NCBI GenBank assembly: GCA_964628055.1 | Contig: CAZVNL010000001.1 | Span: 106,170-170,169 of the forward strand | Source of the DNA: an uncultured bacterium | GTDB lineage: Bacteria > Fidelibacterota > Marinisomatia > Marinisomatales > TCS56 | Reading direction: 5' to 3' | Length of the DNA: 64,000 bases | Part shown: in pieces, positions 1-64,000 of the stretch | How positions within the stretch are numbered: the first letter of the stretch is position 1 | Layout: the number at the start of each line of letters is the position of its first letter | Notes under the pieces: model-generated | Database searches by the model: none | What the model was told of the DNA's origin: nothing | Seen by the model: only the letters and a program-made list of their open reading frames with translations | Translations under genes and position numbers: made by a program

Positions 1-337
1 ACTGGGGTAACCGGCGGTAAGAATCGGGTCCCAAGATTATATCCACATAAGGTTTTGATTCTAAGATTGTGGACTTTAGGTGTTGCGCCATACATCCCAA
101 TACGCCAATAATCACCTGGGGCCGTTGCTTCTTCACCCGGTGGAACCGTCCCAAACGGGAATGTACCTTTTCTTCGGCATGTTCCCGGATGGCGCACGTA
201 TTCACGAAAATAGCATCGGCCTCCTCCAACTGTCTGGTGGGCTGATACCCCTCTCGCAACAACATCCCCGTGATAAGTTCCGAATCAGCCATGTTCATCT
301 GGCAACCATATGTCTCCAGATAAAAAGTCTTATTCAT
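1..337 (-). CDS. miaB: MiaB-family radical-SAM methylthiotransferase, N-terminal fragment (gene runs off the left edge)
   Basis: Absent from the ORF track because it is open to the window edge. Manual minus-strand translation from the ATG at 337 gives MNKTFYLETYGCQMNMADSELITGMLLREGYQPTRQLEEADAIFVNTCAIREHAEEKV...VIIGVLGCMAQH...GPDSYRRLPQ. This carries the TYGCQMN / NTCxIRExAE MTTase N-terminal (UPF0004) signature. Confidence 0.8.
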   Translation of the reverse strand, partial: MNKTFYLETYGCQMNMADSELITGMLLREGYQPTRQLEEADAIFVNTCAIREHAEEKVHSRLGRFHRVKKQRPQVIIGVLGCMAQHLKSTILESKPYVDIILGPDSYRRLPQ

Positions 338-387
338 GGAATGAAATTACTCAGGAAAGAGGGTTGGTCTGGAGGAAAAACCGAAAG

Positions 388-1314
388 TTAGTCCAGATAA
401 CCGCTAAAGAAGAAATCAAGAGGATTCTGGGGGACCCCGAAGGAATGGACTTCATAGTGTAAATGGGGAGCGGTGGAGCGCCCGGTATTCCCCGTCCAAC
501 CGATAATATCTCCCCGTTTGACCTTCTGACCCTTTTTAACGTTAAAAGCCGACATGTGGGCATAGATCGTGGTGTATTGCAACCCGTGACTAATTTTCAC
601 GACGTTTCCGTAGCCTCCGCGATACCGCGCTACGCGAACAATGCCATCAGCAGGAGCCCGGATGGGGGTCCCTTTATGAACGGTGATATCCTGCCCATAA
701 TGAAAACGCACTTTACCGTCCAAGGGGTCTTTACGATAACCAAAACCAGAATTCAAATACCCCCCCTCCACCGGCCGAATGGAAGGAATGGTCCCCACCA
801 TATTGATGTTCGTCCGCACTTTGTCATAAATATCCGTGTAACTGGCTAATTCCAACTTCACTTTTCGGGAGAGCTTATCGATATCCAACTCCAGTTCAGA
901 AATACGGCTTTTTACATCCGGGGTCACTGTACTCAGAGGTGGCGCATTGGCTACACGATACCCCCCAACGCCCAATTTCCGTACATCCTGGTCAATCTCC
1001 GGCAGGTCGGCATAGGTCCGCAACGCTTCGTCTTTTTCTTCCAGGGTTTCCAATTGGGAAGTCAACGATTCCAGTTGATTTTGTAAGTTTACCAGCGTAG
1101 TGGATAGTTCCCGGTAATTAGATTGCATATTTTTTAGTCGGTTCCGGTATAGGATGTCGGTGATATAATCGGCGCTGATAAACAGAAATGCAGAAAGAGC
1201 AATAACCGCTACCACCACAATGGAGAGTAAGGCGCTACGGCTGAACTGCCACTCTCTAATATCGTGTTCGCGCTCTGCTAAAAGAACATATTTATGCTGG
1301 TTTGGTCTTGACAT
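388..1314 (-). CDS. M23 family metallopeptidase (murein endopeptidase) with N-terminal TM helix and coiled coil
   Basis: 308-aa ORF. HxxxD motif (FHYGQD) and HxH motif (APHLHYEVH), with GNTGRST just upstream. The N-terminus has a hydrophobic helix (LLSIVVVAVIALSAFLFI) followed by a heptad-rich segment. Confidence 0.85.
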   Translation of the reverse strand: MSRPNQHKYVLLAEREHDIREWQFSRSALLSIVVVAVIALSAFLFISADYITDILYRNRLKNMQSNYRELSTTLVNLQNQLESLTSQLETLEEKDEALRTYADLPEIDQDVRKLGVGGYRVANAPPLSTVTPDVKSRISELELDIDKLSRKVKLELASYTDIYDKVRTNINMVGTIPSIRPVEGGYLNSGFGYRKDPLDGKVRFHYGQDITVHKGTPIRAPADGIVRVARYRGGYGNVVKISHGLQYTTIYAHMSAFNVKKGQKVKRGDIIGWTGNTGRSTAPHLHYEVHSFGVPQNPLDFFFSGYLD

Positions 1315-1520
1315 TGTGTGTGGTTTTTAGGGATACACCAATCCACGTTTCCGTCTAATTTTACATCATTAAGTCTTAATAATACAAATTCTTTTCAGGG
1401 CCTGATCGAATTTCGCGTGGTTAACGTAATCTCCATTATAATAGTAAGTCAAATACGTCAAATCCGCTAATTCGTTTCCCTTTCTGTTAACCAGAAAAAC
1501 GGTATTTTGAGGATTGGCTT

Positions 1521-1937
1521 CTATTCTATAATCACTCCCCGACCACGAATTTGATAGCGACGAGCATCGCCAGGGGTGTATAGGAACGCGGTGGAATCAA
1601 ACGGCATCCCTTTTTCTTCGAACTCGTGCTGGTGCAATTTAAAAAATTCTGCTTTACTGTATTCTAGCCTTTCTAGCTAGCCTTACACCCGGGCATGCTT
1701 ACCGCGAATGGTAACCGGAAAAACAATCTCTCCATCTTCTACTTTCACGCGAATCTTTTGGCCCGAAGCCTCCCCCCTCAGTTCAATCCAACAGCCTATA
1801 TTAGTACAGACGTCAACGATGGTTCCTTCAATGAGCACCCGGTTGCCAACAAAGTTCTCCGGCGTGGTGACATTGGCTTCAATAGAAACGGTTTTTTCTA
1901 ACGTGAGTGGTGCCCCGAATTGAAGTGGCTCTTGACT
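1521..1937 (-). pseudogene. Decayed DUF4920-like gene (CxxxGCW motif). It has no start codon and two in-frame stops.
   Basis: One minus-strand frame reads ...NRVLIEGTIVDVCTNIGCWIELRGEASGQKIRVKVEDGEIVFPVTIRGKHARV*G*LERLEYSKAEFFKLHQHEFEEKGMPFDSTAFLYTPGDARRYQIRGRGVIIE*. In-frame TAA lies at 1683-1685 and TAG at 1677-1679. There is no ATG/GTG/TTG between the upstream stop (1938-1940) and an internal GTG at 1838. The family assignment is from memory of the VCxxxGCW...FKDxxFxxP pattern. Confidence 0.5.
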
Positions 1938-2027
1938 TCATAGGATCGTACCTAAAATAAAAAATAGCCCTCCTATTGTACGCCTGACTTGTGCTCCTAC
2001 TGGTGTTATTGATGAAAGGAATCCCCG

Positions 2028-2052
2028 GTGAAATAGGGGATTCATTAGATTA
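2028..2052 (-). terminator. Possible intrinsic terminator hairpin downstream of the 2075..2545 gene
   Basis: Perfect 8-bp inverted repeat GAATCCCC / GGGGATTC with a 9-nt loop, about 25 nt past the stop codon. The U-tract on the minus strand (CCTTTCATC) is weak. Confidence 0.35.
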
Positions 2053-2074
2053 AGGTATTCCCCCGGAGAAATAA

Positions 2075-2545
2075 CTACTTTTTCTTGGGGGATTCCTTGG
2101 TTGGTTCCTCCTGTTCATCGGTAGCGCTGGACTCAGAGTTCGAGGAGTCTTCCGGCTCTTGTTCCTCTTCAAGGGCCTCCACCGTGGCGGCGATCTCGGC
2201 CTCTTTTAAATCATATGTCTCCTTGATCTCCTGTATTTTGGCCTCTTTATCGGCAATTTGCTCTTTCAGATTATCAATCTTTTCTATGGTGGCGTAATAC
2301 TCTTTATGACCGGTGAAATTGGCCACGTTTTCTTCCTTGGTACTGCGGTAAACCATTTTCCCCAATGATTCAAAAAGCTTGCTTAAATCCCGTTGAAGCT
2401 GATGGACGTCAATCTTAATCCGGCTGATCTTCGTTAGCTCTTCAGTTTTGGCGACGGCTATCTTGCTGACCTCTTCAGCCTTTTCCACGGCCACATTGCT
2501 CCATTCGCGCATATTTCTTTTTAAGTCATCCCAAAGTTTTGACAT
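2075..2545 (-). CDS. Hypothetical coiled-coil protein with acidic Ser/Glu-rich C-terminal tail
   Basis: 156-aa ORF with a clean intergenic context. The sequence is heptad-like and charged (KIDNLKEQIADKEAKIQEIKETYDLKEAEIAATVEALEEEQEPEDSSNSESSATDEQEE). I recognise no family. Confidence 0.6.
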   Translation of the reverse strand: MSKLWDDLKRNMREWSNVAVEKAEEVSKIAVAKTEELTKISRIKIDVHQLQRDLSKLFESLGKMVYRSTKEENVANFTGHKEYYATIEKIDNLKEQIADKEAKIQEIKETYDLKEAEIAATVEALEEEQEPEDSSNSESSATDEQEEPTKESPKKK

Positions 2546-2719
2546 TGTTCATCCCTTTTTGTTGAATTTATTTAAGTTGAACCCAAAAAAATACCCAGCA
2601 TTTTTAAAGAATAGGCACCTAAAATGGTTCCCCTAATTTAAGCAATTATACAGGCACAACTGAAAGGTTTCTCAAACCCACTTCCTCCGTAATCAGACAA
2701 ATTCCCGTTTTAAGGTACC

Positions 2720-4984
2720 CTATGATGGAGCCTGCCTGGCTAACAGATTCAACGCTGACCCCGCTTGGAACCATTCTATCTGGGTCTGGTTGTACGAGTG
2801 TTCACAAGGAATGGTTTCCACGGTTCCATCGCCATGGGTAATTTGTAATGTTAAAGGGACCCCAGGACGAAACTCAGTCAAGTCGAGAAAATCAAAAGTA
2901 TCATCTTCCTGGATTTGGTCATAATCGGCCTTATCCGCAAAAGTAAGGGCTAACATCCCCTGTTTTTTCAAGTTAGTTTCATGTATACGGGCAAAGGAGC
3001 GGACTAAGATGACGCGGACCCCCAAATAGCGCGGTTCCATGGCGGCATGTTCCCGGGAGGACCCTTCCCCGTAATTTTCATCCCCCACAACAATCGTCTG
3101 AATACCGGCCTCTTTGTACTGACGTTGGACTTTAGGAACAGCGTTGTAAGTCCCGGTCAGTTGGTTCTTCACCCAATTCGTTCGGTCGTTAAACGCATTC
3201 ACAGCCCCGATGAGGAGGTTGTTTGAAATATTATCCAAATGACCCCGATATCGCAGCCAGGGACCGGCCATGGAAATGTGGTCAGTAGTACATTTGCCCT
3301 TGGTTTTTATCAATAATTTCAGCCCTTTGAGGTTTTGCCCATCCCAGGGCGGAAAGGGTTCCAGGCGTTGCAACCGGTCTGATTCTGGAGCGATGATCAC
3401 TTCCAAGGTATTTCCATCTTCCGTCGGGTGTAAATAACCTTCCCGGTCGCCTTGCAATCCCCCGGGAGGAAGTTCAATGCCCGTTGGGGTTGCCAAACGT
3501 ATGTCTTCACCTTCTTCATTACGCAGCGAATCGGTGAGGGGATTAAAGGTCATTTCTCCCGCAATGGCCATGGCTGTGACAATTTCCGGTGAGGCCACGA
3601 AGCTATGGGTGTTGGGATTCCCATCATTCCGTTTGGCAAAATTCCGGTTGAACGAGGTAATGATGGCGTTTTTCTCCTGTTTTTCTGCGCCTGCCCGAGC
3701 CCACTGTCCGATACAGGGTCCGCAAGCATTGGCCAAGATTACACCACCGATCTCCTGGAGACTCTCCAAATGACCGTCCCGCTCCACCGTCTGGCGAATT
3801 TGTTCCGAACCGGGCGTAACGGTGAACTGAGCCTTCACCTTCAGATGTTTTTCCACCGCCTGACGAGCAACGGAAGCTGCTCTGGTAATATCTTCATAGG
3901 AAGAATTGGTACACGATCCAATAAGTCCCACCGATAACTTTTCGGGCCAATGATTATCTTTCACCACCTGGGCAAAGCGGGAAATCGGTGTTGCCCGATC
4001 GGGAGAAAAAGGACCGTTTATGTGGGGTTCTAAGGTATTTAAATCGATCTCGATAACCTGGTCAAAGTACTTTTCGGGAGTTTGGTAGACTTCGGCATCG
4101 GCTCGTAAGAGGTCGGCATGGGTATCAGCCAAGTCAGCCACAGCTTCCCGGCCAGTCGTCCGCAGGTAGGCCGCCATTTTCCGATCGTAAGCGAATAGAG
4201 AAGTCGTGGCCCCAATTTCAGCACCCATGTTACAAATGGTCCCCTTGCCCGTGCAGGAGATCGACTCGGCCCCGGGCCCAAAATATTCCACGATGGCGCC
4301 GGTGCCACCCTTAACTGTCAGAATACCGGCAACCTTGAGAATCACATCTTTCGCTGCTGTCCAGCCGTTCAGTTCCCCCGTTAAACGTACACCAATCAAC
4401 TTTGGCCATAGCAACTCCCAGGGCATTCCGGCCATAACGTCCACCGCATCGGCGCCACCCACACCAATCGCCACCATCCCCAGACCACCGGCATTCACGG
4501 TATGGGAATCCGTGCCAATCATCATCCCCCCGGGGAAAGCGTAGTTCTCCAAGACCACCTGATGAATAATTCCAGCTCCCGGCCGCCAGAATCCAATGCC
4601 GTACTTCTGTGAAGCGGATTCTAAAAAAGTGTACACCTCGCCATTAATATCTAAAGCCCGGGAGAGGTCCGCCTCCGCTCCCCCCTGGGCCTGGATTAAA
4701 TGGTCACAATGAACAGTTGTGGGAACGGCAACGCGCGCCTGACCTGCTTGCATGAACTGGAGCAGTGCCATCTGAGCCGTCGCATCCTGCATGGCCACGC
4801 GATCAGGGTGAAACTCCACGTAAGACGCTCCTCGACGGTAAGGGGTCTCTGGGACACCATAATAAAGATGGGCGTAAAGGATCTTTTCTGCCAGAGTGAA
4901 AGGCTGTCCAACCACGTCTTGGGCCGCCTTTATCCGGGAGTGTAAGCGCTCATAAACCGAGGTGATCACCTCTAAATCAAACAT
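2720..4984 (-). CDS. acn: Aconitate hydratase (about 750-aa mitochondrial/Bacteroidota type)
   Basis: 754-aa ORF. Fe-S ligand regions are present: [25 protein letters not shown]. Swivel-domain motifs [11 protein letters not shown] and [14 protein letters not shown] are also present. Confidence 0.95.
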
Positions 4985-5129
4985 GAAGATTCCTCTTTTA
5001 TTTGTGTAAAGAAAATTGTTTCTGGGGAACAGTGTACTATTTTCTTCGTACGAACCGTTAACAAAAATTACATCGAAAGGTGATCATATATCAATTCTAT
5101 ACCGGCAGCAATCCTAAATTCCCCTTCCT

Positions 5130-8100
5130 ATGAAACCCTTATGCACCGTCATTAGCCTAGCACTACTTCTGGGGTCCCTCCTGGGAGGCGTGCAATTCCA
5201 GGTTATTCAGTCTACTCCGGAACGGCTGCAGCTCCAAATTCGGGTGGAAGCGTTTGTAGAGGATGATCTGAAACCGGTTCACTTTTTGATCGGTTTACCT
5301 ACGGATGAATACCCCGATCTTCAGATAAACACCTCAGAAAAACGCCTTCTGCCTGAAGGAATCCCCTCCAGACAAAGCCCAGGTGTCCACTGGCTCCAGA
5401 AACAACGCCTACGCGGGTTGAACGTGGCCACCCTTGAAGTCGATCCCCACGCGGGAACCAATGCCTATTACCGCACCTTGAATATCATCCTTCGCTTTCC
5501 CCAAAGCCCTCCTGGTTTGCGGCCCGCCAATAAACGCCAGACACGCTTCCTATCCCACCGCATCCTTAACTGGTCCGTGGCCCGATCCTGGTTTCAACCC
5601 CCAGTTCGCAAACGAAGTACCCTACAGCAATTTCCTAGGGACACTTGGCTGAGAATACCAATCCAACGGGATGGCATCTACGCCCTCAGTGGCGAGCAAC
5701 TTTTGAGTATCTTAAGCGACAATCCAAACATTGACCTACGTTCGATTCACATGTATACCAGTTCTCAGTATGGGCGCGAACAGACACACATTCTTACCGG
5801 TAATACAATCAAGTATTTGCCAATCCCCGAAAACCTAATAGAGATACCGATCTGGACCGAAGGGGACAGTACCCTGAAGGCTGGCGATCGAATCTATTTC
5901 TATGGTCGGGGTGCTACCGGATTCAATACCCAGGGGACCAACGTTGTTTTTAAAAATAATATCTACTTTACCCATAACACTTACTGGCTCCTCGTCCCGG
6001 ATGATGGCTCTCTAAGAGGCAAACGGGTTGCCGCCCGGAACGGTTCGGTGGGTAACCCCGTACTACTGAGTTATGGTGAAGCATATATTCACACCGAAAA
6101 CGACCTGATCAATCCTTTTGAGGAGGGGAATGCCTGGGTAGGCCCCGCCATCAGAACGGGGACGTCATTCACTTTCGAACAAACAATTACTGATCTTCTC
6201 CCAGGAAGTGAGGTAACTGCAAAATTAGGTTTACAGGGTGGTTCAACAAATATCGAGGACAAAAAGTACCCCCATCACCATATTAACGTTTACCTTGGCT
6301 CCACGCAAAACCCCGCCCTGGATACACTGGATTGGTCCGGGTTACGGAAATTCACCAGTACGTTCACCATTGCGTCCAATGTGATTCAATCTGGCAGCAA
6401 CCTTTTTCTCTTAGAGAATAATACCAGCGACAACTACTCCCAACCCTATTTCGATTATTTGACACTCCAATACAAACGCCAATTAACCACCAGTCAACTG
6501 CCTTTCGAGTTCTGGGCTCCCTTACATTCTAACGTAGTGAGATTTACTATTGCCGGTAGTAAACAACCGCAGGTTTGGATGGTCACTGATCCCGCCCAGG
6601 TAGCTACGATGTCCCTGGAAACAGTGAGTACCGGTTTTGCTTTCACGGTTCAACTACCACCCGATACCTCAGCCCGCTTCATCGTATTTGACACTTCCCA
6701 GGTTAGTTTTGTCTCTGATGTCTCCCTCTACGGCAGGTATAAATTCACCACCCTGCGGAACGATGAAGCTGGTGTGGAGCATCTCCTTATCGGTCCCGAG
6801 GAATTTCGCGCTGCCTCCCAACCCCTAGTTCAACATCGCGGTAGTTCCCGTTTTGTTAGTTTAGAAGACATTTATAACCAATTCACCGGCGGCAACGCCG
6901 ATCCCGTTGCCATTCGCTGGTTCTTGCAATGGACTCAGGAATACTGGCGCCCTCCTCGCCCAGATTTCGTCCTGTTTATGGGAGATGCCGATTACGACTA
7001 CCGAAATCTCACGGGAAACTCCCAAAACCGTGTGCCGACGATTGAAATCGGTGAATCCAATTCCCGTGCTACCGACGATCGACTGGTTGATATTAGCGGC
7101 ACCATCCCGGAACTCGCCCTGGGACGGTTCCCGGCTCAATCGGTAGGCGAAGTAGAGGATTTTGTTGCCAAAATAATTGCCTACGAAACAAATCCACTCT
7201 ACGGGCTTTGGCGCCAACGGGTTACCCTGGTCGCCGATGATGCCGCCCGTCCCGAACCTAAATACGGTTCCATTGCCACAGGGAAAAGCCACACTCGCAA
7301 TTCCGAGACCATTGCCAGTCTGGTCTCACCCTTAGTGGAACTGCAAAAACTGTATATGATGGAATTTCCTGAAGTGAGTGACGCCTCAAGTTATGGCGTC
7401 ATCAAACCAGACGCCACTCAGGCGTTGTTCGATCTCTTGAAAGAAGGCACCGGAATTATTAATTACATCGGCCACGGTTCCGCGCACCAGTGGGCTCAGG
7501 AAAAACTCCTCTACCAGGACCGGGGAGATGTAAATGCTATTGATACGGGATTGAAATTACCTATCTGGATCGCCGGAACCTGTTCCTGGGGCCACTTTGA
7601 TAATATCGGTAGCGAATCCTTTGCCGAAGAATTAATCCGCCGTCCCATGAATGGTGCCGTGGGAATAATCACCACCAGCCGACCGATCACGGTAAGTGGG
7701 AATGCCTTTTTTGAAGAGGAATTCTTTCGGGCTCTATTCCCCAATGGCGATATAGCTACCGAGCCTGTTGGCATCATCCACCAATCCATTAAAGACGGTT
7801 CCGTGAGCGGCGAACTTTTTCACTACTTTGGGGATCCCGCAACCCCCCTGCCCATACCCTTCCAAAAAGTCAGCGTCACATCCCTTATCCCAGATACCCT
7901 CCTTACCCTGGATACGGCTCGTTTCGCTGGAAATCAAACCATGGATCCCAATAGCACGGGAAGCGGCATCATCACTTTGAAGGATGCCGAACGGAAAGTG
8001 ACCCGATTTTACAACATTGCTTCCACAACCCAACAATTAACGTATAACCTACCAGGGGCCACGTTGTTTAAGGGTCAATTCTCATTTATCGGTAAGCAGT

Positions 8101-8888
8101 TCGAGGGGGTCATTCGGATTCCCCTGGATATTTCTTATTCCGACCAACCCGCACAATTAAACATTTACCTCACGCTGGACACCGATCCCCAGCTGGAGGC
8201 CCTGGGGCTGCTGGAAAACATCCCCTTGCGGGGAGGCGTACCGACTCTCGACCATACCGGGCCTATCATCACTTTTGAGACTACGGACAAACGTCCCCTA
8301 CGAAATGGCGATCACCTCAATGTGGAGGAACCATTTATCATTCGCTTATCTGATCCCCTGGGAATTAATATCACCGGTGAAGTGGGACACGAGATTATGC
8401 TTACGGACCTCAAGTCCGCGGAAAAGAAAAATATCACCAATAAATTTGTCTACGACCTCAATAAAATTGACACGGGAACCATCCCCTATGAATTGGACCC
8501 CAATACTTCTGAGATCGCCCTAAAAATAAAAGCGTGGGATAGCGCTAACAATCCCGCCGAGCAAGAAATACGCCTATCGATTTTGACGACACCTAAATTG
8601 CGCCTCTATCAAGTCATGAACTACCCCAATCCCTTTGCCACTAATACGCAGTTCACTTTTGAAATTACAAGTTCCGCAACGGTTACCATTGACATCTATA
8701 CACTGGGGGGACGACGGATAAAATCGTTAGGAACATATAATTTCTCCGCTGGTTTCCATACCATCCCCTGGGACGGTCGGGATACGTATGGCAATCGCCT
8801 GGCAAACGGGACCTACATCTACCGCTTAAAGGCCAAGAATGAAAACCAGAGCGTCGCCACCATTGGGAGACTGGCCAAATTCCACTGA
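5130..8888 (+). CDS. Peptidase C25 (gingipain family), PorU-like, with T9SS C-terminal sorting domain
   Basis: 1252-aa ORF with an N-terminal signal peptide (CTVISLALLLGSLLGG). Candidate catalytic His is in YIGHGSAHQW and Cys in IAGTCSWGHFD. It has the RFPAQSVGEVEDFVAKIIAYE segment typical of C25/PorU and a long N-terminal beta-rich region (DRIYFYGRG...NTYWLL). Confidence 0.85.
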   Translation: MKPLCTVISLALLLGSLLGGVQFQVIQSTPERLQLQIRVEAFVEDDLKPVHFLIGLPTDEYPDLQINTSEKRLLPEGIPSRQSPGVHWLQKQRLRGLNVATLEVDPHAGTNAYYRTLNIILRFPQSPPGLRPANKRQTRFLSHRILNWSVARSWFQPPVRKRSTLQQFPRDTWLRIPIQRDGIYALSGEQLLSILSDNPNIDLRSIHMYTSSQYGREQTHILTGNTIKYLPIPENLIEIPIWTEGDSTLKAGDRIYFYGRGATGFNTQGTNVVFKNNIYFTHNTYWLLVPDDGSLRGKRVAARNGSVGNPVLLSYGEAYIHTENDLINPFEEGNAWVGPAIRTGTSFTFEQTITDLLPGSEVTAKLGLQGGSTNIEDKKYPHHHINVYLGSTQNPALDTLDWSGLRKFTSTFTIASNVIQSGSNLFLLENNTSDNYSQPYFDYLTLQYKRQLTTSQLPFEFWAPLHSNVVRFTIAGSKQPQVWMVTDPAQVATMSLETVSTGFAFTVQLPPDTSARFIVFDTSQVSFVSDVSLYGRYKFTTLRNDEAGVEHLLIGPEEFRAASQPLVQHRGSSRFVSLEDIYNQFTGGNADPVAIRWFLQWTQEYWRPPRPDFVLFMGDADYDYRNLTGNSQNRVPTIEIGESNSRATDDRLVDISGTIPELALGRFPAQSVGEVEDFVAKIIAYETNPLYGLWRQRVTLVADDAARPEPKYGSIATGKSHTRNSETIASLVSPLVELQKLYMMEFPEVSDASSYGVIKPDATQALFDLLKEGTGIINYIGHGSAHQWAQEKLLYQDRGDVNAIDTGLKLPIWIAGTCSWGHFDNIGSESFAEELIRRPMNGAVGIITTSRPITVSGNAFFEEEFFRALFPNGDIATEPVGIIHQSIKDGSVSGELFHYFGDPATPLPIPFQKVSVTSLIPDTLLTLDTARFAGNQTMDPNSTGSGIITLKDAERKVTRFYNIASTTQQLTYNLPGATLFKGQFSFIGKQFEGVIRIPLDISYSDQPAQLNIYLTLDTDPQLEALGLLENIPLRGGVPTLDHTGPIITFETTDKRPLRNGDHLNVEEPFIIRLSDPLGINITGEVGHEIMLTDLKSAEKKNITNKFVYDLNKIDTGTIPYELDPNTSEIALKIKAWDSANNPAEQEIRLSILTTPKLRLYQVMNYPNPFATNTQFTFEITSSATVTIDIYTLGGRRIKSLGTYNFSAGFHTIPWDGRDTYGNRLANGTYIYRLKAKNENQSVATIGRLAKFH
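8607..8885 (+). other. T9SS type-A C-terminal sorting domain (CTD) of the C25 peptidase
   Basis: The last 93 aa are YQVMNYPNPFATNTQFTFEI...VTIDIYTLGGRRIKSL...FHTIPWDGRDTYGNRLANGTYIYRLKA. This matches the canonical NYPNPF...IYd.xGrxV...WdGxdxxGxxvxxGvYxYrl pattern. Confidence 0.85.
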
Positions 8889-8943
8889 CAGCAATAAAAC
8901 CCCGGTGACTTTTCTGAAATACGAGGACCAACCTGAGCATAAG

Positions 8944-9537
8944 ATGACCCCTTTATTTTCCTCCTCTCCCCCTATCATCCTGGCTTCCAACTCACCGCGA
9001 AGAAAGGCCCTGTTAGATCAAATTGGCCTTGCAACACAGGTGATTCCAAGCCAGGTGAACGAAGACCCGTCCCTTCCCTTACAACCAGCCGAGTATGCGG
9101 AACACTACGCCCGTTCAAAAGCCCAAACAGTTGCTGAAAAATATCACCAGGCGCTGGTGATCGGCGCCGATACCATCGTTGTGCTCAATGGAGCAATCCT
9201 GGGCAAACCACCATCCGCCCAGGCCGCTCACTCCATGTTAAGTCGCCTATCCAATCGTACCCATACGGTCATCACTGGGGTCTCCTTGCAATGGAAAGAA
9301 AACGGGATTGAGGACACCTTTCACGAAAAAACAGCTGTCACCTTCTACCCCATCTTAAGCGAAGAGATAACCCACTATATTAAAAACTGGAAACCTTTTG
9401 ATAAGGCAGGCAGTTACGGCATCCAGGACTGGTCTTCCATTTGGGTTAAAGGCATCGAAGGGTGCTACTTTAATGTAGTGGGGTTCCCCATCGCTGCTTT
9501 CTACCAACATTTTAAGAAGATCGTTAAAAAGGCCTAA
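8944..9537 (+). CDS. maf: Maf-family nucleoside triphosphate pyrophosphatase (septum formation protein Maf)
   Basis: ILASNSPRRKALLDQIGL..., GADTIVVLNG.ILGKP, and KAGSYGIQD motifs. I moved the start to the ATG at 8944, because the tracked start at 8839 would overlap the C25 gene 3' end. Confidence 0.9.
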   Translation: MTPLFSSSPPIILASNSPRRKALLDQIGLATQVIPSQVNEDPSLPLQPAEYAEHYARSKAQTVAEKYHQALVIGADTIVVLNGAILGKPPSAQAAHSMLSRLSNRTHTVITGVSLQWKENGIEDTFHEKTAVTFYPILSEEITHYIKNWKPFDKAGSYGIQDWSSIWVKGIEGCYFNVVGFPIAAFYQHFKKIVKKA

Positions 9538-9596
9538 ATTGTATTGAATGCCAGTACATCCGGCAATTAACTTTTCAACCCCTTACAAGGAAGAAC

Positions 9597-10418
9597 ATGG
9601 CTAATTTTTACGAAGAACTGAAAGCGCTGCGCGAACGTCAGAACATTGCTCTGGAAGAAATTCATGAGCGTACGAAAATCAACCTTAACTACCTCCAAGC
9701 GTTAGAAAAAGGTCAATTTGACGTATTACCGAAGACTTACGTCCGTTTATTTCTAAAAGCGTACGTGACGGAGATCGGGGGAGACGCGGAAGAAGCCCTC
9801 GACCAACTGGAGCGCTACTTAAGCGCCATGGAGGCCACCGCGGCACCTTTAACGAAAAAACCTGAAGTGGAGACGCCCGTTCCTGCCCCGGAAGAAACAC
9901 CGCCTCCGTTGCGACCACCCACTAAACTACGCTCCGACCTGGCAAAAGCGGCCGTTTTCCTGGTAGTCTTCCTCTTCGCCATCTATATCATTAAAAAAAT
10001 CAGTAGAGAAACCAGCGCCGCCGTGGGAGGGAATGGAACTCCCATCCTTTTAAAAGAAGTCTCTCCTGTTACGGAAACAATCCTACAGAACGAATTCCAG
10101 GAGTACATTCACCTCACCGATGCCATTGAACCGGAACCACCTTATACGGTAAGAATTGCTGCTCGCGAGCGACTCTGGTACCGTACATTAACCGACTCTA
10201 CCAACGAAACCGCCGGTATCCTCTCCGCAGGCGAGAGCCTAATGCGACCCTTTCAAGAAACCCTGGATTTGCTCATCAACCCCTCCGGTGCCATAAAATA
10301 TATTAAAATCAATGGCGTTGATTTTACCAAAATGGAACCAACTACCTACCCCTCCTGGATTGGCTTCCGAACCCAGACCAGAACAATTTCCATTCGTCAA
10401 TACATTCCCCAAAACTAA
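9597..10418 (+). CDS. rodZ: RodZ-like cytoskeleton/shape protein (HTH domain, TM helix, C-terminal DUF4115-like domain)
   Basis: N-terminal HTH (LKALRERQNIALEEIHERTKINLNYLQALEKGQFDVLP), a Pro-rich linker, and one TM helix (AAVFLVVFLFAIYII). The C-terminal beta domain is ...LWYRTLTD...INGVDF. Confidence 0.7.
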   Translation: MANFYEELKALRERQNIALEEIHERTKINLNYLQALEKGQFDVLPKTYVRLFLKAYVTEIGGDAEEALDQLERYLSAMEATAAPLTKKPEVETPVPAPEETPPPLRPPTKLRSDLAKAAVFLVVFLFAIYIIKKISRETSAAVGGNGTPILLKEVSPVTETILQNEFQEYIHLTDAIEPEPPYTVRIAARERLWYRTLTDSTNETAGILSAGESLMRPFQETLDLLINPSGAIKYIKINGVDFTKMEPTTYPSWIGFRTQTRTISIRQYIPQN

Positions 10419-10500
10419 CCCAGTTTAAACGACTCTCTTTCCTTAACCACTAACTACGGCGGTAAGGCTATCGTAGTCAGGAATATTCTATAAAAAAGTA

Positions 10501-10547
10501 TTGACACTGGTGGGTTGTTAGAAATACATTGTGGGTGATTGTGGGTA
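10501..10547 (+). promoter_or_regulatory. Candidate dcw (Pmra-like) promoter with GTGGG direct repeats (candidate MraZ operator)
   Basis: TTGACA at 10501-10506 and TACATT at 10525-10530 (18-nt spacer). GTGGG occurs at 10510-14, 10531-35 and 10541-45. The last two sit in a perfect tandem decamer ATTGTGGGTR x2 (10528-10547), about 25 nt upstream of the mraZ ATG. Confidence 0.45.
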
Positions 10548-10572
10548 ATCATCCCTATATTAATCCTTAGAA

Positions 10573-11037
10573 ATGACGCAAAAGAAAAACACATTCACCG
10601 GGGAATTTTTATACTCTATTGACCTGAAAGGTCGGGTCAATATCCCAGCCAAATTCCGGCAGGTTCTCTCCGATGACAATGAACAGACTTTCGTTGTCAC
10701 CCGGGGCATAGACCCCTGTGTTTGGGTATATCCCATCACGGTGTGGCAGGGCATTGAAGACGAACTGAAAAAACTATCTTCCCTTTCCGCCGTCAACCGC
10801 ACGTTTATTCGTCAAACGGCCCGGCATGCTACCATTACTACCTACGATAAACAGGGGCGCATACAAATCCCCACCACCCTAATTAAATATGCAGGCCTGG
10901 ATAAAGAAGTCCTTATCATCGGAATGATTAACAAGATCGAAATTTGGAATCCCGACCGTCTCCGGGTAGTGGATGAACAAAACCTTGGCATTGATCCCAG
11001 TGCTTATGATGAACTCGCTAACAAAATCATTATTTAA
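10573..11037 (+). CDS. mraZ: Transcriptional regulator MraZ
   Basis: 154 aa. Duplicated SpoVT/AbrB-like halves: FTGEFLYSIDLKGRVNIPAKFR and TYDKQGRIQIPTTLIKYAGL. First gene of the dcw cluster. Confidence 0.95.
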   Translation: MTQKKNTFTGEFLYSIDLKGRVNIPAKFRQVLSDDNEQTFVVTRGIDPCVWVYPITVWQGIEDELKKLSSLSAVNRTFIRQTARHATITTYDKQGRIQIPTTLIKYAGLDKEVLIIGMINKIEIWNPDRLRVVDEQNLGIDPSAYDELANKIII

Positions 11038-11936
11038 TGTTCCCGAAGGCTTCTTGGGATTCAGTTACCGACCATACGCCGGTTATGGTGAAGGAAGTAC
11101 TCCATTACTTAAACATTCTACCGGACGGAATCTACCTCGACGGTACGATCGGTCTCGGTGGGCACGCCACACAGATACTTTCCAGGTTATCAACGCAAGG
11201 AATGTTAATCGGTCTTGACCGGGATGAAGGGGCGCTTAACCGTTGTTCCTCCAAGTTTAGCGTCTCTTCATCCCCTTACTCTCTGTACCACGCTTCCTAC
11301 GACACCTTTCCCCAGATTTTGCAACAACTGGGAATACCCGGAGTAAACGGCATGTTGTTGGACCTGGGCCTTTCTTCTTTTCAATTAGCGTCACCTACCC
11401 GGGGCTTTTCCTACAGCAGTGACGGCCTTTTGGATATGCGTTTCGATGAACGGAGTTCCACCACAGCGGCTGACATCCTGAACCGGTCCAGTGTAAGAGA
11501 GTTAACCAATCTTTTTAATGAATACGGTGAGGAGCGTTACGCTTACCGCATTGCCCGCCGCATCAAAGAAAGGGGCACCGTCCAGTCCGTGGGTGATTTG
11601 AGAGCAGCCATCCGCCGGGCGACGCCCCCCCGGGGACGCCCCCGAGTTATGGCGCGGATTTTCCAGGCCCTGCGCATTGCCGTAAACCAGGAGCTCGATC
11701 GCTTGCAGGAGTTCTTAAATCAATTCATGGACTATCTCCTACCCCACGGACGTATCGTAATTCTCAGCTATCATTCCCTGGAAGATCGAATGGTAAAACA
11801 AACCTTCAGAGCCCTCCGCCAGGAAGGGAAGTTCACTATACTAACACCAAAACCCATTCCGCCGGGTGAGGCGGAGATTCAAGCGAATCCCCGAGCCAAG
11901 AGTGCCCGTCTAAGGGCAGGGGAGAAAACCGCATGA
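11037..11936 (+). CDS. rsmH: 16S rRNA (cytosine1402-N4)-methyltransferase RsmH
   Basis: 299 aa. HTPVMVKEVL..., DGTIGLGGHA, DLGLSSFQL, SYHSLEDRMVK and NPRAKSARLR motifs. TAATG overlap with mraZ. Confidence 0.95.
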   Translation: MFPKASWDSVTDHTPVMVKEVLHYLNILPDGIYLDGTIGLGGHATQILSRLSTQGMLIGLDRDEGALNRCSSKFSVSSSPYSLYHASYDTFPQILQQLGIPGVNGMLLDLGLSSFQLASPTRGFSYSSDGLLDMRFDERSSTTAADILNRSSVRELTNLFNEYGEERYAYRIARRIKERGTVQSVGDLRAAIRRATPPRGRPRVMARIFQALRIAVNQELDRLQEFLNQFMDYLLPHGRIVILSYHSLEDRMVKQTFRALRQEGKFTILTPKPIPPGEAEIQANPRAKSARLRAGEKTA

Positions 11937-12259
11937 GCCATCCCGTCAGAAAACATCGCCGATCTAAACGCCAACGGGAAATCCTGCAAACCCTGTCCTT
12001 TTTTCTAATCACAATTGCTTCCATTACCGGGCTGATCGTTTACCTATGGGTCTATACCGAAGTGGACGAGACCTTAATGAATATTAACGCGCAAAATGCC
12101 ACCGTGAGCGAATTAAACAACACGATCAAAAAACTCCAAAGTGATATTGCCCGTTTATCCCGCGTGGATAGAATCACTCGCGTGGCACGGGAGGAATTGG
12201 GTATGGTCAATACCCAGCCAGAATCTATCGCGGTTTATGTACCTGAGAACTACAATTAG
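11933..12259 (+). CDS. ftsL: Cell division protein FtsL-like (bitopic, coiled coil)
   Basis: 108 aa with a basic N-terminus, one TM helix (LSFFLITIASITGLIVYLWV) and a short coiled coil. It sits in the canonical position between rsmH and ftsI, with an ATGA overlap. Confidence 0.75.
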   Translation: MSHPVRKHRRSKRQREILQTLSFFLITIASITGLIVYLWVYTEVDETLMNINAQNATVSELNNTIKKLQSDIARLSRVDRITRVAREELGMVNTQPESIAVYVPENYN

Positions 12260-12268
12260 GAACGGGCT

Positions 12269-14251
12269 ATGACGAGAACCTACTTAAAGTTCCGTTCCCG
12301 AATTATTCTGATCTCGTCGATCATAATCCTGTTCTGGTTTACCCTCGCCGTGCGCTTATTCCAGATTCAAATCATTAATGGAGCTACCTACCGCCAACAG
12401 GGCTACCAACAAGCCCAGGCGCAAATTCCCCTTCCCGCCGTCCGGGGGAATATCTTTGATCGTAACAACCAACCTTTTACCCAAAACCTGGTCTATTATT
12501 CCATCGGCGTGCACCCGCAAAAAGTCACCGAACCGGAGAATCTGGCTCAGTTACTCAGTTCCGGTACCAGCCGACCCGTCGAACTCTATCTGAAAAGACT
12601 CGCTTCTTCCAAACCCTTCGTTTACCTGGAACGCAATCTCCGAAAGGAGGAATGTGAACCCTTATTATCGCATTCTGAACTGGGAGTTATCATAGAGCGC
12701 CACGCCAAACGCTATTACCCCCACGAAACTATCGGCTCGCAAGTCATTGGCTTCACCGACATGGACAACCGCGGGGTGGCGGGTATCGAAAAACGGTTTG
12801 ACCAATATTTAAAAGGGCAGAACGGGTGGGTTTACCGACAGCGCAACGGGAAAGGACTTACCAAACCAAAAAACGGGTTTCCCGTTAAACCGCCCATCGA
12901 TGGGGCCAACATTCAACTCACCATTGACCTTGATTATCAGACGGTCCTTCAGGAAGAATTGCTCCGAAGATTAGAAGAGACTGGTGCCAGGACCGCCCTT
13001 GGTGTCCTCATGGACCCCCAGACTGGCGACCTACTGGCCATGGCGTCAATCCCGGATTATAATCCCAATCGGGTTTCCGAATACGATGTGGAATACCAGA
13101 AGAACCGTACCATCACCGACCAGTTTGAACCAGGTTCTACCTTTAAAATCGTCGTTACAACAGCAGCCCTGGCCTTGAATACCGTAAGCATCAGTCAGGA
13201 ATTCAACTGTGAGAATGGCAGTTACCAGTTCGCTGGGAAAGTAATTAAAGACTGGGACGAGTTCGGCGTGCTGACCCTTCCTCAAATCATCGAGAATTCC
13301 AGCAACGTGGGGGTAATTAAAATTGCCAAAACGGTGGGGCCGGTAAATCTCTATCGTTACTGTCGCGACTTTGGATTCGGAACCCCGACGAATATTAACT
13401 TGATTGGGGAAAGTCCGGGGACCCTTCACAAAACCAGCGAATGGAGTGAGATTTCTCTCGCGGAGGTATCCCTGGGGCATGAAGTGGGTGTTACTGCCTT
13501 GCAGTTAGCCGCGGCCTATGCTGCCGTGGCCAATGGGGGCTTCCTCATGCGGCCGCGCATTATTAAACAGATTGTTTCACCTGATAATAAGGTCCTCTAC
13601 CAGGAACATCCTGAAGTCATTCGTAAAGTTGCCTCCCGCGAGGTGATGGAAACCCTAACGAGTATGCTCCTGCGGGCAGTAAAGACGGGCACGGGGGAAA
13701 AAGCGAACATCCCCGGTTGGTTCATCGCCGGAAAAACGGGAACAGCGCAAAAATTTATTGATGGCGAGTATTCCAACAAGAAATTCATCTCCAGCTTCGC
13801 CGGGTTTTTCCCCGGCAATGACCCGCGGATCGTAGGGGTCTTTATCCTTAACGAACCTCAAGTCGGCTACCACTGGGGAGGTGTAGGCGCGGCGCCTCTG
13901 TTCCGACGAGTTATAGAACGCATCATTAACATGGACGATTCGCTGCAACCCAATGCGAAACCTATTTCAAAACCGCGTAACTATCTGGTAGAGAACATCC
14001 CCGAACCTGCTTTGAGGCCGTCTTTAGCAACTCAAATGAGAATCGTGAACAATACGCTCCAGGATCAACCAGCACCTATCGGTAGCATCGTACCAGATGT
14101 ACGGGGTATGAGCCTACGGAAAGCCAAGATGACGCTGCGTATGGCAGAGTTAAAATCCCGATTCACCGGTTCTGGAACGGTCTATTGGCAGAGCCCCAAA
14201 CCAGGAACAAAAGTTACTCCGGGCGCTATATGTACCATAGGTTTAAAATGA
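12269..14251 (+). CDS. ftsI: Peptidoglycan D,D-transpeptidase FtsI (class B PBP) with C-terminal PASTA domain
   Basis: 660 aa. SxxK (GSTFK), SxN (SSN) and KTG (GKTGTAQ) motifs and an N-terminal TM anchor. The last roughly 60 aa, [52 protein letters not shown], fit the PASTA pattern. Confidence 0.93.
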
Positions 14252-15708
14252 AGCGGACGCTCGATCAGATCACGGCTGACATTATTGCCGAACGTAAATC
14301 CATCCCTTCTATCGCCGTTCGTGGGATCGCCATCCACTCCGACGAAGTTCAACCCGGTGACCTCTTCGTCGCTATTCCAGGGACGAATTGCGATGGCCAC
14401 GACTTCATCCCCCAGGCGCTTGCCAAGGGCGCTGTAGCCATCCTCTCCAACGGACGCGACCTGGAATCTCTCCCCGTTCCCCAGATTAAAAGCCCCAACC
14501 CCCGGCAAGCCTTGTCGAAAGTCGCTGCCGCCTTTTATCGTTATCCTTCCCGGGACCTCACTGTTGTGGGAATCACCGGCACCAATGGGAAAACTACAAC
14601 TGCTTCTATCTTAACCCATATTCTAAACCAGGCTGGTTACAAAGTGGCGCAGGTGGGAACCTTGGGCGTCATCGCGGAAGGTTTCTCCCGGGAGAAAACG
14701 CTCACTACTCCCGATGCTGTCGCCTTGCAAAAACTATTTTATCACCTTGGAAAAGAACATTTTACCCACGTGGTCATGGAGGTCTCTTCCCATGCCATCG
14801 ATCAATACCGGGTGGCTGATGTTGATTTCAACTACTGTGCATTCACCAACCTAACCCCGGAACACCTGGACTACCACGGCACCATGGAGGCGTATTACCA
14901 TACTAAGGCCAAGTTGTTTAAATCCTTACCCATTACCGCCACCGCAGTCGTGAATATCACCGCGGCTTATGGTAAACAAATGGTCACGGAAAGTCGAGCA
15001 CCGGTGGTCACCACCTCCATGGACCCCACGCAGGGTGATATTCATTTCACAGAAATAAAAGTCACATTGGAGGGTATCGAAGGATACCTTCAGGCTGGAG
15101 AGCACACTTTATGCATACAAGCACCTTTTACGGGCACCTTTAATGCCGAAAATATCCTTACAGCGGTTGGTGTGGCTATTACCATGGGCCTACCGGAAAA
15201 TGCCATCGAAGCAGGTTTGCGCACCTGTCCACCGGTACCGGGACGCATGGAAACGTTTCGCACTCCTACCGGGGGAACAGTCATCCTCGATTATGCCCAC
15301 ACCCCCGATGCGTACGAAAAGGTGTTGAGTACCCTTCAAGCCCTTCGTCAAGAAGGGGGTAAGATGACGGTATTATTCGGCGGGGGTGGCAATCGAGATA
15401 CTGCTAACCGGCCCCAAATGGCTGCTATCGCTGAAAAATATGCTACCCGTTGTATCATCACACCCGATAATCCCCGCTATGAACCCCTCGACGAAATTAA
15501 CCGTGATATTATTCAGGGATTCACGCGTCCCTGTTATACCCTTTACCAGGATCGCGGAACGGCCTTGCAGGAAGCTTTGGCTATTCTACGCGCTAAGGAT
15601 ATCCTGGTTGTGTTAGGGAAAGGCAGGGAAAATTACCAAGAGGTCCAGGGTGTGAGGATGTTTTATTCTGATGTAGAGATTATTAGACGGTACTGTGATG
15701 CGGATTGA
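14248..15708 (+). CDS. murE: UDP-N-acetylmuramoyl-L-alanyl-D-glutamate--2,6-diaminopimelate ligase MurE
   Basis: [12 protein letters not shown]-loop and a DNPR motif (PDNPRYEP) characteristic of meso-DAP-adding MurE. I set the start at ATG 14248 (ATGA overlap with the ftsI stop) rather than the tracked 14185. Confidence 0.93.
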
Positions 15709-17038
15709 CCTACACGATCCCGCTCGTTTTCAAAACGTCTTTCAACAGGTCACCAATAAAAAACTACCGGTAAAGGTCACCGGCATCGCCACCGACAGTC
15801 GCGAATGTCGGTCTGGAGATCTCTACGTTGCTCTTCGAGGCGAGCGCGTGGACGGGCATGATTTCATCGCCGATGCTGCCCGGCATGGGGCCGTCCTGGC
15901 CTTAGTGGCTCATGACAGTTCCCCCGGCGAAATACCAATTCTCCTGGTGGAAAGTCCCCGGAAAACCGTTGGTCTGGTAGCACGGGCCTGGCGCCAGCAA
16001 TTTTCCATTCCCATCCTCGCCATTACGGGTTCCAACGGTAAGACATCCACTAAAGATTTACTGAAACACCTCTTGCAACCCCTTCATACGGTACATGCCA
16101 CCCGCGGGAGTTACAACACGTCCATTGGATTGCCCCTTACTTTACTGGAGTTAGGTCCAGTACATACGTTTTCCCTTATAGAAATGGGGGCCAACCAGCC
16201 TAACGATATTTCCTACCTTTGTTCCATTTGTGAACCGAGTCACGGGCTCATCACCAATATTGCTCCGGCCCACTTGGCTGGCTTCGGGACGATAGACCAG
16301 ATCACCCACACCAAAGGGGTCCTGTTCATGGCGGTGGCAGATGGAATCGCCTTTGTCAATTTAGCGGACGAATGGGTGCGAAAACTCCCCATTGCTGGGG
16401 AAAAGATTTCCTATGGCCTCACTCCCGACTGTGATTTCCCTGCTGACTTGCATACGGAGGCTGATGGAACGATTACACTCACCATTGACGCCCACGAAAT
16501 CCGTACTAACTCATCTAATCTCACCTTCGCGAAAAATGTCATCGCCGCTTCGGCAGTGGCTATTACCTTGGGGTTAGATTGGGATACCTTTCAGCGACAG
16601 ATCAACAGCTACCAACCCACCCAGGGACGGTGCACGGTTCAGCAGTGGAACAAGATTACAATTATTGACGATACGTATAACGCCAATCTGACATCTACGC
16701 TGGCAGCGCTGGACTATCTCACTGCTCTGCGGGGCAATGGAAGGCGAATCTTCGTCTTCGGTGATATGTTTGAATTGGGAAATCAGGCGGCTACCTATCA
16801 CCACCAAGTGGGTGAAAAATGCTCCCAACTTCCCCTTGATGCCGTGTTCACCATTGGTAAGGAAACCGTTGCCACTGACCAGGCCATCACGCAGGTTCCC
16901 CACCACATACACTACGAAACAAAAGACGAATTGTCCCGGGCATTACGGGCCTTTTTAAAACCTCAAGACAAAGTATTAATCAAAGGTTCCCGGGGTATGG
17001 CTATGGAAACAATCATCCAAGCTTTGGTGAACGGCTGA
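15695..17038 (+). CDS. murF: UDP-N-acetylmuramoyl-tripeptide--D-alanyl-D-alanine ligase MurF
   Basis: 447 aa. [12 protein letters not shown]-loop and the IDDTYNANL motif. Canonical position. The start is GTG 15695 or ATG 15698. Confidence 0.93.
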
Positions 17039-18141
17039 TGCTCTATCACTACCTTTACCCGTTACGAGCCTATTTTTCGCCGTTCAACTTGTTTCAATAT
17101 ATCACCTTTCGCGCGGCCAGCGCCGCCATTTTAGCTTTACTCATCAGCTTCCTCATCGGGCCCTGGATTATCCACAAACTACGAACTCACCAAATCGGTG
17201 AGGAGATACGCCCTACAGGGCCTGAATCCCACCACAAAAAAAAGGGCACGCCAACCATGGGGGGGATCATGATCCTCGGAGCAGTGATCCTCCCTACCCT
17301 CCTTTTGGCAGATCTGGCCAATGTTTATATCCAGATCACCCTGGTCGCTATCCTATGGATGGGGGCCATCGGTTTCCTGGACGATTACCTAAAGGTCATC
17401 AAAAAAAAGCAGAAAGGGCTGATTGCACGCTACAAGTTGGCGGGCCAAATCCTCTTGGGATTGGTCATCAGTTACTGGATCTACCAAATCCCGGAGTTTG
17501 AATCTTTTCGTACTGGCACCAGTGTTCCCTTCTTGAAAAACGTTGAATTGGATTGGGGTTTCTTTTATCCCCTCGTGGTTATTTTGGTAATCACCGGTAC
17601 CTCCAATGGGGTGAACATCGCCGATGGGTTGGACGGTTTGGCGGCCGGTTTGCTGGCGATCTGTTTCACCGTTTTCGCCGCTATCGCCTACATCAGCGGC
17701 CGCGTGGACTTCTCCAGCTATTTGAACATCATTTATCTGCCGGGAGCCGGTGAACTCACTATTTTTACTGCCGCCATTGCTGGGGCTTGCTTAGGGTATT
17801 TGTGGTTCAACGCCGCACCAGCCGAAGTATTCATGGGCGATATTGGCTCTCTCTCTACGGGAGCGGCATTAGGTACCATGGCGCTCCTACTAAAAAAGGA
17901 ACTACTCCTCTTCATCATCGGGGGAGTCTTCGTATGGGAATCCCTCTCGGTGATCCTCCAGATAGGTTATTTCCGGTGGACCCGCAAACGCAACGGGACC
18001 GGGCAGCGATTATTTAAAATGGCGCCCATTCATCACCATTTCGAATTGAAGGGCTGGCCTGAGTCCCGGGTGGTCATTCGTTTCTGGATCATCGGTATTT
18101 TACTGGCGCTCTTTTCCTTAACCACCTTCAAAATTAGATGA
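17038..18141 (+). CDS. mraY: Phospho-N-acetylmuramoyl-pentapeptide transferase MraY
   Basis: 367 aa, polytopic. KKGTPTMGG, GFLDDY, NGVNIADGLDGLA and MAPIHHHFE motifs. Confidence 0.96.
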   Translation: MLYHYLYPLRAYFSPFNLFQYITFRAASAAILALLISFLIGPWIIHKLRTHQIGEEIRPTGPESHHKKKGTPTMGGIMILGAVILPTLLLADLANVYIQITLVAILWMGAIGFLDDYLKVIKKKQKGLIARYKLAGQILLGLVISYWIYQIPEFESFRTGTSVPFLKNVELDWGFFYPLVVILVITGTSNGVNIADGLDGLAAGLLAICFTVFAAIAYISGRVDFSSYLNIIYLPGAGELTIFTAAIAGACLGYLWFNAAPAEVFMGDIGSLSTGAALGTMALLLKKELLLFIIGGVFVWESLSVILQIGYFRWTRKRNGTGQRLFKMAPIHHHFELKGWPESRVVIRFWIIGILLALFSLTTFKIR

Positions 18142-19523
18142 CACCGTTGCAACCAATGGATATCAAGGACAGACGCGTTACCATTCTGGGGATGGCGAAA
18201 AGTGGTATCGCTGCAGCACAGTTAGCCAAAACCCTGGGAGCGGAAGTTTTCATCAGCGACCAACAATCCTCTCCCGAGCTAAAAGCGCGCTTAGCGAGCC
18301 TCAATAAACAAGATATTCCCGGGGAGATTGGCGGACACAGTAAGCGAATCTTTGAGGCTAATTTGTGGGTTCTCTCCCCAGGTGTACCCAAGGAATCCAA
18401 AGTGGTGCAAGCTGCTCTTCGAAACAATATCGACGTCGTGGGAGAGATCGAATTCGCCAGTTGGTTCACTACCGCGCCTATCTTGGCCGTTACGGGATCC
18501 AACGGCAAAACCACCACCGTTAACATCCTGGCCCGCATGTGCCAAACTTCCGAAGTGCAAGCCACTTTAGCGGGAAATGTGGGCATTCCTTTCTCTCAAA
18601 AAGTACGGGAAGATTTACAGTCACCAGAACCCAAACGGGTGTTTGTCCTGGAAATCTCCAGTTTCCAGATGGAGTTCGTCCGACGCTTTCGCCCACAGGT
18701 GGCCCTTTATCTCAACATCACTCCCGATCATTTAAACCGCCACCCTTCCATGGAGGCTTACGTCCAGGTAAAATTAAATATGGTCCGCAACCAAACAGAC
18801 CGGGACTACCTCGTTTATAATGCTGACGACCCGTTCCTCAGGGAGTGTTTTCGGACCGGCACGGCAAACAGAGTTCCGTTCAGTCTGGGAACGGTTGCCG
18901 GGGCCCCATTTTCCCTGAATGCCACCAAAATTTACACCTCAACCCACGAACCCCTCATTGAACTAAAGGAAATTCTCCTGCCAGGGAAACACAATCTCTC
19001 TAACCTATTAGGGGCGGCAACGGCCGCGCAGGTGTTTGGAATTCCTACGCCACAAATTGCCGACACCATGCGGACTTTCCGGGGTATCCCTCACCGCCTG
19101 GAACCCGCTGGCACCCTTGATGGCATCACCTTTATCAACGACTCCAAGGCTACCAACGTGGAGGCGGTAAAAGTGGCCCTGGCGAGTTACTCCCAACCCA
19201 TTATCCTCATCTTAGGAGGTCTGGATAAAGGGGGCGACTTTGGAGCACTCCTTCCTCATACCAAGCAAAAAGTCAAAGAAGTCTTGGCTATCGGCCAAGC
19301 ACGGGAAAAGATCTCAACGGTATTCAGGGATGCGGTAAGATCGATCGCGGTGACCGATCTTAAAAAAGCCGTTGAGATCGCTCATCGGCACGCTGTTCCT
19401 GGGGACATAATTCTATTGTCCCCAGGATGTGCCAGCTTTGACCAATTCACCAACTACGAAGAACGTGGGGAAGTGTTCAAAACTTTCGTGAAACAGTTAG
19501 GTGCAACCCTTGATGTATCTTAA
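18138..19523 (+). CDS. murD: UDP-N-acetylmuramoylalanine--D-glutamate ligase MurD
   Basis: 461 aa. VTGSNGKTTT P-loop, NDSKATN, and an N-terminal Rossmann segment (ILGMAKSGIAAA). Confidence 0.93.
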   Translation: MTPLQPMDIKDRRVTILGMAKSGIAAAQLAKTLGAEVFISDQQSSPELKARLASLNKQDIPGEIGGHSKRIFEANLWVLSPGVPKESKVVQAALRNNIDVVGEIEFASWFTTAPILAVTGSNGKTTTVNILARMCQTSEVQATLAGNVGIPFSQKVREDLQSPEPKRVFVLEISSFQMEFVRRFRPQVALYLNITPDHLNRHPSMEAYVQVKLNMVRNQTDRDYLVYNADDPFLRECFRTGTANRVPFSLGTVAGAPFSLNATKIYTSTHEPLIELKEILLPGKHNLSNLLGAATAAQVFGIPTPQIADTMRTFRGIPHRLEPAGTLDGITFINDSKATNVEAVKVALASYSQPIILILGGLDKGGDFGALLPHTKQKVKEVLAIGQAREKISTVFRDAVRSIAVTDLKKAVEIAHRHAVPGDIILLSPGCASFDQFTNYEERGEVFKTFVKQLGATLDVS

Positions 19524-20661
19524 CATTACGATCAAGAAGTACGATCGCCTCCTCTTAGGAGCCATTGTCCTGCTGTGCATCGTTGGGACGGTTATGCTCT
19601 TTAGCGCCAGCATTTCCCTTTCCCTCGAAGAGACCCAGGGACAACGGGATATGGTGTACCTCCAGGCCCACCTGAGACGCTTGCTAATCGGGTTTATAGC
19701 CCTGGGCTTTTTTCTCCTGCTGGACTATCGTTATCTAAAACACCTTGCCCTTTACGCCTTGATTGGTACCATCGTTATCCTGATCCTCACCAAAGGAATC
19801 TCGCTCCTCAAGGGACAGAGTTTCCCCGCCCGGTGGCTGTTTGTGGGTCCCTTTTCCATCCAAACCTCTGAGATTGCCCGACTGGCCCTCATCATTTACC
19901 TGGCCAGCTACCTGGACCGGAAACGGGAAGCTATAAAAAACTTTACGGAAGGTTTTTTGCCTCCCGTATTGATCATTGGGTTAGTCGTAGCACTCATCGT
20001 GATCCAACCTGACTTCAGCACGGCTGCTATGATGGCGCTTTTGGGGTTCACCATGCTGTATATTGGGGGAGCTCGGTTCCCCCATCTATTGGCTACCGCC
20101 ACCACCTCCCTGCTGGTAATGGTCCCCGTGATGCTCTTAAAACCCTATCGAATTAAACGCATTCTGTCCTATTTCCGTCCCGATTCGGTGAGCGCCGAAG
20201 ACCTGTACCAGATAAAACAATCTCTCATTAGCATTGGTAATGGTGGCCTGTTTGGCCTGGGGTTGGGGAATAGCCTGGGTAAAGACCTTTTCCTTCCCAC
20301 TCCCCACACAGACTTTATTTTCGCCATCATCGGGGAGGAAACCGGCTTCATCGGGGCCATGTTGGTGATTACCCTCTTCCTCTTCATTTTTCAACGGGGA
20401 ATCAAAATCGCCAAGGATTGCACCGACCCTTTTGGCGTTCTACTGGCCATTGGAATTGTCTTTTCTTTCGTGAGTTACGCTTTCATCAATGCGGCGGTAG
20501 TCACTTCACTGCTACCCACGACGGGCTTGCCCATGCCGTTCATTAGTTACGGGGGTTCAGGCCTGGTAATTAACATGGTAAGCATGGGAATCCTGCTCAA
20601 TATTAGCCAGTCAAAACGGTCCATTGCCCGCCCACCCTGGAGACAACGACAATATGAATGA
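19501..20661 (+). CDS. ftsW: Peptidoglycan glycosyltransferase / lipid II flippase FtsW (SEDS family)
   Basis: 386 aa, about 10 TM helices. QPSEIA-like (QTSEIARLAL), HTDFIFA and PFISYGGS motifs. Confidence 0.93.
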   Translation: MQPLMYLNITIKKYDRLLLGAIVLLCIVGTVMLFSASISLSLEETQGQRDMVYLQAHLRRLLIGFIALGFFLLLDYRYLKHLALYALIGTIVILILTKGISLLKGQSFPARWLFVGPFSIQTSEIARLALIIYLASYLDRKREAIKNFTEGFLPPVLIIGLVVALIVIQPDFSTAAMMALLGFTMLYIGGARFPHLLATATTSLLVMVPVMLLKPYRIKRILSYFRPDSVSAEDLYQIKQSLISIGNGGLFGLGLGNSLGKDLFLPTPHTDFIFAIIGEETGFIGAMLVITLFLFIFQRGIKIAKDCTDPFGVLLAIGIVFSFVSYAFINAAVVTSLLPTTGLPMPFISYGGSGLVINMVSMGILLNISQSKRSIARPPWRQRQYE

Positions 20662-21756
20662 GCAATATCGTATTCTAATCGCGGGTGGTGGAACAGGTGG
20701 ACACCTCTACCCCGCCTTGGCCATCGGAGCAGAACTACAACGACGAGTACCGAACTGTAAAATACACTATGTAGGGACCAGTTTAGGGATCGATGGAACC
20801 ATTTTCGATACACAAGGAGTGGAATACATTCTCCTTCCCATCAAGGGATTCCAACGAGGAGTTTCCTGGAATAGTATCAGAAAAAACGTACTGCTTCCCG
20901 GAAGATTGTTACGCGCCTACCGACAGGCGAAAAAACTTGTGGAGACGTTCCAACCGCAGGTGACGGTGGGAACGGGCGGTTACGCCAGCGCCCTTCCACT
21001 GCACATCGCCACCAAAAAAGGAATCCCGGCCTTGATCCAGGAGCAGAACTCGATTCCCGGTTTAACGACGCGTTGGCTGGCAGGACGGGTAGCGTATGTG
21101 TGCACCAGTTATCCGGAAACAGCCACTTATCTTAAAAAAAAAACTGCCGGCTCATGGGCAACCCGGTGCGACCAGGAATTAATGCAGGGAATCGCATGAG
21201 TGCTGCCCAAGAATTCCAGCTAAACGAGAAGAAAAAAACGCTTTTTATCTTCGGTGGGAGTCAAGGGTCAGCGACCTTAAACCGCTATGCCACACATCTC
21301 GTAGAAACCCTCCCTTCGCAGGACATCCAAATCCTGTGGCAAACGGGAATTCCTCACTATTACCAATACAAACATTTAGAGACGCCCCTGGTTAAAATTT
21401 TACCTTACGTGGAAAACATGCCGGCAGCCTACGCTCTCAGCGACTTAGTGTTATCCCGCGCCGGGGCCCTGACACTCTCGGAGATTACCGTTTGTGGCCG
21501 ACCCAGCGTCCTGATTCCACTCCCCTTTGCAGCAGGAGATCACCAGACTAAAAACGCTCAGTCTCTGGTGACAGCGGGAGCCGCCATGATGATCCCGGAG
21601 AAAGACCTTTCCCCCGCATTGATCACGAGTACCATCGTCGGACTTTTACACGACCAAGAGCGGTTGCAGGAGATGGCCAGGGTCGCCCTTCAACTGGGAA
21701 AACCCCGGGCTACTGAAACCATCGTGGACCTCATTCTGGAATTGGTCGAAAGCTGA
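20654..21756 (+). CDS. murG: UDP-N-acetylglucosamine--N-acetylmuramyl-(pentapeptide) pyrophosphoryl-undecaprenol GlcNAc transferase MurG, frameshifted as assembled
   Basis: The N-terminal half (ORF 20624..21199) carries ILIAGGGTGGHLYPALA. The C-terminal half (ORF 21154..21756) carries GNPVRP, FGGSQGS, RAGALTLSE and GDHQTKNA. The two halves are in different frames and overlap around an A10 run at 21134-21143. One extra A would give ...YLKKKNCRLMGNPVRP... I set the start at ATG 20654, which overlaps the ftsW stop. Confidence 0.9.
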
Positions 21757-23144
21757 TGTTTCGCAAAGTCAACCAGGTTCATTTCGTAGGTATCGGTGGT
21801 ATTGGCATGAGCGGGATCGCCGAACTACTCCTAAACTTGGGGTTCACGATCACCGGGTCTGATCTGCAGAACTCGGAATTAATCGAGAATTTACGACGCA
21901 AAGGCGCCACCATTTACCGAGGTCACCAGGCTTCCCAGATTGCCGGGGCTGATGCTTTGGTGTATTCCAGCGCCGTACGGGAAGACAACCCGGAGCTCAT
22001 TGCGGCCCGGGAACGGGGCCTCCCTGTAATCCGACGAGCGGAAATGTTAGGGGAACTCATCGCTGTTAAAGAAACCAGCATCGGTGTGGGAGGCACTCAC
22101 GGGAAAACTACCACTTCCTCCTTAATCGGGGCGGTACTTTCCAGCGCTGGGCTGGACCCGACGTTAGTCGTGGGGGGACTGGTGAAGAATATCGATACCA
22201 ACTCCCAATTAGGATCCGGGGACATTATCGTCGTGGAAGCAGACGAATTCGATCGCAGTTTCCTGGCTCTCCGGCCTACTATCGCCGTGGTCACGAATAT
22301 CGAATTAGAACACACGGACTGCTACGCCAACTTGGAGGACTTACAAAACGCCTTCACCCAATTCTGCAACTCGGTACCCTTCTACGGCGCGGTTATTACC
22401 TGCCCTGACTCTCCTGGGGTCCAGGAAATTCTGGCCCATATCAAGCGCCCGGTGATCACTTACGGATTTTCCAACCAGGTCGACGTGAGTGCCCGCGATT
22501 TTTCCTATCACGAGAATACATCTCGCTTCACGGCCCTGAATAAAGGGCAGTCCCTGGGTACCGTCAACCTTCAAATCCCCGGTAAGCACAATATTCTCAA
22601 TTCCCTGGCAGCTATTGCCCTGGGACTGGAGATGGGAATTTCCTTCGACAAAATTGCCGCTGGCTTAACGGCATATAGTGGTGTGCGTCGACGCTTCGAG
22701 ATCAAGGGTATTGCCCACGACGTCATGGTGGTGGACGACTATGCTCACCATCCCACGGAGGTAACAGTAACCTTGCGGGCTGCTCGGAGGGGTTGGGACC
22801 GCCGGATCGTGGCCGTATTCCAGCCACACTTGTTCACGCGGACTCGCGACTTCTACCGCGATTTTGCCACAGCTTTCCTGGAATGTGACGTCTTGGTGGT
22901 GACCGATATTTACCCCGCCCGGGAGCGTGAAATTCCCGGAATTACCGGAGAATTGGTGACCCGGGCTGCCAGAACCTCAGGACATAAACAGGTTTATTAC
23001 GTCCCTGAGCTTAAGAACCTCCCCGAGCAGTTAGATGAAATCGTTCGGGGGGGAGATATGATCCTCACTATTGGCGCCGGAAGCATCTGGCGCTATGCCG
23101 AGTCATACTACCAACATTTAAAAGAACGTGAAACATTATCTTGA
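21756..23144 (+). CDS. murC: UDP-N-acetylmuramate--L-alanine ligase MurC
   Basis: 462 aa. HFVGIGGIGMSGIAE, GVGGTHGKTTT and DDYAHHP motifs. Confidence 0.95.
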   Translation: MFRKVNQVHFVGIGGIGMSGIAELLLNLGFTITGSDLQNSELIENLRRKGATIYRGHQASQIAGADALVYSSAVREDNPELIAARERGLPVIRRAEMLGELIAVKETSIGVGGTHGKTTTSSLIGAVLSSAGLDPTLVVGGLVKNIDTNSQLGSGDIIVVEADEFDRSFLALRPTIAVVTNIELEHTDCYANLEDLQNAFTQFCNSVPFYGAVITCPDSPGVQEILAHIKRPVITYGFSNQVDVSARDFSYHENTSRFTALNKGQSLGTVNLQIPGKHNILNSLAAIALGLEMGISFDKIAAGLTAYSGVRRRFEIKGIAHDVMVVDDYAHHPTEVTVTLRAARRGWDRRIVAVFQPHLFTRTRDFYRDFATAFLECDVLVVTDIYPAREREIPGITGELVTRAARTSGHKQVYYVPELKNLPEQLDEIVRGGDMILTIGAGSIWRYAESYYQHLKERETLS

Positions 23145-24066
23145 CGCTAAACTCATAGCCATGTTGCAGTCACAGCTAACTGGTACCTTGCTGGTGGATG
23201 AACCTCTCGCACGCCACACGAGCTATGGCATCGGTGGCCCGGTGGAAGCGTTTATCACCCCCTCCAACCGCGAGGAACTGGCAACCCTCTTGCGTATGGC
23301 TTACGAGCACGCCATCCCTTTTTATGTTGTCGGTTCCGGCTCCAACCTGCTGGTGGCGGACGAAGGTCTTCCTGGCATCGCCATCTGCTTGGAAAAAGTA
23401 TTCAATCGCATAGCGATACAGAGTGGTGAGGTCTATGCCGAGGCGGGAGTAAAACTAAATCATTTAGTCCACCTGACCATGCAACACCATCTCCAAGGAT
23501 TGGAGACCCTGGGAGGTATTCCCGGGACCGTTGGGGGGGCTCTGGTCATGAACGCTGGCGCTTTCGGAACAGAGATATCAAACGTGCTTGTCTCCATAGA
23601 GATTATGACCAACCAGGGCGTTTCCCAGGTGCTATTGTCCAATGAATTGCAGTTCGGTTATCGTCAATCCAGCTTTCGACCCGAGGACATTATTTTAGGG
23701 GCAACGTTGCATCTTACTACGGGTGATCCCCAGGCCATCCAGGCACGGTATCGTGAAGTGAGTCAAAAACGGACACAGACGCAACCGTTAAATAAGCGCT
23801 CCGTGGGCAGCATTTTCAAAAACCCCAAGCCGGGGCTCTCCGCCGGTCAACTAATCGACCAGGCAGGTCTAAAGGGCACCCGGCATGGAGAGGCGGAAAT
23901 ATCGACGCTACACGCCAATTTCTTCATCAACCACGGCCGCGCCCAGGCAGCCGACATCGTGGCCTTAATCCGCCTGGCCCGGGAAAAAGTCCAAAAACAA
24001 TTCGGCATCCACTTAGAATTGGAAGTGACTCCACTGGGCTTCCCCCCAGGAACGTTGGAAGCATGA
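23128..24066 (+). CDS. murB: UDP-N-acetylenolpyruvoylglucosamine reductase MurB
   Basis: 312 aa. FAD-binding domain (HTSYGIGGP, GSGSNLL), GGIPGTVGGA and SIFKNP motifs. The start is ambiguous between GTG 23128 and ATG 23161. Confidence 0.92.
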   Translation: MKHYLDAKLIAMLQSQLTGTLLVDEPLARHTSYGIGGPVEAFITPSNREELATLLRMAYEHAIPFYVVGSGSNLLVADEGLPGIAICLEKVFNRIAIQSGEVYAEAGVKLNHLVHLTMQHHLQGLETLGGIPGTVGGALVMNAGAFGTEISNVLVSIEIMTNQGVSQVLLSNELQFGYRQSSFRPEDIILGATLHLTTGDPQAIQARYREVSQKRTQTQPLNKRSVGSIFKNPKPGLSAGQLIDQAGLKGTRHGEAEISTLHANFFINHGRAQAADIVALIRLAREKVQKQFGIHLELEVTPLGFPPGTLEA

Positions 24067-24821
24067 AAAAGAAACGACCCTCTAGCGGACATGTCCTAAT
24101 TTTTCTCTCCCTCGTGGTTGGAGTAGGAAACTTAATAATTGCCGCAGCGGCGTGGGCGGAATATACCGGTATGACGAAAATCCAGTCGATCAAATTCGCC
24201 GGGGCCCAGCTCCTACCCGCCAAAGAATACGAACGAGCCCTGCAACCCTTACTGGGGGTGCCTTTAAAAGAAATCGAGCTTAACGATGTGCGCCTTTTAT
24301 TGGAGGCCCATCCTTTTGTTAAAGCCGCCCGCGTGAGCCGCCATTACCCCTACACCCTGCGCGTGGAAATTAGCGAACGTCAACCTATCGCCATGCTGAA
24401 TCTAAAACCGATCATGTTCGTGGACAGTAAAGGGGTAATTCTCCCGGATATGGGACTCAGCGACAACCTGTTACTTCCCACCTTATCGGGTTTTAACCCA
24501 ACACCGGAGCTGTATCCCCCGGGGCATGAAACCGGGTCTCAAAAAGTACAGGAAAGCGTGCGTTTACTGAACCAAATCATGGCTGTGGCCCCGGCGCTTT
24601 ACGACAACCTGTCAGAAATCCTCTTGAACAGCCAGGATGAATACGTATTCGTCCTTTCAGAATATCCTACCCATATTGTCATCGGGCGGGAGAATATCTG
24701 GGAGAAAATCAAACTCTTGAATGCTTTTGAGAATACCATTGGTGGGCCACAAAACCTCTCCCAGTATCGTTATCTTGATTTGAGGTACAAGAACCAGATC
24801 GTCGCCAGGGAGCGAGCATGA
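24063..24821 (+). CDS. ftsQ: Cell division protein FtsQ (POTRA domain)
   Basis: 252 aa with an N-terminal TM anchor (LIFLSLVVGVGNLIIAAAAW) and a POTRA-like segment (IQSIKFAGAQLL...). Canonical position, ATGA overlaps on both sides. Confidence 0.8.
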   Translation: MKKKRPSSGHVLIFLSLVVGVGNLIIAAAAWAEYTGMTKIQSIKFAGAQLLPAKEYERALQPLLGVPLKEIELNDVRLLLEAHPFVKAARVSRHYPYTLRVEISERQPIAMLNLKPIMFVDSKGVILPDMGLSDNLLLPTLSGFNPTPELYPPGHETGSQKVQESVRLLNQIMAVAPALYDNLSEILLNSQDEYVFVLSEYPTHIVIGRENIWEKIKLLNAFENTIGGPQNLSQYRYLDLRYKNQIVARERA

Positions 24822-26089
24822 AGCGGCTGAAAAAAACCGTTGAAAAAAATTGTCACGTAGGGCTCGATATTGGCTCCAGTCGTGTGGTATGCGCCATTGT
24901 CACCACCGACGTGGTGGAAAAGCGGATAAAGCTCCTGGGGTTGGGAGAAGCGCATTCAACGGGGATCAAAAAGGGTTGTATCATCCATCGTGACCGAACG
25001 ATTGAAGAAATTGAAAAGGCCCTGGCTGACGCTGAAATGATGGCCAACACAAAAGTGAGCCGTGTCGTGCTGAGCACTACTGGGGAGCATATCCGGGGCA
25101 TTAATACCCAGGGCGCCATTGCCGTCCAGAAGGGTGCCGTGTCGGCGCTACCGGTAGAACACGAAATCACGAAACAGGACGTCCATCGGGTGCTGGAATT
25201 GGCCAAGGCCATCTCCCTCCCTGCCGATCGGGACATCCTCCACGTCATGCCCCAGGAATTCCTCATCGACACCATGGATGGAATCAAAGACCCGGTGGGA
25301 ATGACCGGTCGACGCCTGGAAGCTAAAGTTCACCTCATTACCATGGCGGTGACGGCTGCTAAAAACCTGCTGCACTGTGTAGAAGAGTTAGGACTCGAAG
25401 TAGAGGGGCTGGTTTTTCAAGCCCTGGCTGCTTCCCTCTCGGCCTTAGATGACGATGAAAAAAATTTAGGGGTCGCTTTAGTGGACATTGGCGCTGGCAC
25501 CACCGACGTGGCTATCTATCACGAGGGAGGACTTCGTCACACGGCTGTCTTAGGAATCGGCGCTTCAAGCATAACCAATGACATCGCCGTGATGCTTCAA
25601 ATTGGCTTGGAAGAAGCCGAAAAGATTAAAAAAACCTATGCTTCGGCTAAGGCATCCATGTCCTCCACCGATCTGGAGTTCGAGTTACCGGTGAAAAACG
25701 GAGACCTGGCCCGGAAAATTTCGGAACATGAGTTATCCCGCTACGTGGAAGCCAGGATGATCGAAATTTTGCAACTTATATTGCGGGAAATCTCGCGTGC
25801 TGATATTAAGGAGAAGCTTACTTACGGGGTGGTCTTTACGGGAGGGGGCGCCCAGTTGCGAAACCTCGTTCCGTTGGCTCAGGAAATCCTGAATATGCCC
25901 GTGAGGATAGGCCATCCCAAGGGACTGAGCGGAGCCGTGGACATTGCTTCCACGCCGGAATACGCCACCTGTTTAGGGCTGGCGCAGTGGATAAGCACCT
26001 ATCGGGATTACCTCCCGGTGGCGCTGCAAGAAAAAACTCTCAAACGGGTCGTGGATAAAGTAACGTTTTGGATAAAAGAATTTTTCTAA
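24818..26089 (+). CDS. ftsA: Cell division protein FtsA
   Basis: 423 aa, actin/HSP70 fold. VGLDIGSSRVVCAI, VDIGAGTTDVAIY and VVFTGGGAQL motifs. Confidence 0.95.
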   Translation: MKRLKKTVEKNCHVGLDIGSSRVVCAIVTTDVVEKRIKLLGLGEAHSTGIKKGCIIHRDRTIEEIEKALADAEMMANTKVSRVVLSTTGEHIRGINTQGAIAVQKGAVSALPVEHEITKQDVHRVLELAKAISLPADRDILHVMPQEFLIDTMDGIKDPVGMTGRRLEAKVHLITMAVTAAKNLLHCVEELGLEVEGLVFQALAASLSALDDDEKNLGVALVDIGAGTTDVAIYHEGGLRHTAVLGIGASSITNDIAVMLQIGLEEAEKIKKTYASAKASMSSTDLEFELPVKNGDLARKISEHELSRYVEARMIEILQLILREISRADIKEKLTYGVVFTGGGAQLRNLVPLAQEILNMPVRIGHPKGLSGAVDIASTPEYATCLGLAQWISTYRDYLPVALQEKTLKRVVDKVTFWIKEFF

Positions 26090-26137
26090 GGAAAGAAGGA
26101 CCCACAACCAAGGAAACCAAACTAAAGGAGAACGACT

Positions 26138-27334
26138 ATGTTATTTGAATTCGATACATTAGCAGAACAAAAAGCCAGGTTAAAGGTCATTGGCGTTGGT
26201 GGCGCTGGTGGAAATGCGGTAAATCGTATGATCCAGGCGGGAATGTATGGGGTAGACTTTATAGTGGTTAACACCGATGCCCAGGATCTGGAAAACAATG
26301 CTGCCGAACATAAAATTCAGATCGGAAAAAGCCTGACCAAAGGGTTAGGGGCAGGCGCTCAATCGGACATTGGACGGGAAGCGGTAGAATCGGATGGGGA
26401 AGCCATCCGGGCCATGATGGAAGGGGCTGATATGGTCTTTATCACAGCCGGGATGGGAGGCGGCACCGGAACTGGTGCGGCGCCCTTGGTGGCGGAAATG
26501 TCCCAGGAAATGGATATCCTCACCGTGGGGATTGTTACCCTCCCCTTCCACTTCGAAGGACCGAAACGCATGAACCGGGCGCTGTCGGGTCTGGGAGAAT
26601 TGCGTAAAACTTGTGACACGGTTATTGCCATTCCCAACCAGAAGCTCATGTCCATTGTAGACCACACCACCACCGTGGTGGAGGCCTTCCAGTTAGCGGA
26701 TTCTATCCTGCACCAGGCGGCGAAGGGCATTTCCGATCTCATCAACGTGCATGGATTAATCAATTTAGATTTTGCCGACGTGGAAACGATCATGAAGAAC
26801 ATGGGTGAGGCCATCATGGGAACCGGTCATGCCAGCGGTGAGGAGCGAGCTGTATTAGCGGCGCAACAGGCTATTTCCAGTCCCTTGTTGGATTCGGCTT
26901 CTATCAGTGGTGCCCAGGGAGTGCTGGTTAACATTACCGGTGGCCCTGACCTGACCCTCATGGAAGTGGACGAGGCCACCTCTATTGTTTTCGAGGAAGC
27001 CGGGAAAGATGCCAACATCATCTTCGGGGCGGTCATTGACCCCAATATGGTTGAGGAAATTCGCGTGACCGTCATTGCCACGGGCTTTAATCAACACCTG
27101 TCCACAGAAGAAAACCTGGAAACTAAGGACAGTAAGACCTTCCCCCGGCGGAAGGATACGCGCGTTCTTACGGAACAGTTGAACGTTCCTCTGCACAATC
27201 AGAAAGGGGAGCAAATACCCGCAGTGGAACCAGCCCCAAAATCAAAAACGGCTTTTCGTTTCGACGATACCAAACCGGTGATTTACGGGGACGATTTGGA
27301 AATCCCGGCTTTCATCCGACGGCAACACAAATAA
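26138..27334 (+). CDS. ftsZ: Cell division protein FtsZ
   Basis: 398 aa. GVGGAGGNAVN and the tubulin signature GMGGGTGTGAAP. Conserved C-terminal peptide DDLEIPAFIRRQ. Confidence 0.98.
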   Translation: MLFEFDTLAEQKARLKVIGVGGAGGNAVNRMIQAGMYGVDFIVVNTDAQDLENNAAEHKIQIGKSLTKGLGAGAQSDIGREAVESDGEAIRAMMEGADMVFITAGMGGGTGTGAAPLVAEMSQEMDILTVGIVTLPFHFEGPKRMNRALSGLGELRKTCDTVIAIPNQKLMSIVDHTTTVVEAFQLADSILHQAAKGISDLINVHGLINLDFADVETIMKNMGEAIMGTGHASGEERAVLAAQQAISSPLLDSASISGAQGVLVNITGGPDLTLMEVDEATSIVFEEAGKDANIIFGAVIDPNMVEEIRVTVIATGFNQHLSTEENLETKDSKTFPRRKDTRVLTEQLNVPLHNQKGEQIPAVEPAPKSKTAFRFDDTKPVIYGDDLEIPAFIRRQHK

Positions 27335-27366
27335 AACCAGAGTTCTCTGTAACCTTCATACCTCGG

Positions 27367-27402
27367 AAAAAAAAGCCCTGACCATCGGTCGGGGCTTTTT
27401 TT
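27367..27402. terminator. Bidirectional intrinsic terminator between ftsZ (+) and rpmB (-)
   Basis: AAAAAAAA-GCCCTGACC-ATCG-GGTCGGGGC-TTTTTTT. The stem is 9 bp (one G-U pair) with a 4-nt loop. An A-run lies 5' and a T-run 3', so it works on both strands. It sits between two convergent genes. Confidence 0.75.
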
Positions 27403-27420
27403 CAAACAACCATTGGTAAG

Positions 27421-27657
27421 TTAAATTTTCATTCCCCGTGCCCGGAGCTCATTCACCACCCGACGAATCCCCTTTTTATCAATGATCCGCATGCCGCGAG
27501 TGGAGACGTTCAAAGTGATATAGCGCTTTTCGTCGGGTAACCAGAACCGCTTCTTCTGGAGATTGATATTAAAACGCCGACGGATCTTGTTGTGAGCATG
27601 GCTCACGTGGTTCCCGAACATGGGCTTTCGACCGGTGACATCGCAGACTCTACTCAT
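27421..27657 (-). CDS. rpmB: 50S ribosomal protein L28
   Basis: 78 aa. [39 protein letters not shown]... is the canonical L28 N-terminus. Confidence 0.95.
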
Positions 27658-27926
27658 AATGATTTCCTCGTACGTTTTGCTAATAAAAAACGGGGCGCAA
27701 ATTTACGGGGAATATGGAAAAGGGCAAACTACTAAGAATAAACTTAGTGAAAGATTTAACCTGCGTTAAAATTCACTTAACAATTATAGAGTTTAGTCAT
27801 CTATGAATTAGTCGATTTGAAAAGGAGATTATTCCACATACTTTCTAAAAATGTGGGCAGGAATATTGCAGGTAATCTGCTTTAGGATCAATAAATTCCA
27901 AGTGATAAATAATTTTGAAACTCATA

Positions 27927-28373
27927 ATGAAAATTCGTATCAGTACTATCAAAGATGTTCAAATCATCGTAACCTTCAACCTTGCCTTAGCTCGGGAGAG
28001 TGAAGGATTAGAATTGGATCCTCATCAAGTATCGAAGGGTGTGGAGGCGGTGTTCAATGATCCCGCGAAAGGGTTTTACCTACTTGCTGTTCAAGAGAGA
28101 AAACCAATTGGACAATTGCTCATCACCAAAGAATGGTCTGACTGGCGTAATGGTTACTTCTGGTGGATTCAATCGGTGTACGTTAAACCGGAGTACCGTC
28201 ATGGGGGCGTCTACCGTGCCTTACATGAATACGTTAAAAACCTGGCTAAAGAAGAAGGGAATGTCTGTGGCATCCGGCTCTATGTGGAACAGGAAAACCA
28301 AGCGGCCCAGAAGGTCTACCGAAAAGTGGGCCTGGAACCCTCTCGTTACCTTTTGTTTGAGGCAATGGAATAG
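27927..28373 (+). CDS. GNAT family N-acetyltransferase
   Basis: About 148 aa from ATG 27927 (the tracked ORF begins at a TTG at 27915). Acetyl-CoA binding motif-A-like region IQSVYVKPEYRHGGVYRALHEYV. The C-terminal NQAAQKVYRKVGLE is typical of GNAT. Confidence 0.8.
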   Translation: MKIRISTIKDVQIIVTFNLALARESEGLELDPHQVSKGVEAVFNDPAKGFYLLAVQERKPIGQLLITKEWSDWRNGYFWWIQSVYVKPEYRHGGVYRALHEYVKNLAKEEGNVCGIRLYVEQENQAAQKVYRKVGLEPSRYLLFEAME

Positions 28374-28465
28374 GAATAGTTACAGGTTAATAAAGCCTAC
28401 AAGTCGAAAGGTCTGAAAGTCACTCGTCGCTGGTCGCAGGTCGGGACCGCACCAAAGTTGAAGCT

Positions 28466-28507
28466 AAGGTAGAGTCGAAGGTTAAGGTGAAGGTAAAGGT
28501 TAAGGTT
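28466..28507. repeat. AAGGTN hexamer array (5 contiguous copies plus one upstream copy)
   Basis: AAGGTA-gagtcg-AAGGTT-AAGGTG-AAGGTA-AAGGTT-AAGGTT (contiguous block 28478-28507). Copies differ only at the sixth position. Confidence 0.8.
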
Positions 28508-29043
28508 GAGAACCCCCCTTTTTCGTTTTGCAATACAGGGTGAGAAAAAAACAGATTTCCACACCAATTTCCAATTTCTATCCTCATCTCCCATTGAATG
28601 ACATCCGTCTTTTAGCGTTTCGCCTTGAAAATAATTTTACTTCGATCCAATACCCCCGGCTTCACCAATTTATGGCTAATGGAATCAACAGCTATTATTG
28701 AAAAAAAGGGAATGTTGAACGCTGAACGCTGAATTATGATTGTCGAAAACGACCAATATTTACCTGGTCTCACCAATAATTCAATTGGTTATTCATAATT
28801 CCTTATTCGACATTCAAAATTCATCCAATCTCAGATTTATGGTTAAGCTAAACGTTCGTGATTAGAAGATCCTGAACGAGGGAGTGGGGCTTCCACGATC
28901 AAAAGGTCCTCCCCACCTTGGGGATGATTTCGGTGGGGTTGGAAGACTCACTTAAGCGACATAGTCGAGTAAATATAAAAATAAATTTCTTAAGACCAAG
29001 ATTTGAAACTCCTGAATCAAAGAGTAGATTTAAAGATCAAAGA

Positions 29044-30054
29044 ATGCCTAAAAACCAAACCAAACACCCACCCATGCCCGCTAAACTAACCATCGGTTCG
29101 CTCACCATCACACCTCCAATTCTATTGGCGCCTATGGCGGGCATAACGGACTACCCCTTTCGCCTCCTATGCAAAGAGATGGGGGCCGGGTTAGTGTACT
29201 CCGAGTTTGTCTCAGCGCACGGGATTATCCGCGAAAATCGCAAGACCCTAAAGATGATCCGTTTTACCCCCCAGGAACGTCCCATTGGCATCCAAATCTT
29301 TGGAGATAGCCCCGCTGTAATGGCTCAGGCAGCCCGGGAAATCAGGGAACAGTTTAAACCGGACTTGATTGACATTAATTACGGTTGCCCTGTACCTAAA
29401 GTCACTCGACAGGGTGCCGGATCTGCGGCTCTCCAGGACCTTGCACTTATGGAAGACATCACCAGGGCAGTAGTGAACGCCGTTCCCGGCGTACCCGTGA
29501 CAGTAAAAATGCGCTCTGGTTGGGACACCCACTCCCCGGTAATTCCCCAGGCAGGACCCTTATTACAACATTGTGGGGTCAAGGGTATTACCCTCCATCC
29601 GAGAACGACGCGCCAGGGCTTCCTGGGTAAGGCCGACTGGATGCTGATCAAGGAACTAAAAGCTGCGGTTTCCATCCCGGTGGTCGGGAACGGTGATATC
29701 CGTCACCCCGAGGATCTTCTCCGTATGTTTCAACAGACGGACTGCGATGCCGTGATGATCGGGCGGGCAACCCTGGGGAATCCCTGGTTTTTCCAACAAG
29801 CCCAGGCTCTTTTAAAGGGGCTCTCCATACCGCCAAAACCCTCCCTAAACCAGCGCGTAGAAATGTGTAAACGTCACTTAGACCTCATGTGCCACTGGCA
29901 TGGAGAGCGAGTCGGGACTAACCTGATGCGGAAACATTTCGGCTGGTATTTAAAAGGTTTCCCAGGAGCGGCCACTTACCGCCAAAGACTCGTTACAGCA
30001 GAGGACCGTCGAACGATAGTCACTATTTTAAACGCCATTAAAAAAGATCATTAA
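29044..30054 (+). CDS. dusB: tRNA-dihydrouridine synthase (DusB-like)
   Basis: LAPMAGITDYPFR, DINYGCPVPKV, ITLHPRT and GNGDI motifs. The tracked ORF starts at a TTG at 28918. ATG 29044 or ATG 29074 (MPAKLTIG...) is more plausible and gives the usual length of about 325-335 aa. Confidence 0.9.
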   Translation: MPKNQTKHPPMPAKLTIGSLTITPPILLAPMAGITDYPFRLLCKEMGAGLVYSEFVSAHGIIRENRKTLKMIRFTPQERPIGIQIFGDSPAVMAQAAREIREQFKPDLIDINYGCPVPKVTRQGAGSAALQDLALMEDITRAVVNAVPGVPVTVKMRSGWDTHSPVIPQAGPLLQHCGVKGITLHPRTTRQGFLGKADWMLIKELKAAVSIPVVGNGDIRHPEDLLRMFQQTDCDAVMIGRATLGNPWFFQQAQALLKGLSIPPKPSLNQRVEMCKRHLDLMCHWHGERVGTNLMRKHFGWYLKGFPGAATYRQRLVTAEDRRTIVTILNAIKKDH

Positions 30055-30132
30055 CCAGTAAAAAAAGTTGCTATAAAATCCTTCCACCCCTGAATGAGGT
30101 CATTCTGGAAGTCCCGTCAAGTAAGTACCATT

Positions 30133-30226
30133 CGGGTAGGCCCGCCATACCACGGGGCTGGTTCTAAGCTCTACCCGTATGCAATTCTACTCCACTATGT
30201 CATGGTTCGACAGGCTCACCATGACA
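30133..30226. repeat. Stem-loop-rich REP/MITE-like intergenic element
   Basis: Inverted repeat CGGGTAG (30133-39) / CTACCCG (30171-77). Perfect 9-bp inverted repeat TGTCATGGT (30198-206) / ACCATGACA (30218-226) with loop TCGACAGGCTC. The sequence translates as MVRQAHHD..., the signature of a widespread palindromic repeat family (from memory). Confidence 0.5.
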
Positions 30227-30399
30227 CTCAATTCCTCTTTTTCATCATAGATCTATCACCCTGAGCACGTCCACACCTCACCGGGAAAGGAAGAAAGACC
30301 CTACTCAATAAAAATCCCTAACCTTGCTTCACTTCCCTCTCCCCGTCTAAATTTGCTGGCTATTTTTATCCTAACAAACCATCGAATCTAAACAAAACT

Positions 30400-32034
30400 A
30401 TGTCAAGACACAGCACCCGCATCCCCAAACCAGTCAATGAACCTATTCAGTCCTACGCCCCCGGGCAAACCGATAGGGCAAAACTAAAGAAACAACTACA
30501 AGATTTACGTTCTCAAACGTTAGAGATACCCCTTATAATTGGTGGACAGGAAATCCGTACCAGAAAGACGAGCACCTGTGTCATGCCCCACAACCACCGC
30601 CACATCCTGGCGACCTATCACCGGGCCGGAAAAAAGGAAGTTGAGCAAGCCATCAACGTGGCTCTCAACGCTTGGAAAAGTTGGTCCACCACTTCTCTGG
30701 AAGTACGAGCCGCCATCTTTTTACGCATGGCCGATCTCCTACGGGGACCCTATCGCTACCTTCTGAATGCGGCCACCATGCTCAATATGAGTAAAAACGC
30801 TTTTCAGGCAGAAATCGACTCTGCTTGCGAACTCATTGACTTCTGGACTTTCAACAGTTGGTACGCCCAGGAATTATATGAACAACAACCCATGTACTCC
30901 CCCGAGGGAATTAAAAACACGTTGGAACACCGTCCCTTGGAAGGATTCATTTTTGCCGTGACCCCCTTCAACTTCGTTAGCATTGCCGGGAATCTCCCCA
31001 CAGCGCCGGTATTAATGGGCAATGTTGCCCTGTGGAAACCAGCCTCCAGCGCTGTTCTACCCGCCTATTACCTCATGCAATTGTTCAAGGAAGCTGGCCT
31101 TCCTGATGGGGTCATCAACTTCCTTCCCGGCCCGGGATCCCAGGTCGGGCCACTGGTGTTAAACCACGATCGTTTCGCCGGGGTCCATTTCACTGGCTCG
31201 ACAGCTACCTTCCAGCAGATGTGGAAAACCATCGGTAGCAACATTGCCCACTATCGTTCCTACCCGCGCATTGTAGGTGAGACTGGGGGGAAAGATTTTT
31301 GCATCGCCCACGAATCGGCAAACCTGGAAGCGTTGGTGACTGCCCTCATACGCGGGGCTTTTGAATACCAAGGACAAAAATGTTCCGCCCTTTCCCGAGC
31401 TTATCTACCAAAAACAATCTGGCCCCAAATTAAAGAACGATACCTGGAACAAGTGGCCACGATCAAGATGGGGGACGTGCAAGACTTTTCCAATTTTATG
31501 AATGCCGTTATTGATCAGGCCGCTTTTAACACCATAAAACATTATATCGACTATGCCAAACAAGCCTCGGAAACCACCTTTTTAACCGGTGGGAATTACG
31601 ACGATAGAGAGGGGTATTTCATCGAACCCACGACGATCCTCACCAGCGACCCCCATTTCAAAACCATGGAAGAGGAAATTTTCGGACCGGTGCTCACCAT
31701 TTATCTTTACGATCCCAAGGATTGGCATGCAACCCTGCATCTCGTGGACGAAACATCTCCGTATGCCCTCACGGGCTGCGTGTTTGCCGAAGATTTCCAG
31801 GCCGCCGCCGAGGCCAGCACCGAGTTACGTCACGCAGCCGGGAACTTCTATATCAATGATAAACCCACCGGGGCGGTGGTGGGTCAGCAACCCTTTGGCG
31901 GCAGTCGCGCCTCTGGGACCAATGACAAGGCCGGTTCCATTTTTAACCTCGTGCGCTGGGTTTCCCAACGAACCATTAAAACTAACTTCACTCCACCCAC
32001 CGATTATCATTACCCCTTTATGGAGGCCCAGTGA
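30400..32034 (+). CDS. pruA: L-glutamate gamma-semialdehyde (1-pyrroline-5-carboxylate) dehydrogenase
   Basis: 544 aa, aldehyde dehydrogenase fold. FTGST, ETGGKDF, catalytic Cys in GQKCSA, and EEIFGPV. The length and N-terminus are typical of the stand-alone P5CDH family. Confidence 0.9.
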   Translation: MSRHSTRIPKPVNEPIQSYAPGQTDRAKLKKQLQDLRSQTLEIPLIIGGQEIRTRKTSTCVMPHNHRHILATYHRAGKKEVEQAINVALNAWKSWSTTSLEVRAAIFLRMADLLRGPYRYLLNAATMLNMSKNAFQAEIDSACELIDFWTFNSWYAQELYEQQPMYSPEGIKNTLEHRPLEGFIFAVTPFNFVSIAGNLPTAPVLMGNVALWKPASSAVLPAYYLMQLFKEAGLPDGVINFLPGPGSQVGPLVLNHDRFAGVHFTGSTATFQQMWKTIGSNIAHYRSYPRIVGETGGKDFCIAHESANLEALVTALIRGAFEYQGQKCSALSRAYLPKTIWPQIKERYLEQVATIKMGDVQDFSNFMNAVIDQAAFNTIKHYIDYAKQASETTFLTGGNYDDREGYFIEPTTILTSDPHFKTMEEEIFGPVLTIYLYDPKDWHATLHLVDETSPYALTGCVFAEDFQAAAEASTELRHAAGNFYINDKPTGAVVGQQPFGGSRASGTNDKAGSIFNLVRWVSQRTIKTNFTPPTDYHYPFMEAQ

Positions 32035-32163
32035 GCAAATATTACTGTCGTGTCCTCCACTTTCGGTAACACTTCGGTTTCTGTTAACCGCCGGTTTCGG
32101 TTTGTGAACCCTGAATGAACGGGTGTCGACTTAAAACAAGAACATAATTTTGAGGAGTGTTCC

Positions 32164-33477
32164 ATGAACAGAATTAAAACCATCATTATGGGTGCTGCCG
32201 GGAGGGATTTTCACAACTTCAACGTGCTTTACCGTGATAACGAACATCGGGAAGTCGTGGCGTTTACGGCTACCCAAATCCCTAACATCGAAGGACGGAT
32301 ATATCCGCGGGAATTAGCTGGTAAGCTATACCCGCAAGGAATCCCCATCTTGGACGAAGCAGAATTAGAGTCACTCATCGAGAAATATACCGTGGACGAG
32401 GTGGTCTTTTCCTATTCGGATATTTCCCATGAAACAGTCATGCACAAGGCCTCTCGTGTTTTAACAACCGGGGCCCATTTCAAGCTGTTGGGCGCCAGGG
32501 CGACGATGCTCAAATCCACCAAACCGGTAGTGGCCATTGGGGCCGTACGCACGGGATGCGGTAAGAGTCAAACCACCCGCCGCGCAGCGCAAATCTTGAA
32601 AGCAGCCGGGAAGAAAGTAGCCGTCATTCGCCACCCCATGCCTTACGGGGATCTCGTGGCGCAAAGGGTGCAACGGTTTGCTTCTATCGAAGACATGGCA
32701 GCGCAACATTGTACCATTGAGGAAATGGAAGAATACGAACCCCACATCATGGCTGGGAATGTGGTGTATGCTGGCGTGGACTACGAGGCAATCCTACGGA
32801 AAGCCGAACAGGAAGCCGATATCATCCTCTGGGACGGGGGTAACAATGACCTCCCCTTTTACTGGCCGGATGTATTCATCGTGGTGGTGGACCCTCACCG
32901 TCCGGGTCATGAACGCATTTACTACCCCGGTGAGACGAACCTGTTACTGGCTGACGCGGTGGTGATCAACAAAATCGATTCCGCCGAGCCGGACAACGTG
33001 GATGAAGTACGCTGGTCGGTGCAAGAAGCCAACCCCCGGGCCGTGATTATCGAGGCTGCCAGCCCTATTTCTGTGGAGGGCCCCCAGTTAATTCGGGGAA
33101 AACGGGCTTTGGTAGTGGAAGATGGCCCTACCGTGACCCATGGTGAAATGCCTTATGGAGCGGGTCTCATCGCCGCGGAAAAATTTGGCGCTGAAGATGT
33201 GATCGACCCCCGTCCTTACACGGTGGGGAGTATCACCGCCACCTTCGAAAAATACCCGGATATTGGCCTCCTACTTCCCGCCATGGGATACGGTGAGCAA
33301 CAGGTAAAAGACTTAGAGGCCACCATCGCCAAGGTGGACTGCGATGTAGTTATTATCGGGACACCCATCGACCTTCGGCGTATTGTAAAGATTAAACAAC
33401 CCTCGGTACGGGCAACCTATGATCTCCAGGAAATCGGTCAACCCACGCTGGAACAGGTCTTGAAACCCTTGCTCTAA
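32164..33477 (+). CDS. COG2403-type P-loop protein (cyclic 2,3-diphosphoglycerate synthetase-like 'predicted GTPase')
   Basis: 437 aa. N-terminus IIMGAAGRDFHNFNVLYRDN...VVAFTATQIP. Walker A-like GAVRTGCGKSQTT. The family assignment is from memory of the GAAGRDFHNFN signature. Confidence 0.6.
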   Translation: MNRIKTIIMGAAGRDFHNFNVLYRDNEHREVVAFTATQIPNIEGRIYPRELAGKLYPQGIPILDEAELESLIEKYTVDEVVFSYSDISHETVMHKASRVLTTGAHFKLLGARATMLKSTKPVVAIGAVRTGCGKSQTTRRAAQILKAAGKKVAVIRHPMPYGDLVAQRVQRFASIEDMAAQHCTIEEMEEYEPHIMAGNVVYAGVDYEAILRKAEQEADIILWDGGNNDLPFYWPDVFIVVVDPHRPGHERIYYPGETNLLLADAVVINKIDSAEPDNVDEVRWSVQEANPRAVIIEAASPISVEGPQLIRGKRALVVEDGPTVTHGEMPYGAGLIAAEKFGAEDVIDPRPYTVGSITATFEKYPDIGLLLPAMGYGEQQVKDLEATIAKVDCDVVIIGTPIDLRRIVKIKQPSVRATYDLQEIGQPTLEQVLKPLL

Positions 33478-33478
33478 C

Positions 33479-34429
33479 ATGAAGGCTAAAACCGCCATCA
33501 TCGCCCTGGGAGGAAATGCCCTGTCACCTGGCGGGGAATCGGGGACCATTAAAGAACAGTTTGCCCATACCCGGGAAAGTCTTAAAGTGGTGATGCATTT
33601 CATCCACCGAGGATATAACTTGTGCATTACCCATGGTAATGGTCCCCAGGTAGGGGATGAACTATTACGCATGGAACTCACCTACCAACAGGTCCCTCCC
33701 CTTCCGTTAGGTGTCTGTGTGGCGGAAACCCAGGGATCCATCGGGTACATGATCCAACAGTCCTTGCAAAACGCCTTAAAATCCGTCGGGATTAACCGGG
33801 AAGTGGTGACGCTCATTACCCAGGTAGTGGTCGATCCCGAAGATCCTTCCATTAAACGCCCCACCAAGTTCATCGGTAGTCGCTACGATGAAAAACAAGC
33901 CCGTCACCTGGCGGCTCAATTCGGTTGGCAGATTGCCGAGCAAAATCCCGGTGAATGGCGACAGGTCGTCCCCAGTCCTAAACCGCACTTCGTCATGCAT
34001 GGTAAAAGTATTAAAACGTTAGTGGATCAGGGTACCATCGTCCTGGCCTCCGGGGGCGGGGGCATTCCCGTGTATTACGATCGCGAAGATAAATTAGAGG
34101 GTCTGGACGCCATCATTGATAAAGACCTTTCCGCCGCCCTGTTGGGGCGCGTAATCCGCGCCGAGGAGTTGTGGATTATCACCGATATTGACCGCGTTTA
34201 TTTAAACTACAACCAACCCAACCAGACCCCCATTAGCTACATGACGATGGAGAAGGCTTACCAGTATCTCCGGGAAGGGCATTTTCAACCGGGGAGCATG
34301 GCGCCGAAAATCGAAGCGGCCATTTACTTCCTACGCCACTACGGGGAAAAGGTGGTCATTACATCGATTCCCGAAGTAGAGGGTGCTTTAACTGACCGGG
34401 CAGGAACAACGATAGGAAAAAGGAAATGA
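33479..34429 (+). CDS. arcC: Carbamate kinase
   Basis: 316 aa. IALGGNAL, ITHGNGPQVG, GGGGIPV and IDKDLSAALL motifs. It starts 1 nt after the upstream stop. Confidence 0.92.
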   Translation: MKAKTAIIALGGNALSPGGESGTIKEQFAHTRESLKVVMHFIHRGYNLCITHGNGPQVGDELLRMELTYQQVPPLPLGVCVAETQGSIGYMIQQSLQNALKSVGINREVVTLITQVVVDPEDPSIKRPTKFIGSRYDEKQARHLAAQFGWQIAEQNPGEWRQVVPSPKPHFVMHGKSIKTLVDQGTIVLASGGGGIPVYYDREDKLEGLDAIIDKDLSAALLGRVIRAEELWIITDIDRVYLNYNQPNQTPISYMTMEKAYQYLREGHFQPGSMAPKIEAAIYFLRHYGEKVVITSIPEVEGALTDRAGTTIGKRK

Positions 34430-35598
34430 AGATACACGAATATCAAGCCAAGGCTATATTTAAAGAATTTGGGGTAAGCATTCCCCCTGGTATCCCGGCT
34501 TTTAGTGTGGAAGAAGCCATTGCGGCCTACCATGAGTTAGGACAGAAAACGGTAGTCGTTAAGGCACAAATTCATGCTGGTGGTCGGGGTAAAGGAGGCG
34601 GTGTGAAATTGGCCCACACCCGGGAAGAGGTTCGAACCATCGTGGCAGGTTTATTGGGAAAAACCCTCGTCACTCACCAGACAGGTCCGGAGGGAAAAGT
34701 AGTGCAACGATTGTTAATTGAAGCCGGTATCGCCATCGCCCGGGAACTCTACACCGGGATCGTTTTGGATCGAGCGGCAAAAAGATACGTCGTCATGGTC
34801 TCCACCGAAGGAGGTGTGGAGATCGAAAAGGTAGCTGCCGAGACACCGGAGAAAATCGTCAAAGAATGGATCGACCCGCAACAGGGTTTTACCCTGCAAC
34901 AAGCTGAAAAACTGGCCCGTGCGCTGCAACTCACCGATGAACAGATTAAACCGGGTAGTGATATCTTCCTGGCGTTGTGGGAGGTTTTTAAGGCCAAGGA
35001 TTGTTCCCTCATCGAAATCAATCCGTTAGTTGTCACCGATGATAATGCTGTGGTAGCTTTGGATGCCAAAATAAATTTTGACGACAATGCCCTTTTCCGT
35101 CATCCAGAATTGTTGGAGCTGCGCGACTTGAGCGAAGAGAATCCCGCCGAGGTGGAAGCCAGTGAATACAAGCTAAATTACATTAAATTGGATGGAAATG
35201 TCGGTTGTATGGTAAACGGCGCCGGCTTGGCCATGGCCACCATGGATATCATCAAATTATTCGGTGGCGAACCGGCTAATTTCCTAGACGTGGGTGGGAT
35301 CGCCAGTTCGGAGACCGTGGCCAATGGATTTAAAATTCTCCTCGCCGATGAAAACGTCCAGGCCGTGCTCATTAACATTTTCGGTGGGATTGTTCGCTGT
35401 GACCGGGTGGCCCAGGGCGTGATCGATGCCATGCACACCATCCAGGTAAACGTGCCGGTCATCGTTCGCCTGGAAGGGACCAATGCCCAACAGGCGGCTA
35501 AGTTATTAAATAACTCCCCCTTGGATTTTTTCGTTGCCACCAGCCTGAGTGACGCCGCCCAAAAAGCCGTGAAAGCCACAACAGGAGAACAATTATGA
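34426..35598 (+). CDS. sucC: Succinate--CoA ligase (ADP-forming) beta subunit
   Basis: 390 aa. [30 protein letters not shown] and [11 protein letters not shown] motifs. Confidence 0.96.
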
Positions 35599-36467
35599 GT
35601 ATATTAGTCAACCAAGACACCAGGGTTTTAATACAGGGTATTACCGGGCGTGAAGGTTCTTTCCACGGCCAACAGATGTTAGACTATGGGACGCAAGTAG
35701 TTTGCGGTGTTACACCCGGTAAAGGTGGCCAAACAGCCTTAGGGGTACCGGTGTACAACAGCGTCCAGGAAGCCGTAAAACAGGAAACAATCAACACCTC
35801 AATCGTATTTGTACCGCCCCGTTTTGCCGCCGCGGCAATTAAAGAAGCTGCCGAAGGCGGAATTGCTCTCGTCGTTTGCATTACCGAAGGCATTCCTACC
35901 CAGGACATGGTTCAGGTGAATGCTTTTTTAAGTGACAAAAAGACGCGCCTGGTGGGACCTAATTGCCCGGGGGTCATTTCTCCGGGGCAGGCCAAGGTGG
36001 GAATCATGCCCGGCTTCATTCACGAACGGGGTCGGGTAGGTGTCATGTCCCGTTCTGGCACCCTTACTTACGAAGCGGTTCACCAGTTGACGCACTACGG
36101 CCTAGGACAATCCACTTCCATCGGCATCGGTGGCGATCCCATTGTAGGAACCTCCTTCATTGACTTATTGGAACTATTCGCCGACGATCCCGATACGGAA
36201 GGCGTCGTGATGATCGGTGAAATTGGAGGTACCGCGGAAGAAGAGGCGGCTCAATGGGTCATTCAAAACCATTTCAGCAAGCCCATCGTGGCTTTTATCG
36301 CGGGTCAAACCGCCCCTCCCGGGCGGCGTATGGGACATGCTGGGGCCATTATCTCTGGCGGTAAAGGTACAGCCAAGGAAAAAATGCAGGCGCTCCAACA
36401 AGCCGGTATCCACGTGGTCACTAACCCCGCTGAAATTGGTAAGACCATAGCTGGTTTACTGAATTGA
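35595..36467 (+). CDS. sucD: Succinate--CoA ligase alpha subunit
   Basis: 290 aa. [20 protein letters not shown], and the phosphohistidine loop [14 protein letters not shown]. Confidence 0.96.
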
Positions 36468-36495
36468 ATGACGAATTAGGAGAAAGGATAAGAAC

Positions 36496-36918
36496 GTGGG
36501 ACATCGTACCTTGGCTATCATTAAACCTGATGCCATTAGGAAAAAGGTAATGGGAAAAATTATCGATCGGATCTTGGAAGCCGGTTTTGAGATCACCGCC
36601 GCCAGACTCGTGCACCTGAAACAAGAAGAAGCAGAAACCTTCTACGCCATACACCACGAACGACCGTTTTTCCGTGACCTGGTCACTTTTATGACCTCCG
36701 GTCCTTGCCTGCCTATGGTAGTGGAACGCGAGAATGCTGTTACTGCCTTTCGGAATCTCATCGGGGCTACCAATCCCGAGGAAGCCGCCCCGGGGACCAT
36801 TAGAAAGGACTTTGCCGATAACGTTCAGAACAATGCCATCCACGGATCGGACTCTGATACTAACGCTGAAAAAGAAATTGCATTTTTCTTCACTCCCAAA
36901 CAAATTCTCATGCGTTAA
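36496..36918 (+). CDS. ndk: Nucleoside-diphosphate kinase
   Basis: 140 aa, GTG start preceded by AGGAGAAAGGA. RTLAIIKPDA and the active-site NAIHGSDS. Confidence 0.95.
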   Translation: MGHRTLAIIKPDAIRKKVMGKIIDRILEAGFEITAARLVHLKQEEAETFYAIHHERPFFRDLVTFMTSGPCLPMVVERENAVTAFRNLIGATNPEEAAPGTIRKDFADNVQNNAIHGSDSDTNAEKEIAFFFTPKQILMR

Positions 36919-36948
36919 GGAGCACTAATACAAGCAGCCTATCCCTTT

Positions 36949-37818
36949 ATGCGACAAAAAACAAGACTCATCTTATTCGTCGCTCTACTTTTATTTGCGG
37001 GTTGTGGTAAAAAAACCGAAGAAGGACCCGTTGGTAAATCGTTTACTTTTACGGCCGAAATGCCGGAAGAAAACGCCGATCTGGAGTTCAACTGGTCACT
37101 CCTGGAGCAACCTGATGCCAGCCTCCTCTCCCCGCAAGACTTCATCCTTTCCTCCGATCAAACCACCATGACCTTCCTACCAGATGCCGAAGGGGAGTTC
37201 ACTTTCCAGGTAGTTGTTACTCAGTATGGCGATGAAATTTCCACCCAGACTTTTGATTTCGTGGCTACCCCTTCCTTCGAAGAAGAAATAACGGCGGCAG
37301 ACACGGCCGACCTAACAGCCTGGGTGGAAGAAGAAGATGAAAAACAGTGGTTCCAGGAGGATACCACTTCTTTGGAGAAAACGGTGGTTGAAACCACGGA
37401 AACGAAGGATGAAACGCCGATTGCCGAAGAATTAGCAACGGCGCCACCAACGGAAACCATCGTTGAAAAAGAATCCCCGGAACCGCAGCCACCCCCTCAA
37501 CCATCGGCGACGAGACCACAACCAACTGAAAAACCAAAATCCCGCGAGGTTATTCCCTTCGATAAAAACCGTTTTACCATTCAGATCGTATCCAAAAAGA
37601 AGTTGGCTGATGCCGAGGTTGTGGCTGCCAGTCTCATCGAAGCCGGTTATGATGCCTATATCCAGCGCGTCTATTTTAAAGATGTTGACGAAATCTGGTA
37701 CCGGGTAAGAATTGGGAGTTATGATGATTTAGAGATGGCCAAAACCGTCGCTGAATCCATCGCCACCACGCAACACACCAAAACGTGGGTAGATTTCGTA
37801 CGTTATGAGGAACATTAA
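36949..37818 (+). CDS. SPOR-domain lipoprotein (peptidoglycan-binding, septal type)
   Basis: 289 aa. Lipoprotein signal LLLFAGC|GKK and an acidic/Pro-rich linker. The C-terminal SPOR-like domain is FTIQIVSKKKLADAEVVAASLIEAGYDAYIQRVYFKDVDEIWYRVRIGSYDDLEMAKTVAESI. Confidence 0.75.
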   Translation: MRQKTRLILFVALLLFAGCGKKTEEGPVGKSFTFTAEMPEENADLEFNWSLLEQPDASLLSPQDFILSSDQTTMTFLPDAEGEFTFQVVVTQYGDEISTQTFDFVATPSFEEEITAADTADLTAWVEEEDEKQWFQEDTTSLEKTVVETTETKDETPIAEELATAPPTETIVEKESPEPQPPPQPSATRPQPTEKPKSREVIPFDKNRFTIQIVSKKKLADAEVVAASLIEAGYDAYIQRVYFKDVDEIWYRVRIGSYDDLEMAKTVAESIATTQHTKTWVDFVRYEEH

Positions 37819-37842
37819 CCTTCAACTGAACAGGAGAAGAAC

Positions 37843-39105
37843 ATGGGACCAATGAAACTCTATTTTGATGTTCGCGACGTCTTCCGGGCTCCGCGCTTAG
37901 CCCTTAGTGGTAAGAAAATCTGGATCTTTGTAGTCTCCGGCCTTATTGGTTATGTGGCCTACTGGATTCTAACCTATCTGGCCTTGGGACTCGCCGGGCT
38001 TTCCTTTGGGACTGCCTGGCAAACACATGGTTTGTACCCCTGCCTCTTTGGTACTTCCAGCCCCTGGTACGCTTATGTGGTGTGGGCCCTGGGATGCCTG
38101 GTATTATTTTTCGCACTCAACTTAGGTTGCGCTGCTGTCTCGCGGGTGACCTACAAACAACTAAAGGGGGATGAATTCTATTCCTCCGGGGATGCCTGGA
38201 AATTTCTGAAAAAACACTGGCACCCGATAATCTTTACCTCCCTTTCGCTGGCCCTGATTATCGTCTTTTTCGTCTTCATGGCCACTATCTTTGCTCTGTT
38301 TGGGAAAATACCCTACGTGGGTGAATTCCTGTTTGCCATCCCCTACTTGCTTTACTTTTTCGGTTCCGTCTTTACGGTCTATACAGCGGTGGTGTTTTTA
38401 ATCTCCCTCGTTTACACCCCCGCCATCGTGAGCACCTATGAAGAAGATACCATGGGAGCCGTTTTCCAGAGCTATACCATTACCTGGTCACAGCCGTGGC
38501 GCCTGCTACTTTACAATGGATTATTGGTCTCCATTGGATACATCGCTGTGTACGTGTATGGCTACTTTTGGTCGTGGGGTTATCGATTAATCAATATCGT
38601 TTTCGGCCACGAATGGTTAATGGGCACCAAATTAGCAAACATCGTCGGTTGGGCTACCCGCACTGTCTTCCCCGCACGGGTCTTCAATTGGGAAACGGCC
38701 AATAACTGGCTATGCAACCTCCTTGGAATCACAAAATCAAGCTGCTACGGGATGATTAACACACCCCCCGAGACCCTTTCTGGTACGGAAACCGTGGCGG
38801 GGTTTTTCCTGGCTATTTTCCTTTTCATCATCCTCTTTACGGTTCTGGCTTACGGACTGTCTATCCTCTCAGTAGGAGAAACGATCATGTTCGTCATCTT
38901 CAAGAAACGCTCGGATGACGAAAATCTCCTGGAACGCAAGGATGAAGAAGAGTTAGAGGAAGAGGAGGAAAAGGAGGAAGAAGAAGAAAAGACCGACGAG
39001 ACCGACGAAGCTACAACCGAAGAATCTGAACCAGAGGAAGATGCCTCAGAATCGGAAAGTGGTTCCGAAGACTCAACCAAAGACGACCAATCCTTGAAAG
39101 ATTAA
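37843..39105 (+). CDS. Hypothetical polytopic membrane protein with poly-acidic C-terminal tail
   Basis: 420 aa with at least 6 hydrophobic helices. The tail is ERKDEEELEEEEEKEEEEEKTDETDEATTEESEPEEDASESESGSEDS. I recognise no family. Confidence 0.6.
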   Translation: MGPMKLYFDVRDVFRAPRLALSGKKIWIFVVSGLIGYVAYWILTYLALGLAGLSFGTAWQTHGLYPCLFGTSSPWYAYVVWALGCLVLFFALNLGCAAVSRVTYKQLKGDEFYSSGDAWKFLKKHWHPIIFTSLSLALIIVFFVFMATIFALFGKIPYVGEFLFAIPYLLYFFGSVFTVYTAVVFLISLVYTPAIVSTYEEDTMGAVFQSYTITWSQPWRLLLYNGLLVSIGYIAVYVYGYFWSWGYRLINIVFGHEWLMGTKLANIVGWATRTVFPARVFNWETANNWLCNLLGITKSSCYGMINTPPETLSGTETVAGFFLAIFLFIILFTVLAYGLSILSVGETIMFVIFKKRSDDENLLERKDEEELEEEEEKEEEEEKTDETDEATTEESEPEEDASESESGSEDSTKDDQSLKD

Positions 39106-39222
39106 AGGTTCAGTTAGCTACGAGCAATTCTCCTTCCTTAAAAAAATGGGGTTATGTGCTTCATGGGATTGTAATTACCCCTTGTTCAAATAGTAGAACA
39201 ACGGTAGCTTCCCAGCCAAAAA

Positions 39223-39735
39223 ATGAGACTCTATCGCTCCGAACTGGCATTAGGGTTCAAAGAGAAGTTCTTTGAAATCCCCGTGGTTTCCCTGGAAGCC
39301 GAGGACCTTCCCTTAGTGGGGGAGCAAATCCCCTGCTCCCTCTCGGTGCACTCCATTCCCCGGGGATATAAACTAACCGGCGTTGTAACACTCTCTTATC
39401 AAGAAGTTTGCGACCGCTGTTTAGAACCATACACCAGCGTACAGGAAATTCCCTTTACTCTCCTTCTGGTGGATAAACAGGAATTTCTTGAGGGAGACAA
39501 CCCGGAAATGATCTGGTTCCCGGAATCCGAGCAAATGGTGGATATTGGACCTTATTTCCATGAACTCGTTTACTTAGAGGAACCCCTCAAAAGGTTATGT
39601 GACGAGGGTTGTAAAGGGTTATGCAGCTACTGTGGCACTAATTTGAATATTGCCACCTGTCAGTGCGATGTTAGAGTCACTGAAACCGATTCCCCTTGGG
39701 ATTCCTTAAAAATGATCTTTTCCCAGGGAGCGTGA
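39223..39735 (+). CDS. yceD: YceD/DUF177 family protein (23S rRNA accumulation protein)
   Basis: 170 aa. CDRCLEPY and CSYCGTNLN..CQC Cys pairs. Classic position immediately upstream of rpmF-plsX. Confidence 0.8.
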   Translation: MRLYRSELALGFKEKFFEIPVVSLEAEDLPLVGEQIPCSLSVHSIPRGYKLTGVVTLSYQEVCDRCLEPYTSVQEIPFTLLLVDKQEFLEGDNPEMIWFPESEQMVDIGPYFHELVYLEEPLKRLCDEGCKGLCSYCGTNLNIATCQCDVRVTETDSPWDSLKMIFSQGA

Positions 39736-39760
39736 TTACCAACAAGATTTAGGAGAGAAA

Positions 39761-39940
39761 ATGGCATTACCAAAAAAAAGGCAGTCTAAAGCTCGTAGTC
39801 GTAAACGACGTACCCATTACGTAGCTGGGAAAGTTGCCGTTATGACATGTCCCCAATGCAATCAACCCAAGATGCCCCACCGCGCATGCCCTAACTGCGG
39901 TTATTACCGCGGCCGGCCCGTAATCTCCGCTACGGAGTAA
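39761..39940 (+). CDS. rpmF: 50S ribosomal protein L32
   Basis: Absent from the ORF track (59 aa). Manual translation: MALPKKRQSKARSRKRRTHYVAGKVAVMTCPQCNQPKMPHRACPNCGYYRGRPVISATE. RBS AGGAGAG lies about 5 nt upstream of the ATG. Confidence 0.95.
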   Translation: MALPKKRQSKARSRKRRTHYVAGKVAVMTCPQCNQPKMPHRACPNCGYYRGRPVISATE

Positions 39941-39950
39941 CCTAACCTTA

Positions 39951-40952
39951 ATGAAAATAGCTTTGGATGTCATGGGGGGTGATTTCGCCCCCCAGGCGAC
40001 CATTCAAGGTGCCCTCCAAGCCCTACAACAAGCGGACTCCCAGTTTGAAATCGTCCTGGTGGGACCCGAAGACCGTATCCGCGCTGAACTGGGGCGGAGC
40101 ATGCCTCCCAAGGTTCACCTACACCTAGCCAACGAGATTGTTACCATGGATGACCGAGGTTCAAAAGTCCTGAAAACGAAACCAGACTCGTCACTGGTAC
40201 AGGGAATTCAATTAGTGAAAAAAGGGCAGGTAGACGGGTTTATCAGTGCCGGGAATACGGGTGCCATTATGGCTACGTCGCTCCTTTTGTTAGGTCGGAT
40301 CAAAGGCGTGCGTCGCCCAGCGTTAGGCGTTTATATTCCCACCCAAAAAGGGGGGAAAATATTATGCGACGTGGGCGCTAATCCCGAAGCAAAACCCCAT
40401 CACCTCCTGCAATTTGCCATCATGGCGGTCCATTACTTAAAACATGTAGAGGGAATAGAAAATCCCCTGGTGGGCCTGATCAACATTGGTATAGAGTCGA
40501 ATAAAGGCAGCGAACTCTATGTGGAAAGTTATCGACTGTTAAAAACGGGACTTCCCAACTTCATCGGTAATGTGGAAGGGCGTCATATTTTTACCACCGA
40601 GGCCCACGTGTTGGTGTGTGATGGTTTTGTGGGTAATACCCTATTAAAATTCGCTGAAGGGTGGATTTCTACCTTTGGGACCTTGATCAAAGAAAGCTTG
40701 CGCGAGAGACTTTCCTATCAACTTGGGGCGCTCCTGCTTAAACCGGTTTTCGAATCCATAAAAAAACAATACGATTATGAAGAACACGGAGGCACCCCGC
40801 TGTTGGGTATAAACGGCGTCTGCATCATCTCCCATGGCAGTTCCAGCGCCAAAGCCATAAAAAATTCCCTGTTGGTGGCCAAAAAATGCATCAAAGAAAA
40901 CCTTATCGAAGACATCCGTAAGGGTGTCACCCAATTCACATCAGAAGCATGA
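39951..40952 (+). CDS. plsX: Phosphate acyltransferase PlsX
   Basis: 333 aa. IALDVMGGDFAP, SAGNTGA and HGSS motifs. Confidence 0.95.
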   Translation: MKIALDVMGGDFAPQATIQGALQALQQADSQFEIVLVGPEDRIRAELGRSMPPKVHLHLANEIVTMDDRGSKVLKTKPDSSLVQGIQLVKKGQVDGFISAGNTGAIMATSLLLLGRIKGVRRPALGVYIPTQKGGKILCDVGANPEAKPHHLLQFAIMAVHYLKHVEGIENPLVGLINIGIESNKGSELYVESYRLLKTGLPNFIGNVEGRHIFTTEAHVLVCDGFVGNTLLKFAEGWISTFGTLIKESLRERLSYQLGALLLKPVFESIKKQYDYEEHGGTPLLGINGVCIISHGSSSAKAIKNSLLVAKKCIKENLIEDIRKGVTQFTSEA

Positions 40953-41938
40953 AAGCAACGATTACCGCTACGGGACGTTATCTTCCCGACCGCATTCTCA
41001 CGAACTCAGATTTAGAAAAAATCGTTGAGACATCGGATGAATGGATCCGGACGCGTACCGGCATTTCGGAAAGAAGGGTTGTCGCCAAGGGGCAAGCTTC
41101 CTCAGACATGGCCACGCACGTGGCCCGACAACTATTACAACGGTCACAAACCCATCCCGAAGCCATTGACACCATCATCGTGGCGACGGTCACACCCGAC
41201 ATGTTTTTCCCTTCCACAGCGGCTCTGGTTCAAGCTAATATTGGCGCGCAAAACGCCTGGGGCTTTGATCTCTCGGGGGCCTGCACAGGTTTTCTATACG
41301 CACTTGACACTGGTACCCGCTTTGTTGAATCCGGTCGCTACCAGAAAGTTATGGTGATTGGCGTAGACACCATGAGTGCCATTGTGGATTATACGGACCG
41401 CAATACCTGTGTCCTTTTCGGCGACGGCGCGGGGGGCGTACTCTTAGAACCCAGTGACGGTGAAGCGGGGATTATCGATTCTCTCCTCCATCTCGACGGC
41501 ACCGGTGGCGACTACCTGTTTATGCGCGGCGGGGGTAGTCTCCACCCTGCCTCTCACGAAACAGTAGACCAGCGCATGCATTTTATTTATCAGGACGGTA
41601 GAACGGTGTACAAATTCGCCGTAAAAGGCATGGCCAACGTCAGCGCTGAAATCCTGGAACGCAACGGTTTCACAGGCCAGGACGTAAAATTGTTTATCCC
41701 TCACCAGGCCAACAAACGAATTATTGAAGCCACCGCCAAACGGTGCCAATTCACCGATGACCAAATGCTCATTAACATCGACAAATACGGCAACACCACT
41801 GCGGCCACCATCCCCATTGGCATGGACGAGGCCCTGGAAAATAAGCGCCTAAAAAAAGGTGACTTGTTATTATTAGCTGCTTTCGGTGCCGGTTTTTCCT
41901 GGGGAAGTATCCTGATCCGTTGGGGGGAATGTTCATGA
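40949..41938 (+). CDS. fabH: 3-oxoacyl-ACP synthase III (FabH)
   Basis: 329 aa. Active-site GACTGF, HQAN and GNTTAA motifs. Confidence 0.95.
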   Translation: MKATITATGRYLPDRILTNSDLEKIVETSDEWIRTRTGISERRVVAKGQASSDMATHVARQLLQRSQTHPEAIDTIIVATVTPDMFFPSTAALVQANIGAQNAWGFDLSGACTGFLYALDTGTRFVESGRYQKVMVIGVDTMSAIVDYTDRNTCVLFGDGAGGVLLEPSDGEAGIIDSLLHLDGTGGDYLFMRGGGSLHPASHETVDQRMHFIYQDGRTVYKFAVKGMANVSAEILERNGFTGQDVKLFIPHQANKRIIEATAKRCQFTDDQMLINIDKYGNTTAATIPIGMDEALENKRLKKGDLLLLAAFGAGFSWGSILIRWGECS

Positions 41939-42852
41939 AAACAGCCTATCTTTTCCCCGGCCAGGGATCCCAAGTTGTGGGGATGGGTCAAGACCTCTAC
42001 CAAGAAACCGATTTAGGATATAAATATTACCACCGGGCAAACAAGATATTGCAAACGGACATTCAAACGATCTCTTTTCAAGGGCCAGCAGAAATTTTAC
42101 GGCAGACGCAACACACCCAACCGGCCCTATTTACCGTTAGCGTTATCTTGGGACAATTATTACAGGAACAAAACCAGGAACCCCACTGCGTTGCTGGCCA
42201 CAGTCTCGGCGAGTACTCCGCCCTCACGGTAGCAGGAGCTTTTGATTTCGCCACGGGTTTGGATTTAGTGAATACCCGCGCCCGGGGCATGCAGGCTGCT
42301 GGGCAAACAAATCCCGGAACCATGGCCGCTATTATCGGATTAGATGATGATGTGGTCCAAACTCTCACTGAAGAGATAGAAGGGATCGTTACGGCGGCCA
42401 ACTTTAATGCTCCCGGTCAAGTGGTTATCTCTGGGGAAGTCCCGGCCGTTCAAGAGGTTATGACCAGGGCCCAAGCACGAGGCGCCCGGCGGACAATCCA
42501 ATTAAATGTCAGCGGCGCGTTTCATTCTCCTCTCATGGCTCCTGCTCGAGAAGTCCTTGCAGAGAAATTACAGACCATCGAAATTCACGATACTAGTATC
42601 CCCGTATATATCAATGTATCAGCCCAGGCAACAACATCAGCAGATACAATCCGCGAGGGACTGTTAAACCAGTTAGAGCAACCGGTGCTTTGGCAGGCAA
42701 CGATAACCAATATGATCAATGATGGAGTAGAGGCCTTCGTCGAGGTAGGCCCCGGGCGGGTGCTCCAGGGTTTGACCCGTCGAATTAATCGCTACGTCCA
42801 TACCCGCGGAATTGACTCTCTGGCTGCTCTAAAGGAATACTGCCGTGTTTGA
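41935..42852 (+). CDS. fabD: Malonyl-CoA--ACP transacylase (FabD)
   Basis: FPGQGSQ, the GHSLGEYSA nucleophile elbow, and GAFHS. I set the start at ATG 41935 (ATGA overlap with the fabH stop). Confidence 0.95.
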   Translation: MKTAYLFPGQGSQVVGMGQDLYQETDLGYKYYHRANKILQTDIQTISFQGPAEILRQTQHTQPALFTVSVILGQLLQEQNQEPHCVAGHSLGEYSALTVAGAFDFATGLDLVNTRARGMQAAGQTNPGTMAAIIGLDDDVVQTLTEEIEGIVTAANFNAPGQVVISGEVPAVQEVMTRAQARGARRTIQLNVSGAFHSPLMAPAREVLAEKLQTIEIHDTSIPVYINVSAQATTSADTIREGLLNQLEQPVLWQATITNMINDGVEAFVEVGPGRVLQGLTRRINRYVHTRGIDSLAALKEYCRV

Positions 42853-43591
42853 ACTCGCCGGAAAAACGGCCCTGGTCACCGGCGCCTCCCGGGGTATCGG
42901 GAAAGCCATCGCCTTAAGGCTCGCCGAAGCCAGCGCTCACGTGGTGTGCATCAGTCGCTCCGAAGTGGCACTGAAACAAACCGTTGCGGAAATTACATCC
43001 CGGGACTGGCAAGCAACCGTTGAAGTCTGTGACGTCACTAAACCTGACCTAATTCAAACGCTGGTAAAAACCATTTTGGAGCGTCTGGGGCGCATCGACA
43101 TCCTGGTGAATAACGCTGGTATTACCAGGGATAACCTGCTCATGCGCATGTCTACTGATGATTGGCAAACGGTTCTGGATGTAAATTTGAATGGTGCCTT
43201 TCACACTATTAAAGCTGTTACCCGTCCCATGCTACGGCAACGATTTGGGCGGATTATTAACATCTCCTCAGTGGTGGGACTTACCGGCAATGCCGGGCAG
43301 GCCAATTATGCCGCCTCCAAAGCTGGTTTGATGGGCTTAACTAAGGCTACCGCCAAAGAGTTGGCTTCCCGGGGAATAACGGTCAATTGTATCGCCCCTG
43401 GTTATATCGAAACTGATATGACCGCCAACTTATCAAAGGAAGTAAAAGAGAATTTACACAAGCAAATCCCTCTTGGCCGGATTGGCCGACCCGACGACGT
43501 GGGAACCTTAGTAGTCTTCCTGGCGTCGGAAGAGGCAGGGTATATCACCGGGCAGACGATCGCCGTTGACGGTGGTATGACGATGCAATAA
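42845..43591 (+). CDS. fabG: 3-oxoacyl-ACP reductase (FabG)
   Basis: 248 aa SDR. TGASRGIG, NNAG and YAASKAG (YxxxK). Confidence 0.95.
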   Translation: MFELAGKTALVTGASRGIGKAIALRLAEASAHVVCISRSEVALKQTVAEITSRDWQATVEVCDVTKPDLIQTLVKTILERLGRIDILVNNAGITRDNLLMRMSTDDWQTVLDVNLNGAFHTIKAVTRPMLRQRFGRIINISSVVGLTGNAGQANYAASKAGLMGLTKATAKELASRGITVNCIAPGYIETDMTANLSKEVKENLHKQIPLGRIGRPDDVGTLVVFLASEEAGYITGQTIAVDGGMTMQ

Positions 43592-43609
43592 CGAACAAGG
43601 AGGTCTTTC

Positions 43610-43837
43610 ATGTCCACATTCGACAAAGTCAAAGAAGTCATCATCGACAAATTGGGTGTCGAGGAGGAAAAAATCACTCCCGAAGCATCCTTTGTAGATG
43701 ATTTGGGTGCCGATTCTCTGGATACAGTGGAGTTAATCATGCAATTTGAAGAGGAATTCGGGATTGAAATTCCCGACGAGGATGCGGAAAAAATCACCAC
43801 CGTTGGTGCAGCCATAGAATATATCGACAGTAAGTAA
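43610..43837 (+). CDS. acpP: Acyl carrier protein
   Basis: 75 aa. [12 protein letters not shown] phosphopantetheine attachment site. Confidence 0.97.
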
Positions 43838-43843
43838 GACCCA

Positions 43844-45085
43844 ATGAATCGAAGAGTGGTCATTACGGGTTTAGGTGTTCTGGCACCTAACGGCAACAGC
43901 GTCTCCGAGTACTGGAAAGCGCTCCTTGCCGGGCAAAGCGGGATTAACCAGATCACTTATTTTGACACGACCGACTTTCCCGTGCAGATTGCCGGGGAGC
44001 TGAAAGGGTTTGATCCTATGGATCATTTCGATCGCCGGGAAGCACGGAAACTGGACCCTTTTTCTATCTTCGCCCTGGTGGCCGCAAAAGAAGCCCTGCA
44101 ACAGGCCGGTTTGGACAAAGATGATCACAACCCCGATCGGATCGGCGTCATGTTAGGATCGGGTGTTGGTGGGATTCAAACCTTGGAACAGCAACACCGG
44201 ATCTTAATAAAGCGGGGTCCCAGAAGAATCTCCCCCTACTTTGTCCCTATGATGATCATCAACATCGCCGCCGGTCAGGTAGCCATGCACTGGAATTTCC
44301 GTGGACCAAATCAAACGGTCAGCTCAGCCTGCGCTTCAGCAACGGATGCCATCGGAATCGCCTTCCGAATGATTCAAGCAGGAACTGCGGATGTCATGGT
44401 TGCCGGGGGAACGGAAGCTTGCATCGCTCCCCTTCCAATCGCCGGTTTTGCCAACATGAAGGCCCTCTCCACTCGGAATGAGGATCCTCAGGGCGCCAGT
44501 CGTCCATTTGATAAGGACCGGGATGGCTTCGTGATGGGCGAAGGAGCCGGAGTTCTCATCCTGGAATCCCAAGCACACGCTCTACAGCGGGGTGCTGTTA
44601 TCATGGCCGAAGTCGCCGGATATGGAGCAACGAACGATGCCTTCCACATCACTCAACCAGCTCCCGGAGGCGCCGGAGCCGTCAAGGCCATGCAAGCAGC
44701 CATCCAGGATGCAAATCTCGACCCGCAAGATATCCAGTACATTAACGCCCACGGCACTTCCACACCGTACAATGATAAAAACGAAACCATGGCTATTAAA
44801 GAAGTCTTCGGCCAGCACGCATACAACCTAAAAGTGAGTTCCACAAAATCGATGACTGGTCATTTGTTAGGAGCCAGTGGAGCCGTGGAAGCCATTGCAT
44901 CGGTAATGGCCATCAAGGAAGATATGGTACCGCCAACCATTAATTATACCACCCCGGACTCTGAGTGTAACCTGGACTACGTCCCCAATGAGGCTCAACC
45001 CCTTTCCGTAGAGGCCGCCCTCTCAAACACCTTTGGATTTGGGGGACATAACGCAGTTATCTGTATCCGTCGCTGGATTGAATAG
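43844..45085 (+). CDS. fabF: 3-oxoacyl-ACP synthase II (FabF)
   Basis: 413 aa. Active-site SSACAS, the HGTSTP His, and GHLLGASG. Confidence 0.95.
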   Translation: MNRRVVITGLGVLAPNGNSVSEYWKALLAGQSGINQITYFDTTDFPVQIAGELKGFDPMDHFDRREARKLDPFSIFALVAAKEALQQAGLDKDDHNPDRIGVMLGSGVGGIQTLEQQHRILIKRGPRRISPYFVPMMIINIAAGQVAMHWNFRGPNQTVSSACASATDAIGIAFRMIQAGTADVMVAGGTEACIAPLPIAGFANMKALSTRNEDPQGASRPFDKDRDGFVMGEGAGVLILESQAHALQRGAVIMAEVAGYGATNDAFHITQPAPGGAGAVKAMQAAIQDANLDPQDIQYINAHGTSTPYNDKNETMAIKEVFGQHAYNLKVSSTKSMTGHLLGASGAVEAIASVMAIKEDMVPPTINYTTPDSECNLDYVPNEAQPLSVEAALSNTFGFGGHNAVICIRRWIE

Positions 45086-45086
45086 G

Positions 45087-45800
45087 GTGTCCCTTTTTAG
45101 TTATTTTTTCCGGCGCTCCGCACCACAACCTTACGAAACCCTACAAAACCAAATAAACTACCGCTTTCGCCATCCGGAGTACCTAATACAGGCATTTCGG
45201 CACCGTTCAGTAGATACGCGACCGCGGCAGAATTACGAACGCCTGGAGTTCTTAGGTGACGCTGTAGTGGATATTATTATAAGCCGGGAATTAATGGCGG
45301 AATTCCCCGAGGGCGATGAAGGGCTGTTGACCCAAAAACGCTCCGCCCTGGTACAAAAGTCCTTCTTGGGAACAATGGGCAAAATACTCAATTTACTGGA
45401 CTATTTAGAAATTGAACCCACGGTGAATTTGCAGAACGAAAAGGTAGCGAATAAACAATATGCAAACCTGTTTGAAGCCTTGGTGGGCGCTCTTTTTTTA
45501 GACGGGGGTTTAAAACCAGCCCGTCGACTCGTCTTAGAAACGGTCTGGCGGAACCGTTACAACGCCTGGGAAAGTGTGAATTATAAAGGTCAACTCATCG
45601 AATATTGCCACGCTCACCAAATTGGTAACCCTAAATTTCAAATTACCGATGTCTCCGGACCCGATCACCAGAAGCTCTTTGAAGTTCACGTTCGTATTGG
45701 TTCAAAGACCTTTCCCACCGGGATTGGGTTTGATAAAAAATCAGCCGAACAAGCGGCAGCACAACAGGCGTTGGATGCTTTAGAAAAGAGCGCTACTTAA
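45087..45800 (+). CDS. rnc: Ribonuclease III
   Basis: RNase III signature ERLEFLGDAV, plus FEALVGALFLD and a C-terminal dsRBD (KSAEQAAAQQAL). I moved the start to GTG 45087, directly after the fabF stop. The tracked TTG at 45033 would overlap fabF by 53 nt. Confidence 0.9.
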   Translation: MSLFSYFFRRSAPQPYETLQNQINYRFRHPEYLIQAFRHRSVDTRPRQNYERLEFLGDAVVDIIISRELMAEFPEGDEGLLTQKRSALVQKSFLGTMGKILNLLDYLEIEPTVNLQNEKVANKQYANLFEALVGALFLDGGLKPARRLVLETVWRNRYNAWESVNYKGQLIEYCHAHQIGNPKFQITDVSGPDHQKLFEVHVRIGSKTFPTGIGFDKKSAEQAAAQQALDALEKSAT

Positions 45801-46348
45801 GATTTTAATTCCTTCAAGCGATCCCGGATACGGGCGGCCACTTCGTACTTCTCCTCCTCAATAGCTTTTTGTAACCGTTTCTCTAAAAGTTGACGACTGG
45901 TCACCTGCGACTTTTCTACTTCTACCTTGATATCTTCCTCTTCCCCTTCGATAATGGCCGCTTCTTCCAGAACCTTATCGGCTACTAAGATGGGGGCCGA
46001 AAGCCGCAACGCTACCGCCAGGGCATCACTAGGGCGGGAATCTATGGAACGCTTACCGATCGTCTTCCCCCGTAGTTCCATCCGGGCATAAAAAACACCC
46101 TCCCGCAACTCGGTGATTTTAACCGCCGTCAGTTTACTGCCAATTTCACGGATGATGTTGCCAATGAGATCGTGGGTTAAAGGACGGAGCGTTTCCATAA
46201 ACTCTAACGAAATGGCAATGGCCTGAGCTTCGAAGGCCCCTACAATGACCGGGAGTTTGCGTGGACCATTGATTTCTTTAAGGACCACCGCATAACTACG
46301 ACTGGGAGGATGGAAAGAAATCTTGTTTACTTTTACCGGAATCATCAT
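45797..46348 (-). CDS. Bifunctional nuclease (DUF151/BFN) family protein with C-terminal UVR motif
   Basis: MIPVKVNKISFHPPSRSYAVVLKE...KLPVIVGAFEAQAIAISL...RPLTHDL..., RPSDALAVALR, and a C-terminal EEEKYEVAARIRDRLKELK (UvrB/C-like). The likely start is MMIPV (46348). The tracked ORF extends to 46390. Confidence 0.8.
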   Translation of the reverse strand: MMIPVKVNKISFHPPSRSYAVVLKEINGPRKLPVIVGAFEAQAIAISLEFMETLRPLTHDLIGNIIREIGSKLTAVKITELREGVFYARMELRGKTIGKRSIDSRPSDALAVALRLSAPILVADKVLEEAAIIEGEEEDIKVEVEKSQVTSRQLLEKRLQKAIEEEKYEVAARIRDRLKELKS

Positions 46349-46400
46349 GGAGTCCACCTGCGCTAAATATAGGTTAAGTAGAAACGTCAAACAATCATTT

Positions 46401-47456
46401 TCACAGTGGGATTTTCGCCAATTCTGCTTTCAATCGTGAAATCCTATCTACCGGTGTGGGATCGGTGCCATGCAAACGCGCACACCAATAACTAACCCAG
46501 TCTCCAAAGTGAATTAAGTGTAAATAACGTTCCAGCTGCGATGATCCATCTACTTGAATGACTTCTTGTGCAAGACCCAGGGGTTCCAGGAGTTGACGAG
46601 TAATCCGTTGCCGGTGTTGAACGCGCTTCTGGTCGGCCTTATCTCGAATCCACAGGACACTTAAATACTGGAAAAAGTCCTCATTATTCTTCCAGCCGAC
46701 GATTTCATTATGGTTCATCTCCGGAAGATCATTGTGGTAGGCCAGCATTTTAGCATTCTCGCAAAACTGACCCTTCCAGCGCAACGCAATCACGGAAGTC
46801 GCTTCCGTCTCGCCGTAAAGAATAGGAATGGTGCGGTAAATCTTACGAGCCAAGGCATAAGTCGGATTATCTACCCTTTCCAACGTGTAGGAATCCCGTA
46901 TATTCCGGAGACGTTCCACAGCCGCTGATAATTTGTCTTGAAAGTGCATTTCTAATAGACCACCTTTTTTCAGCAAATAAAGCATGGGAACAAAAGAAAA
47001 ACCCAGTGCGGCACGCGGTTGTAAGCCCCCCGGGATCGTAACGACATCATAGCTGTTCCTCCGCAACCGGGAGGTTAATTCCCCACCGGTGGATATCCCA
47101 CAGATCTGAGCCTGTCGCTCCCGGGCCTGTTGAAAAACACTCAGCGTCTCTTCAGTGTTACCGGAATAGGAGGAACAAATCACTAAGGTACTAGCGTCGA
47201 CCCATACCGGTAGCTGGTAATTCCGAACGACCAGTATCGGAATGGGCATTTCATCCAGGATAAGCACTCGACAAAGATCACCGCCAATAGCCGATCCTCC
47301 CATACCAGCGATAATAACCGCAGCTACGTTGCCGTAAGCCTGTTTTAAGGAAATCCGTTCCCCGATGGACATGGCTTGGGCGATGTGGTTAGGAAAGTCA
47401 TAAATGGCTTTAAGCATGTTTTGGGGATCTTGAGAAGATGAGGTCATGTTAGGCAT
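46401..47456 (-). CDS. Bifunctional phosphoglucose/phosphomannose isomerase (SIS domain)
   Basis: 351 aa. GMGGSAIGGD and SYSGNTEET SIS motifs, with a C-terminal PGI/PMI-type domain. Confidence 0.8.
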   Translation of the reverse strand: MPNMTSSSQDPQNMLKAIYDFPNHIAQAMSIGERISLKQAYGNVAAVIIAGMGGSAIGGDLCRVLILDEMPIPILVVRNYQLPVWVDASTLVICSSYSGNTEETLSVFQQARERQAQICGISTGGELTSRLRRNSYDVVTIPGGLQPRAALGFSFVPMLYLLKKGGLLEMHFQDKLSAAVERLRNIRDSYTLERVDNPTYALARKIYRTIPILYGETEATSVIALRWKGQFCENAKMLAYHNDLPEMNHNEIVGWKNNEDFFQYLSVLWIRDKADQKRVQHRQRITRQLLEPLGLAQEVIQVDGSSQLERYLHLIHFGDWVSYWCARLHGTDPTPVDRISRLKAELAKIPL

Positions 47457-48429
47457 TTCTCCTGGCTACCATGTTAGTAAACTGTTTAATTAAATCACGG
47501 CCTGGTGGGGGGAATACTTCCAGGTCACGATCCACTAAAGTAAAATAGTTATCGGCAAGATCCACCACCTGGCGGTAGACCCCGATCTCGGTAAAATAAT
47601 CCTTCAACACTAAGAGTTGCTCTTCAATGGGTTTCGAAACTGAATCCGATAATACCTTCTGCCAGCGCATGGGAGACGCCCGGCGGGCTAAAATCGTAAG
47701 TGCCGTCTGCTTCCCCGCGATTATATCACTGCCCTGGCTCTTCCCCAACGTTTGGGAATCCCCATAGATTTCCAAAAGATCGTCTTGGATTTGAAAAGCA
47801 ATGCCTAGATGAATGCCAAAAGAATAGAGACGTTGTAAGATGGAATCCTCCTGGTCCCCTAAGATCCCACCCAACTGGGCACATAAAGCTAACAAGGCAC
47901 CGGTCTTTTTCTCGATCATAGTCAAATACTGATCCATGTTGACGGTATAATTAGCTTCAAATTCCTTGTCGTAAGCCTGCCCTTCGCATACCATCAAGGC
48001 CGCCTTATTAAAAGCGCAGATAGCTGGAAGGGTATTGGTCTTCACCCGACAGATAAACTCCTGGGCCCAGGCAAAGAGACCATCTCCCGTTAAAACGGCT
48101 GTAGAATCATCCCATTGGCAATAAACGGTTGGTTTATTGTGACGGCGTTCATCCCGATCCATAATATCGTCGTGGACCAGGGTAAAATTATGTAGCAACT
48201 CCACCGCCAGGGCAGCGGATAGAACCTCTTCCTCGTCGGCCCTAAACGCCTGGCTGCTGAGATAAACCAAAATGGGGCGCAGGCGTTTCCCACTCCCCTG
48301 TAGAGCATAGCGAACGGGGGTGTAAAGGTAGTCAGGTTCTTTCGGAAGGGGTAATTGAGCGAGAGCGGTGTTTATTTTTTCCCGAAAGGCGTCAATTTCC
48401 CGGAGCGCTAATTCAGTGTCTAACATCAA
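47449..48429 (-). CDS. Polyprenyl diphosphate synthase (short-chain, FPP/GGPP-type)
   Basis: 326 aa. First Asp-rich motif LVHDDIMDRDERRHNKP, second FQIQDDLLEIYGD. An aromatic residue (F) lies five positions before the first motif. Confidence 0.88.
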   Translation of the reverse strand: MMLDTELALREIDAFREKINTALAQLPLPKEPDYLYTPVRYALQGSGKRLRPILVYLSSQAFRADEEEVLSAALAVELLHNFTLVHDDIMDRDERRHNKPTVYCQWDDSTAVLTGDGLFAWAQEFICRVKTNTLPAICAFNKAALMVCEGQAYDKEFEANYTVNMDQYLTMIEKKTGALLALCAQLGGILGDQEDSILQRLYSFGIHLGIAFQIQDDLLEIYGDSQTLGKSQGSDIIAGKQTALTILARRASPMRWQKVLSDSVSKPIEEQLLVLKDYFTEIGVYRQVVDLADNYFTLVDRDLEVFPPPGRDLIKQFTNMVARRNA

Positions 48430-49783
48430 TTCTCAACTGGCCAAAGGATTGTAACTTTTCCAATACGAGGGATTTGATTTCGGTCATCCGTTCAGGCGTA
48501 GCCGCTTCGAACCGACAGACAATGACCGGTTGCGTGTTGGAGGCCCTTACCAAACCCCATCCATCACCGAATTTGATCCGAACTCCGTCGATGGTTACGC
48601 AATCATAATGTTCAGTAAAATAGGACACTGCTTCCTGGGCAATGCGGAATTTTTCTTCATCAGATTCCGCTTCCAAACGCATTTCAGGTGTGGAGAAGTA
48701 ACGGGGTAACTCGTTTACCAAAGCGGAGAGAGACTTAGAACCCCGGGATAACATCTGGGCCGCACGGGCAGCCACGTAAACGGCATCGTCGTAACCGAAA
48801 TAATCGTCGGCGAAAAAAATATGCCCACTCATCTCACCACCCAATTTACAACCCAATTCACCCATTTTCTGTTTAATGAGGGAATGACCAGTTTTATACA
48901 TCACCGGATTTCCACCAAAATACAGGATTCGATCTTCCAGGGCCTGGGAGCACTTCACATCGAAGAGAATGTCTTCTCCATCGGTAATTACCTCGGGGAG
49001 AAAACAGGCCAGCAATTGGTCGGCCCACACGATTGCGCCACGCTCGTCCACAATACCGATACGGTCAGCATCCCCGTCAAAAGCCACACCCATGTCGTAG
49101 CCACCAGATTTCACCGTTTCAATTAGATCAGCCAAATTCTCCTTCACCGTAGGGTCAGGATGATGGTTGGGAAAAGTCCCATCCACATCACAATAGAGTT
49201 CCGTGAGTTGAACCCCCAATTCCCGAAATATCTTAGGCGCCACCAATCCCCCGGTCGCATTCCCACAATCCATGACGATGCGTAAGGAACGATGCAAATG
49301 GACTTTGCTAAGAATCATCTGGATGTAATCGTCCTTTATGCGGTACCTGGTTTCAAACCCTGTTCCCTGCTCAAAGGCGTGTTCCTCAATGATATTACGA
49401 ATTTCCTGAATGGCCTCGCCATAGACAGCTTTTTTAAAAAGGGATAGTTTAAAACCGTTAAACTCGGGAGGGTTGTGACTGCCGGTGATCTGGACAGCCC
49501 CGGCCACGTCTAATTTGTACATGCTATAGTAGTTGACTGGCGTAGGAATAATACCCAGGGTAATCACATCCAACCCGGTGGAAAGAACCCCTTCCTTGAA
49601 GGCCTCGATTAACTGGGGAGTCGTGAGACGGACATCCCCGCTCAAGGTGATTTCCCGGCCTCCCTGGCGCAGGACATACGTCCCGAACCCCTGACCTAAG
49701 AGATTCACTACATGGGGTGGGAAATCATTCTCAACCTTACCCCGAATGTCGTACTCACGAAAAATATAGGGATTGATATTCAC
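48413..49783 (-). CDS. Phosphomannomutase/phosphoglucomutase
   Basis: 456 aa. Phosphoserine loop TGSHNPPEFNGFK, metal loop FDGDADR, and GGEMSGH. Confidence 0.92.
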   Translation of the reverse strand: MNINPYIFREYDIRGKVENDFPPHVVNLLGQGFGTYVLRQGGREITLSGDVRLTTPQLIEAFKEGVLSTGLDVITLGIIPTPVNYYSMYKLDVAGAVQITGSHNPPEFNGFKLSLFKKAVYGEAIQEIRNIIEEHAFEQGTGFETRYRIKDDYIQMILSKVHLHRSLRIVMDCGNATGGLVAPKIFRELGVQLTELYCDVDGTFPNHHPDPTVKENLADLIETVKSGGYDMGVAFDGDADRIGIVDERGAIVWADQLLACFLPEVITDGEDILFDVKCSQALEDRILYFGGNPVMYKTGHSLIKQKMGELGCKLGGEMSGHIFFADDYFGYDDAVYVAARAAQMLSRGSKSLSALVNELPRYFSTPEMRLEAESDEEKFRIAQEAVSYFTEHYDCVTIDGVRIKFGDGWGLVRASNTQPVIVCRFEAATPERMTEIKSLVLEKLQSFGQLRIDVRH

Positions 49784-49874
49784 GATGTCACCTCTTAATA
49801 GTTGCTAAAATCTAAAAAAGAATTGAGTCTTCCTGGATAGTATTTTCAGCGAATCGACGTAGGGTTGGTTCTAA

Positions 49875-50792
49875 TTATGTCTCCAAATCGCCGATGACTT
49901 TACGTAAAAACCCGCCTTGCTCTTGCAGCAGTCGTTGGGCCTCTTCCCGGTCGCACCCCTTTCGTGCCATAACGATGGCCATTTTAACCGAGCCTCCTGA
50001 CCGTTCCAGGTACTCCCGGGCTTTTTCATAATGTAAGTCCGTTAACTGGGCGATGATTCTGGTGCCCCGATCCACTAGCTTATTGTTCACCACCTGAAGA
50101 TCTACCATCAGATTGCTGTAGACTTTCCCAATTCGAATCATGGTCGTTGTAGAAATCATGTTCAAAACCATCTTCGTTGCCGTACCTGATTTCATACGTG
50201 TGGAACCGGTGATGATTTCCGGACCCACGTCGACGGCCATGAGCACATCCACCTCCACAGGGACCAAGGGTTGAGGGTTACAAATGAGATACGCAGTTCT
50301 CGCACCGACGGATCGGCCATATTCTAATGCAGCGACGACGTAGGGTGTGGCACTGCTGCTGGCGATACCGATGATCAAATCTCCCGCAGAAACACCTGCC
50401 CTCTGTAGGTCCCGAGTGGCATCCTCCGGTTTATCTTCGGCACCTTCAATTGAGCGCACCAGGGCCTCCCGTCCACCGGCGATGATCCCTTGAAACCACT
50501 CCCGGGGAGCTGAATAGGTAGGTGGCATTTCGGTGGCATCTAAGACCCCCAAACGACCACTTGTCCCGGCCCCTACATAAAAAATGTGATGCCCCTTCCG
50601 CAAGGCTTCCTCGGCTAATTTCACCGCCTGGGAAATGGCCAGTAATACCTTCTCCACCGCGTAAGCAACCGTCTTGTCTTCGCGATTGATGATCTCCAAG
50701 ATTTCCTCCACGGAACGAGTATCAATACGGTGAGAATGTGGATTCTGCTGCTCAGTTGTGAGGTCCTTCCGCTCTTTAATATTCCGGTGCAT
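49875..50792 (-). CDS. murQ: N-acetylmuramic acid 6-phosphate etherase
   Basis: 305 aa. SIS domain with GAGTSGRLG and the characteristic ITGSTRMKSGTATKMVLN. Confidence 0.92.
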   Translation of the reverse strand: MHRNIKERKDLTTEQQNPHSHRIDTRSVEEILEIINREDKTVAYAVEKVLLAISQAVKLAEEALRKGHHIFYVGAGTSGRLGVLDATEMPPTYSAPREWFQGIIAGGREALVRSIEGAEDKPEDATRDLQRAGVSAGDLIIGIASSSATPYVVAALEYGRSVGARTAYLICNPQPLVPVEVDVLMAVDVGPEIITGSTRMKSGTATKMVLNMISTTTMIRIGKVYSNLMVDLQVVNNKLVDRGTRIIAQLTDLHYEKAREYLERSGGSVKMAIVMARKGCDREEAQRLLQEQGGFLRKVIGDLET

Positions 50793-50860
50793 GGTAATAA
50801 TTTACAGTGAATTCCCGTGGAGATATTAGTACTTCTTCTTGTATATTTACCGACCCAGCG

Positions 50861-51820
50861 ATGAAGAACCGCCCACTCAATCCCTCCCCTTGGCATCCGG
50901 TCTGGATCCTCCTTATCGCTGGTGTATTTCTGATTTCTAACTGTACCAAGAACCCCCAGATCAAACGAGACCGAAAACTGGAACACAGGTTGGGTGAAAT
51001 CATAGCACCTTTTCAGGGAGAGGTCGGCGTGTATGTATATCATTTAAAGCAACGCTGGGAAGCAGGAATCAATGAAGACCGATTATTTCCCACCGCGAGC
51101 ATGATCAAAATTCCCATTCTCCTGAAAATCTTCGAACGTATTGAGCGGGGGGACCTCCGGGAAGATTCCACCTTCTTTTATCACCAAGATACTATCAACT
51201 ATCCGTGGAAAGGCGCCGATGCTTTAGCTCGGTTTAAAGACGGGGAAGACATTACCCTGGGTAAACTCATCGCTTACATGCTTACCTTCAGTGACAATCA
51301 TGCCAGTTTATGGTTGCAGAAACTGGCTGGAACAGGAACGGCCATTAATGCCTGGTTGGAAGAACAAGGATTCAACAATACCCGGGTGAATTCCCGGACC
51401 CCGGGCCGGGAAAGGGACTACGAACAATACGGTTGGGGTCAAACCACCCCTCGTGAAATGGCCCAATTAATGCAGGTGATTTACGAAGGAAAGGCCATCA
51501 GCCCCCGAGCCAGCGAGGAAATGTACCGCTACCTGACTCGTAGTTACTGGGACGGCACGGCCCTGTCACAAATCCCTCCTTACGTCCAAACGGCCTCCAA
51601 ACAGGGCGCCGTGGACAGTTCACGTTCGGAGGTCGTGCTGGTAAATGCCCCCCATGGCGACTATGTTTTCTGCGTCATAACCAACCACCAACAGGATATT
51701 AGTTGGCATCGAGATAACGCTGGCTTTCTCCTAATCCGAGAAATATCAGCCTACCTGTGGCACTATTTTGAACCCACCTCCCAATGGACACCAGCACCAG
51801 GAATGGAAATCTATTGGTAA
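50861..51820 (+). CDS. Class A beta-lactamase-related serine hydrolase, probable lipoprotein
   Basis: SxxK = SMIK (PTASMIKIPIL) and SDN (FSDNHAS). The third motif is KQG instead of KTG. From ATG 50861 the N-terminus is MKNRPLNPSPWHPVWILLIAGVFLISNC (lipobox-like). Confidence 0.75.
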   Translation: MKNRPLNPSPWHPVWILLIAGVFLISNCTKNPQIKRDRKLEHRLGEIIAPFQGEVGVYVYHLKQRWEAGINEDRLFPTASMIKIPILLKIFERIERGDLREDSTFFYHQDTINYPWKGADALARFKDGEDITLGKLIAYMLTFSDNHASLWLQKLAGTGTAINAWLEEQGFNNTRVNSRTPGRERDYEQYGWGQTTPREMAQLMQVIYEGKAISPRASEEMYRYLTRSYWDGTALSQIPPYVQTASKQGAVDSSRSEVVLVNAPHGDYVFCVITNHQQDISWHRDNAGFLLIREISAYLWHYFEPTSQWTPAPGMEIYW

Positions 51821-51829
51821 TATCCCCTG

Positions 51830-52129
51830 GTGGCTTTAATGGGAAAAACGATTATTGGACTTTTATCTGTGGAATTGCTAGTCCCCGGTGCGGATTCATT
51901 GAAAGCCAAGCGCAAAGTGATAAAGAGTATGAAAGAACGCCTAGGGGCCAGGTTCAATGTGTCCGTGGCCGAAGTCGCCGACCAGGACAAATGGCAACGG
52001 TCGAATTTAGCCGTTTGCGCTGTGAGCAATGACCAACATTATTTACAAACACAACTTCAAAAGATCCTTCACTTCTTCGAACACAATCGGCAGTTAGAAA
52101 TCATCAACAGTACGATAGACTATTACTGA
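51830..52129 (+). CDS. DUF503 family protein (YlxP-like)
   Basis: 99 aa. IIGLLSVELLVPGADSLKAKRKVIKSMKERL..FNVSVAEV..QDKWQRSNLAV matches the DUF503 pattern. The start is GTG 51830 or ATG 51839. Confidence 0.75.
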   Translation: MALMGKTIIGLLSVELLVPGADSLKAKRKVIKSMKERLGARFNVSVAEVADQDKWQRSNLAVCAVSNDQHYLQTQLQKILHFFEHNRQLEIINSTIDYY

Positions 52130-52144
52130 AGTCGGTCTATCGCT

Positions 52145-53536
52145 TTACTTCGAAGGCAACTTTTCTTTTCGTTTCAAAGCGGAAAAATAACGTCGCGCTT
52201 CGGCCATCACTTTAGGAGAAAGTAAAAGCGCCGAGGTCATGGTAGGAATGGCCATAACCGCAAACATACCGTCTAAGAAATTGATTACAATATCAATAGA
52301 AACCAAGGCCCCGATAATCAGCGCCAGAATGTAAAAGCGATTGTACGTTTGTTTCCAACGAGTACCAAAAAGGTATCCCGTACATTTACACCCGTAATAA
52401 GAATAGCCAATCATCGTGGAGATGCTAAAGGTAATGACGGCAATTAAAAGTAGCAACCGTCCCACGGCTCCTAACTCTGAGGTGAAAGCATTGGTCGTAA
52501 GGGTGACCCCGTTGGCCGTGGACCCTTGCCAGGTTCCTGAAATGAGGATAACCAGAGCAGTAACGCTGCACACAATAATGGTGTCTATAAAAGGTCCTAA
52601 CATGGCCACGAGTCCTTCCCGGACGGCTTCTTTGGTCTTTGCCGCGCCGTGGGCCAGGGCTTCGGTGCCAATTCCAGCCTCGTTGGAAAAGGCTGCCCGT
52701 TTAGTCCCCGTGATGAGTACCACTCCCATAGCCCCTCCGGCCCCGGCCTTTCCCGTGAAAGCATCACTGACGACCAACGCCAGCAAGCCCGGGATCTGGG
52801 GAAAATTTCGAAGAAGAACAACCAGTCCCGCCAGCATGTACAGTGCCACCATGAAAGGAACCATGCGAGAGGCCACGTATCCAATGCGCTTAATCCCCCC
52901 GAAGATAACGCTAGAAACTAGACCCGCCATCACCAATCCCACGATGAGATTCCCCAGATGGGGAGATTGGACGAATAAACCATAAGGCCGAAACACTTCA
53001 TCACGAAAAATCTGCGTTAACTGGTTGGCTTGGAAAAGGGAAAGGCAGCCAAATAATCCCGCAACGCTGAATACAATTCCCAGGGGACGGAACTTTCTCC
53101 CTAACCCGGCCTCGATGAAATACATAGGTCCCCCCTGCACGTCTCCCCGGTCATCCTTCCCCCGGTAGAGAATCGCCAGGGTACAGGTGAAAAATTTCGT
53201 AGCCATTCCCACGACGGCGCTAACCCACATCCAGAACAGGGCTCCCGGGCCGCCGGTGTAGATCGCCACGGCCACACCGCTAATATTACCCATTCCCACC
53301 GTGCTGGCTAAGGCGCTGGAGAGGGCCTGGAAATGGGTAATGTCCCCCGGGTCGTCGGGATTATCGTACTTACCCCGCAAAATGTTCACTGCATGACCAA
53401 AAAAACGAAAAGGAACAAACCGACAATAAATCGTAAAATAGAGTCCACCCCCAATAAGGAGAACTAATAAGGGCGTCCCCCACATGAAATTGGAAAAACC
53501 AGACGTTATACGATCAATGACTCCTAAAATATCCAT
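52145..53536 (-). CDS. Alanine/glycine:cation symporter (AGCS family)
   Basis: 463 aa, polytopic. QALSSALASTVGMGNISGVAVAI and GGPGALFWMW are AGCS signatures. Confidence 0.9.
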   Translation of the reverse strand: MDILGVIDRITSGFSNFMWGTPLLVLLIGGGLYFTIYCRFVPFRFFGHAVNILRGKYDNPDDPGDITHFQALSSALASTVGMGNISGVAVAIYTGGPGALFWMWVSAVVGMATKFFTCTLAILYRGKDDRGDVQGGPMYFIEAGLGRKFRPLGIVFSVAGLFGCLSLFQANQLTQIFRDEVFRPYGLFVQSPHLGNLIVGLVMAGLVSSVIFGGIKRIGYVASRMVPFMVALYMLAGLVVLLRNFPQIPGLLALVVSDAFTGKAGAGGAMGVVLITGTKRAAFSNEAGIGTEALAHGAAKTKEAVREGLVAMLGPFIDTIIVCSVTALVILISGTWQGSTANGVTLTTNAFTSELGAVGRLLLLIAVITFSISTMIGYSYYGCKCTGYLFGTRWKQTYNRFYILALIIGALVSIDIVINFLDGMFAVMAIPTMTSALLLSPKVMAEARRYFSALKRKEKLPSK

Positions 53537-53635
53537 CCTTAGTCCCTGTAATGAAAGTGCGAAAGTGAGTGTTATTGATTTTTAAAATATACGCATTATA
53601 TTGAAATTCTCTTTCAGAAAAAGTCACTTTATCCT

Positions 53636-54727
53636 GTGAAACAAATTGACCGTTACCTTTTGAGACAATTCCTCAGCATCCTCGGGATGGCCTTGCTGGG
53701 GTTCCTCTGTATCTTTTTAATCGTTGACCTTATCGAAAACTTAGACCAATTCATCGATAACCAGGTGCCCTTTCCTATCGTTGCTCAATATTACTTCTAT
53801 ACCTTACCCTGGTTTGTGAATATCGGTTTGCCAATGGGGTTGCTCATCGCTACGGTCTTCAGTTTTGGTCTAATTGTAAAACGCAATGAATGGACGGCTA
53901 TGAAAGCTTCTGGAATCAGTTTGTACCGCATTTCCATCCCCTTGATTCTCATGGGGTTCCTTTTTAGTTACCTTTCGTTCGAATTTGACAATTACCTGGT
54001 AAGTTGGGGAAACCAAAAACGCTCTGAGATCGAAAAAAAATATTTCAAGAGAAGTTCCCGTCACCGCTACCGATCCGTTTACAAGGATGTTTTCCTTCAG
54101 AAGAAAGAGACCACCCACATAGCCATCGGGCGATACAACGTAAATCAAAAGAAGGCGCGGGGTGTGACCATATTGGTCTTCAACCAGGGATTGCTTAGCC
54201 AGCGTATTGACGCCAAGTTCATGACCTATATTGATTCCCTCCAGGCCTGGGCTGCCTCCAACTATTCCATCCGCAAATTCGATGCGACCGGCCAGGAAAT
54301 AGAAGCCAAAATTTCCTCACGGGATTCTTTACTCCAGGTAGATTTTGCTCCCGAGGACATTACTAAACAATCCAAGTTACCGGATGAACTAAGTTACCAA
54401 GAACTTACCGAGCGGATTCAGCAATTACGTGAGAACGGGGTGGACACGACCCGGTGGGAAGTCGTTCGTTATTTTAAGGTTTCTTTTGCCTTCACGAATC
54501 TTATCGTAGTTTTGTTTGGTATTCCTCTGGTGGTTACGCGGCCCCAGGGAGGGTTGACCTTCGGTGCCGGGATGAGCTTCCTGGTGATCTTCGCCTATTA
54601 TGCTTTCATCAAATTTGGGCAATCCCTGGGGTTTAAGGAAATATTAGAACCCTTCACCGCCGCATGGATAGGGAACGTAATTTTTATGTCAGGCGGAATA
54701 CTGCTACTGTTCTTCGCCCGGAAGTGA
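53636..54727 (+). CDS. LptF/LptG family LPS export permease
   Basis: 363 aa, GTG start. IDRYLLRQFL N-terminus, 6 TM helices, and a central periplasmic beta-jellyroll region. Confidence 0.88.
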   Translation: MKQIDRYLLRQFLSILGMALLGFLCIFLIVDLIENLDQFIDNQVPFPIVAQYYFYTLPWFVNIGLPMGLLIATVFSFGLIVKRNEWTAMKASGISLYRISIPLILMGFLFSYLSFEFDNYLVSWGNQKRSEIEKKYFKRSSRHRYRSVYKDVFLQKKETTHIAIGRYNVNQKKARGVTILVFNQGLLSQRIDAKFMTYIDSLQAWAASNYSIRKFDATGQEIEAKISSRDSLLQVDFAPEDITKQSKLPDELSYQELTERIQQLRENGVDTTRWEVVRYFKVSFAFTNLIVVLFGIPLVVTRPQGGLTFGAGMSFLVIFAYYAFIKFGQSLGFKEILEPFTAAWIGNVIFMSGGILLLFFARK

Positions 54728-56218
54728 ACTGCTCTCCTCCGGAGGAGGGGTCGTCGGTTGGACTTCCTCAGGTGTCTGAGGTTGAGTTTCTTCCGGAAGT
54801 GGTGCTGGGGTAGCCTCGATTGGTTCCTCTTTTTCGGTGGCTTTCCGGCTCTTGAAGCTGGTGATGGTTAGTTGGGCGGAGAGGTTTAACCCCTGCATGG
54901 TGTGTATCCAAATCCCGTTCCGGAAGGCAAAACCAAAATCAAAGATTAAAGGTCCTTTATGCACCCCCAGCCCCATGGATAATTCCTTGAAATCGGCCCC
55001 ACCCCAGGCGAATCCAACCCGCAAAGGAATGCTGGGGAACTTCTGATATTCCAACCCAATGGCCCAACGCCAGCCGGAATGGGCGAATAAACGATCCTCA
55101 AACCCGGTCCATAAGTCCGAACTTATTAAAATGTCGTTGGTCTTTTTAGAAATACCCACCCGGAAGATGGCCGGGTAATTCAATTTGAAAATACGGGGCT
55201 TCCCGTTTTTCGTAGTATCATACACAACCTGTTCTTCGGTGGAGTTTCGGTAGAATATGTCACCGGATAGGTTCTGAGCGTTAAGGGAGTCAATGCGGTA
55301 AATATAGCGGATGGCCATACTATCGTTAAGGACTTTTCCACCCCAGGTAAAATGAAAAAGGTCATCATCTGTGCCGTAGATATTATCGCTCCCGTCTAAA
55401 ATATCTTTCATTAAACTGGGCTTATTCCAGGTAATAGACCCAAGGGCATTAATGATGGAAAAACCTACACGCCAACCTTTTATTCTCCGGGTGGTAAACC
55501 CGACGTCCAATCCGAGACCACTGCCACCAATCCCCTGCCGCAGAAAGTAAACACCATCACCATACACCACTTCGTCACCGGAATACAAAGTTGCTCGGCT
55601 GGAATCGGGATCGATCCCTAAATAAAACAATCCCTGGAGATACTTGATGGTCAGCCCCCAGGCAAACTGGTCATAGGGTACCGCAAAAGAGAAACCGTAT
55701 TCGGTGACACCTAACACTTCGTATCCGAGGGTCATATCCAATTCAGGATGCTTGGCATTCCCCTCCAATAGAAATTGCAATATCCCTAAGGGGAAGCGAT
55801 AATTACTGAGATAAACCAGGTTAGAAGTAAAAGCCATATTCCCCGAAGCATAATTGATAACGGGCAGTGGAAGATGAAAGTCCTGGAAGAAGGTCAATCC
55901 ACCGCTGTTCTCGAATTTCTGCAATAATAGGCGTACATCATTGGCCCATAAGGTATCCCCGCTTATGGCATTTAGATTGGCCATGGAGAGGTAGTTTCCC
56001 ACGAATCCAAAATCAAACCCAACCAATTGCATCATGAAGGGTTTATCTTGTTGAAAGGCTAACAGAGCAGGATTATATCCTACCGCAAAGATACCGTCAG
56101 CAATGGTGGTATAAGCCCCAGCCAGGGACACTGCCCGGGGATCACGTTTGGTCTGCCCTTGCAGGAGAACCAGGGAGCCAGCCATTAAAATAACCAGCGA
56201 CAATCTTTTTAAGTTCAC
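54704..56218 (-). CDS. Putative outer-membrane beta-barrel (PorV/FadL/TraF-like) with Pro/Glu-rich C-terminal tail
   Basis: 504 aa. Signal peptide (LVILMAGSLVLLQG|Q), then RAVSLAGAYTTIADGIFAVGYNPALLA (the PorV/FadL-type N-terminal motif). Alternating-hydrophobic strands run throughout, and the barrel appears to end ...LTITSF. A tail of about 50 aa follows: KSRKATEKEEPIEATPAPLPEETQPQTPEEVQPTTPPPEESSS. The family call is tentative. Confidence 0.55.
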   Translation of the reverse strand: MNLKRLSLVILMAGSLVLLQGQTKRDPRAVSLAGAYTTIADGIFAVGYNPALLAFQQDKPFMMQLVGFDFGFVGNYLSMANLNAISGDTLWANDVRLLLQKFENSGGLTFFQDFHLPLPVINYASGNMAFTSNLVYLSNYRFPLGILQFLLEGNAKHPELDMTLGYEVLGVTEYGFSFAVPYDQFAWGLTIKYLQGLFYLGIDPDSSRATLYSGDEVVYGDGVYFLRQGIGGSGLGLDVGFTTRRIKGWRVGFSIINALGSITWNKPSLMKDILDGSDNIYGTDDDLFHFTWGGKVLNDSMAIRYIYRIDSLNAQNLSGDIFYRNSTEEQVVYDTTKNGKPRIFKLNYPAIFRVGISKKTNDILISSDLWTGFEDRLFAHSGWRWAIGLEYQKFPSIPLRVGFAWGGADFKELSMGLGVHKGPLIFDFGFAFRNGIWIHTMQGLNLSAQLTITSFKSRKATEKEEPIEATPAPLPEETQPQTPEEVQPTTPPPEESSSLPGEEQ

Positions 56219-59208
56219 CGTTGGGGTCGTCCTCTTTTTTTGTCACGCAACCAGGTTGAGCCGGAAGATAGGCGACCCGATTGGCGACCGCCACTGGTAA
56301 GGGAAAAATACCAACCGCTAATGTCCTCAACATCGGAATTGGAATCTGAAATACGAAGGCGCACACTATCGGGATTCAGTAAAATCGTGTTAATTCCCGA
56401 GGTGACAATGGGGGTCCATAAAAATGAGTCCACATTGGTATACTGAGTAACAACCTCGATCCAGTCACCCTCGGCGGGATCAGCCCCTGTGGCGATGTGC
56501 AAGTCCACCCTGGAAATTGTTCCGAATGTTTTCCAGCGAATCACGTGTTCTTCACTAACCTTCAGAGTTTCACCCCCATTGGGGTAGAGGATGACAATCT
56601 CATCGGGAGAAGTTTCCAGCATACCCGTGCTGCTGATCCGGAAGATCAGGGAAGACCGGATATCGATATAGTCGGTGACGGATAGGTACACTGGCTGCCG
56701 GGCGGTCATATCAGCATTCCAGGGAGAACCGTTCAAGTGGAAGCGAGGTGCGGTGTAATGTTCCCCGTAATCGGTAATGAGGAATATCCGATTGGTATCG
56801 ATGACACTGCTGTAACTGGTGATGCCCGGTTCAGCAACGGCGCCGGGGTAGCCTACCGTTGTCGTATCACCGTAAAGTGAAAGGGGATCCGGTAATAAAA
56901 CTTTTACTAACGTATCCACGTAGGAGATCACCGTATCAACCACCGCCCCGGCACGGTGCTTGACTAAATAAACAACACCATCAATACAGTCGCTGTAGTC
57001 ATTCATCACCTGGAAAATGTACAAGTTATTCAATCGTAAGGATCCTACCTGGAGGCTATCCAGGGCCGGGTTCAGAGCCACACAGTTGGTAACTACGTAG
57101 AGGCTGTCAGTGGGATCCCAACCCCGTTGGACCACCATGGAATCACGAAACACCCGCAACATCTCCGAGGTGGTGTCCAGGGGGAAAAAGGTATTATTGG
57201 AGAGTAGAATCGCGATCTCCCCCCCCACCGGAATATGATTCGTCACCGTGGTGATCAATTCCGCCCGGTAGAGAGAACTGCGAATGGTATTCCGCGTGTC
57301 ATAGTTCATTTCTTGAAGGGGAGTCTCGTTCACCGAAATGAAGGTCATGGGTTCCATGATCACCTCGAAAGGGGCCACCATGCGGTATTTAAATTTTATG
57401 AACCCTTCCGTTGTGATGGTCCCTCTTCCGGTAATACCAGCCTGAGCATTGACGAACAAATTCACCGGGTTGGCCGAAAGAAGATCTACAATGGTTTGCT
57501 CGCCAGCACCCGTAAGAACGGAATCGGACGGTAAGGAATCGGTAGGCAAAGCATAATAGTAGGTCTTGGTCCCTTCACGGCTGAGCTGAATCAACGTTTT
57601 TGCCGAGTCGTAGTCCGCAATGCCGCTGGTATCGATAGAACTGAGCACTCGCACCCGCACTGTGTCAGCCATTTGGGTTACCCCCACCATCTCGATATCC
57701 AGTTGTACTGGCAGACGAATAGTGTTCATTATTTCAAACTCGATGCGAACGTCGCTGAAGGCCATGCCTTCAAATCCCTGGGGCATTCCCTCAATGGTCT
57801 GTTGCGAGGAGGGGAAGGTAGTGATGATGAGCGCATCCAACGTCTCAAACTCCAGGGTGTTCACGGAAATGGACATGGACAAAGTTCCCAGATCAGAGCC
57901 GTCCAGAGGAATAAATGCCTGACCGGCATGGATAACGGGATTCACATCGATGACCATTTCCGTTAGGGCGCTGTCGGGGCTGATGGGATTGGCAAATTTA
58001 TAGCCGTCAATATCGAATGTGTTATTCACAACACCAACAGTGGGATTGAGAACCGTGTCGATCTTCACCGAATCCTGACCATCAGCAGAGACAAAATTCC
58101 GGAAGTTCATATAAAATCCCAGATCGAAGGGAAAGGTACTCTGAAGATTCAAAACTTTGATTTTATTCTTCAGGAAGGAGTTGGAGACGGTAAAGGTCCC
58201 CTGGTAAATCTTCACGCCCGAGGAATCGCCTTCTTCCATAAAACGCAGGGGAGGTAAACTGACCGGCAGAGGTGTTTCGGCGAGTTGAACCACCGCCGTG
58301 TCAAAACCGGTTATGGTGAAGCCAATTCGCAAGTTTATTTGCACCGAATCACCGGCGGGAATGGTGACGCTGGCCGCTGTGGTTTGGGCTACTTTTAGGG
58401 CCAGAGAGATCCGGATAGCCTCCAACAGAGTGCTGTCCCCCAGGGAAGTAGCAGCAATGTAGGATTCATTCGTCGCTACCGTATTTTGTACATGCCGTGC
58501 TAAGGTGTCAGGATTAGATACCGTGCCAGTAGAGAAGTAAATCTTTACGTTGGTAATGTCGGTGGGGAGACCATTGTTCTTCACGGTGGTTTGAAAGGCG
58601 CTACTATCACCCGTCACATCAGTCTTGATGATAAAACCTTCTACCGAGGTAACAAAGTCCGGCAGTTGGCTGGCATCTACAGGAAGGGGAACCTCGATGT
58701 CCTGCATTTCAGCGGGGATAACAAAGGCGCGGGCGATGGGGTTCCAGATCGTGCTATCTACGACGCGATCACTATTATCCGGGAAGTGGACAATCCCCGT
58801 GGTAGTAAGTAAGCTGTCTCCCAAGGGAATAGTGAAATTAAGGGCAGTATCCACCCGCACCGTGGATAGGTCGGTGGATTGTACCGTTTCGGTTATACCA
58901 GTATCAACGTTGACCTTAACCGTCAGGTAATTGGGATCAATGGCCCGGGGTGGCAGGGTATCTTCAAAGACCAGTTGCATCCCCTGTTTCCCATGAGGAA
59001 ATATGAGGCTACTGTCCACCATTTCCCCCAGGCCGTACCGCTGTTGTACCAGGGGGAACTTGATATCCACAAACCAGGTGGGCATTTTGAAATCGGCAGG
59101 ACTCTGGAAATCACACGCACCAGTGAAGAATAGCATACCCCCCACGGAAAGTACGGTGATCCACTTCCAGAGGTAGGAAATGTCGAGCCTCGGATTATTT
59201 TTCTGCAT
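56215..59208 (-). CDS. Large hypothetical secreted/lipoprotein (997 aa), beta-rich, with C-terminal Ig-like module
   Basis: N-terminus ...ITVLSVGGMLFFTGAC|DFQ (lipobox-like). The body is long, Thr/Ser/Val-rich and low in charge. The C-terminal module is ILYPNGGETLKVSEEHVIRWKTFG...VDLHI...WTP...VRLRISDSNSDVEDISGWYFSL, followed by a basic tail. A 4-nt overlap couples it to the downstream barrel gene. Confidence 0.6.
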   Translation of the reverse strand: MQKNNPRLDISYLWKWITVLSVGGMLFFTGACDFQSPADFKMPTWFVDIKFPLVQQRYGLGEMVDSSLIFPHGKQGMQLVFEDTLPPRAIDPNYLTVKVNVDTGITETVQSTDLSTVRVDTALNFTIPLGDSLLTTTGIVHFPDNSDRVVDSTIWNPIARAFVIPAEMQDIEVPLPVDASQLPDFVTSVEGFIIKTDVTGDSSAFQTTVKNNGLPTDITNVKIYFSTGTVSNPDTLARHVQNTVATNESYIAATSLGDSTLLEAIRISLALKVAQTTAASVTIPAGDSVQINLRIGFTITGFDTAVVQLAETPLPVSLPPLRFMEEGDSSGVKIYQGTFTVSNSFLKNKIKVLNLQSTFPFDLGFYMNFRNFVSADGQDSVKIDTVLNPTVGVVNNTFDIDGYKFANPISPDSALTEMVIDVNPVIHAGQAFIPLDGSDLGTLSMSISVNTLEFETLDALIITTFPSSQQTIEGMPQGFEGMAFSDVRIEFEIMNTIRLPVQLDIEMVGVTQMADTVRVRVLSSIDTSGIADYDSAKTLIQLSREGTKTYYYALPTDSLPSDSVLTGAGEQTIVDLLSANPVNLFVNAQAGITGRGTITTEGFIKFKYRMVAPFEVIMEPMTFISVNETPLQEMNYDTRNTIRSSLYRAELITTVTNHIPVGGEIAILLSNNTFFPLDTTSEMLRVFRDSMVVQRGWDPTDSLYVVTNCVALNPALDSLQVGSLRLNNLYIFQVMNDYSDCIDGVVYLVKHRAGAVVDTVISYVDTLVKVLLPDPLSLYGDTTTVGYPGAVAEPGITSYSSVIDTNRIFLITDYGEHYTAPRFHLNGSPWNADMTARQPVYLSVTDYIDIRSSLIFRISSTGMLETSPDEIVILYPNGGETLKVSEEHVIRWKTFGTISRVDLHIATGADPAEGDWIEVVTQYTNVDSFLWTPIVTSGINTILLNPDSVRLRISDSNSDVEDISGWYFSLTSGGRQSGRLSSGSTWLRDKKRGRPQR

Positions 59209-59346
59209 ACAAAGGGGACTGAAACGCCGGAAATTGAGGTGATTTAGGCAGCAATTCCAATAAAAATTCCTGCACTATCATAGGAAAACCAGCCCCCTTA
59301 ACAGTTATAAATCAAAGAATAATAAACGCAAAATAGGGGTTTGAGC

Positions 59347-60783
59347 TTAATAGCGATAGTGTTTCGACTTGAAGGGTCCTTCCCGCGAAATACCCATATA
59401 AGCCTCCTGTGCAGGTGTCAGTTCGGTAAGTTGGACACCTAATTTTTTTAGATGAAGTCGGGCGACCTCTTCGTCCAATTTCTTGGGTAAACGATATACG
59501 CCTACCGCGGGTCGTTCTTCGGCCAGGGCAATTTGGGCCAATACCTGGTTGGAGAAGGAAGCCGACATCACAAAACTGGGGTGACCAGTAGCACAACCTA
59601 AATTCACCAGACGTCCTTCAGCTAAGATATAAATTTGATGTCCGTCTGGGAACGTATAGCGATCCACCTGGGGTTTGATATTTTCTTTAACGACCCCTTC
59701 TGCATGGTTCAGAGCTGCCATCTGGATTTCATTATCGAAGTGACCGATATTGCAGACGATGGCCTGGTCTTTCATTTTGGACATATGCTCGAGAGTGATG
59801 ATATCTCGATTACCAGTTGCGGTCACATAAATATCGGCGATGGTGAGTGCCTGTTCCAGGGTAACTACATCAAACCCCTCCATCACAGCCTGCAGGGCGC
59901 AGATGGGATCCACTTCGGTGATGAGCACCCGAGCCCCAAAACCACGCATGGACTGGCTGCATCCCTTCCCTACATCACCATAACCACATATGACCACCAC
60001 TTTCCCGGCAATCATCACGTCCATGGCCCGTTTTATCCCGTCGGCCAGGGACTCCCGGTTCCCATAAATGTTGTCAAATTTTGATTTGGTCACGGAATCG
60101 TTCACATTATAGGCCGCAACCAAAAGGGTTCCCTCCTGGGAGCGCTGTTCCAAACGGTGGACCCCGGTCGTGGTCTCCTCGGACACCCCGATTAACCGAT
60201 CCACAACCTTATGCCAGTGATGAGAATCCTGGGCAAGTACTTTCCGCAACAACGTGTCAATGACCAGTTCTTCTCCTGTGGCTTTACTTTCAGGGATATT
60301 ACCGGTGCGGGCGTAAGTTTCTTCCAATTCATAACCTTGGTGGACTAACAGGGTAGCATCCCCACCGTCATCGACGATTAAGTCCGGCCCTTGCCCACCA
60401 GGGAACGTCAACGCCTGGAGGGTACACCACCAATATTCCTCTAAGGATTCCCCCTTCCAGGCAAAGACCGGTGTACCGGATTGGGCAATGGCGGCGGCGG
60501 CATGGTCCTGCGTTGAAAAAATGTTGCAACTGGCCCAGCGAACCTCCGCCCCGAGAATTTTCAGTGTCTCAATGAGCACTGCCGTTTCTACTGTCATGTG
60601 CAAAGAGCCGGTGATCCGTTTGCCCGTAAGGGGCTTACTTTGACCGTACTTTTCCCTAATGGCTAACAGTCCAGGCATCTCCTTCTCGGCAACGTTAATG
60701 GCTCGTTGTCCGGCTTCCGCTAATTGAATATCACGCACTTTATAAGGTAAATCTTCAATTATTATCTGTTTCTTAGCGTTCAT
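59347..60783 (-). CDS. ahcY: Adenosylhomocysteinase
   Basis: [31 protein letters not shown] site [14 protein letters not shown] and the C-terminal KSKHYRY. I set the start at ATG 60783 (ATGA overlap with the metK stop). The tracked start at 60846 lies inside metK. Confidence 0.95.
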
Positions 60784-61976
60784 TCGGTTTCCGTGACCTT
60801 TCTTATTTCGGCTTGCAATGTATCCACCATATCCACCTTTTCCCAAGTAAATGTTTCCTCTTCACGACCGAAGTGTCCATAAGCAGCGGTGAGGCGATAA
60901 CGGGGAGCTTTTAGCTGCAGGTGGTTAATGATATCCCTGGGTTTCAGGGGGAAAACGTGCCGGGCTATGTTCGTCAGGGTGGCGTCAGACACGGAACCAG
61001 TCCCAAAAGTACGCACATAAAACGACATGGGTTCGGCCACTCCAATACTGTAGGAAAGTTGGACTTCACATTTCTCCGCAATCCCGGCGGCGACAATATT
61101 CTTAGCGATGTAACGAGCCATGTAAGTACCGGAACGATCTACCTTGGAAGGATCTTTCCCAGAGAAAGCACCCCCTCCATGGGGAGCGTAACCTCCATAC
61201 GTGTCCACGATGATCTTGCGGCCCGTTAGACCCGTATCTGCCGCTGGTCCCCCCTCCACAAAACGACCGGTTCCATTCACGATAAACGCGTTGTTGTAGG
61301 GATACCCGGCCTGTTCCAGAACCGGTTTAATCACATGGTTAATAACTTCCTGTTCTACGAAAGCGTGTTCCGTAGCTTCATCCTGAAAACGATCCAGCAT
61401 GTCTTCGTGTTGAGTGGCAATGACCACTTTCTCAACGGCAACGGGTTTCTCGTCGTTGTAGACCACTGTCACCTGGGATTTTCCATCAGGCCGTAGCCAG
61501 GGGAGGATTTTATCCTTGCGTACGTTAGCCAACCGTTCCGTAAGACGGTGCGCTAATTGGATGGGTAGGGGCATATACTCGGGTGTTTCCCGGCAGGCAA
61601 ATCCAAACATGAGACCCTGATCACCAGCTCCCTGCTCCCTCCCTTCCGATTCTTCGACCCCCTGGGCAATCTCCTCACTTTGGGAATGGATTCCGGAGAT
61701 GACCTGCACCTCGTTTGCATCCATGCCACTGGCCATATCATGATAACCAATTTCCTGGAGCGTCTCCTTCACAATCCGTTCCACTTCCACAAATCCCCTT
61801 GTCTTCACTTCTCCCGTCACGACCACCAAACCCTTCGTCACCAAAGTTTCGCAAGCGACGTGAGACTCGGGATCCTGACGTAATAAGTCATCGAGCATTG
61901 CATCAGAAATGGCATCACAAACTTTATCGGGATGACCTTCGGTGACCGACTCGGAAGTGAATAAATAACGTTCCAT
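60780..61976 (-). CDS. metK: S-adenosylmethionine synthase
   Basis: 398 aa. [25 protein letters not shown] and [16 protein letters not shown] motifs. Confidence 0.97.
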
Positions 61977-62149
61977 TACGACTCCGTTAATGAATTTAAA
62001 TTATTGGGAAGATAATTTACCTTTATCGGTGAACGCGAATCAATCCAGGAAATGCCCTGGGGAGGTTTTTTGCAAGGATAGTTTCCTGGAAAAGAGAATC
62101 TTAACGAACGCCAGGGGGAAATATCCACCGTATGAATAGACGGATCCTG

Positions 62150-63064
62150 TTAACACCACTGACTACCATCACGGCTGACAATTTTGCCTTCGATTTTCTG
62201 GTCAATTAAAATTGAGTCTTTCAAAACGATACTATCTGTAATAATACAATTCTGAATGTCACACTGATTCATGATGGTCACATAAGGACCGATGGTGGAA
62301 TCCTTCAACTGGCACCCTGGCGCTACATACACGGGTTCGTTGAAAACCACTCCCTGAAAAGCCTCATGGTCAGGTTTCAGCAATTGACGGTTGGTTTCTA
62401 AAAAGGTTTCCGGTACTCCCACGTCGTACCACGTATCAATAATCACCGCCCTAAAAGGCTCACCGGCCAAAACCATCAACTCCATTGCATCCGTGACCTG
62501 GTATTCCCCTTTGGTGCGCAGGTCTCTTTCCATGAGGTGTTCGATGGCCGCTTTCAGCTTCTTTTGACTGGTAAAATAATATAAACCGGTAATAGCCAAG
62601 TTTGAAGGAGGGTTCGCCACCTTTTCGTGAAAACGGACAATTCGATCATTGTCTAATTCCACGATCCCAAAACGTGAAGGATCCTCCACCGCTCCCACAG
62701 CGATCTGACTAACCTCCGAATGGATCATAAATGTTAAGTCAATGTGAAAAATGGTGTCCCCTAACTGGACCAAAACCGGAGTGTCCTCTTCCGTCAACCC
62801 TTGTAATATGGCGTGTCCCAGACCCATTTTCTCTGCTTGAACAACGAAGTTGAAACGTCCAGTGTAGGATTGCATGTGGTCCACGACCTGTTGCCCCAGG
62901 TGTCCGATTACGAAAGTTATTTCTTCGATTCCAGCGGCCAGGATGGGGGGTACAATATGGTCGATTACAGGTTTCCCCGCCACGGGTAACAGGGTCTTTT
63001 GATAGTAGTTCGTATGGGGTAACAGGCGTGTTCCCAAACCCGCTACCGGAATCAGGGCTTTCAT
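62150..63064 (-). CDS. Sugar-phosphate nucleotidyltransferase (glucose-1-phosphate thymidylyl/uridylyl-transferase-like)
   Basis: 304 aa. N-terminal MKALIPVAGLGTRLLPHT...K.LLPVAGKP signature. The C-terminal segment looks like a short left-handed beta-helix. Confidence 0.8.
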   Translation of the reverse strand: MKALIPVAGLGTRLLPHTNYYQKTLLPVAGKPVIDHIVPPILAAGIEEITFVIGHLGQQVVDHMQSYTGRFNFVVQAEKMGLGHAILQGLTEEDTPVLVQLGDTIFHIDLTFMIHSEVSQIAVGAVEDPSRFGIVELDNDRIVRFHEKVANPPSNLAITGLYYFTSQKKLKAAIEHLMERDLRTKGEYQVTDAMELMVLAGEPFRAVIIDTWYDVGVPETFLETNRQLLKPDHEAFQGVVFNEPVYVAPGCQLKDSTIGPYVTIMNQCDIQNCIITDSIVLKDSILIDQKIEGKIVSRDGSQWC

Positions 63065-63080
63065 CTTTTATTAATGGACG

Positions 63081-63368
63081 TTAAAACGGCACGCGTTTCT
63101 TTTTGAGCCTGGTCAATCGGGCAACCATCTTGTCCACAGCGCGATCAATAGACTTGGTCACATTATCGGTAGATTCCTTTACATTCAACTTGCGCTGGGG
63201 AATAGAGAGATTCAACTCGGCAATAAATTGAGTTTTTTCATGGTGCAAAATAATCTGACATTGGGTTATTCGGTCATGCACTTTGGTCAACCGCTGAAGT
63301 TCTTTTTCGGCGTAGGTCCGGAGGTTCTCCGGAGCTCGAAAATGACGCGCGGTAAATTCAATGACCAT
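63081..63368 (-). CDS. hpf: Ribosome hibernation-promoting factor / RaiA family (short form)
   Basis: 95 aa. MVIEFTARHF...L..YAEKEL.RL.K...I....I.L matches the HPF/YfiA fold pattern. Confidence 0.85.
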   Translation of the reverse strand: MVIEFTARHFRAPENLRTYAEKELQRLTKVHDRITQCQIILHHEKTQFIAELNLSIPQRKLNVKESTDNVTKSIDRAVDKMVARLTRLKKKRVPF

Positions 63369-63398
63369 GAAACTTCCTTTCTATTTACAGATTTGGGG

Positions 63399-64000
63399 TC
63401 AGCTAAGGATTGGTCCTGCTTTCAAGACCTCATCATCACCGAGGTCGTACTGCTTGTAATTCTCCTGGAACTTAACCACGAGTTCCCGGGCTCCCTCGTG
63501 GTAGGCCTTTTCTTGTTTCCACGCCTTTTGAGGGATGAGAATATTCCCGTCTACCCCCGGGAGTTGGCTGGGTACCATGAAATGGAAGTAGGGGTCCTCT
63601 TGCATGGGAACCTTCTCAATACTCCCATCCAGGATAGTATGAATAATCGTACGGGTCAATGGTAAATGAATCCGCTTGGCCCCCGAGCTGGCACTGGCCC
63701 CCACCCAACCCGTGTTTACCAGATAAGCCGGGACCCCGTGCCGTTTCATCTTTTCTTGCAATAATTTTGCGTAAGTCAAGGGATGCAACGTGAGAAAGGG
63801 TCCCCCGAAACAGGGAGAGAAAGTGGCTACCGGTTCCGTGATCCCCCGTTCTGTACCAGCCACCTTGGCTGTATATCCACTGATGAAATGGTACATGGCC
63901 TGATCAGGATTTAACTTGGACACGGGTGGTAAAATCCCATAGGCGTCACAGGCTAAGAAAATGATGGTACGAGGATGACCGGATATACTGGGCTTCCCCT
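63399..64000 (-). CDS. pckA: Phosphoenolpyruvate carboxykinase (ATP), C-terminal part (gene continues beyond the right edge)
   Basis: FISGYTAKVAGTERGITEP.ATFS.CFG.PF and YLVNTGW motifs. The frame stays open upstream of the tracked Met to position 64000 (...GKPSISGHPRTIIFLACDAYGILPPVSKL...). Confidence 0.93.
   Translation of the reverse strand, partial: GKPSISGHPRTIIFLACDAYGILPPVSKLNPDQAMYHFISGYTAKVAGTERGITEPVATFSPCFGGPFLTLHPLTYAKLLQEKMKRHGVPAYLVNTGWVGASASSGAKRIHLPLTRTIIHTILDGSIEKVPMQEDPYFHFMVPSQLPGVDGNILIPQKAWKQEKAYHEGARELVVKFQENYKQYDLGDDEVLKAGPILS

Follow-up and report, generated by a model that had tools for sequence, protein, structure and literature searches.

The window, the whole 64,000-nt (64-kb) stretch of DNA analyzed here, comes from a genome of about 50% GC and contains murG in two pieces. 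The gene is split by a run of ten A residues (A10, 21134-21143), flanked by CTT on its 5′ side and by CTG on its 3′ side, and the open reading frames 20624/20654..21199 and 21154..21756 are both present. The ATG of murG overlaps the stop codon of ftsW (ATGAATGA, 20654-20661), and the TGA that ends the second half (21754-21756) overlaps the ATG of murC (21756-21758). The features of the locus are given below, where the 0 frame is that of the N-terminal half (N-half) and the -1 frame that of the C-terminal half (C-half).

20654..21199, + strand: N-half ORF of murG, 0 frame, with the G-loop GGGTGGH, QEQNS, the KKK encoded by the A-run and an 18-codon tail
21134..21143, + strand: A10 slippery run, the proposed site at which one A is added to the mRNA or the ribosome shifts by -1
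21136..21756, + strand: C-half frame of murG, -1 relative to the N-half, reading KK-N-C-R-L-M-GNPVR and then the MurG C-domain
21144..21199, + strand: overlap zone of 0-frame tail and -1-frame coding sequence, with selection on the -1 frame
21157..21171, + strand: GNPVR codons (GGC AAC CCG GTG CGA) at the MurG domain junction, in the -1 frame only
21196..21199, + strand: ATGA, the 0-frame TGA overlapping a -1-frame ATG

In the N-half frame the first A of the run is also the first letter of a codon (AAA AAA AAA A). After KKK, this frame continues for 18 out-of-frame codons, TAGSWATRCDQELMQGIA, and then stops at a TGA (21197-21199). Upstream of the run the -1 frame is closed by a TAA (21133-21135), which consists of T21133 and the first two A's. 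With one A added (or two removed), the halves join into a continuous protein of 367 aa (366 aa), ...TSYPETATYLKKKNCRLMGNPVRPGI..., of which residues 6-365 align end to end with the MurG structures 3S2U, 7D1I and 1F0K. In this alignment the break falls immediately N-terminal of GNPVR, at the junction of the two GT-B domains. Pfam assigns Glyco_transf_28 (PF03033, 3e-29) to the first ORF (20654-21199) and Glyco_tran_28_C (PF04101, 1e-36) to the second, and the GGGTGGH G-loop occupies residues 11-17. The locus thus has an N-domain, a C-domain with GNPVR contiguous after repair (in the -1 frame only), and a position between ftsW and murC; the ftsW-murG-murC order is also found in relatives. The ten dcw neighbors (ftsI, murE, murF, mraY, murD, ftsW, murC, murB, ftsQ and ftsA) are full length with complete domain sets, and Rfam and tRNA scans of the window gave no matches. 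The original prediction had read murG as two ORFs that change frame at the A10, had proposed that one extra A would join the halves and restore GNPVR, and had described the other dcw genes as intact. Each of these points held up, the last for all ten flanking genes tested.

No other homopolymer of 9 nt or more occurs in the window. When the window was shuffled with dinucleotide composition preserved, at least one A10 appeared in 52 of 100 shuffles, and we dropped the raw occurrence of an A10 as an argument, a chance A10 in 64 kb being not improbable. Because its presence is ordinary by chance, it is the position and conservation of the run that carry significance.

A search with the repaired, full-length MurG returned no relative above 52% identity. 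This hid the split relatives, which came to light with the N-half alone as query. A contig scan with the repaired protein was also set aside; among the matches listed it reached only distant genomes (≤49% identity), through the universal motif DHQTKNAQ. Look-ups of the exact C-half products (200 aa, 186 aa) and of P0121 gave no match, because gene callers choose different starts. With the N-half as query, dozens of N-domain-only proteins of about 177-191 aa were recovered from Fidelibacterota, "Candidatus Marinimicrobia" and FCB-group MAGs, some of them encoded on contigs of 0.5-2.1 Mb. The junction is reached by 93 N-half proteins; in 65 of these the sequence ends with KKK and a few more residues, most commonly 18. 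N-half-only proteins of about 180 aa also made up four of the seven closest matches when 50%-identity cluster representatives were searched without an index.

DNA was then fetched through five such proteins. No DNA pattern was used in this step, and these loci are free of run-length ascertainment bias. Each has murG split inside an intact mraY-murD-ftsW-murG-murC-murB cluster, with the C-half in the -1 frame in every case. The string CTT-A10-C is present in L082 (83% aa identity), L083-85 (49%) and L087 (52%), while L086 (56% aa identity) has CTT-A9-C and L088 (about 40% aa identity) has GGT-A10-G. The murG genes of the window and L082 are 80% identical at the nucleotide level; those of L084 and L087 can barely or not be aligned with the window as DNA, yet the T-A10-C string is kept.

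A metagenome scan for T-A9 followed by GNPxR gave at least 120 loci, at least 51 of them murG. Among the matches listed, 48 murG loci were classified, and 21 of these need a -1 shift while 27 are in frame. The unique -1 junctions number at least 23 in total (A10 in 18, A9 in 4, A11 in 1), with the caveat that the scan pattern required T plus A9, so that run-length tallies from it are ascertainment-biased. In the 23 listed unique junctions the T-A9/10/11 run lies at the homologous codon. An uninterrupted A/T run of at least about 9 nt, as expected of a slippage site, is found at the frame transition both in the window and in these 23 junctions, among them the five loci fetched without a DNA pattern, and run and frameshift are conserved together with a downstream frame that is under purifying selection.

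In a rough neighbor-joining tree of MurG, the -1 junctions fall into several deep clades with 40-55% aa identity between clades; this tree is approximate, taxonomic labels exist for few of the proteins, and the number of origins and reversions is uncertain. Many intact MurG proteins of Marinimicrobia have no lysine run at this site. One clade carries an in-frame ATA-AAA-AAA-AAG (A9; ...IKKKCILAGNPVR), and others have an in-frame A10 or A12. The nearest in-frame/out-of-frame pair among the matches listed is L117 (A10) and L139 (A9), which at 64% nucleotide identity represent different taxa, not alleles. In-frame and out-of-frame murG genes with equal run length coexist in comparable assemblies, which excludes a uniform miscount of the homopolymer. 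The tract is, it appears, long-standing, and its frame has changed several times. Such a history fits a site at which expression may tolerate, or exploit, heterogeneity in mRNA length.

Signs of selection are seen on both sides of the run. Compared with L082, the window has a dN/dS of 0.11 in the N-half and of 0.085 in the C-half, and both halves are therefore functional. In the 54-nt overlap zone, the same comparison gives 0.18 in the -1 frame versus 1.24 in the 0 frame. Positional entropy across the 23 listed junctions is 0.95, 0.74 and 1.50 at codon positions 1, 2 and 3 of the -1 frame, and variability tracks the third positions of this frame from immediately 3′ of the run. GNP is invariant across these junctions, with variation at -1-frame third positions only, and the two hydrophobic codons 5′ of GNPxR are conserved along with GNPxR in the -1 frame, with variation of the synonymous type. 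The window has an ATG (21154) directly before GNPVR, and L082 has a GTG there. No ATG, GTG or TTG lies between the run and GNPxR in 17 of the 23 listed unique junctions. Given that the -1 frame is closed by TAA and that these 17 junctions have no start before GNPxR, the frame change must take place within the run. These data show a genuine and ancient frameshift that is under selection, with the -1 frame necessarily entered inside the run.

We think it probable that, in this bacterium and in many deep lineages of the Fidelibacterota (Marinimicrobia/SAR406), a -1 frameshift is maintained in a 9-11-A run at the domain junction of MurG and is corrected in expression, most likely by slippage of RNA polymerase. 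Reiterative transcription in a fraction of transcripts would be the most likely route. One added A would turn A10 into A11, giving ...YLKKKNCRLMGNPVR..., and the removal of two would leave A8, giving ...YLKKNCRLM.... Frame-corrected mRNA, or frame-corrected reading, would yield full-length functional MurG, while unslipped mRNA would yield the N-domain with its 18-residue tail; ribosomal slippage by -1, or sliding, on A AAA AAA may contribute. Judging from the selection on the C-half and on GNPxR, full-length MurG is presumably made. An interrupted form of the A10 run, for comparison, is AAGAAGAAGA.

Bacterial RNA polymerase is known to slip efficiently on runs of at least 9 A or T, a length at which the 9-10 bp RNA:DNA hybrid is homopolymeric throughout; the textbook case is Thermus dnaX (PMC5009743; PMC1088944). 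Some dnaX genes consist of two ORFs and carry 10 A's, and frameshifting in reporters has been measured at 10% with 7 A, 40% with 9 A and 63% with 11 A (PMC3711429). For the conserved poly-A frameshifts of Blochmannia and Buchnera, about 30% full-length transcripts are reported (PMC3017870).

The same product is predicted if the mRNA copies A10 faithfully and the frame is corrected mainly by the ribosome, through programmed -1 frameshifting (a slip of tRNA-Lys) or sliding on A AAA AAA. We regard this as a possible but unlikely account. The X XXY YYZ heptamer is there, with A AAA AAA in the correct 0-frame phase at all listed -1 junctions; A_AAA_AAA and A_AAA_AAG are bacterial shift sites (PMC3711429), and sliding of the ribosome on poly-A is a known process. 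What speaks against it is that the stimulators of classical -1 frameshifting, a stem-loop or pseudoknot downstream and a Shine-Dalgarno (SD)-like element upstream, are not conserved at these sites. Folding of the aligned sequences 3′ of the run gave no conserved structure (alifold -0.24 kcal/mol, essentially no pairs), and the mean MFE z-score downstream (-0.26) equals that of in-frame controls. Of 22 upstream regions, 3 contain an SD-like tetramer, without a fixed position. Unstimulated slippery heptamers are usually of low efficiency, which suits an essential enzyme poorly. In addition, the runs are always 9-11 nt long (with the pattern bias of the scan-derived runs) although 7 nt would be enough for tandem tRNA slippage on the ribosome.

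A second dcw gene bears on the same question. The murD gene of L088 is interrupted at an A10 as well and likewise needs a -1 shift (ESSKKK | IFVVEMSSFQLE), and this site has only the homopolymer in common with the murG site, which points to a general property of the polymerase and away from a gene-specific ribosomal signal. We surveyed all A/T runs of at least 9 nt in the flanks of the fetched relatives, and the murD of L088 was the only further frameshift; these flanks give no sign of a general abundance of such sites. We favor transcriptional slippage, then, because the runs exceed the length that a ribosome would need, because downstream structure and SD-like stimulators are absent, because the murD split shares nothing but the homopolymer with the murG site, and because precedents exist in two-ORF dnaX and in endosymbiont genes. 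Both the step, transcription as against translation, and the efficiency of the slip are what we infer here.

In the main T-A10-C clade (13 unique junctions listed), the 0-frame stop is always TGA and always lies exactly 18 codons after KKK. The sequence at this stop is (A/G)TGA in 13 of 13 listed unique junctions, the overlapping -1-frame codon being ATG or GTG. The codon that follows the ATG or GTG varies (S, N, T, I, R, K) yet always starts with A, and the 0-frame TGA is therefore kept despite the differences in amino acid. Met is absent from this position in intact relatives. These patterns suggest that selection acts on the stop/start overlap itself. The (A/G)TGA may be a point of termination and reinitiation on unslipped mRNA, an arrangement that would hold ribosomes on the transcript and maintain translational coupling to murC. 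Its conservation hints at a productive use of the unslipped mRNA, for which a simple slippage model would have no explanation. The N-terminal peptide expected for re-initiation at the ATGA is MSAAQEFQLNEK.

Taken further, the A-tract could be a selected expression device instead of a lesion that is tolerated, in which case slippage tunes the output of MurG and re-initiation at (A/G)TGA yields separate domains and keeps the coupling. We offer this tentatively and consider it rather doubtful. Slippage would then respond, for example, to the NTP pools that govern reiteration by RNA polymerase; the products would be full-length MurG together with separate N- and C-domain polypeptides, and ongoing translation would preserve the coupling to murC-murB-ftsQAZ. 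If this were true, the in-frame and out-of-frame tracts of A9-A12 across the phylum would be different set-points of one mechanism.

MurG might also work as two polypeptides, with the C-half started at ATG 21154 or at ATGA 21196. There is a eukaryotic parallel in Alg14/Alg13, a split, MurG-like UDP-GlcNAc transferase of the GT-B fold. Both enzymes are of GT28 type and are broken where the N- and C-domains meet, which in MurG is exactly the GT-B interdomain junction. The ATG at 21154 in the window and the GTG in L082, both directly before GNPVR, the (A/G)TGA of all 13 listed main-clade junctions and the two genes annotated by gene callers would all suit such an arrangement. Alg13 and Alg14, however, are separate genes with their own starts, whereas most of the murG lineages have no start for a C-half that contains GNPxR. 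A C-subunit start that covers the conserved residues is missing from the 17 listed junctions noted above, yet the GNPxR region is conserved in the -1 frame. A start at 21196 would leave the invariant GNPVR untranslated, against its conservation, and a conserved run of at least 9 A would be without a role. We therefore judge a two-polypeptide MurG improbable here, and an Alg14/Alg13-like two-subunit enzyme seems unlikely as a general solution. One predicted -1-frame peptide N-terminal to Met-196 is LMGNPVRPGINAGNR.

The length of the run was compared among assemblies of the same species. An identical truncated product of 181 aa is encoded on an independent JGI metagenome contig (L001), which differs from the window by 5 mismatches in 2107 nt, with no gaps and with A10. 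Clustering at 90% puts this product in a group of four, with members from NCBI, ENA/Logan and JGI. Three more loci (L214, L215 and L216) are 99.7% identical to the window, gap-free, and have A10 in all; L215 is SPAdes NODE_1 with 15.9x coverage. The same-species set thus consists of the window, L001, L214, L215 and L216, from JGI, Logan and ENA assemblies made with different runs and pipelines. In the -1 frame, the strain SNP just 3′ of the run (21147 C>T) is silent (TGC>TGT), whereas it is non-synonymous when read in the 0 frame. No polymorphism in tract length was seen, as A10 is present in five of five same-species assemblies and the replicates of three other species agree among themselves (L083/84/85, L095/182/213 and L139/204/114, each on an out-of-frame length).

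DNA phase variation by slipped-strand mispairing would predict a mixture of A10 (OFF) with A11 or A8 (ON), with assemblies reporting the OFF state. Homopolymers are hypermutable in replication (PMC1088944; PMC3711429), and related lineages do differ, with A9, A10, A11 and A12 both in and out of frame. But the five same-species assemblies, and all multi-assembly sets of relatives, agree on an out-of-frame length. An essential housekeeping gene would need to have OFF as its majority state in dozens of species. Moreover, the pairs that differ in frame are distant species (L117 versus L139) and not alleles. We consider phase variation highly improbable. A homopolymer miscall or other assembly artifact that conceals an in-frame murG is harder still to credit: errors are most frequent at long homopolymers, and the window has none longer than this A10, but the length is equal in independent assemblies from different pipelines and runs, the same frameshift occurs in many species, murG genes with the same run length can be in frame or shifted, depending on the lineage (a mixture that excludes any systematic bias in counting), and no other dcw gene is broken. 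We give virtually no credence to murG being a true pseudogene, with cell-wall material scavenged, for instance: Fidelibacter multiformis, the phylum's one cultured member, is reported to obtain its peptidoglycan from exogenous muropeptides (PMC11652737), but dN/dS of about 0.1 on both halves with a single lesion shows neither relaxed selection nor further damage, the state is conserved over 40-55% aa identity between clades, and the rest of the pathway is intact.

The original prediction had named three explanations for the split: a miscall in the assembly, reliance on slippage at the A-run, and an inactivated murG. The first is contradicted by the A10 of all five same-species assemblies and by the same out-of-frame run in many species, and the third by the dN/dS values and the conservation over deep divergence; the comparative evidence supports the second. 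It had also reasoned that relatives with 11 A or an interrupted run would reduce the split to an assembly error, and the close relatives are likewise out of frame. As far as the compared loci go, the split is old and shared by a whole clade, not confined to a single genome, which goes beyond what could be seen from the window by itself.

At the sequence level the site fits the poly-A transcriptional-slippage class, and known members of that class allow several comparisons. Thermus thermophilus dnaX (A9) and two-ORF dnaX (A10) are housekeeping genes with an A-run of 9-10 nt from which RNA polymerase makes a heterogeneous pool of mRNA (Antonov et al. 2013, PMC3711429; Atkins et al. 2016, PMC5009743). 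As in two-ORF dnaX, the full-length product of murG would need a slip, and the run is conserved among homologs. Thermus dnaX, in contrast, is an in-frame gene in which the slip yields a shorter, functional second subunit, whereas in murG it is the genomic frame that is broken. The gene and the phylum are also different, and slippage in murG is predicted from sequence.

The poly(A) frameshifts of Buchnera and Blochmannia are a second precedent. They are reported to be rescued by transcriptional slippage and to affect essential genes (dnaX, dnaG and pth) at runs of at least 9 nt (Tamas et al. 2008, as cited in PMC3017870 and PMC5009743). In these genes a single-nucleotide frameshift is conserved between species with no other degradation, as in murG, and frameshift and reversion have occurred independently at the same tract. 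The genomes concerned are the tiny, AT-rich, drift-dominated genomes of endosymbionts with more than 100 long tracts each. The murG hosts, by comparison, have a GC content of about 50%, one tract of at least 9 nt in 64 kb, a free-living and abundant way of life, and far deeper conservation of the site. For these reasons drift is a less satisfying explanation for murG.

Interrupted ORFs that are restored by RNA polymerase slippage on an A/T run are also described for Citrobacter rodentium tssM (PMC4256274) and Shigella mxiE/spa (Penno et al., in PMC3711429). Truncated and full-length proteins are both made there, and the genes are accessory secretion genes of single species or genera, in contrast to murG, which is a core peptidoglycan gene split across a phylum-level clade.

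On the translational side, the closest parallel is the -1 frameshift of E. coli dnaX, which takes place at the lysine-codon heptamer A AAA AAG, in the same phase and the same -1 direction as in murG. Frameshifting in E. coli dnaX is stimulated by an upstream SD-like element and a downstream stem-loop. The murG site has neither, and its run is longer than a heptamer.

Our literature search, which combined murG or Marinimicrobia/SAR406/Fidelibacterota with frameshift or slippage and covered papers other than subscription-only ones, found no report of this case, and the Fidelibacter description makes no mention of murG or frameshifts. What would be new here is that murG is the gene, that the hosts are abundant, free-living Fidelibacterota of about 50% GC, and that conservation reaches so deep; slippage itself is known. 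To our knowledge, conserved recoding of core bacterial genes is rare, with prfB, dnaX and a handful of others as examples. murG is an essential, single-copy peptidoglycan gene, and the Fidelibacterota are among the most abundant uncultured marine phyla. murG would thus add an example of housekeeping recoding from free-living bacteria with large populations. Large populations make an explanation by drift weak, which raises the question of whether slippage serves regulation.

There are practical consequences for annotation as well. At this locus, pipelines call two "glycosyltransferase" genes or a pseudogene, which may mislead metabolic reconstructions (peptidoglycan synthesis could be scored as incomplete). 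A split annotation of murG can likewise distort the quality scores of MAGs.

Slippery tracts at the murG junction are not confined to genes that need a frameshift. In sister lineages, A9, A10 or A12 lies in frame at the identical murG codon (loci L090-L093, L101, L105, L107, L111, L113, L116, L117, L154, L155, L173, L178, L181 and L188 of the fetched relatives), as in ATA AAA AAA AAG TGT, which is read as IKKKC. Retention of in-frame tracts at this codon indicates that the slippery tract predates the frameshift and is more widely spread, and heterogeneous mRNA should be produced from these genes too. Run length can also change without an indel. In L097 and L157, two relatives that both need a -1 shift and share 85% DNA identity, a synonymous change in the Leu codon preceding the run, CTT to TTA, extends A10 to A11 and leaves the required shift the same. 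Strains of the window's own species differ by a SNP at 21147, four bases 3' of the run, where the window, L001 and L216 have C and L214 and L215 have T. Read in the -1 frame, this SNP is silent (Cys, TGC/TGT); read in the 0 frame, it replaces Ala with Val.

The 0-frame stop of the murG N-half, 18 codons past the lysines encoded by the run, is conserved as TGA and falls within (A/G)TGA in 13/13 unique main-clade (T-A10-C) junctions, with homologous positions in L082, L085-87, L100, L106, L118, L122, L177, L195, L198 and L213. In the -1 frame, the residue following the Met/Val encoded here differs between junctions, its codon always beginning with A, and Met is absent at this position from intact relatives. 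This arrangement may represent termination-reinitiation coupling. As judged from gene overlaps, murG is also translationally coupled to ftsW upstream and murC downstream. The features in the window are as follows.

21196-21199: (A/G)TGA at the N-half stop
20654-20661: overlap of ftsW stop and murG start, ATGAATGA
21754-21758: overlap of murG end and murC start, TGATG

Because murG overlaps both neighbors, the early 0-frame stop at 21199 would leave ∼560 nt before murC untranslated on unslipped mRNAs.

In a distant relative (L088, a Logan SRR12088347 contig), murD is likewise split at A10 (TCA-A10-TCT).

L088 508..1886: murD
L088 999-1008: A10 run within murD

The N-part ends in ...ESSKKKSSSSK*, and the conserved ...IFVVEMSSFQLE... 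carries on in the -1 frame. With murG also split, two dcw genes of one genome would thus rely on the same type of run.

GC content is ∼0.47-0.54 along the entire 64-kb window, with no compositional island near murG, and neither tRNA genes nor Rfam families at the gathering threshold were found across 1-64000. The murG A10 is the only A run in the window longer than A8. The A8 runs comprise those at 27367, 39772 and 54033 and two that lie in frame within mraY (17236-17243 and 17401-17408), which encodes a complete protein of 367 aa.

Follow-up and report, generated by a model that had tools for sequence, protein, structure and literature searches.

A conserved, translationally coupled lipoprotein–barrel gene pair of Marinimicrobia, a possible divergent or analogous counterpart of BamH–BamG

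A 64,000-nucleotide stretch of DNA (the window) from a member of the Marinimicrobia/Fidelibacterota, within the FCB superphylum, carries two adjoining envelope genes on its minus strand, as are all features within them given below. Gene A (56215..59208, ATG start) encodes a 997-aa lipoprotein that consists mostly of β-sandwich domains, and gene B (54704..56218, GTG start) encodes a predicted 504-aa outer-membrane β-barrel of the FadL superfamily, matching DUF5723. The closest described system is BamH–BamG, the surface lipoprotein and FadL-like barrel of the FCB BAM complex described in October 2025. We tentatively read A and B as BamH-like and BamG-like candidates, that is, as a BamGH-type module, either very divergent or analogous, and as the Marinimicrobia counterpart of BamH–BamG; this reading is possible rather than established, and every sequence-based membership test run for homology came out negative. 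No curated model assigns both genes to one system, in agreement with the earlier note, which could place the pair in no named system.

Organization of the gene pair

Both open reading frames are present at the minus-strand positions reported earlier, and the sequence confirms the 4-nt overlap claimed between them: the TGA stop of A (56217-56215) and the GTG start of B (56218-56216) together form the GTGA at 56215..56218. A Shine-Dalgarno-like AAGAGGA (56230..56236), also read directly from the sequence, is located within the end of A, 11 nt upstream of the GTG of B. The 4-nt overlap couples the translation of A and B. A convergent plus-strand gene (53636..54727) encodes an LptG-like LPS-export permease (Pfam LptF_LptG, 256.7 bits; TIGR04408 LptG, 204.5 bits), and its 3' end overlaps that of B by 24 nt. 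This neighbour is conserved, and it is at most a candidate member of the module.

Conservation among relatives

The pairing is phylum-wide. B directly follows A in all 69 related loci with enough sequence to hold B, and its first in-frame start candidate overlaps the stop of A in 48 of 72 loci, by 4 nt in 41 and by 1 nt in 7 more; an overlapping start, first or not, is present in about 60 of the 72. Because of this constant order and these overlapping starts, the adjacency of A and B is not due to chance. The pair resides amid housekeeping genes, at one syntenic locus, in 133 species-level genomes, with a convergent LptG-like copy less than 600 nt from B in 64/64 loci with room for it. Two distant loci (L081 and L084) lack the LptG-like neighbour and differ in both flanks, but they too carry the 4-nt A/B overlap. 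The co-occurrence that the earlier note had asked for is therefore found, distant lineages with other flanks included.

Sixty-eight homologues of A were retrieved, and all those that a source names are hypothetical proteins of Marinimicrobia/Fidelibacterota. The distant relatives of A (773-1013 aa) are likewise followed by a gene for a FadL-like barrel. A has a median identity of 44% and B one of 59%, and no paralogue group of either is visible among the matches listed. Given the 69/69 loci, the overlapping starts, the housekeeping context and the persistence of the pair where its flanks differ, the conservation of A–B resembles that of a core function, which argues for a BamGH-type module.

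The lipoprotein

The signal peptide of A (residues 1-32; 59113..59208) is modelled as helical at residues 8-29 and terminates in the lipobox TGAC, with Cys32 as the lipidated residue. Cys32-Asp33 is invariant in 32 aligned homologues, and a lipobox-like pattern is found in 27 of the 32. Signal peptide, lipobox and invariant Cys32-Asp33 bear out the earlier assignment of A as a lipoprotein. The AlphaFold2 model (mean pLDDT 78.3) is almost all β.

The mature N-terminal segment (residues 32-95; 58924..59115) is conserved, with the consensus CDFQxPxxFEMPTWFxDLxFPLVQ and with C32, D33, F34, P37, F40, P43, T44, W45, D48, P52, L53 and Y58 among its invariant or near-invariant residues. The 20-residue blocks covering residues 41-80 have conservation values of 0.72-0.73, compared with a mean of 0.59, and are among the best conserved in A. 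By analogy with BamH, we propose that residues 32-95 may dock onto the barrel.

The core β-sandwich region (about residues 38-672; 57193..59097) is common to the most distant relatives, which match the A profile at positions ~14-672. The C-terminal Ig-like module (residues 870-972; 56293..56601), recognized previously from the sequence, is reproduced by AlphaFold2 as β strands at residues 870-971, and the last 25 residues are unconserved. Profile positions ~840-955 recur as 10 to 50 repeats in proteins as large as 6941 aa, in which the repeat is named Kre9_KNH or Big_7 by Pfam; one of these giant proteins bears a T9SS Por_Secre_tail. The module is of an extracellular type, in line with a BamGH-type role. 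A has no Pfam or NCBIfam match at E<=1 and, in the profile search, no recognisable binding or catalytic domain; among the Foldseek matches listed, only generic jelly-roll and Ig-type multidomain proteins and 4h3w are found. We infer that A binds B and is probably surface-exposed and held by the barrel of B.

The barrel and its hatch

B has a signal peptide followed by a FadL/PorV-type N-terminal hatch motif, and AlphaFold2 predicts a β-barrel (pLDDT 77.7, pTM 0.75). Among curated models, B exceeds the threshold of Pfam DUF5723 (PF18990) alone (43.7 bits; cut-off 26.8). The members of this family are FadL/TraF-like barrels of no known function, and the match is limited to residues 54-211 (profile positions 2-167 of 376); homologues of B are named 'DUF5723 family protein' by NCBI. 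A Brachyspira member of DUF5723 has been modelled as a 16-stranded barrel (bioRxiv 10.1101/2025.01.03.631275). Matches to TraF_2, Toluene_X (13.4 bits; cut-off 29.7) and PorV_fam (33.7 bits) are weak, so that among the families proposed earlier (PorV, PorQ, PorP/SprF, FadL and DUF5723) only DUF5723 lies above its threshold, the others falling below their cut-offs or giving no match. A Foldseek search returned FadL (3.6e-9), BtBamG (9hiv_F, 1.6e-8), FjBamG (9n2d_B, 1.8e-8), PorV (3.6e-8; chains 8gl6_F and 6h3i_F are among the top matches) and TodX (5.5e-8). The two BamG chains rank fourth and fifth, and the search does not favour BamG over FadL, TodX or PorV as best match. DUF5723, the top fold matches and the predicted structure support the earlier view of B as an outer-membrane barrel of the FadL/PorV superfamily.

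The hatch segment at the mature N-terminus (residues 22-61; 56036..56155) follows the pattern QxKRDPRxVxLAGAYTTIADG...GYNPALLA, and blocks 21-60, with conservation values of 0.79-0.83, are among the highest in B. Only 9 residues precede the S-L-A-G hatch motif in B, compared with 25 in FjBamG.

The best fold matches of B are the transporters FadL, TodX and CymD (E 3.6e-9 to 1e-7), which have in common with B a hatch motif ending in NPA. B could accordingly import hydrophobic molecules as a FadL-type channel, with A as a substrate-capturing surface lipoprotein, in a FadL-based analogue of SusCD or BtuBG. The length of the N-terminal tail of B, which, given the ~12-residue extension described for BamG, appears FadL-like rather than BamG-extended, fits this alternative, which we nevertheless consider unlikely. 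The Toluene_X score lies below its cut-off, and TM-scores are only ~0.4-0.5 (0.39-0.45 to FadL itself). B further differs from these transporters in its large loop insertions, its coupled giant lipoprotein and its long disordered C-tail, whose conserved periplasmic motif an uptake channel leaves unexplained. No linked genes of fatty-acid or hydrocarbon catabolism are found in the loci inspected, and a FadL transporter in translational coupling with a 100-kDa lipoprotein would, as far as we know, be unprecedented.

The C-terminal tail of the barrel

The last β-strand of B closes at LTITSF (residue 455), and the remaining residues 456-504 (54707..54853) form a tail that contains a basic KSRK patch, a Pro-rich PAPLPEE stretch, an acidic spacer and a terminal SLPGEEQ. 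The 49 residues after Phe455 include 11 Pro, 12 Glu and 6 Thr, and residues 459-504 are disordered (pLDDT <50). The end of the barrel agrees with the earlier note, which had placed it about 50 residues before the stop. The family consensus at the PAPLPEE stretch is GPxPxPE/D. Among 111 homologues of B, the tail measures 7-68 aa (median 36), and 75 of them have an SLP-like terminal motif. General outer-membrane protein topology suggests that the tail is periplasmic.

Relation to type IX secretion and Slam

PorV/PorQ and PorP/SprF are FadL-like barrels that hold surface proteins and are often encoded beside their partner, and the organism has a T9SS: the PorU-like peptidase noted in the window is a genuine PorU sortase (NF033707, 590 bits). 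This, together with the PorV chains among the fold matches and the partial PorV_fam match of B, would fit a T9SS component or cargo system in which B is a PorV/PorQ/PorP-like shuttle and A its cargo. We regard this as highly improbable, and the T9SS link raised earlier is not supported. The PorV_fam match (33.7 bits) is far under the 90-bit PorV/PorQ cut-off and covers residues 373-434 only, and the pair has no PorP/SprF match. The partner of B is a Sec/SPII lipoprotein with no T9SS sorting domain at its unconserved C-terminus. The distance from the pair to porU is 45 kb, and none of the loci inspected for gene content has a T9SS gene beside the pair. Slam (type XI secretion, Proteobacteria) resembles A–B in that a barrel gene adjoins the gene of its dependent surface lipoprotein, but B has no Slam-type family match and no N-terminal TPR domain, and only the concept is in common.

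Comparison with BamG–BamH

The earlier note had likened the pair to SprF/PorP–adhesin or SusCD-like partnerships; no PorP/SprF, SusC or SusD match was found, and the closest partnership is one that it did not name, BamH–BamG of the Bacteroidota/FCB BAM complex (Liu et al., Nature 2025, PMC12611786; Silale et al., Nat Microbiol 2025, PMC12578637; PDB 9N2D, 9HJ3 and 9HIV). Both systems combine a FadL-like barrel with an N-terminally lipidated, all-β lipoprotein that diverges much faster than the barrel. The mature N-termini of BamG and BamH are strongly conserved, and those of A and B are among their best conserved parts; A starts with Cys-Asp, as FjBamH does (CDKDF), and B, like BamG, extends past its last strand. 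As with A–B, which no examined genome of the lineage lacks, bamG and bamH have neighbouring tags in most FCB genomes outside Bacteroidia (IALB_1455/1454, SRU_0789/0790, FSU_1156/1157, GAU_1453/1452, Cabys_4206/4207 and Cpin_1839/1840), and the paralogue pairs BT_1785/1786 and Fjoh_1686/1685 are likewise adjacent (PMC12611786). The same study reported BamG and BamH in 6/7 other FCB phyla, in a sample outside which Marinimicrobia fall. Tests by sequence have little power for BamH: according to the Silale preprint, DUF4270 (BamH) is restricted to Bacteroidetes, so Liu et al. presumably did not base their FCB BamH assignments on DUF4270 sequence similarity.

At E<=1, B has no match to NCBIfam BamG (NF053685), and A has none to BamH_fj (NF053686) or Pfam DUF4270; the genuine F. 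johnsoniae proteins score 461, 640 and 230 bits on the BamG, BamH_fj and DUF4270 models. Alignment by hhalign gave probabilities of 0.03-3.6%, both for the A family with FjBamH or a Flavobacterium BamH alignment and for the B family with FjBamG or a three-sequence BamG alignment. In Foldseek, no BamH chain is found in the best 50 of 1038 matches of A (E<=10), whose E values reach 0.027. Within the known family, FjBamG retrieves BtBamG at 1e-37, and FjBamH does not retrieve BtBamH or PgBamH (HMMER).

There are also structural differences. A is about twice as long as BamH (997 aa; FjBamH has ~520 aa, with 517 mature residues). The extended N-tail of BamG with its conserved SPY motif, an extension of ~12 residues that threads through the lateral opening and touches BamA, is missing from B, whose 49-residue Pro/Glu-rich disordered C-tail, with its own terminal motif, contrasts with the ~11 residues of BamG. 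No bamA or bamD gene is found near A–B. P. gingivalis encodes a DUF5723 protein (Q7MT24), and its BamG is listed separately (PG_0448); these candidate distinct genes count against reading B as BamG.

The negative membership tests, the DUF5723-like character of B and its missing BamG N-terminal extension would also suit a surface lipoprotein on its own dedicated anchor, unrelated to BAM, with B serving to dock or export A in the way that PorV, PorQ and SprF serve their surface partners, and A displayed as a Marinimicrobia-specific surface coat, adhesin or substrate-binding protein. Surface proteins held by FadL-like barrels are a recurrent theme in FCB bacteria, PorV is among the top fold matches of B, and the Ig module of A is of adhesin type. 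Pairs for adhesion or nutrient capture usually have a patchy distribution, several copies and variable sequences, whereas A–B occupies one syntenic housekeeping locus in every locus examined and shows no paralogue group among the matches listed; A, moreover, has no recognisable binding or catalytic domain. We consider a dedicated anchor doubtful.

Proposed function

As a BamGH-type module, the pair would operate as follows. A would cross the inner membrane through the Sec pathway, receive its lipid at Cys32 and then be delivered to the outer membrane, while translational coupling would yield B in a fixed ratio with A. The conserved N-terminal peptide of A would dock on B, and B would hold the ~100-kDa β-sandwich protein at the cell surface. 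The C-tail of BamG contacts BamD; the periplasmic tail of B, with its conserved terminal SLPxEEQ motif, may similarly reach a periplasmic partner. In Bacteroidota and other FCB phyla, the BamH–BamG unit bolts onto BamA and aids the assembly of complex outer-membrane proteins. A–B would be the counterpart of this unit, either as an extremely diverged homologue or as a functional analogue, and may thus contact BamA or BamD and take part in outer-membrane protein assembly in Marinimicrobia.

Gene Organization and Genomic Context

The earlier note had described two translationally coupled envelope genes, and the pair was confirmed on the minus strand of the window together with its overlap. The upstream gene, ORF A (56215–59208, minus strand), has an ATG start and encodes a lipoprotein of 997 aa, while ORF B (54704–56218, minus strand) has a GTG start and encodes a barrel of 504 aa. 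The TGA stop of A and the GTG start of B have the four bases GTGA (56218–56215) in common. A Shine-Dalgarno-like site, AAGAGGA, lies 11 nt 5' of the start of B, whereas no such site was noted upstream of the ATG of A in the sequence read. The base composition of the region is unremarkable, and scans of the region for sigma-70 promoters, terminators and Rfam families returned nothing informative.

The pair is surrounded by housekeeping genes. Upstream, on the same strand, lie ahcY (59347–60846, minus strand) and metK (60780–61976, minus strand). Called mechanically, ahcY starts at a TTG within the end of metK, an overlap of 67 nt; homologues suggest that the true start is a downstream ATG (MNAKKQ...). 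On the other side, the gene of an LptG-like LPS-export permease (53636–54727, plus strand) converges with B, the 3' ends overlapping by 24 nt, and is followed by a Na/alanine symporter gene. The homologues of A and B are labeled Candidatus Marinimicrobia, Neomarinimicrobiota or Fidelibacterota, and the window can thus be attributed to this phylum of the FCB group.

Elsewhere in the window, a genuine T9SS sortase, PorU, is encoded at 5130–8888 (plus strand; 590 bits on NF033707, cut-off 420), with a Peptidase_C25 domain and a C-terminal FlgD_ig/Por_Secre_tail region. Its gene has no adjoining porV and is followed by maf and a rodZ-like gene. The segment 11037–27334 (plus strand) opens with rsmH and the gene of a penicillin-binding protein, after which a long row of ORFs runs in the same direction; judging from these two identified members, it resembles a division/cell-wall (dcw) cluster. 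The rest of the window is core chromosome, with no signs of mobile DNA.

Conservation of the Gene Pair

The earlier note had proposed to check the pair for co-occurrence and synteny, and the pairing held throughout. One genome per GTDB species was scanned, which gave 133 loci with a relative of A, 80 of which were retrieved; all titled loci among the 133 are from Marinimicrobia or from unclassified FCB or uncultured genomes. A homologue of B lies directly downstream of A, on the same strand, wherever 700 nt or more follow A (69/69). At 41 of 72 loci, the first in-frame candidate start overlaps the stop of A by 4 nt, and at 7 others by 1 nt; a start of B that overlaps the stop of A is also available at most of the other loci.

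The neighborhood is conserved as well. A convergent LptF/G-like gene follows B within 600 nt at all 64 loci with room for it, and ahcY, a less constant neighbor, lies upstream of A at 54 of 61 loci with room. In the most distant lineages the LptF/G-like gene is gone. Two distant relatives of A have other surroundings, downstream in the case of P0289 (925 aa) and on either side in the case of P0259 (773 aa). At both loci the A-like gene still precedes the gene of a DUF5723-like barrel and overlaps it by 4 nt, as in the window; in a third relative, P0298 (791 aa), a barrel-sized gene comes next. The pairing of A and B is not an accident of general synteny. The convergence of B with the LptF/G-like gene may reflect a shared theme of outer-membrane biogenesis or a frozen gene order. 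A reading of the pair as LptD/LptE was rejected, the conserved convergent lptG being on the other strand and lost in distant lineages.

Median identities to the window proteins are 44% for A, 59% for B, 59% for LptG, and 72% for MetK and AhcY. Comparison of the values for A and B identifies A as the fast-evolving partner.

Protein B Is a Predicted FadL/PorV-Type Barrel with a Disordered Tail

Behind its signal peptide, B has an N-terminus of high conservation (QxKRDPRxVxLAGAYTTIADG...GYNPALLA), which includes the hatch motif that characterizes FadL, PorV and TraF barrels. The AlphaFold2 model is a beta-barrel (pLDDT 77.7, pTM 0.75), and its DSSP string was read as 14 to 16 strands of membrane length, several of them long. 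A Foldseek search of the PDB gave a probability of 1.00 alike for FadL (E 3.6e-9), PorV (8gl6_F, E 3.6e-8), TodX (E 5.5e-8), CymD (E 1.2e-7) and the BamG chains of B. thetaiotaomicron (9hiv_F, E 1.6e-8) and F. johnsoniae (9n2d_B, E 1.8e-8).

Profile searches, which the earlier note had suggested for PorV, PorQ, PorP/SprF, FadL and DUF5723, produced a single assignment. B passes the threshold of Pfam DUF5723 (PF18990) alone, with 43.7 bits against a cut-off of 26.8; the match is partial, covering residues 54–211 on profile positions 2–167 of 376, and most homologues of B were already annotated with this family. TraF_2, Toluene_X and the NCBIfam PorV_fam model match below threshold. Toluene_X (PF03349) reaches 13.4 bits, below its threshold of 29.7, with a resemblance of fold nonetheless present, and PorV/PorQ (NF033709) reaches 33.7 bits against a cut-off of 90, over residues 373–434 only. 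Searches of PDB sequences with the family profiles of A and B returned nothing meaningful. A match of the B profile to yeast Hsp31/YDR533c (E ~1e-3) lies in a loop region, at residues ~240–375 (window ~55094–55501, minus strand), and was judged spurious. This stretch contains WNKPSxxKDILxGxDxxYGNxDDL, of which 12 residues (the DxxYGNxDDL part) are missing from some lineages in the alignment.

The barrel ends at LTITSF (residue 455), and the remaining 49 residues (54707–54853, minus strand) form a disordered tail with pLDDT below 50. Across 111 homologues the tail measures 7–68 residues, with a median of 36. In its recurring layout, a basic KSRK patch and a GPxPxPE/D motif are followed by an acidic spacer and, in 75 of the 111 homologues, by a terminal motif of the ESLP(D/G)xEEQ type. 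Two short motifs thus keep recurring in the phylum, one close to the barrel, GP(A/S)P(V/I/L)P(E/D), and one at the very C-terminus, ESLP(D/N/G)xEEQ(Q). The acidic spacer between them is of very variable length, and some lineages lack the tail altogether (7–12 residues). By the ordinary topology of outer-membrane proteins, the tail would be periplasmic.

Protein A Is a Lipoprotein of Predicted Serial Beta-Sandwich Domains

The signal peptide of A closes in a lipobox, and a lipobox-like pattern is present in 27 of 32 aligned homologues; Cys32 and Asp33 are invariant across all 32. The segment that follows the cysteine (consensus CDFQxPxxFEMPTWFxDLxFPLVQ) belongs to the best conserved stretches of A, and residues 32–95 are strongly conserved. 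The window protein has only one acidic residue within the first six positions, and some homologues have two (CDFE or CDFD). Cys709 and Cys741 are also invariant, which suggests a disulfide bond and, therefore, a location outside the cytoplasm.

The AlphaFold2 model, computed from the 32-sequence alignment (mean pLDDT 78.3, pTM 0.44), consists of beta-sandwich domains in series, an Ig-like domain at residues 870–972 and a disordered basic end. Against the models of Pfam and NCBIfam, A gave no match at E ≤ 1. Foldseek returned generic multi-beta-sandwich proteins (Reelin, CD109/complement, BcsB, PHM and viral capsids) with TM-scores below 0.1, except for 4h3w, an uncharacterized 'putative secreted protein' of Parabacteroides distasonis (BDI_1231). 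Among the matches listed, 4h3w is the only one of high probability (1.0, target TM-score 0.46). An identity as alpha2-macroglobulin was rejected, as no CxEQ thioester motif was seen on reading the sequence and TM-scores were ~0.08.

The profile of A was searched against 1.84 billion representative proteins. The whole-protein profile gave 4417 matches at E ≤ 1e-3, most of those listed being to the C-terminal Ig module (56293–56601, minus strand); this repeat fills the listed matches, among which relatives of A are visible down to ~1e-50. The module is a promiscuous repeat that occurs in 10–50 copies in proteins of up to 6941 aa, where Pfam names it Kre9_KNH, Big_7 or Reelin_subrepeat-B; within A itself, no Pfam model matched it. 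One of these giant proteins ends in a T9SS sorting domain, and from the occurrence of the repeat in such proteins we infer an extracellular location for the module and, with it, for A. Profile positions ~14–672 constitute a conserved core that is common to shorter, more distant relatives (773–1013 aa).

Comparison with BamG and BamH

An extracellular extension of the BAM complex, formed by BamG and BamH, was first described in 2025 in Bacteroidota (PMC12611786; PMC12578637). BamG is an essential 14-stranded FadL-like barrel on the back of BamA, and BamH is a surface lipoprotein whose conserved lipidated N-terminus sits in a groove of BamG and whose body forms an extracellular canopy above the substrate folding site (PMC12611786; PMC12578637). 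Compared with FadL, BamG has conserved N- and C-terminal extensions, the last residues of the C-tail contacting BamD (PMC12611786; PMC12578637); the N-terminal extension, ~12 residues beyond FadL and carrying the SPY motif, threads through the lateral opening. Liu et al. found BamG and BamH in six of seven other FCB phyla (PMC12611786). Their Supplementary Table 1 gives neighboring bamG and bamH locus tags for Ignavibacterium, Salinibacter, Fibrobacter, Gemmatimonas, Caldithrix, Gracilimonas and Chitinophaga, and for paralogue pairs of Bacteroides and Flavobacterium; Marinimicrobia are absent from it (PMC12611786). Our literature search found no later work extending this distribution and nothing on the FCB BamG/BamH locus tags.

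The organization of A–B is that of BamGH: a lipoprotein gene is translationally coupled to the gene of a FadL-like barrel at a conserved core locus of an FCB organism. The adjacency of the genes in 69/69 loci parallels that of the bamG and bamH locus tags. A shares with BamH its nature as a lipoprotein, an acidic N-terminus of the export type and an N-terminal peptide that is conserved. No bamA was found in the window, whose four ORFs of at least 650 aa encode an aconitase, PorU, a penicillin-binding protein and A.

The sequences of F. johnsoniae BamG (FjBamG, 390 aa) and BamH (FjBamH, 517 aa) were taken from the SEQRES records of the supplementary PDB model of Liu et al. As controls, FjBamG scored 460.9 bits on NCBIfam BamG (NF053685; cut-off 250), and FjBamH scored 230 bits on Pfam DUF4270 and 640 bits on NCBIfam BamH_fj (NF053686). 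At E ≤ 1, B did not match the NF053685 equivalog 'BamG', and A matched neither DUF4270 nor BamH_fj. Alignment with hhalign gave probabilities of 0.03% for the A family against FjBamH, 3.6% for A against 17 Flavobacterium BamH sequences, 0.1% for the B family against FjBamG, and 0.5% for B against an alignment of the F. johnsoniae, B. thetaiotaomicron and P. gingivalis BamG proteins. The BamH chains (9N2D chain C and 9HJ3) are not among the best 50 Foldseek PDB matches listed for A, which reach E = 0.027.

For the BamH family, such sequence tests are weak, since FjBamH and its profile, when searched against the PDB, missed both the B. thetaiotaomicron and the P. gingivalis BamH. All sequences recovered by the homologue search with FjBamH came from Flavobacterium and shared at least 58% identity, so that the derived profile is too narrow. 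According to the preprint of Silale, DUF4270 is confined to Bacteroidetes; sequence similarity to DUF4270 was therefore probably not the basis on which Liu et al. assigned BamH proteins in the FCB phyla.

In the BamG proteins of the three species, ~25 residues, including SPY(S/T)xxGxG, precede the S-M-[AG]-G hatch motif, whereas B has 9 (QTKRDPRAV), which implies that B lacks the BamG-specific extension through the lateral opening; this short N-terminus is nevertheless highly conserved. Past its last strand, B extends by 49 residues that bear a conserved terminal motif; in sequence, this extension and the WF(x)K(x)K tail found in BamG are unrelated. In P. gingivalis, a DUF5723 protein occurs besides a separately listed BamG (possibly one and the same gene), which counts against B being BamG. 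The fold of the barrel resembles the BamG chains (E ~1.7e-8, probability 1.00) and FadL, TodX and PorV equally. A FadL-type uptake channel, with A as its capture lipoprotein, would fit this fold as well and is an improbable reading of the pair.

Discussion

The A–B pair, annotated so far as 'hypothetical' and 'DUF5723' only, was undescribed in this phylum. It belongs with the modules of surface lipoprotein and FadL-like barrel found in FCB outer membranes, the closest example being BamGH; because the testable defining features were not found, it is not placed in the BamG or BamH families. The earlier interpretation stood with regard to the FadL/PorV-type barrel, the lipoprotein and the tail after LTITSF. 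Its proposed likeness to PorP/SprF or SusCD partnerships was not borne out, as neither A nor B matched PorP/SprF, TonB-dependent receptor, type-B T9SS sorting domain or SusD-like models of Pfam and NCBIfam at E ≤ 1. Readings of the pair as SusCD, as Slam or as having a role in T9SS were rejected on such membership tests. The T9SS link had been offered as speculation and gained nothing further: the sole point in favor of a T9SS component is PorU elsewhere in the window, and we regard this reading as very improbable.

The anatomy of the two proteins and every characterized FCB analogue give good support to a generic mechanism, in which the barrel would dock the N-terminus of the co-expressed lipoprotein and display the latter on the cell surface. 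The process served by the complex is less certain. Our leading reading, held tentatively and at slightly under even probability, is that A–B is an accessory of BAM of the BamGH type, either very diverged or analogous. It is favored by the FCB-wide precedent of adjacent bamG and bamH genes, by the single housekeeping locus that the pair occupies in every genome examined, by the conserved N-termini and the extension past the last strand, and by the same asymmetry of evolutionary rate.

We consider a display or anchor pair that acts independently of BAM less probable than the BamGH-type reading. An alternative that we hold to be rather unlikely is that the pair is no accessory of BAM but a distinct outer-membrane machine of Marinimicrobia, in which a DUF5723-type barrel, possibly 16-stranded, would export and/or anchor a surface lipoprotein of 100 kDa, and the disordered Pro/Glu tail with its short linear motifs (GPxPxPE and the terminal ESLPDxEEQ) would wire the barrel to a periplasmic partner.

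The A–B pair may bear on the reach of BamGH across the FCB superphylum and on the degree of divergence that it allows. If A–B is the Marinimicrobia version of BamGH, the lipoprotein subunit can grow to twice its size, with all recognizable similarity lost, while the gene pairing and the logic of a lipoprotein on a barrel persist, and the barrel could dispense with the N-terminal extension thought to contact BamA. If the pair is unrelated to BAM, it constitutes a conserved and probably important outer-membrane module in a highly abundant uncultured marine phylum, and would provide the first functional handle on DUF5723. As a distinct machine, it would represent a new kind of module for the display or export of surface lipoproteins and a first function for the DUF5723 family. 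Fidelibacter multiformis is a cultured member of the phylum, which would make the question of what A–B does for these bacteria testable.
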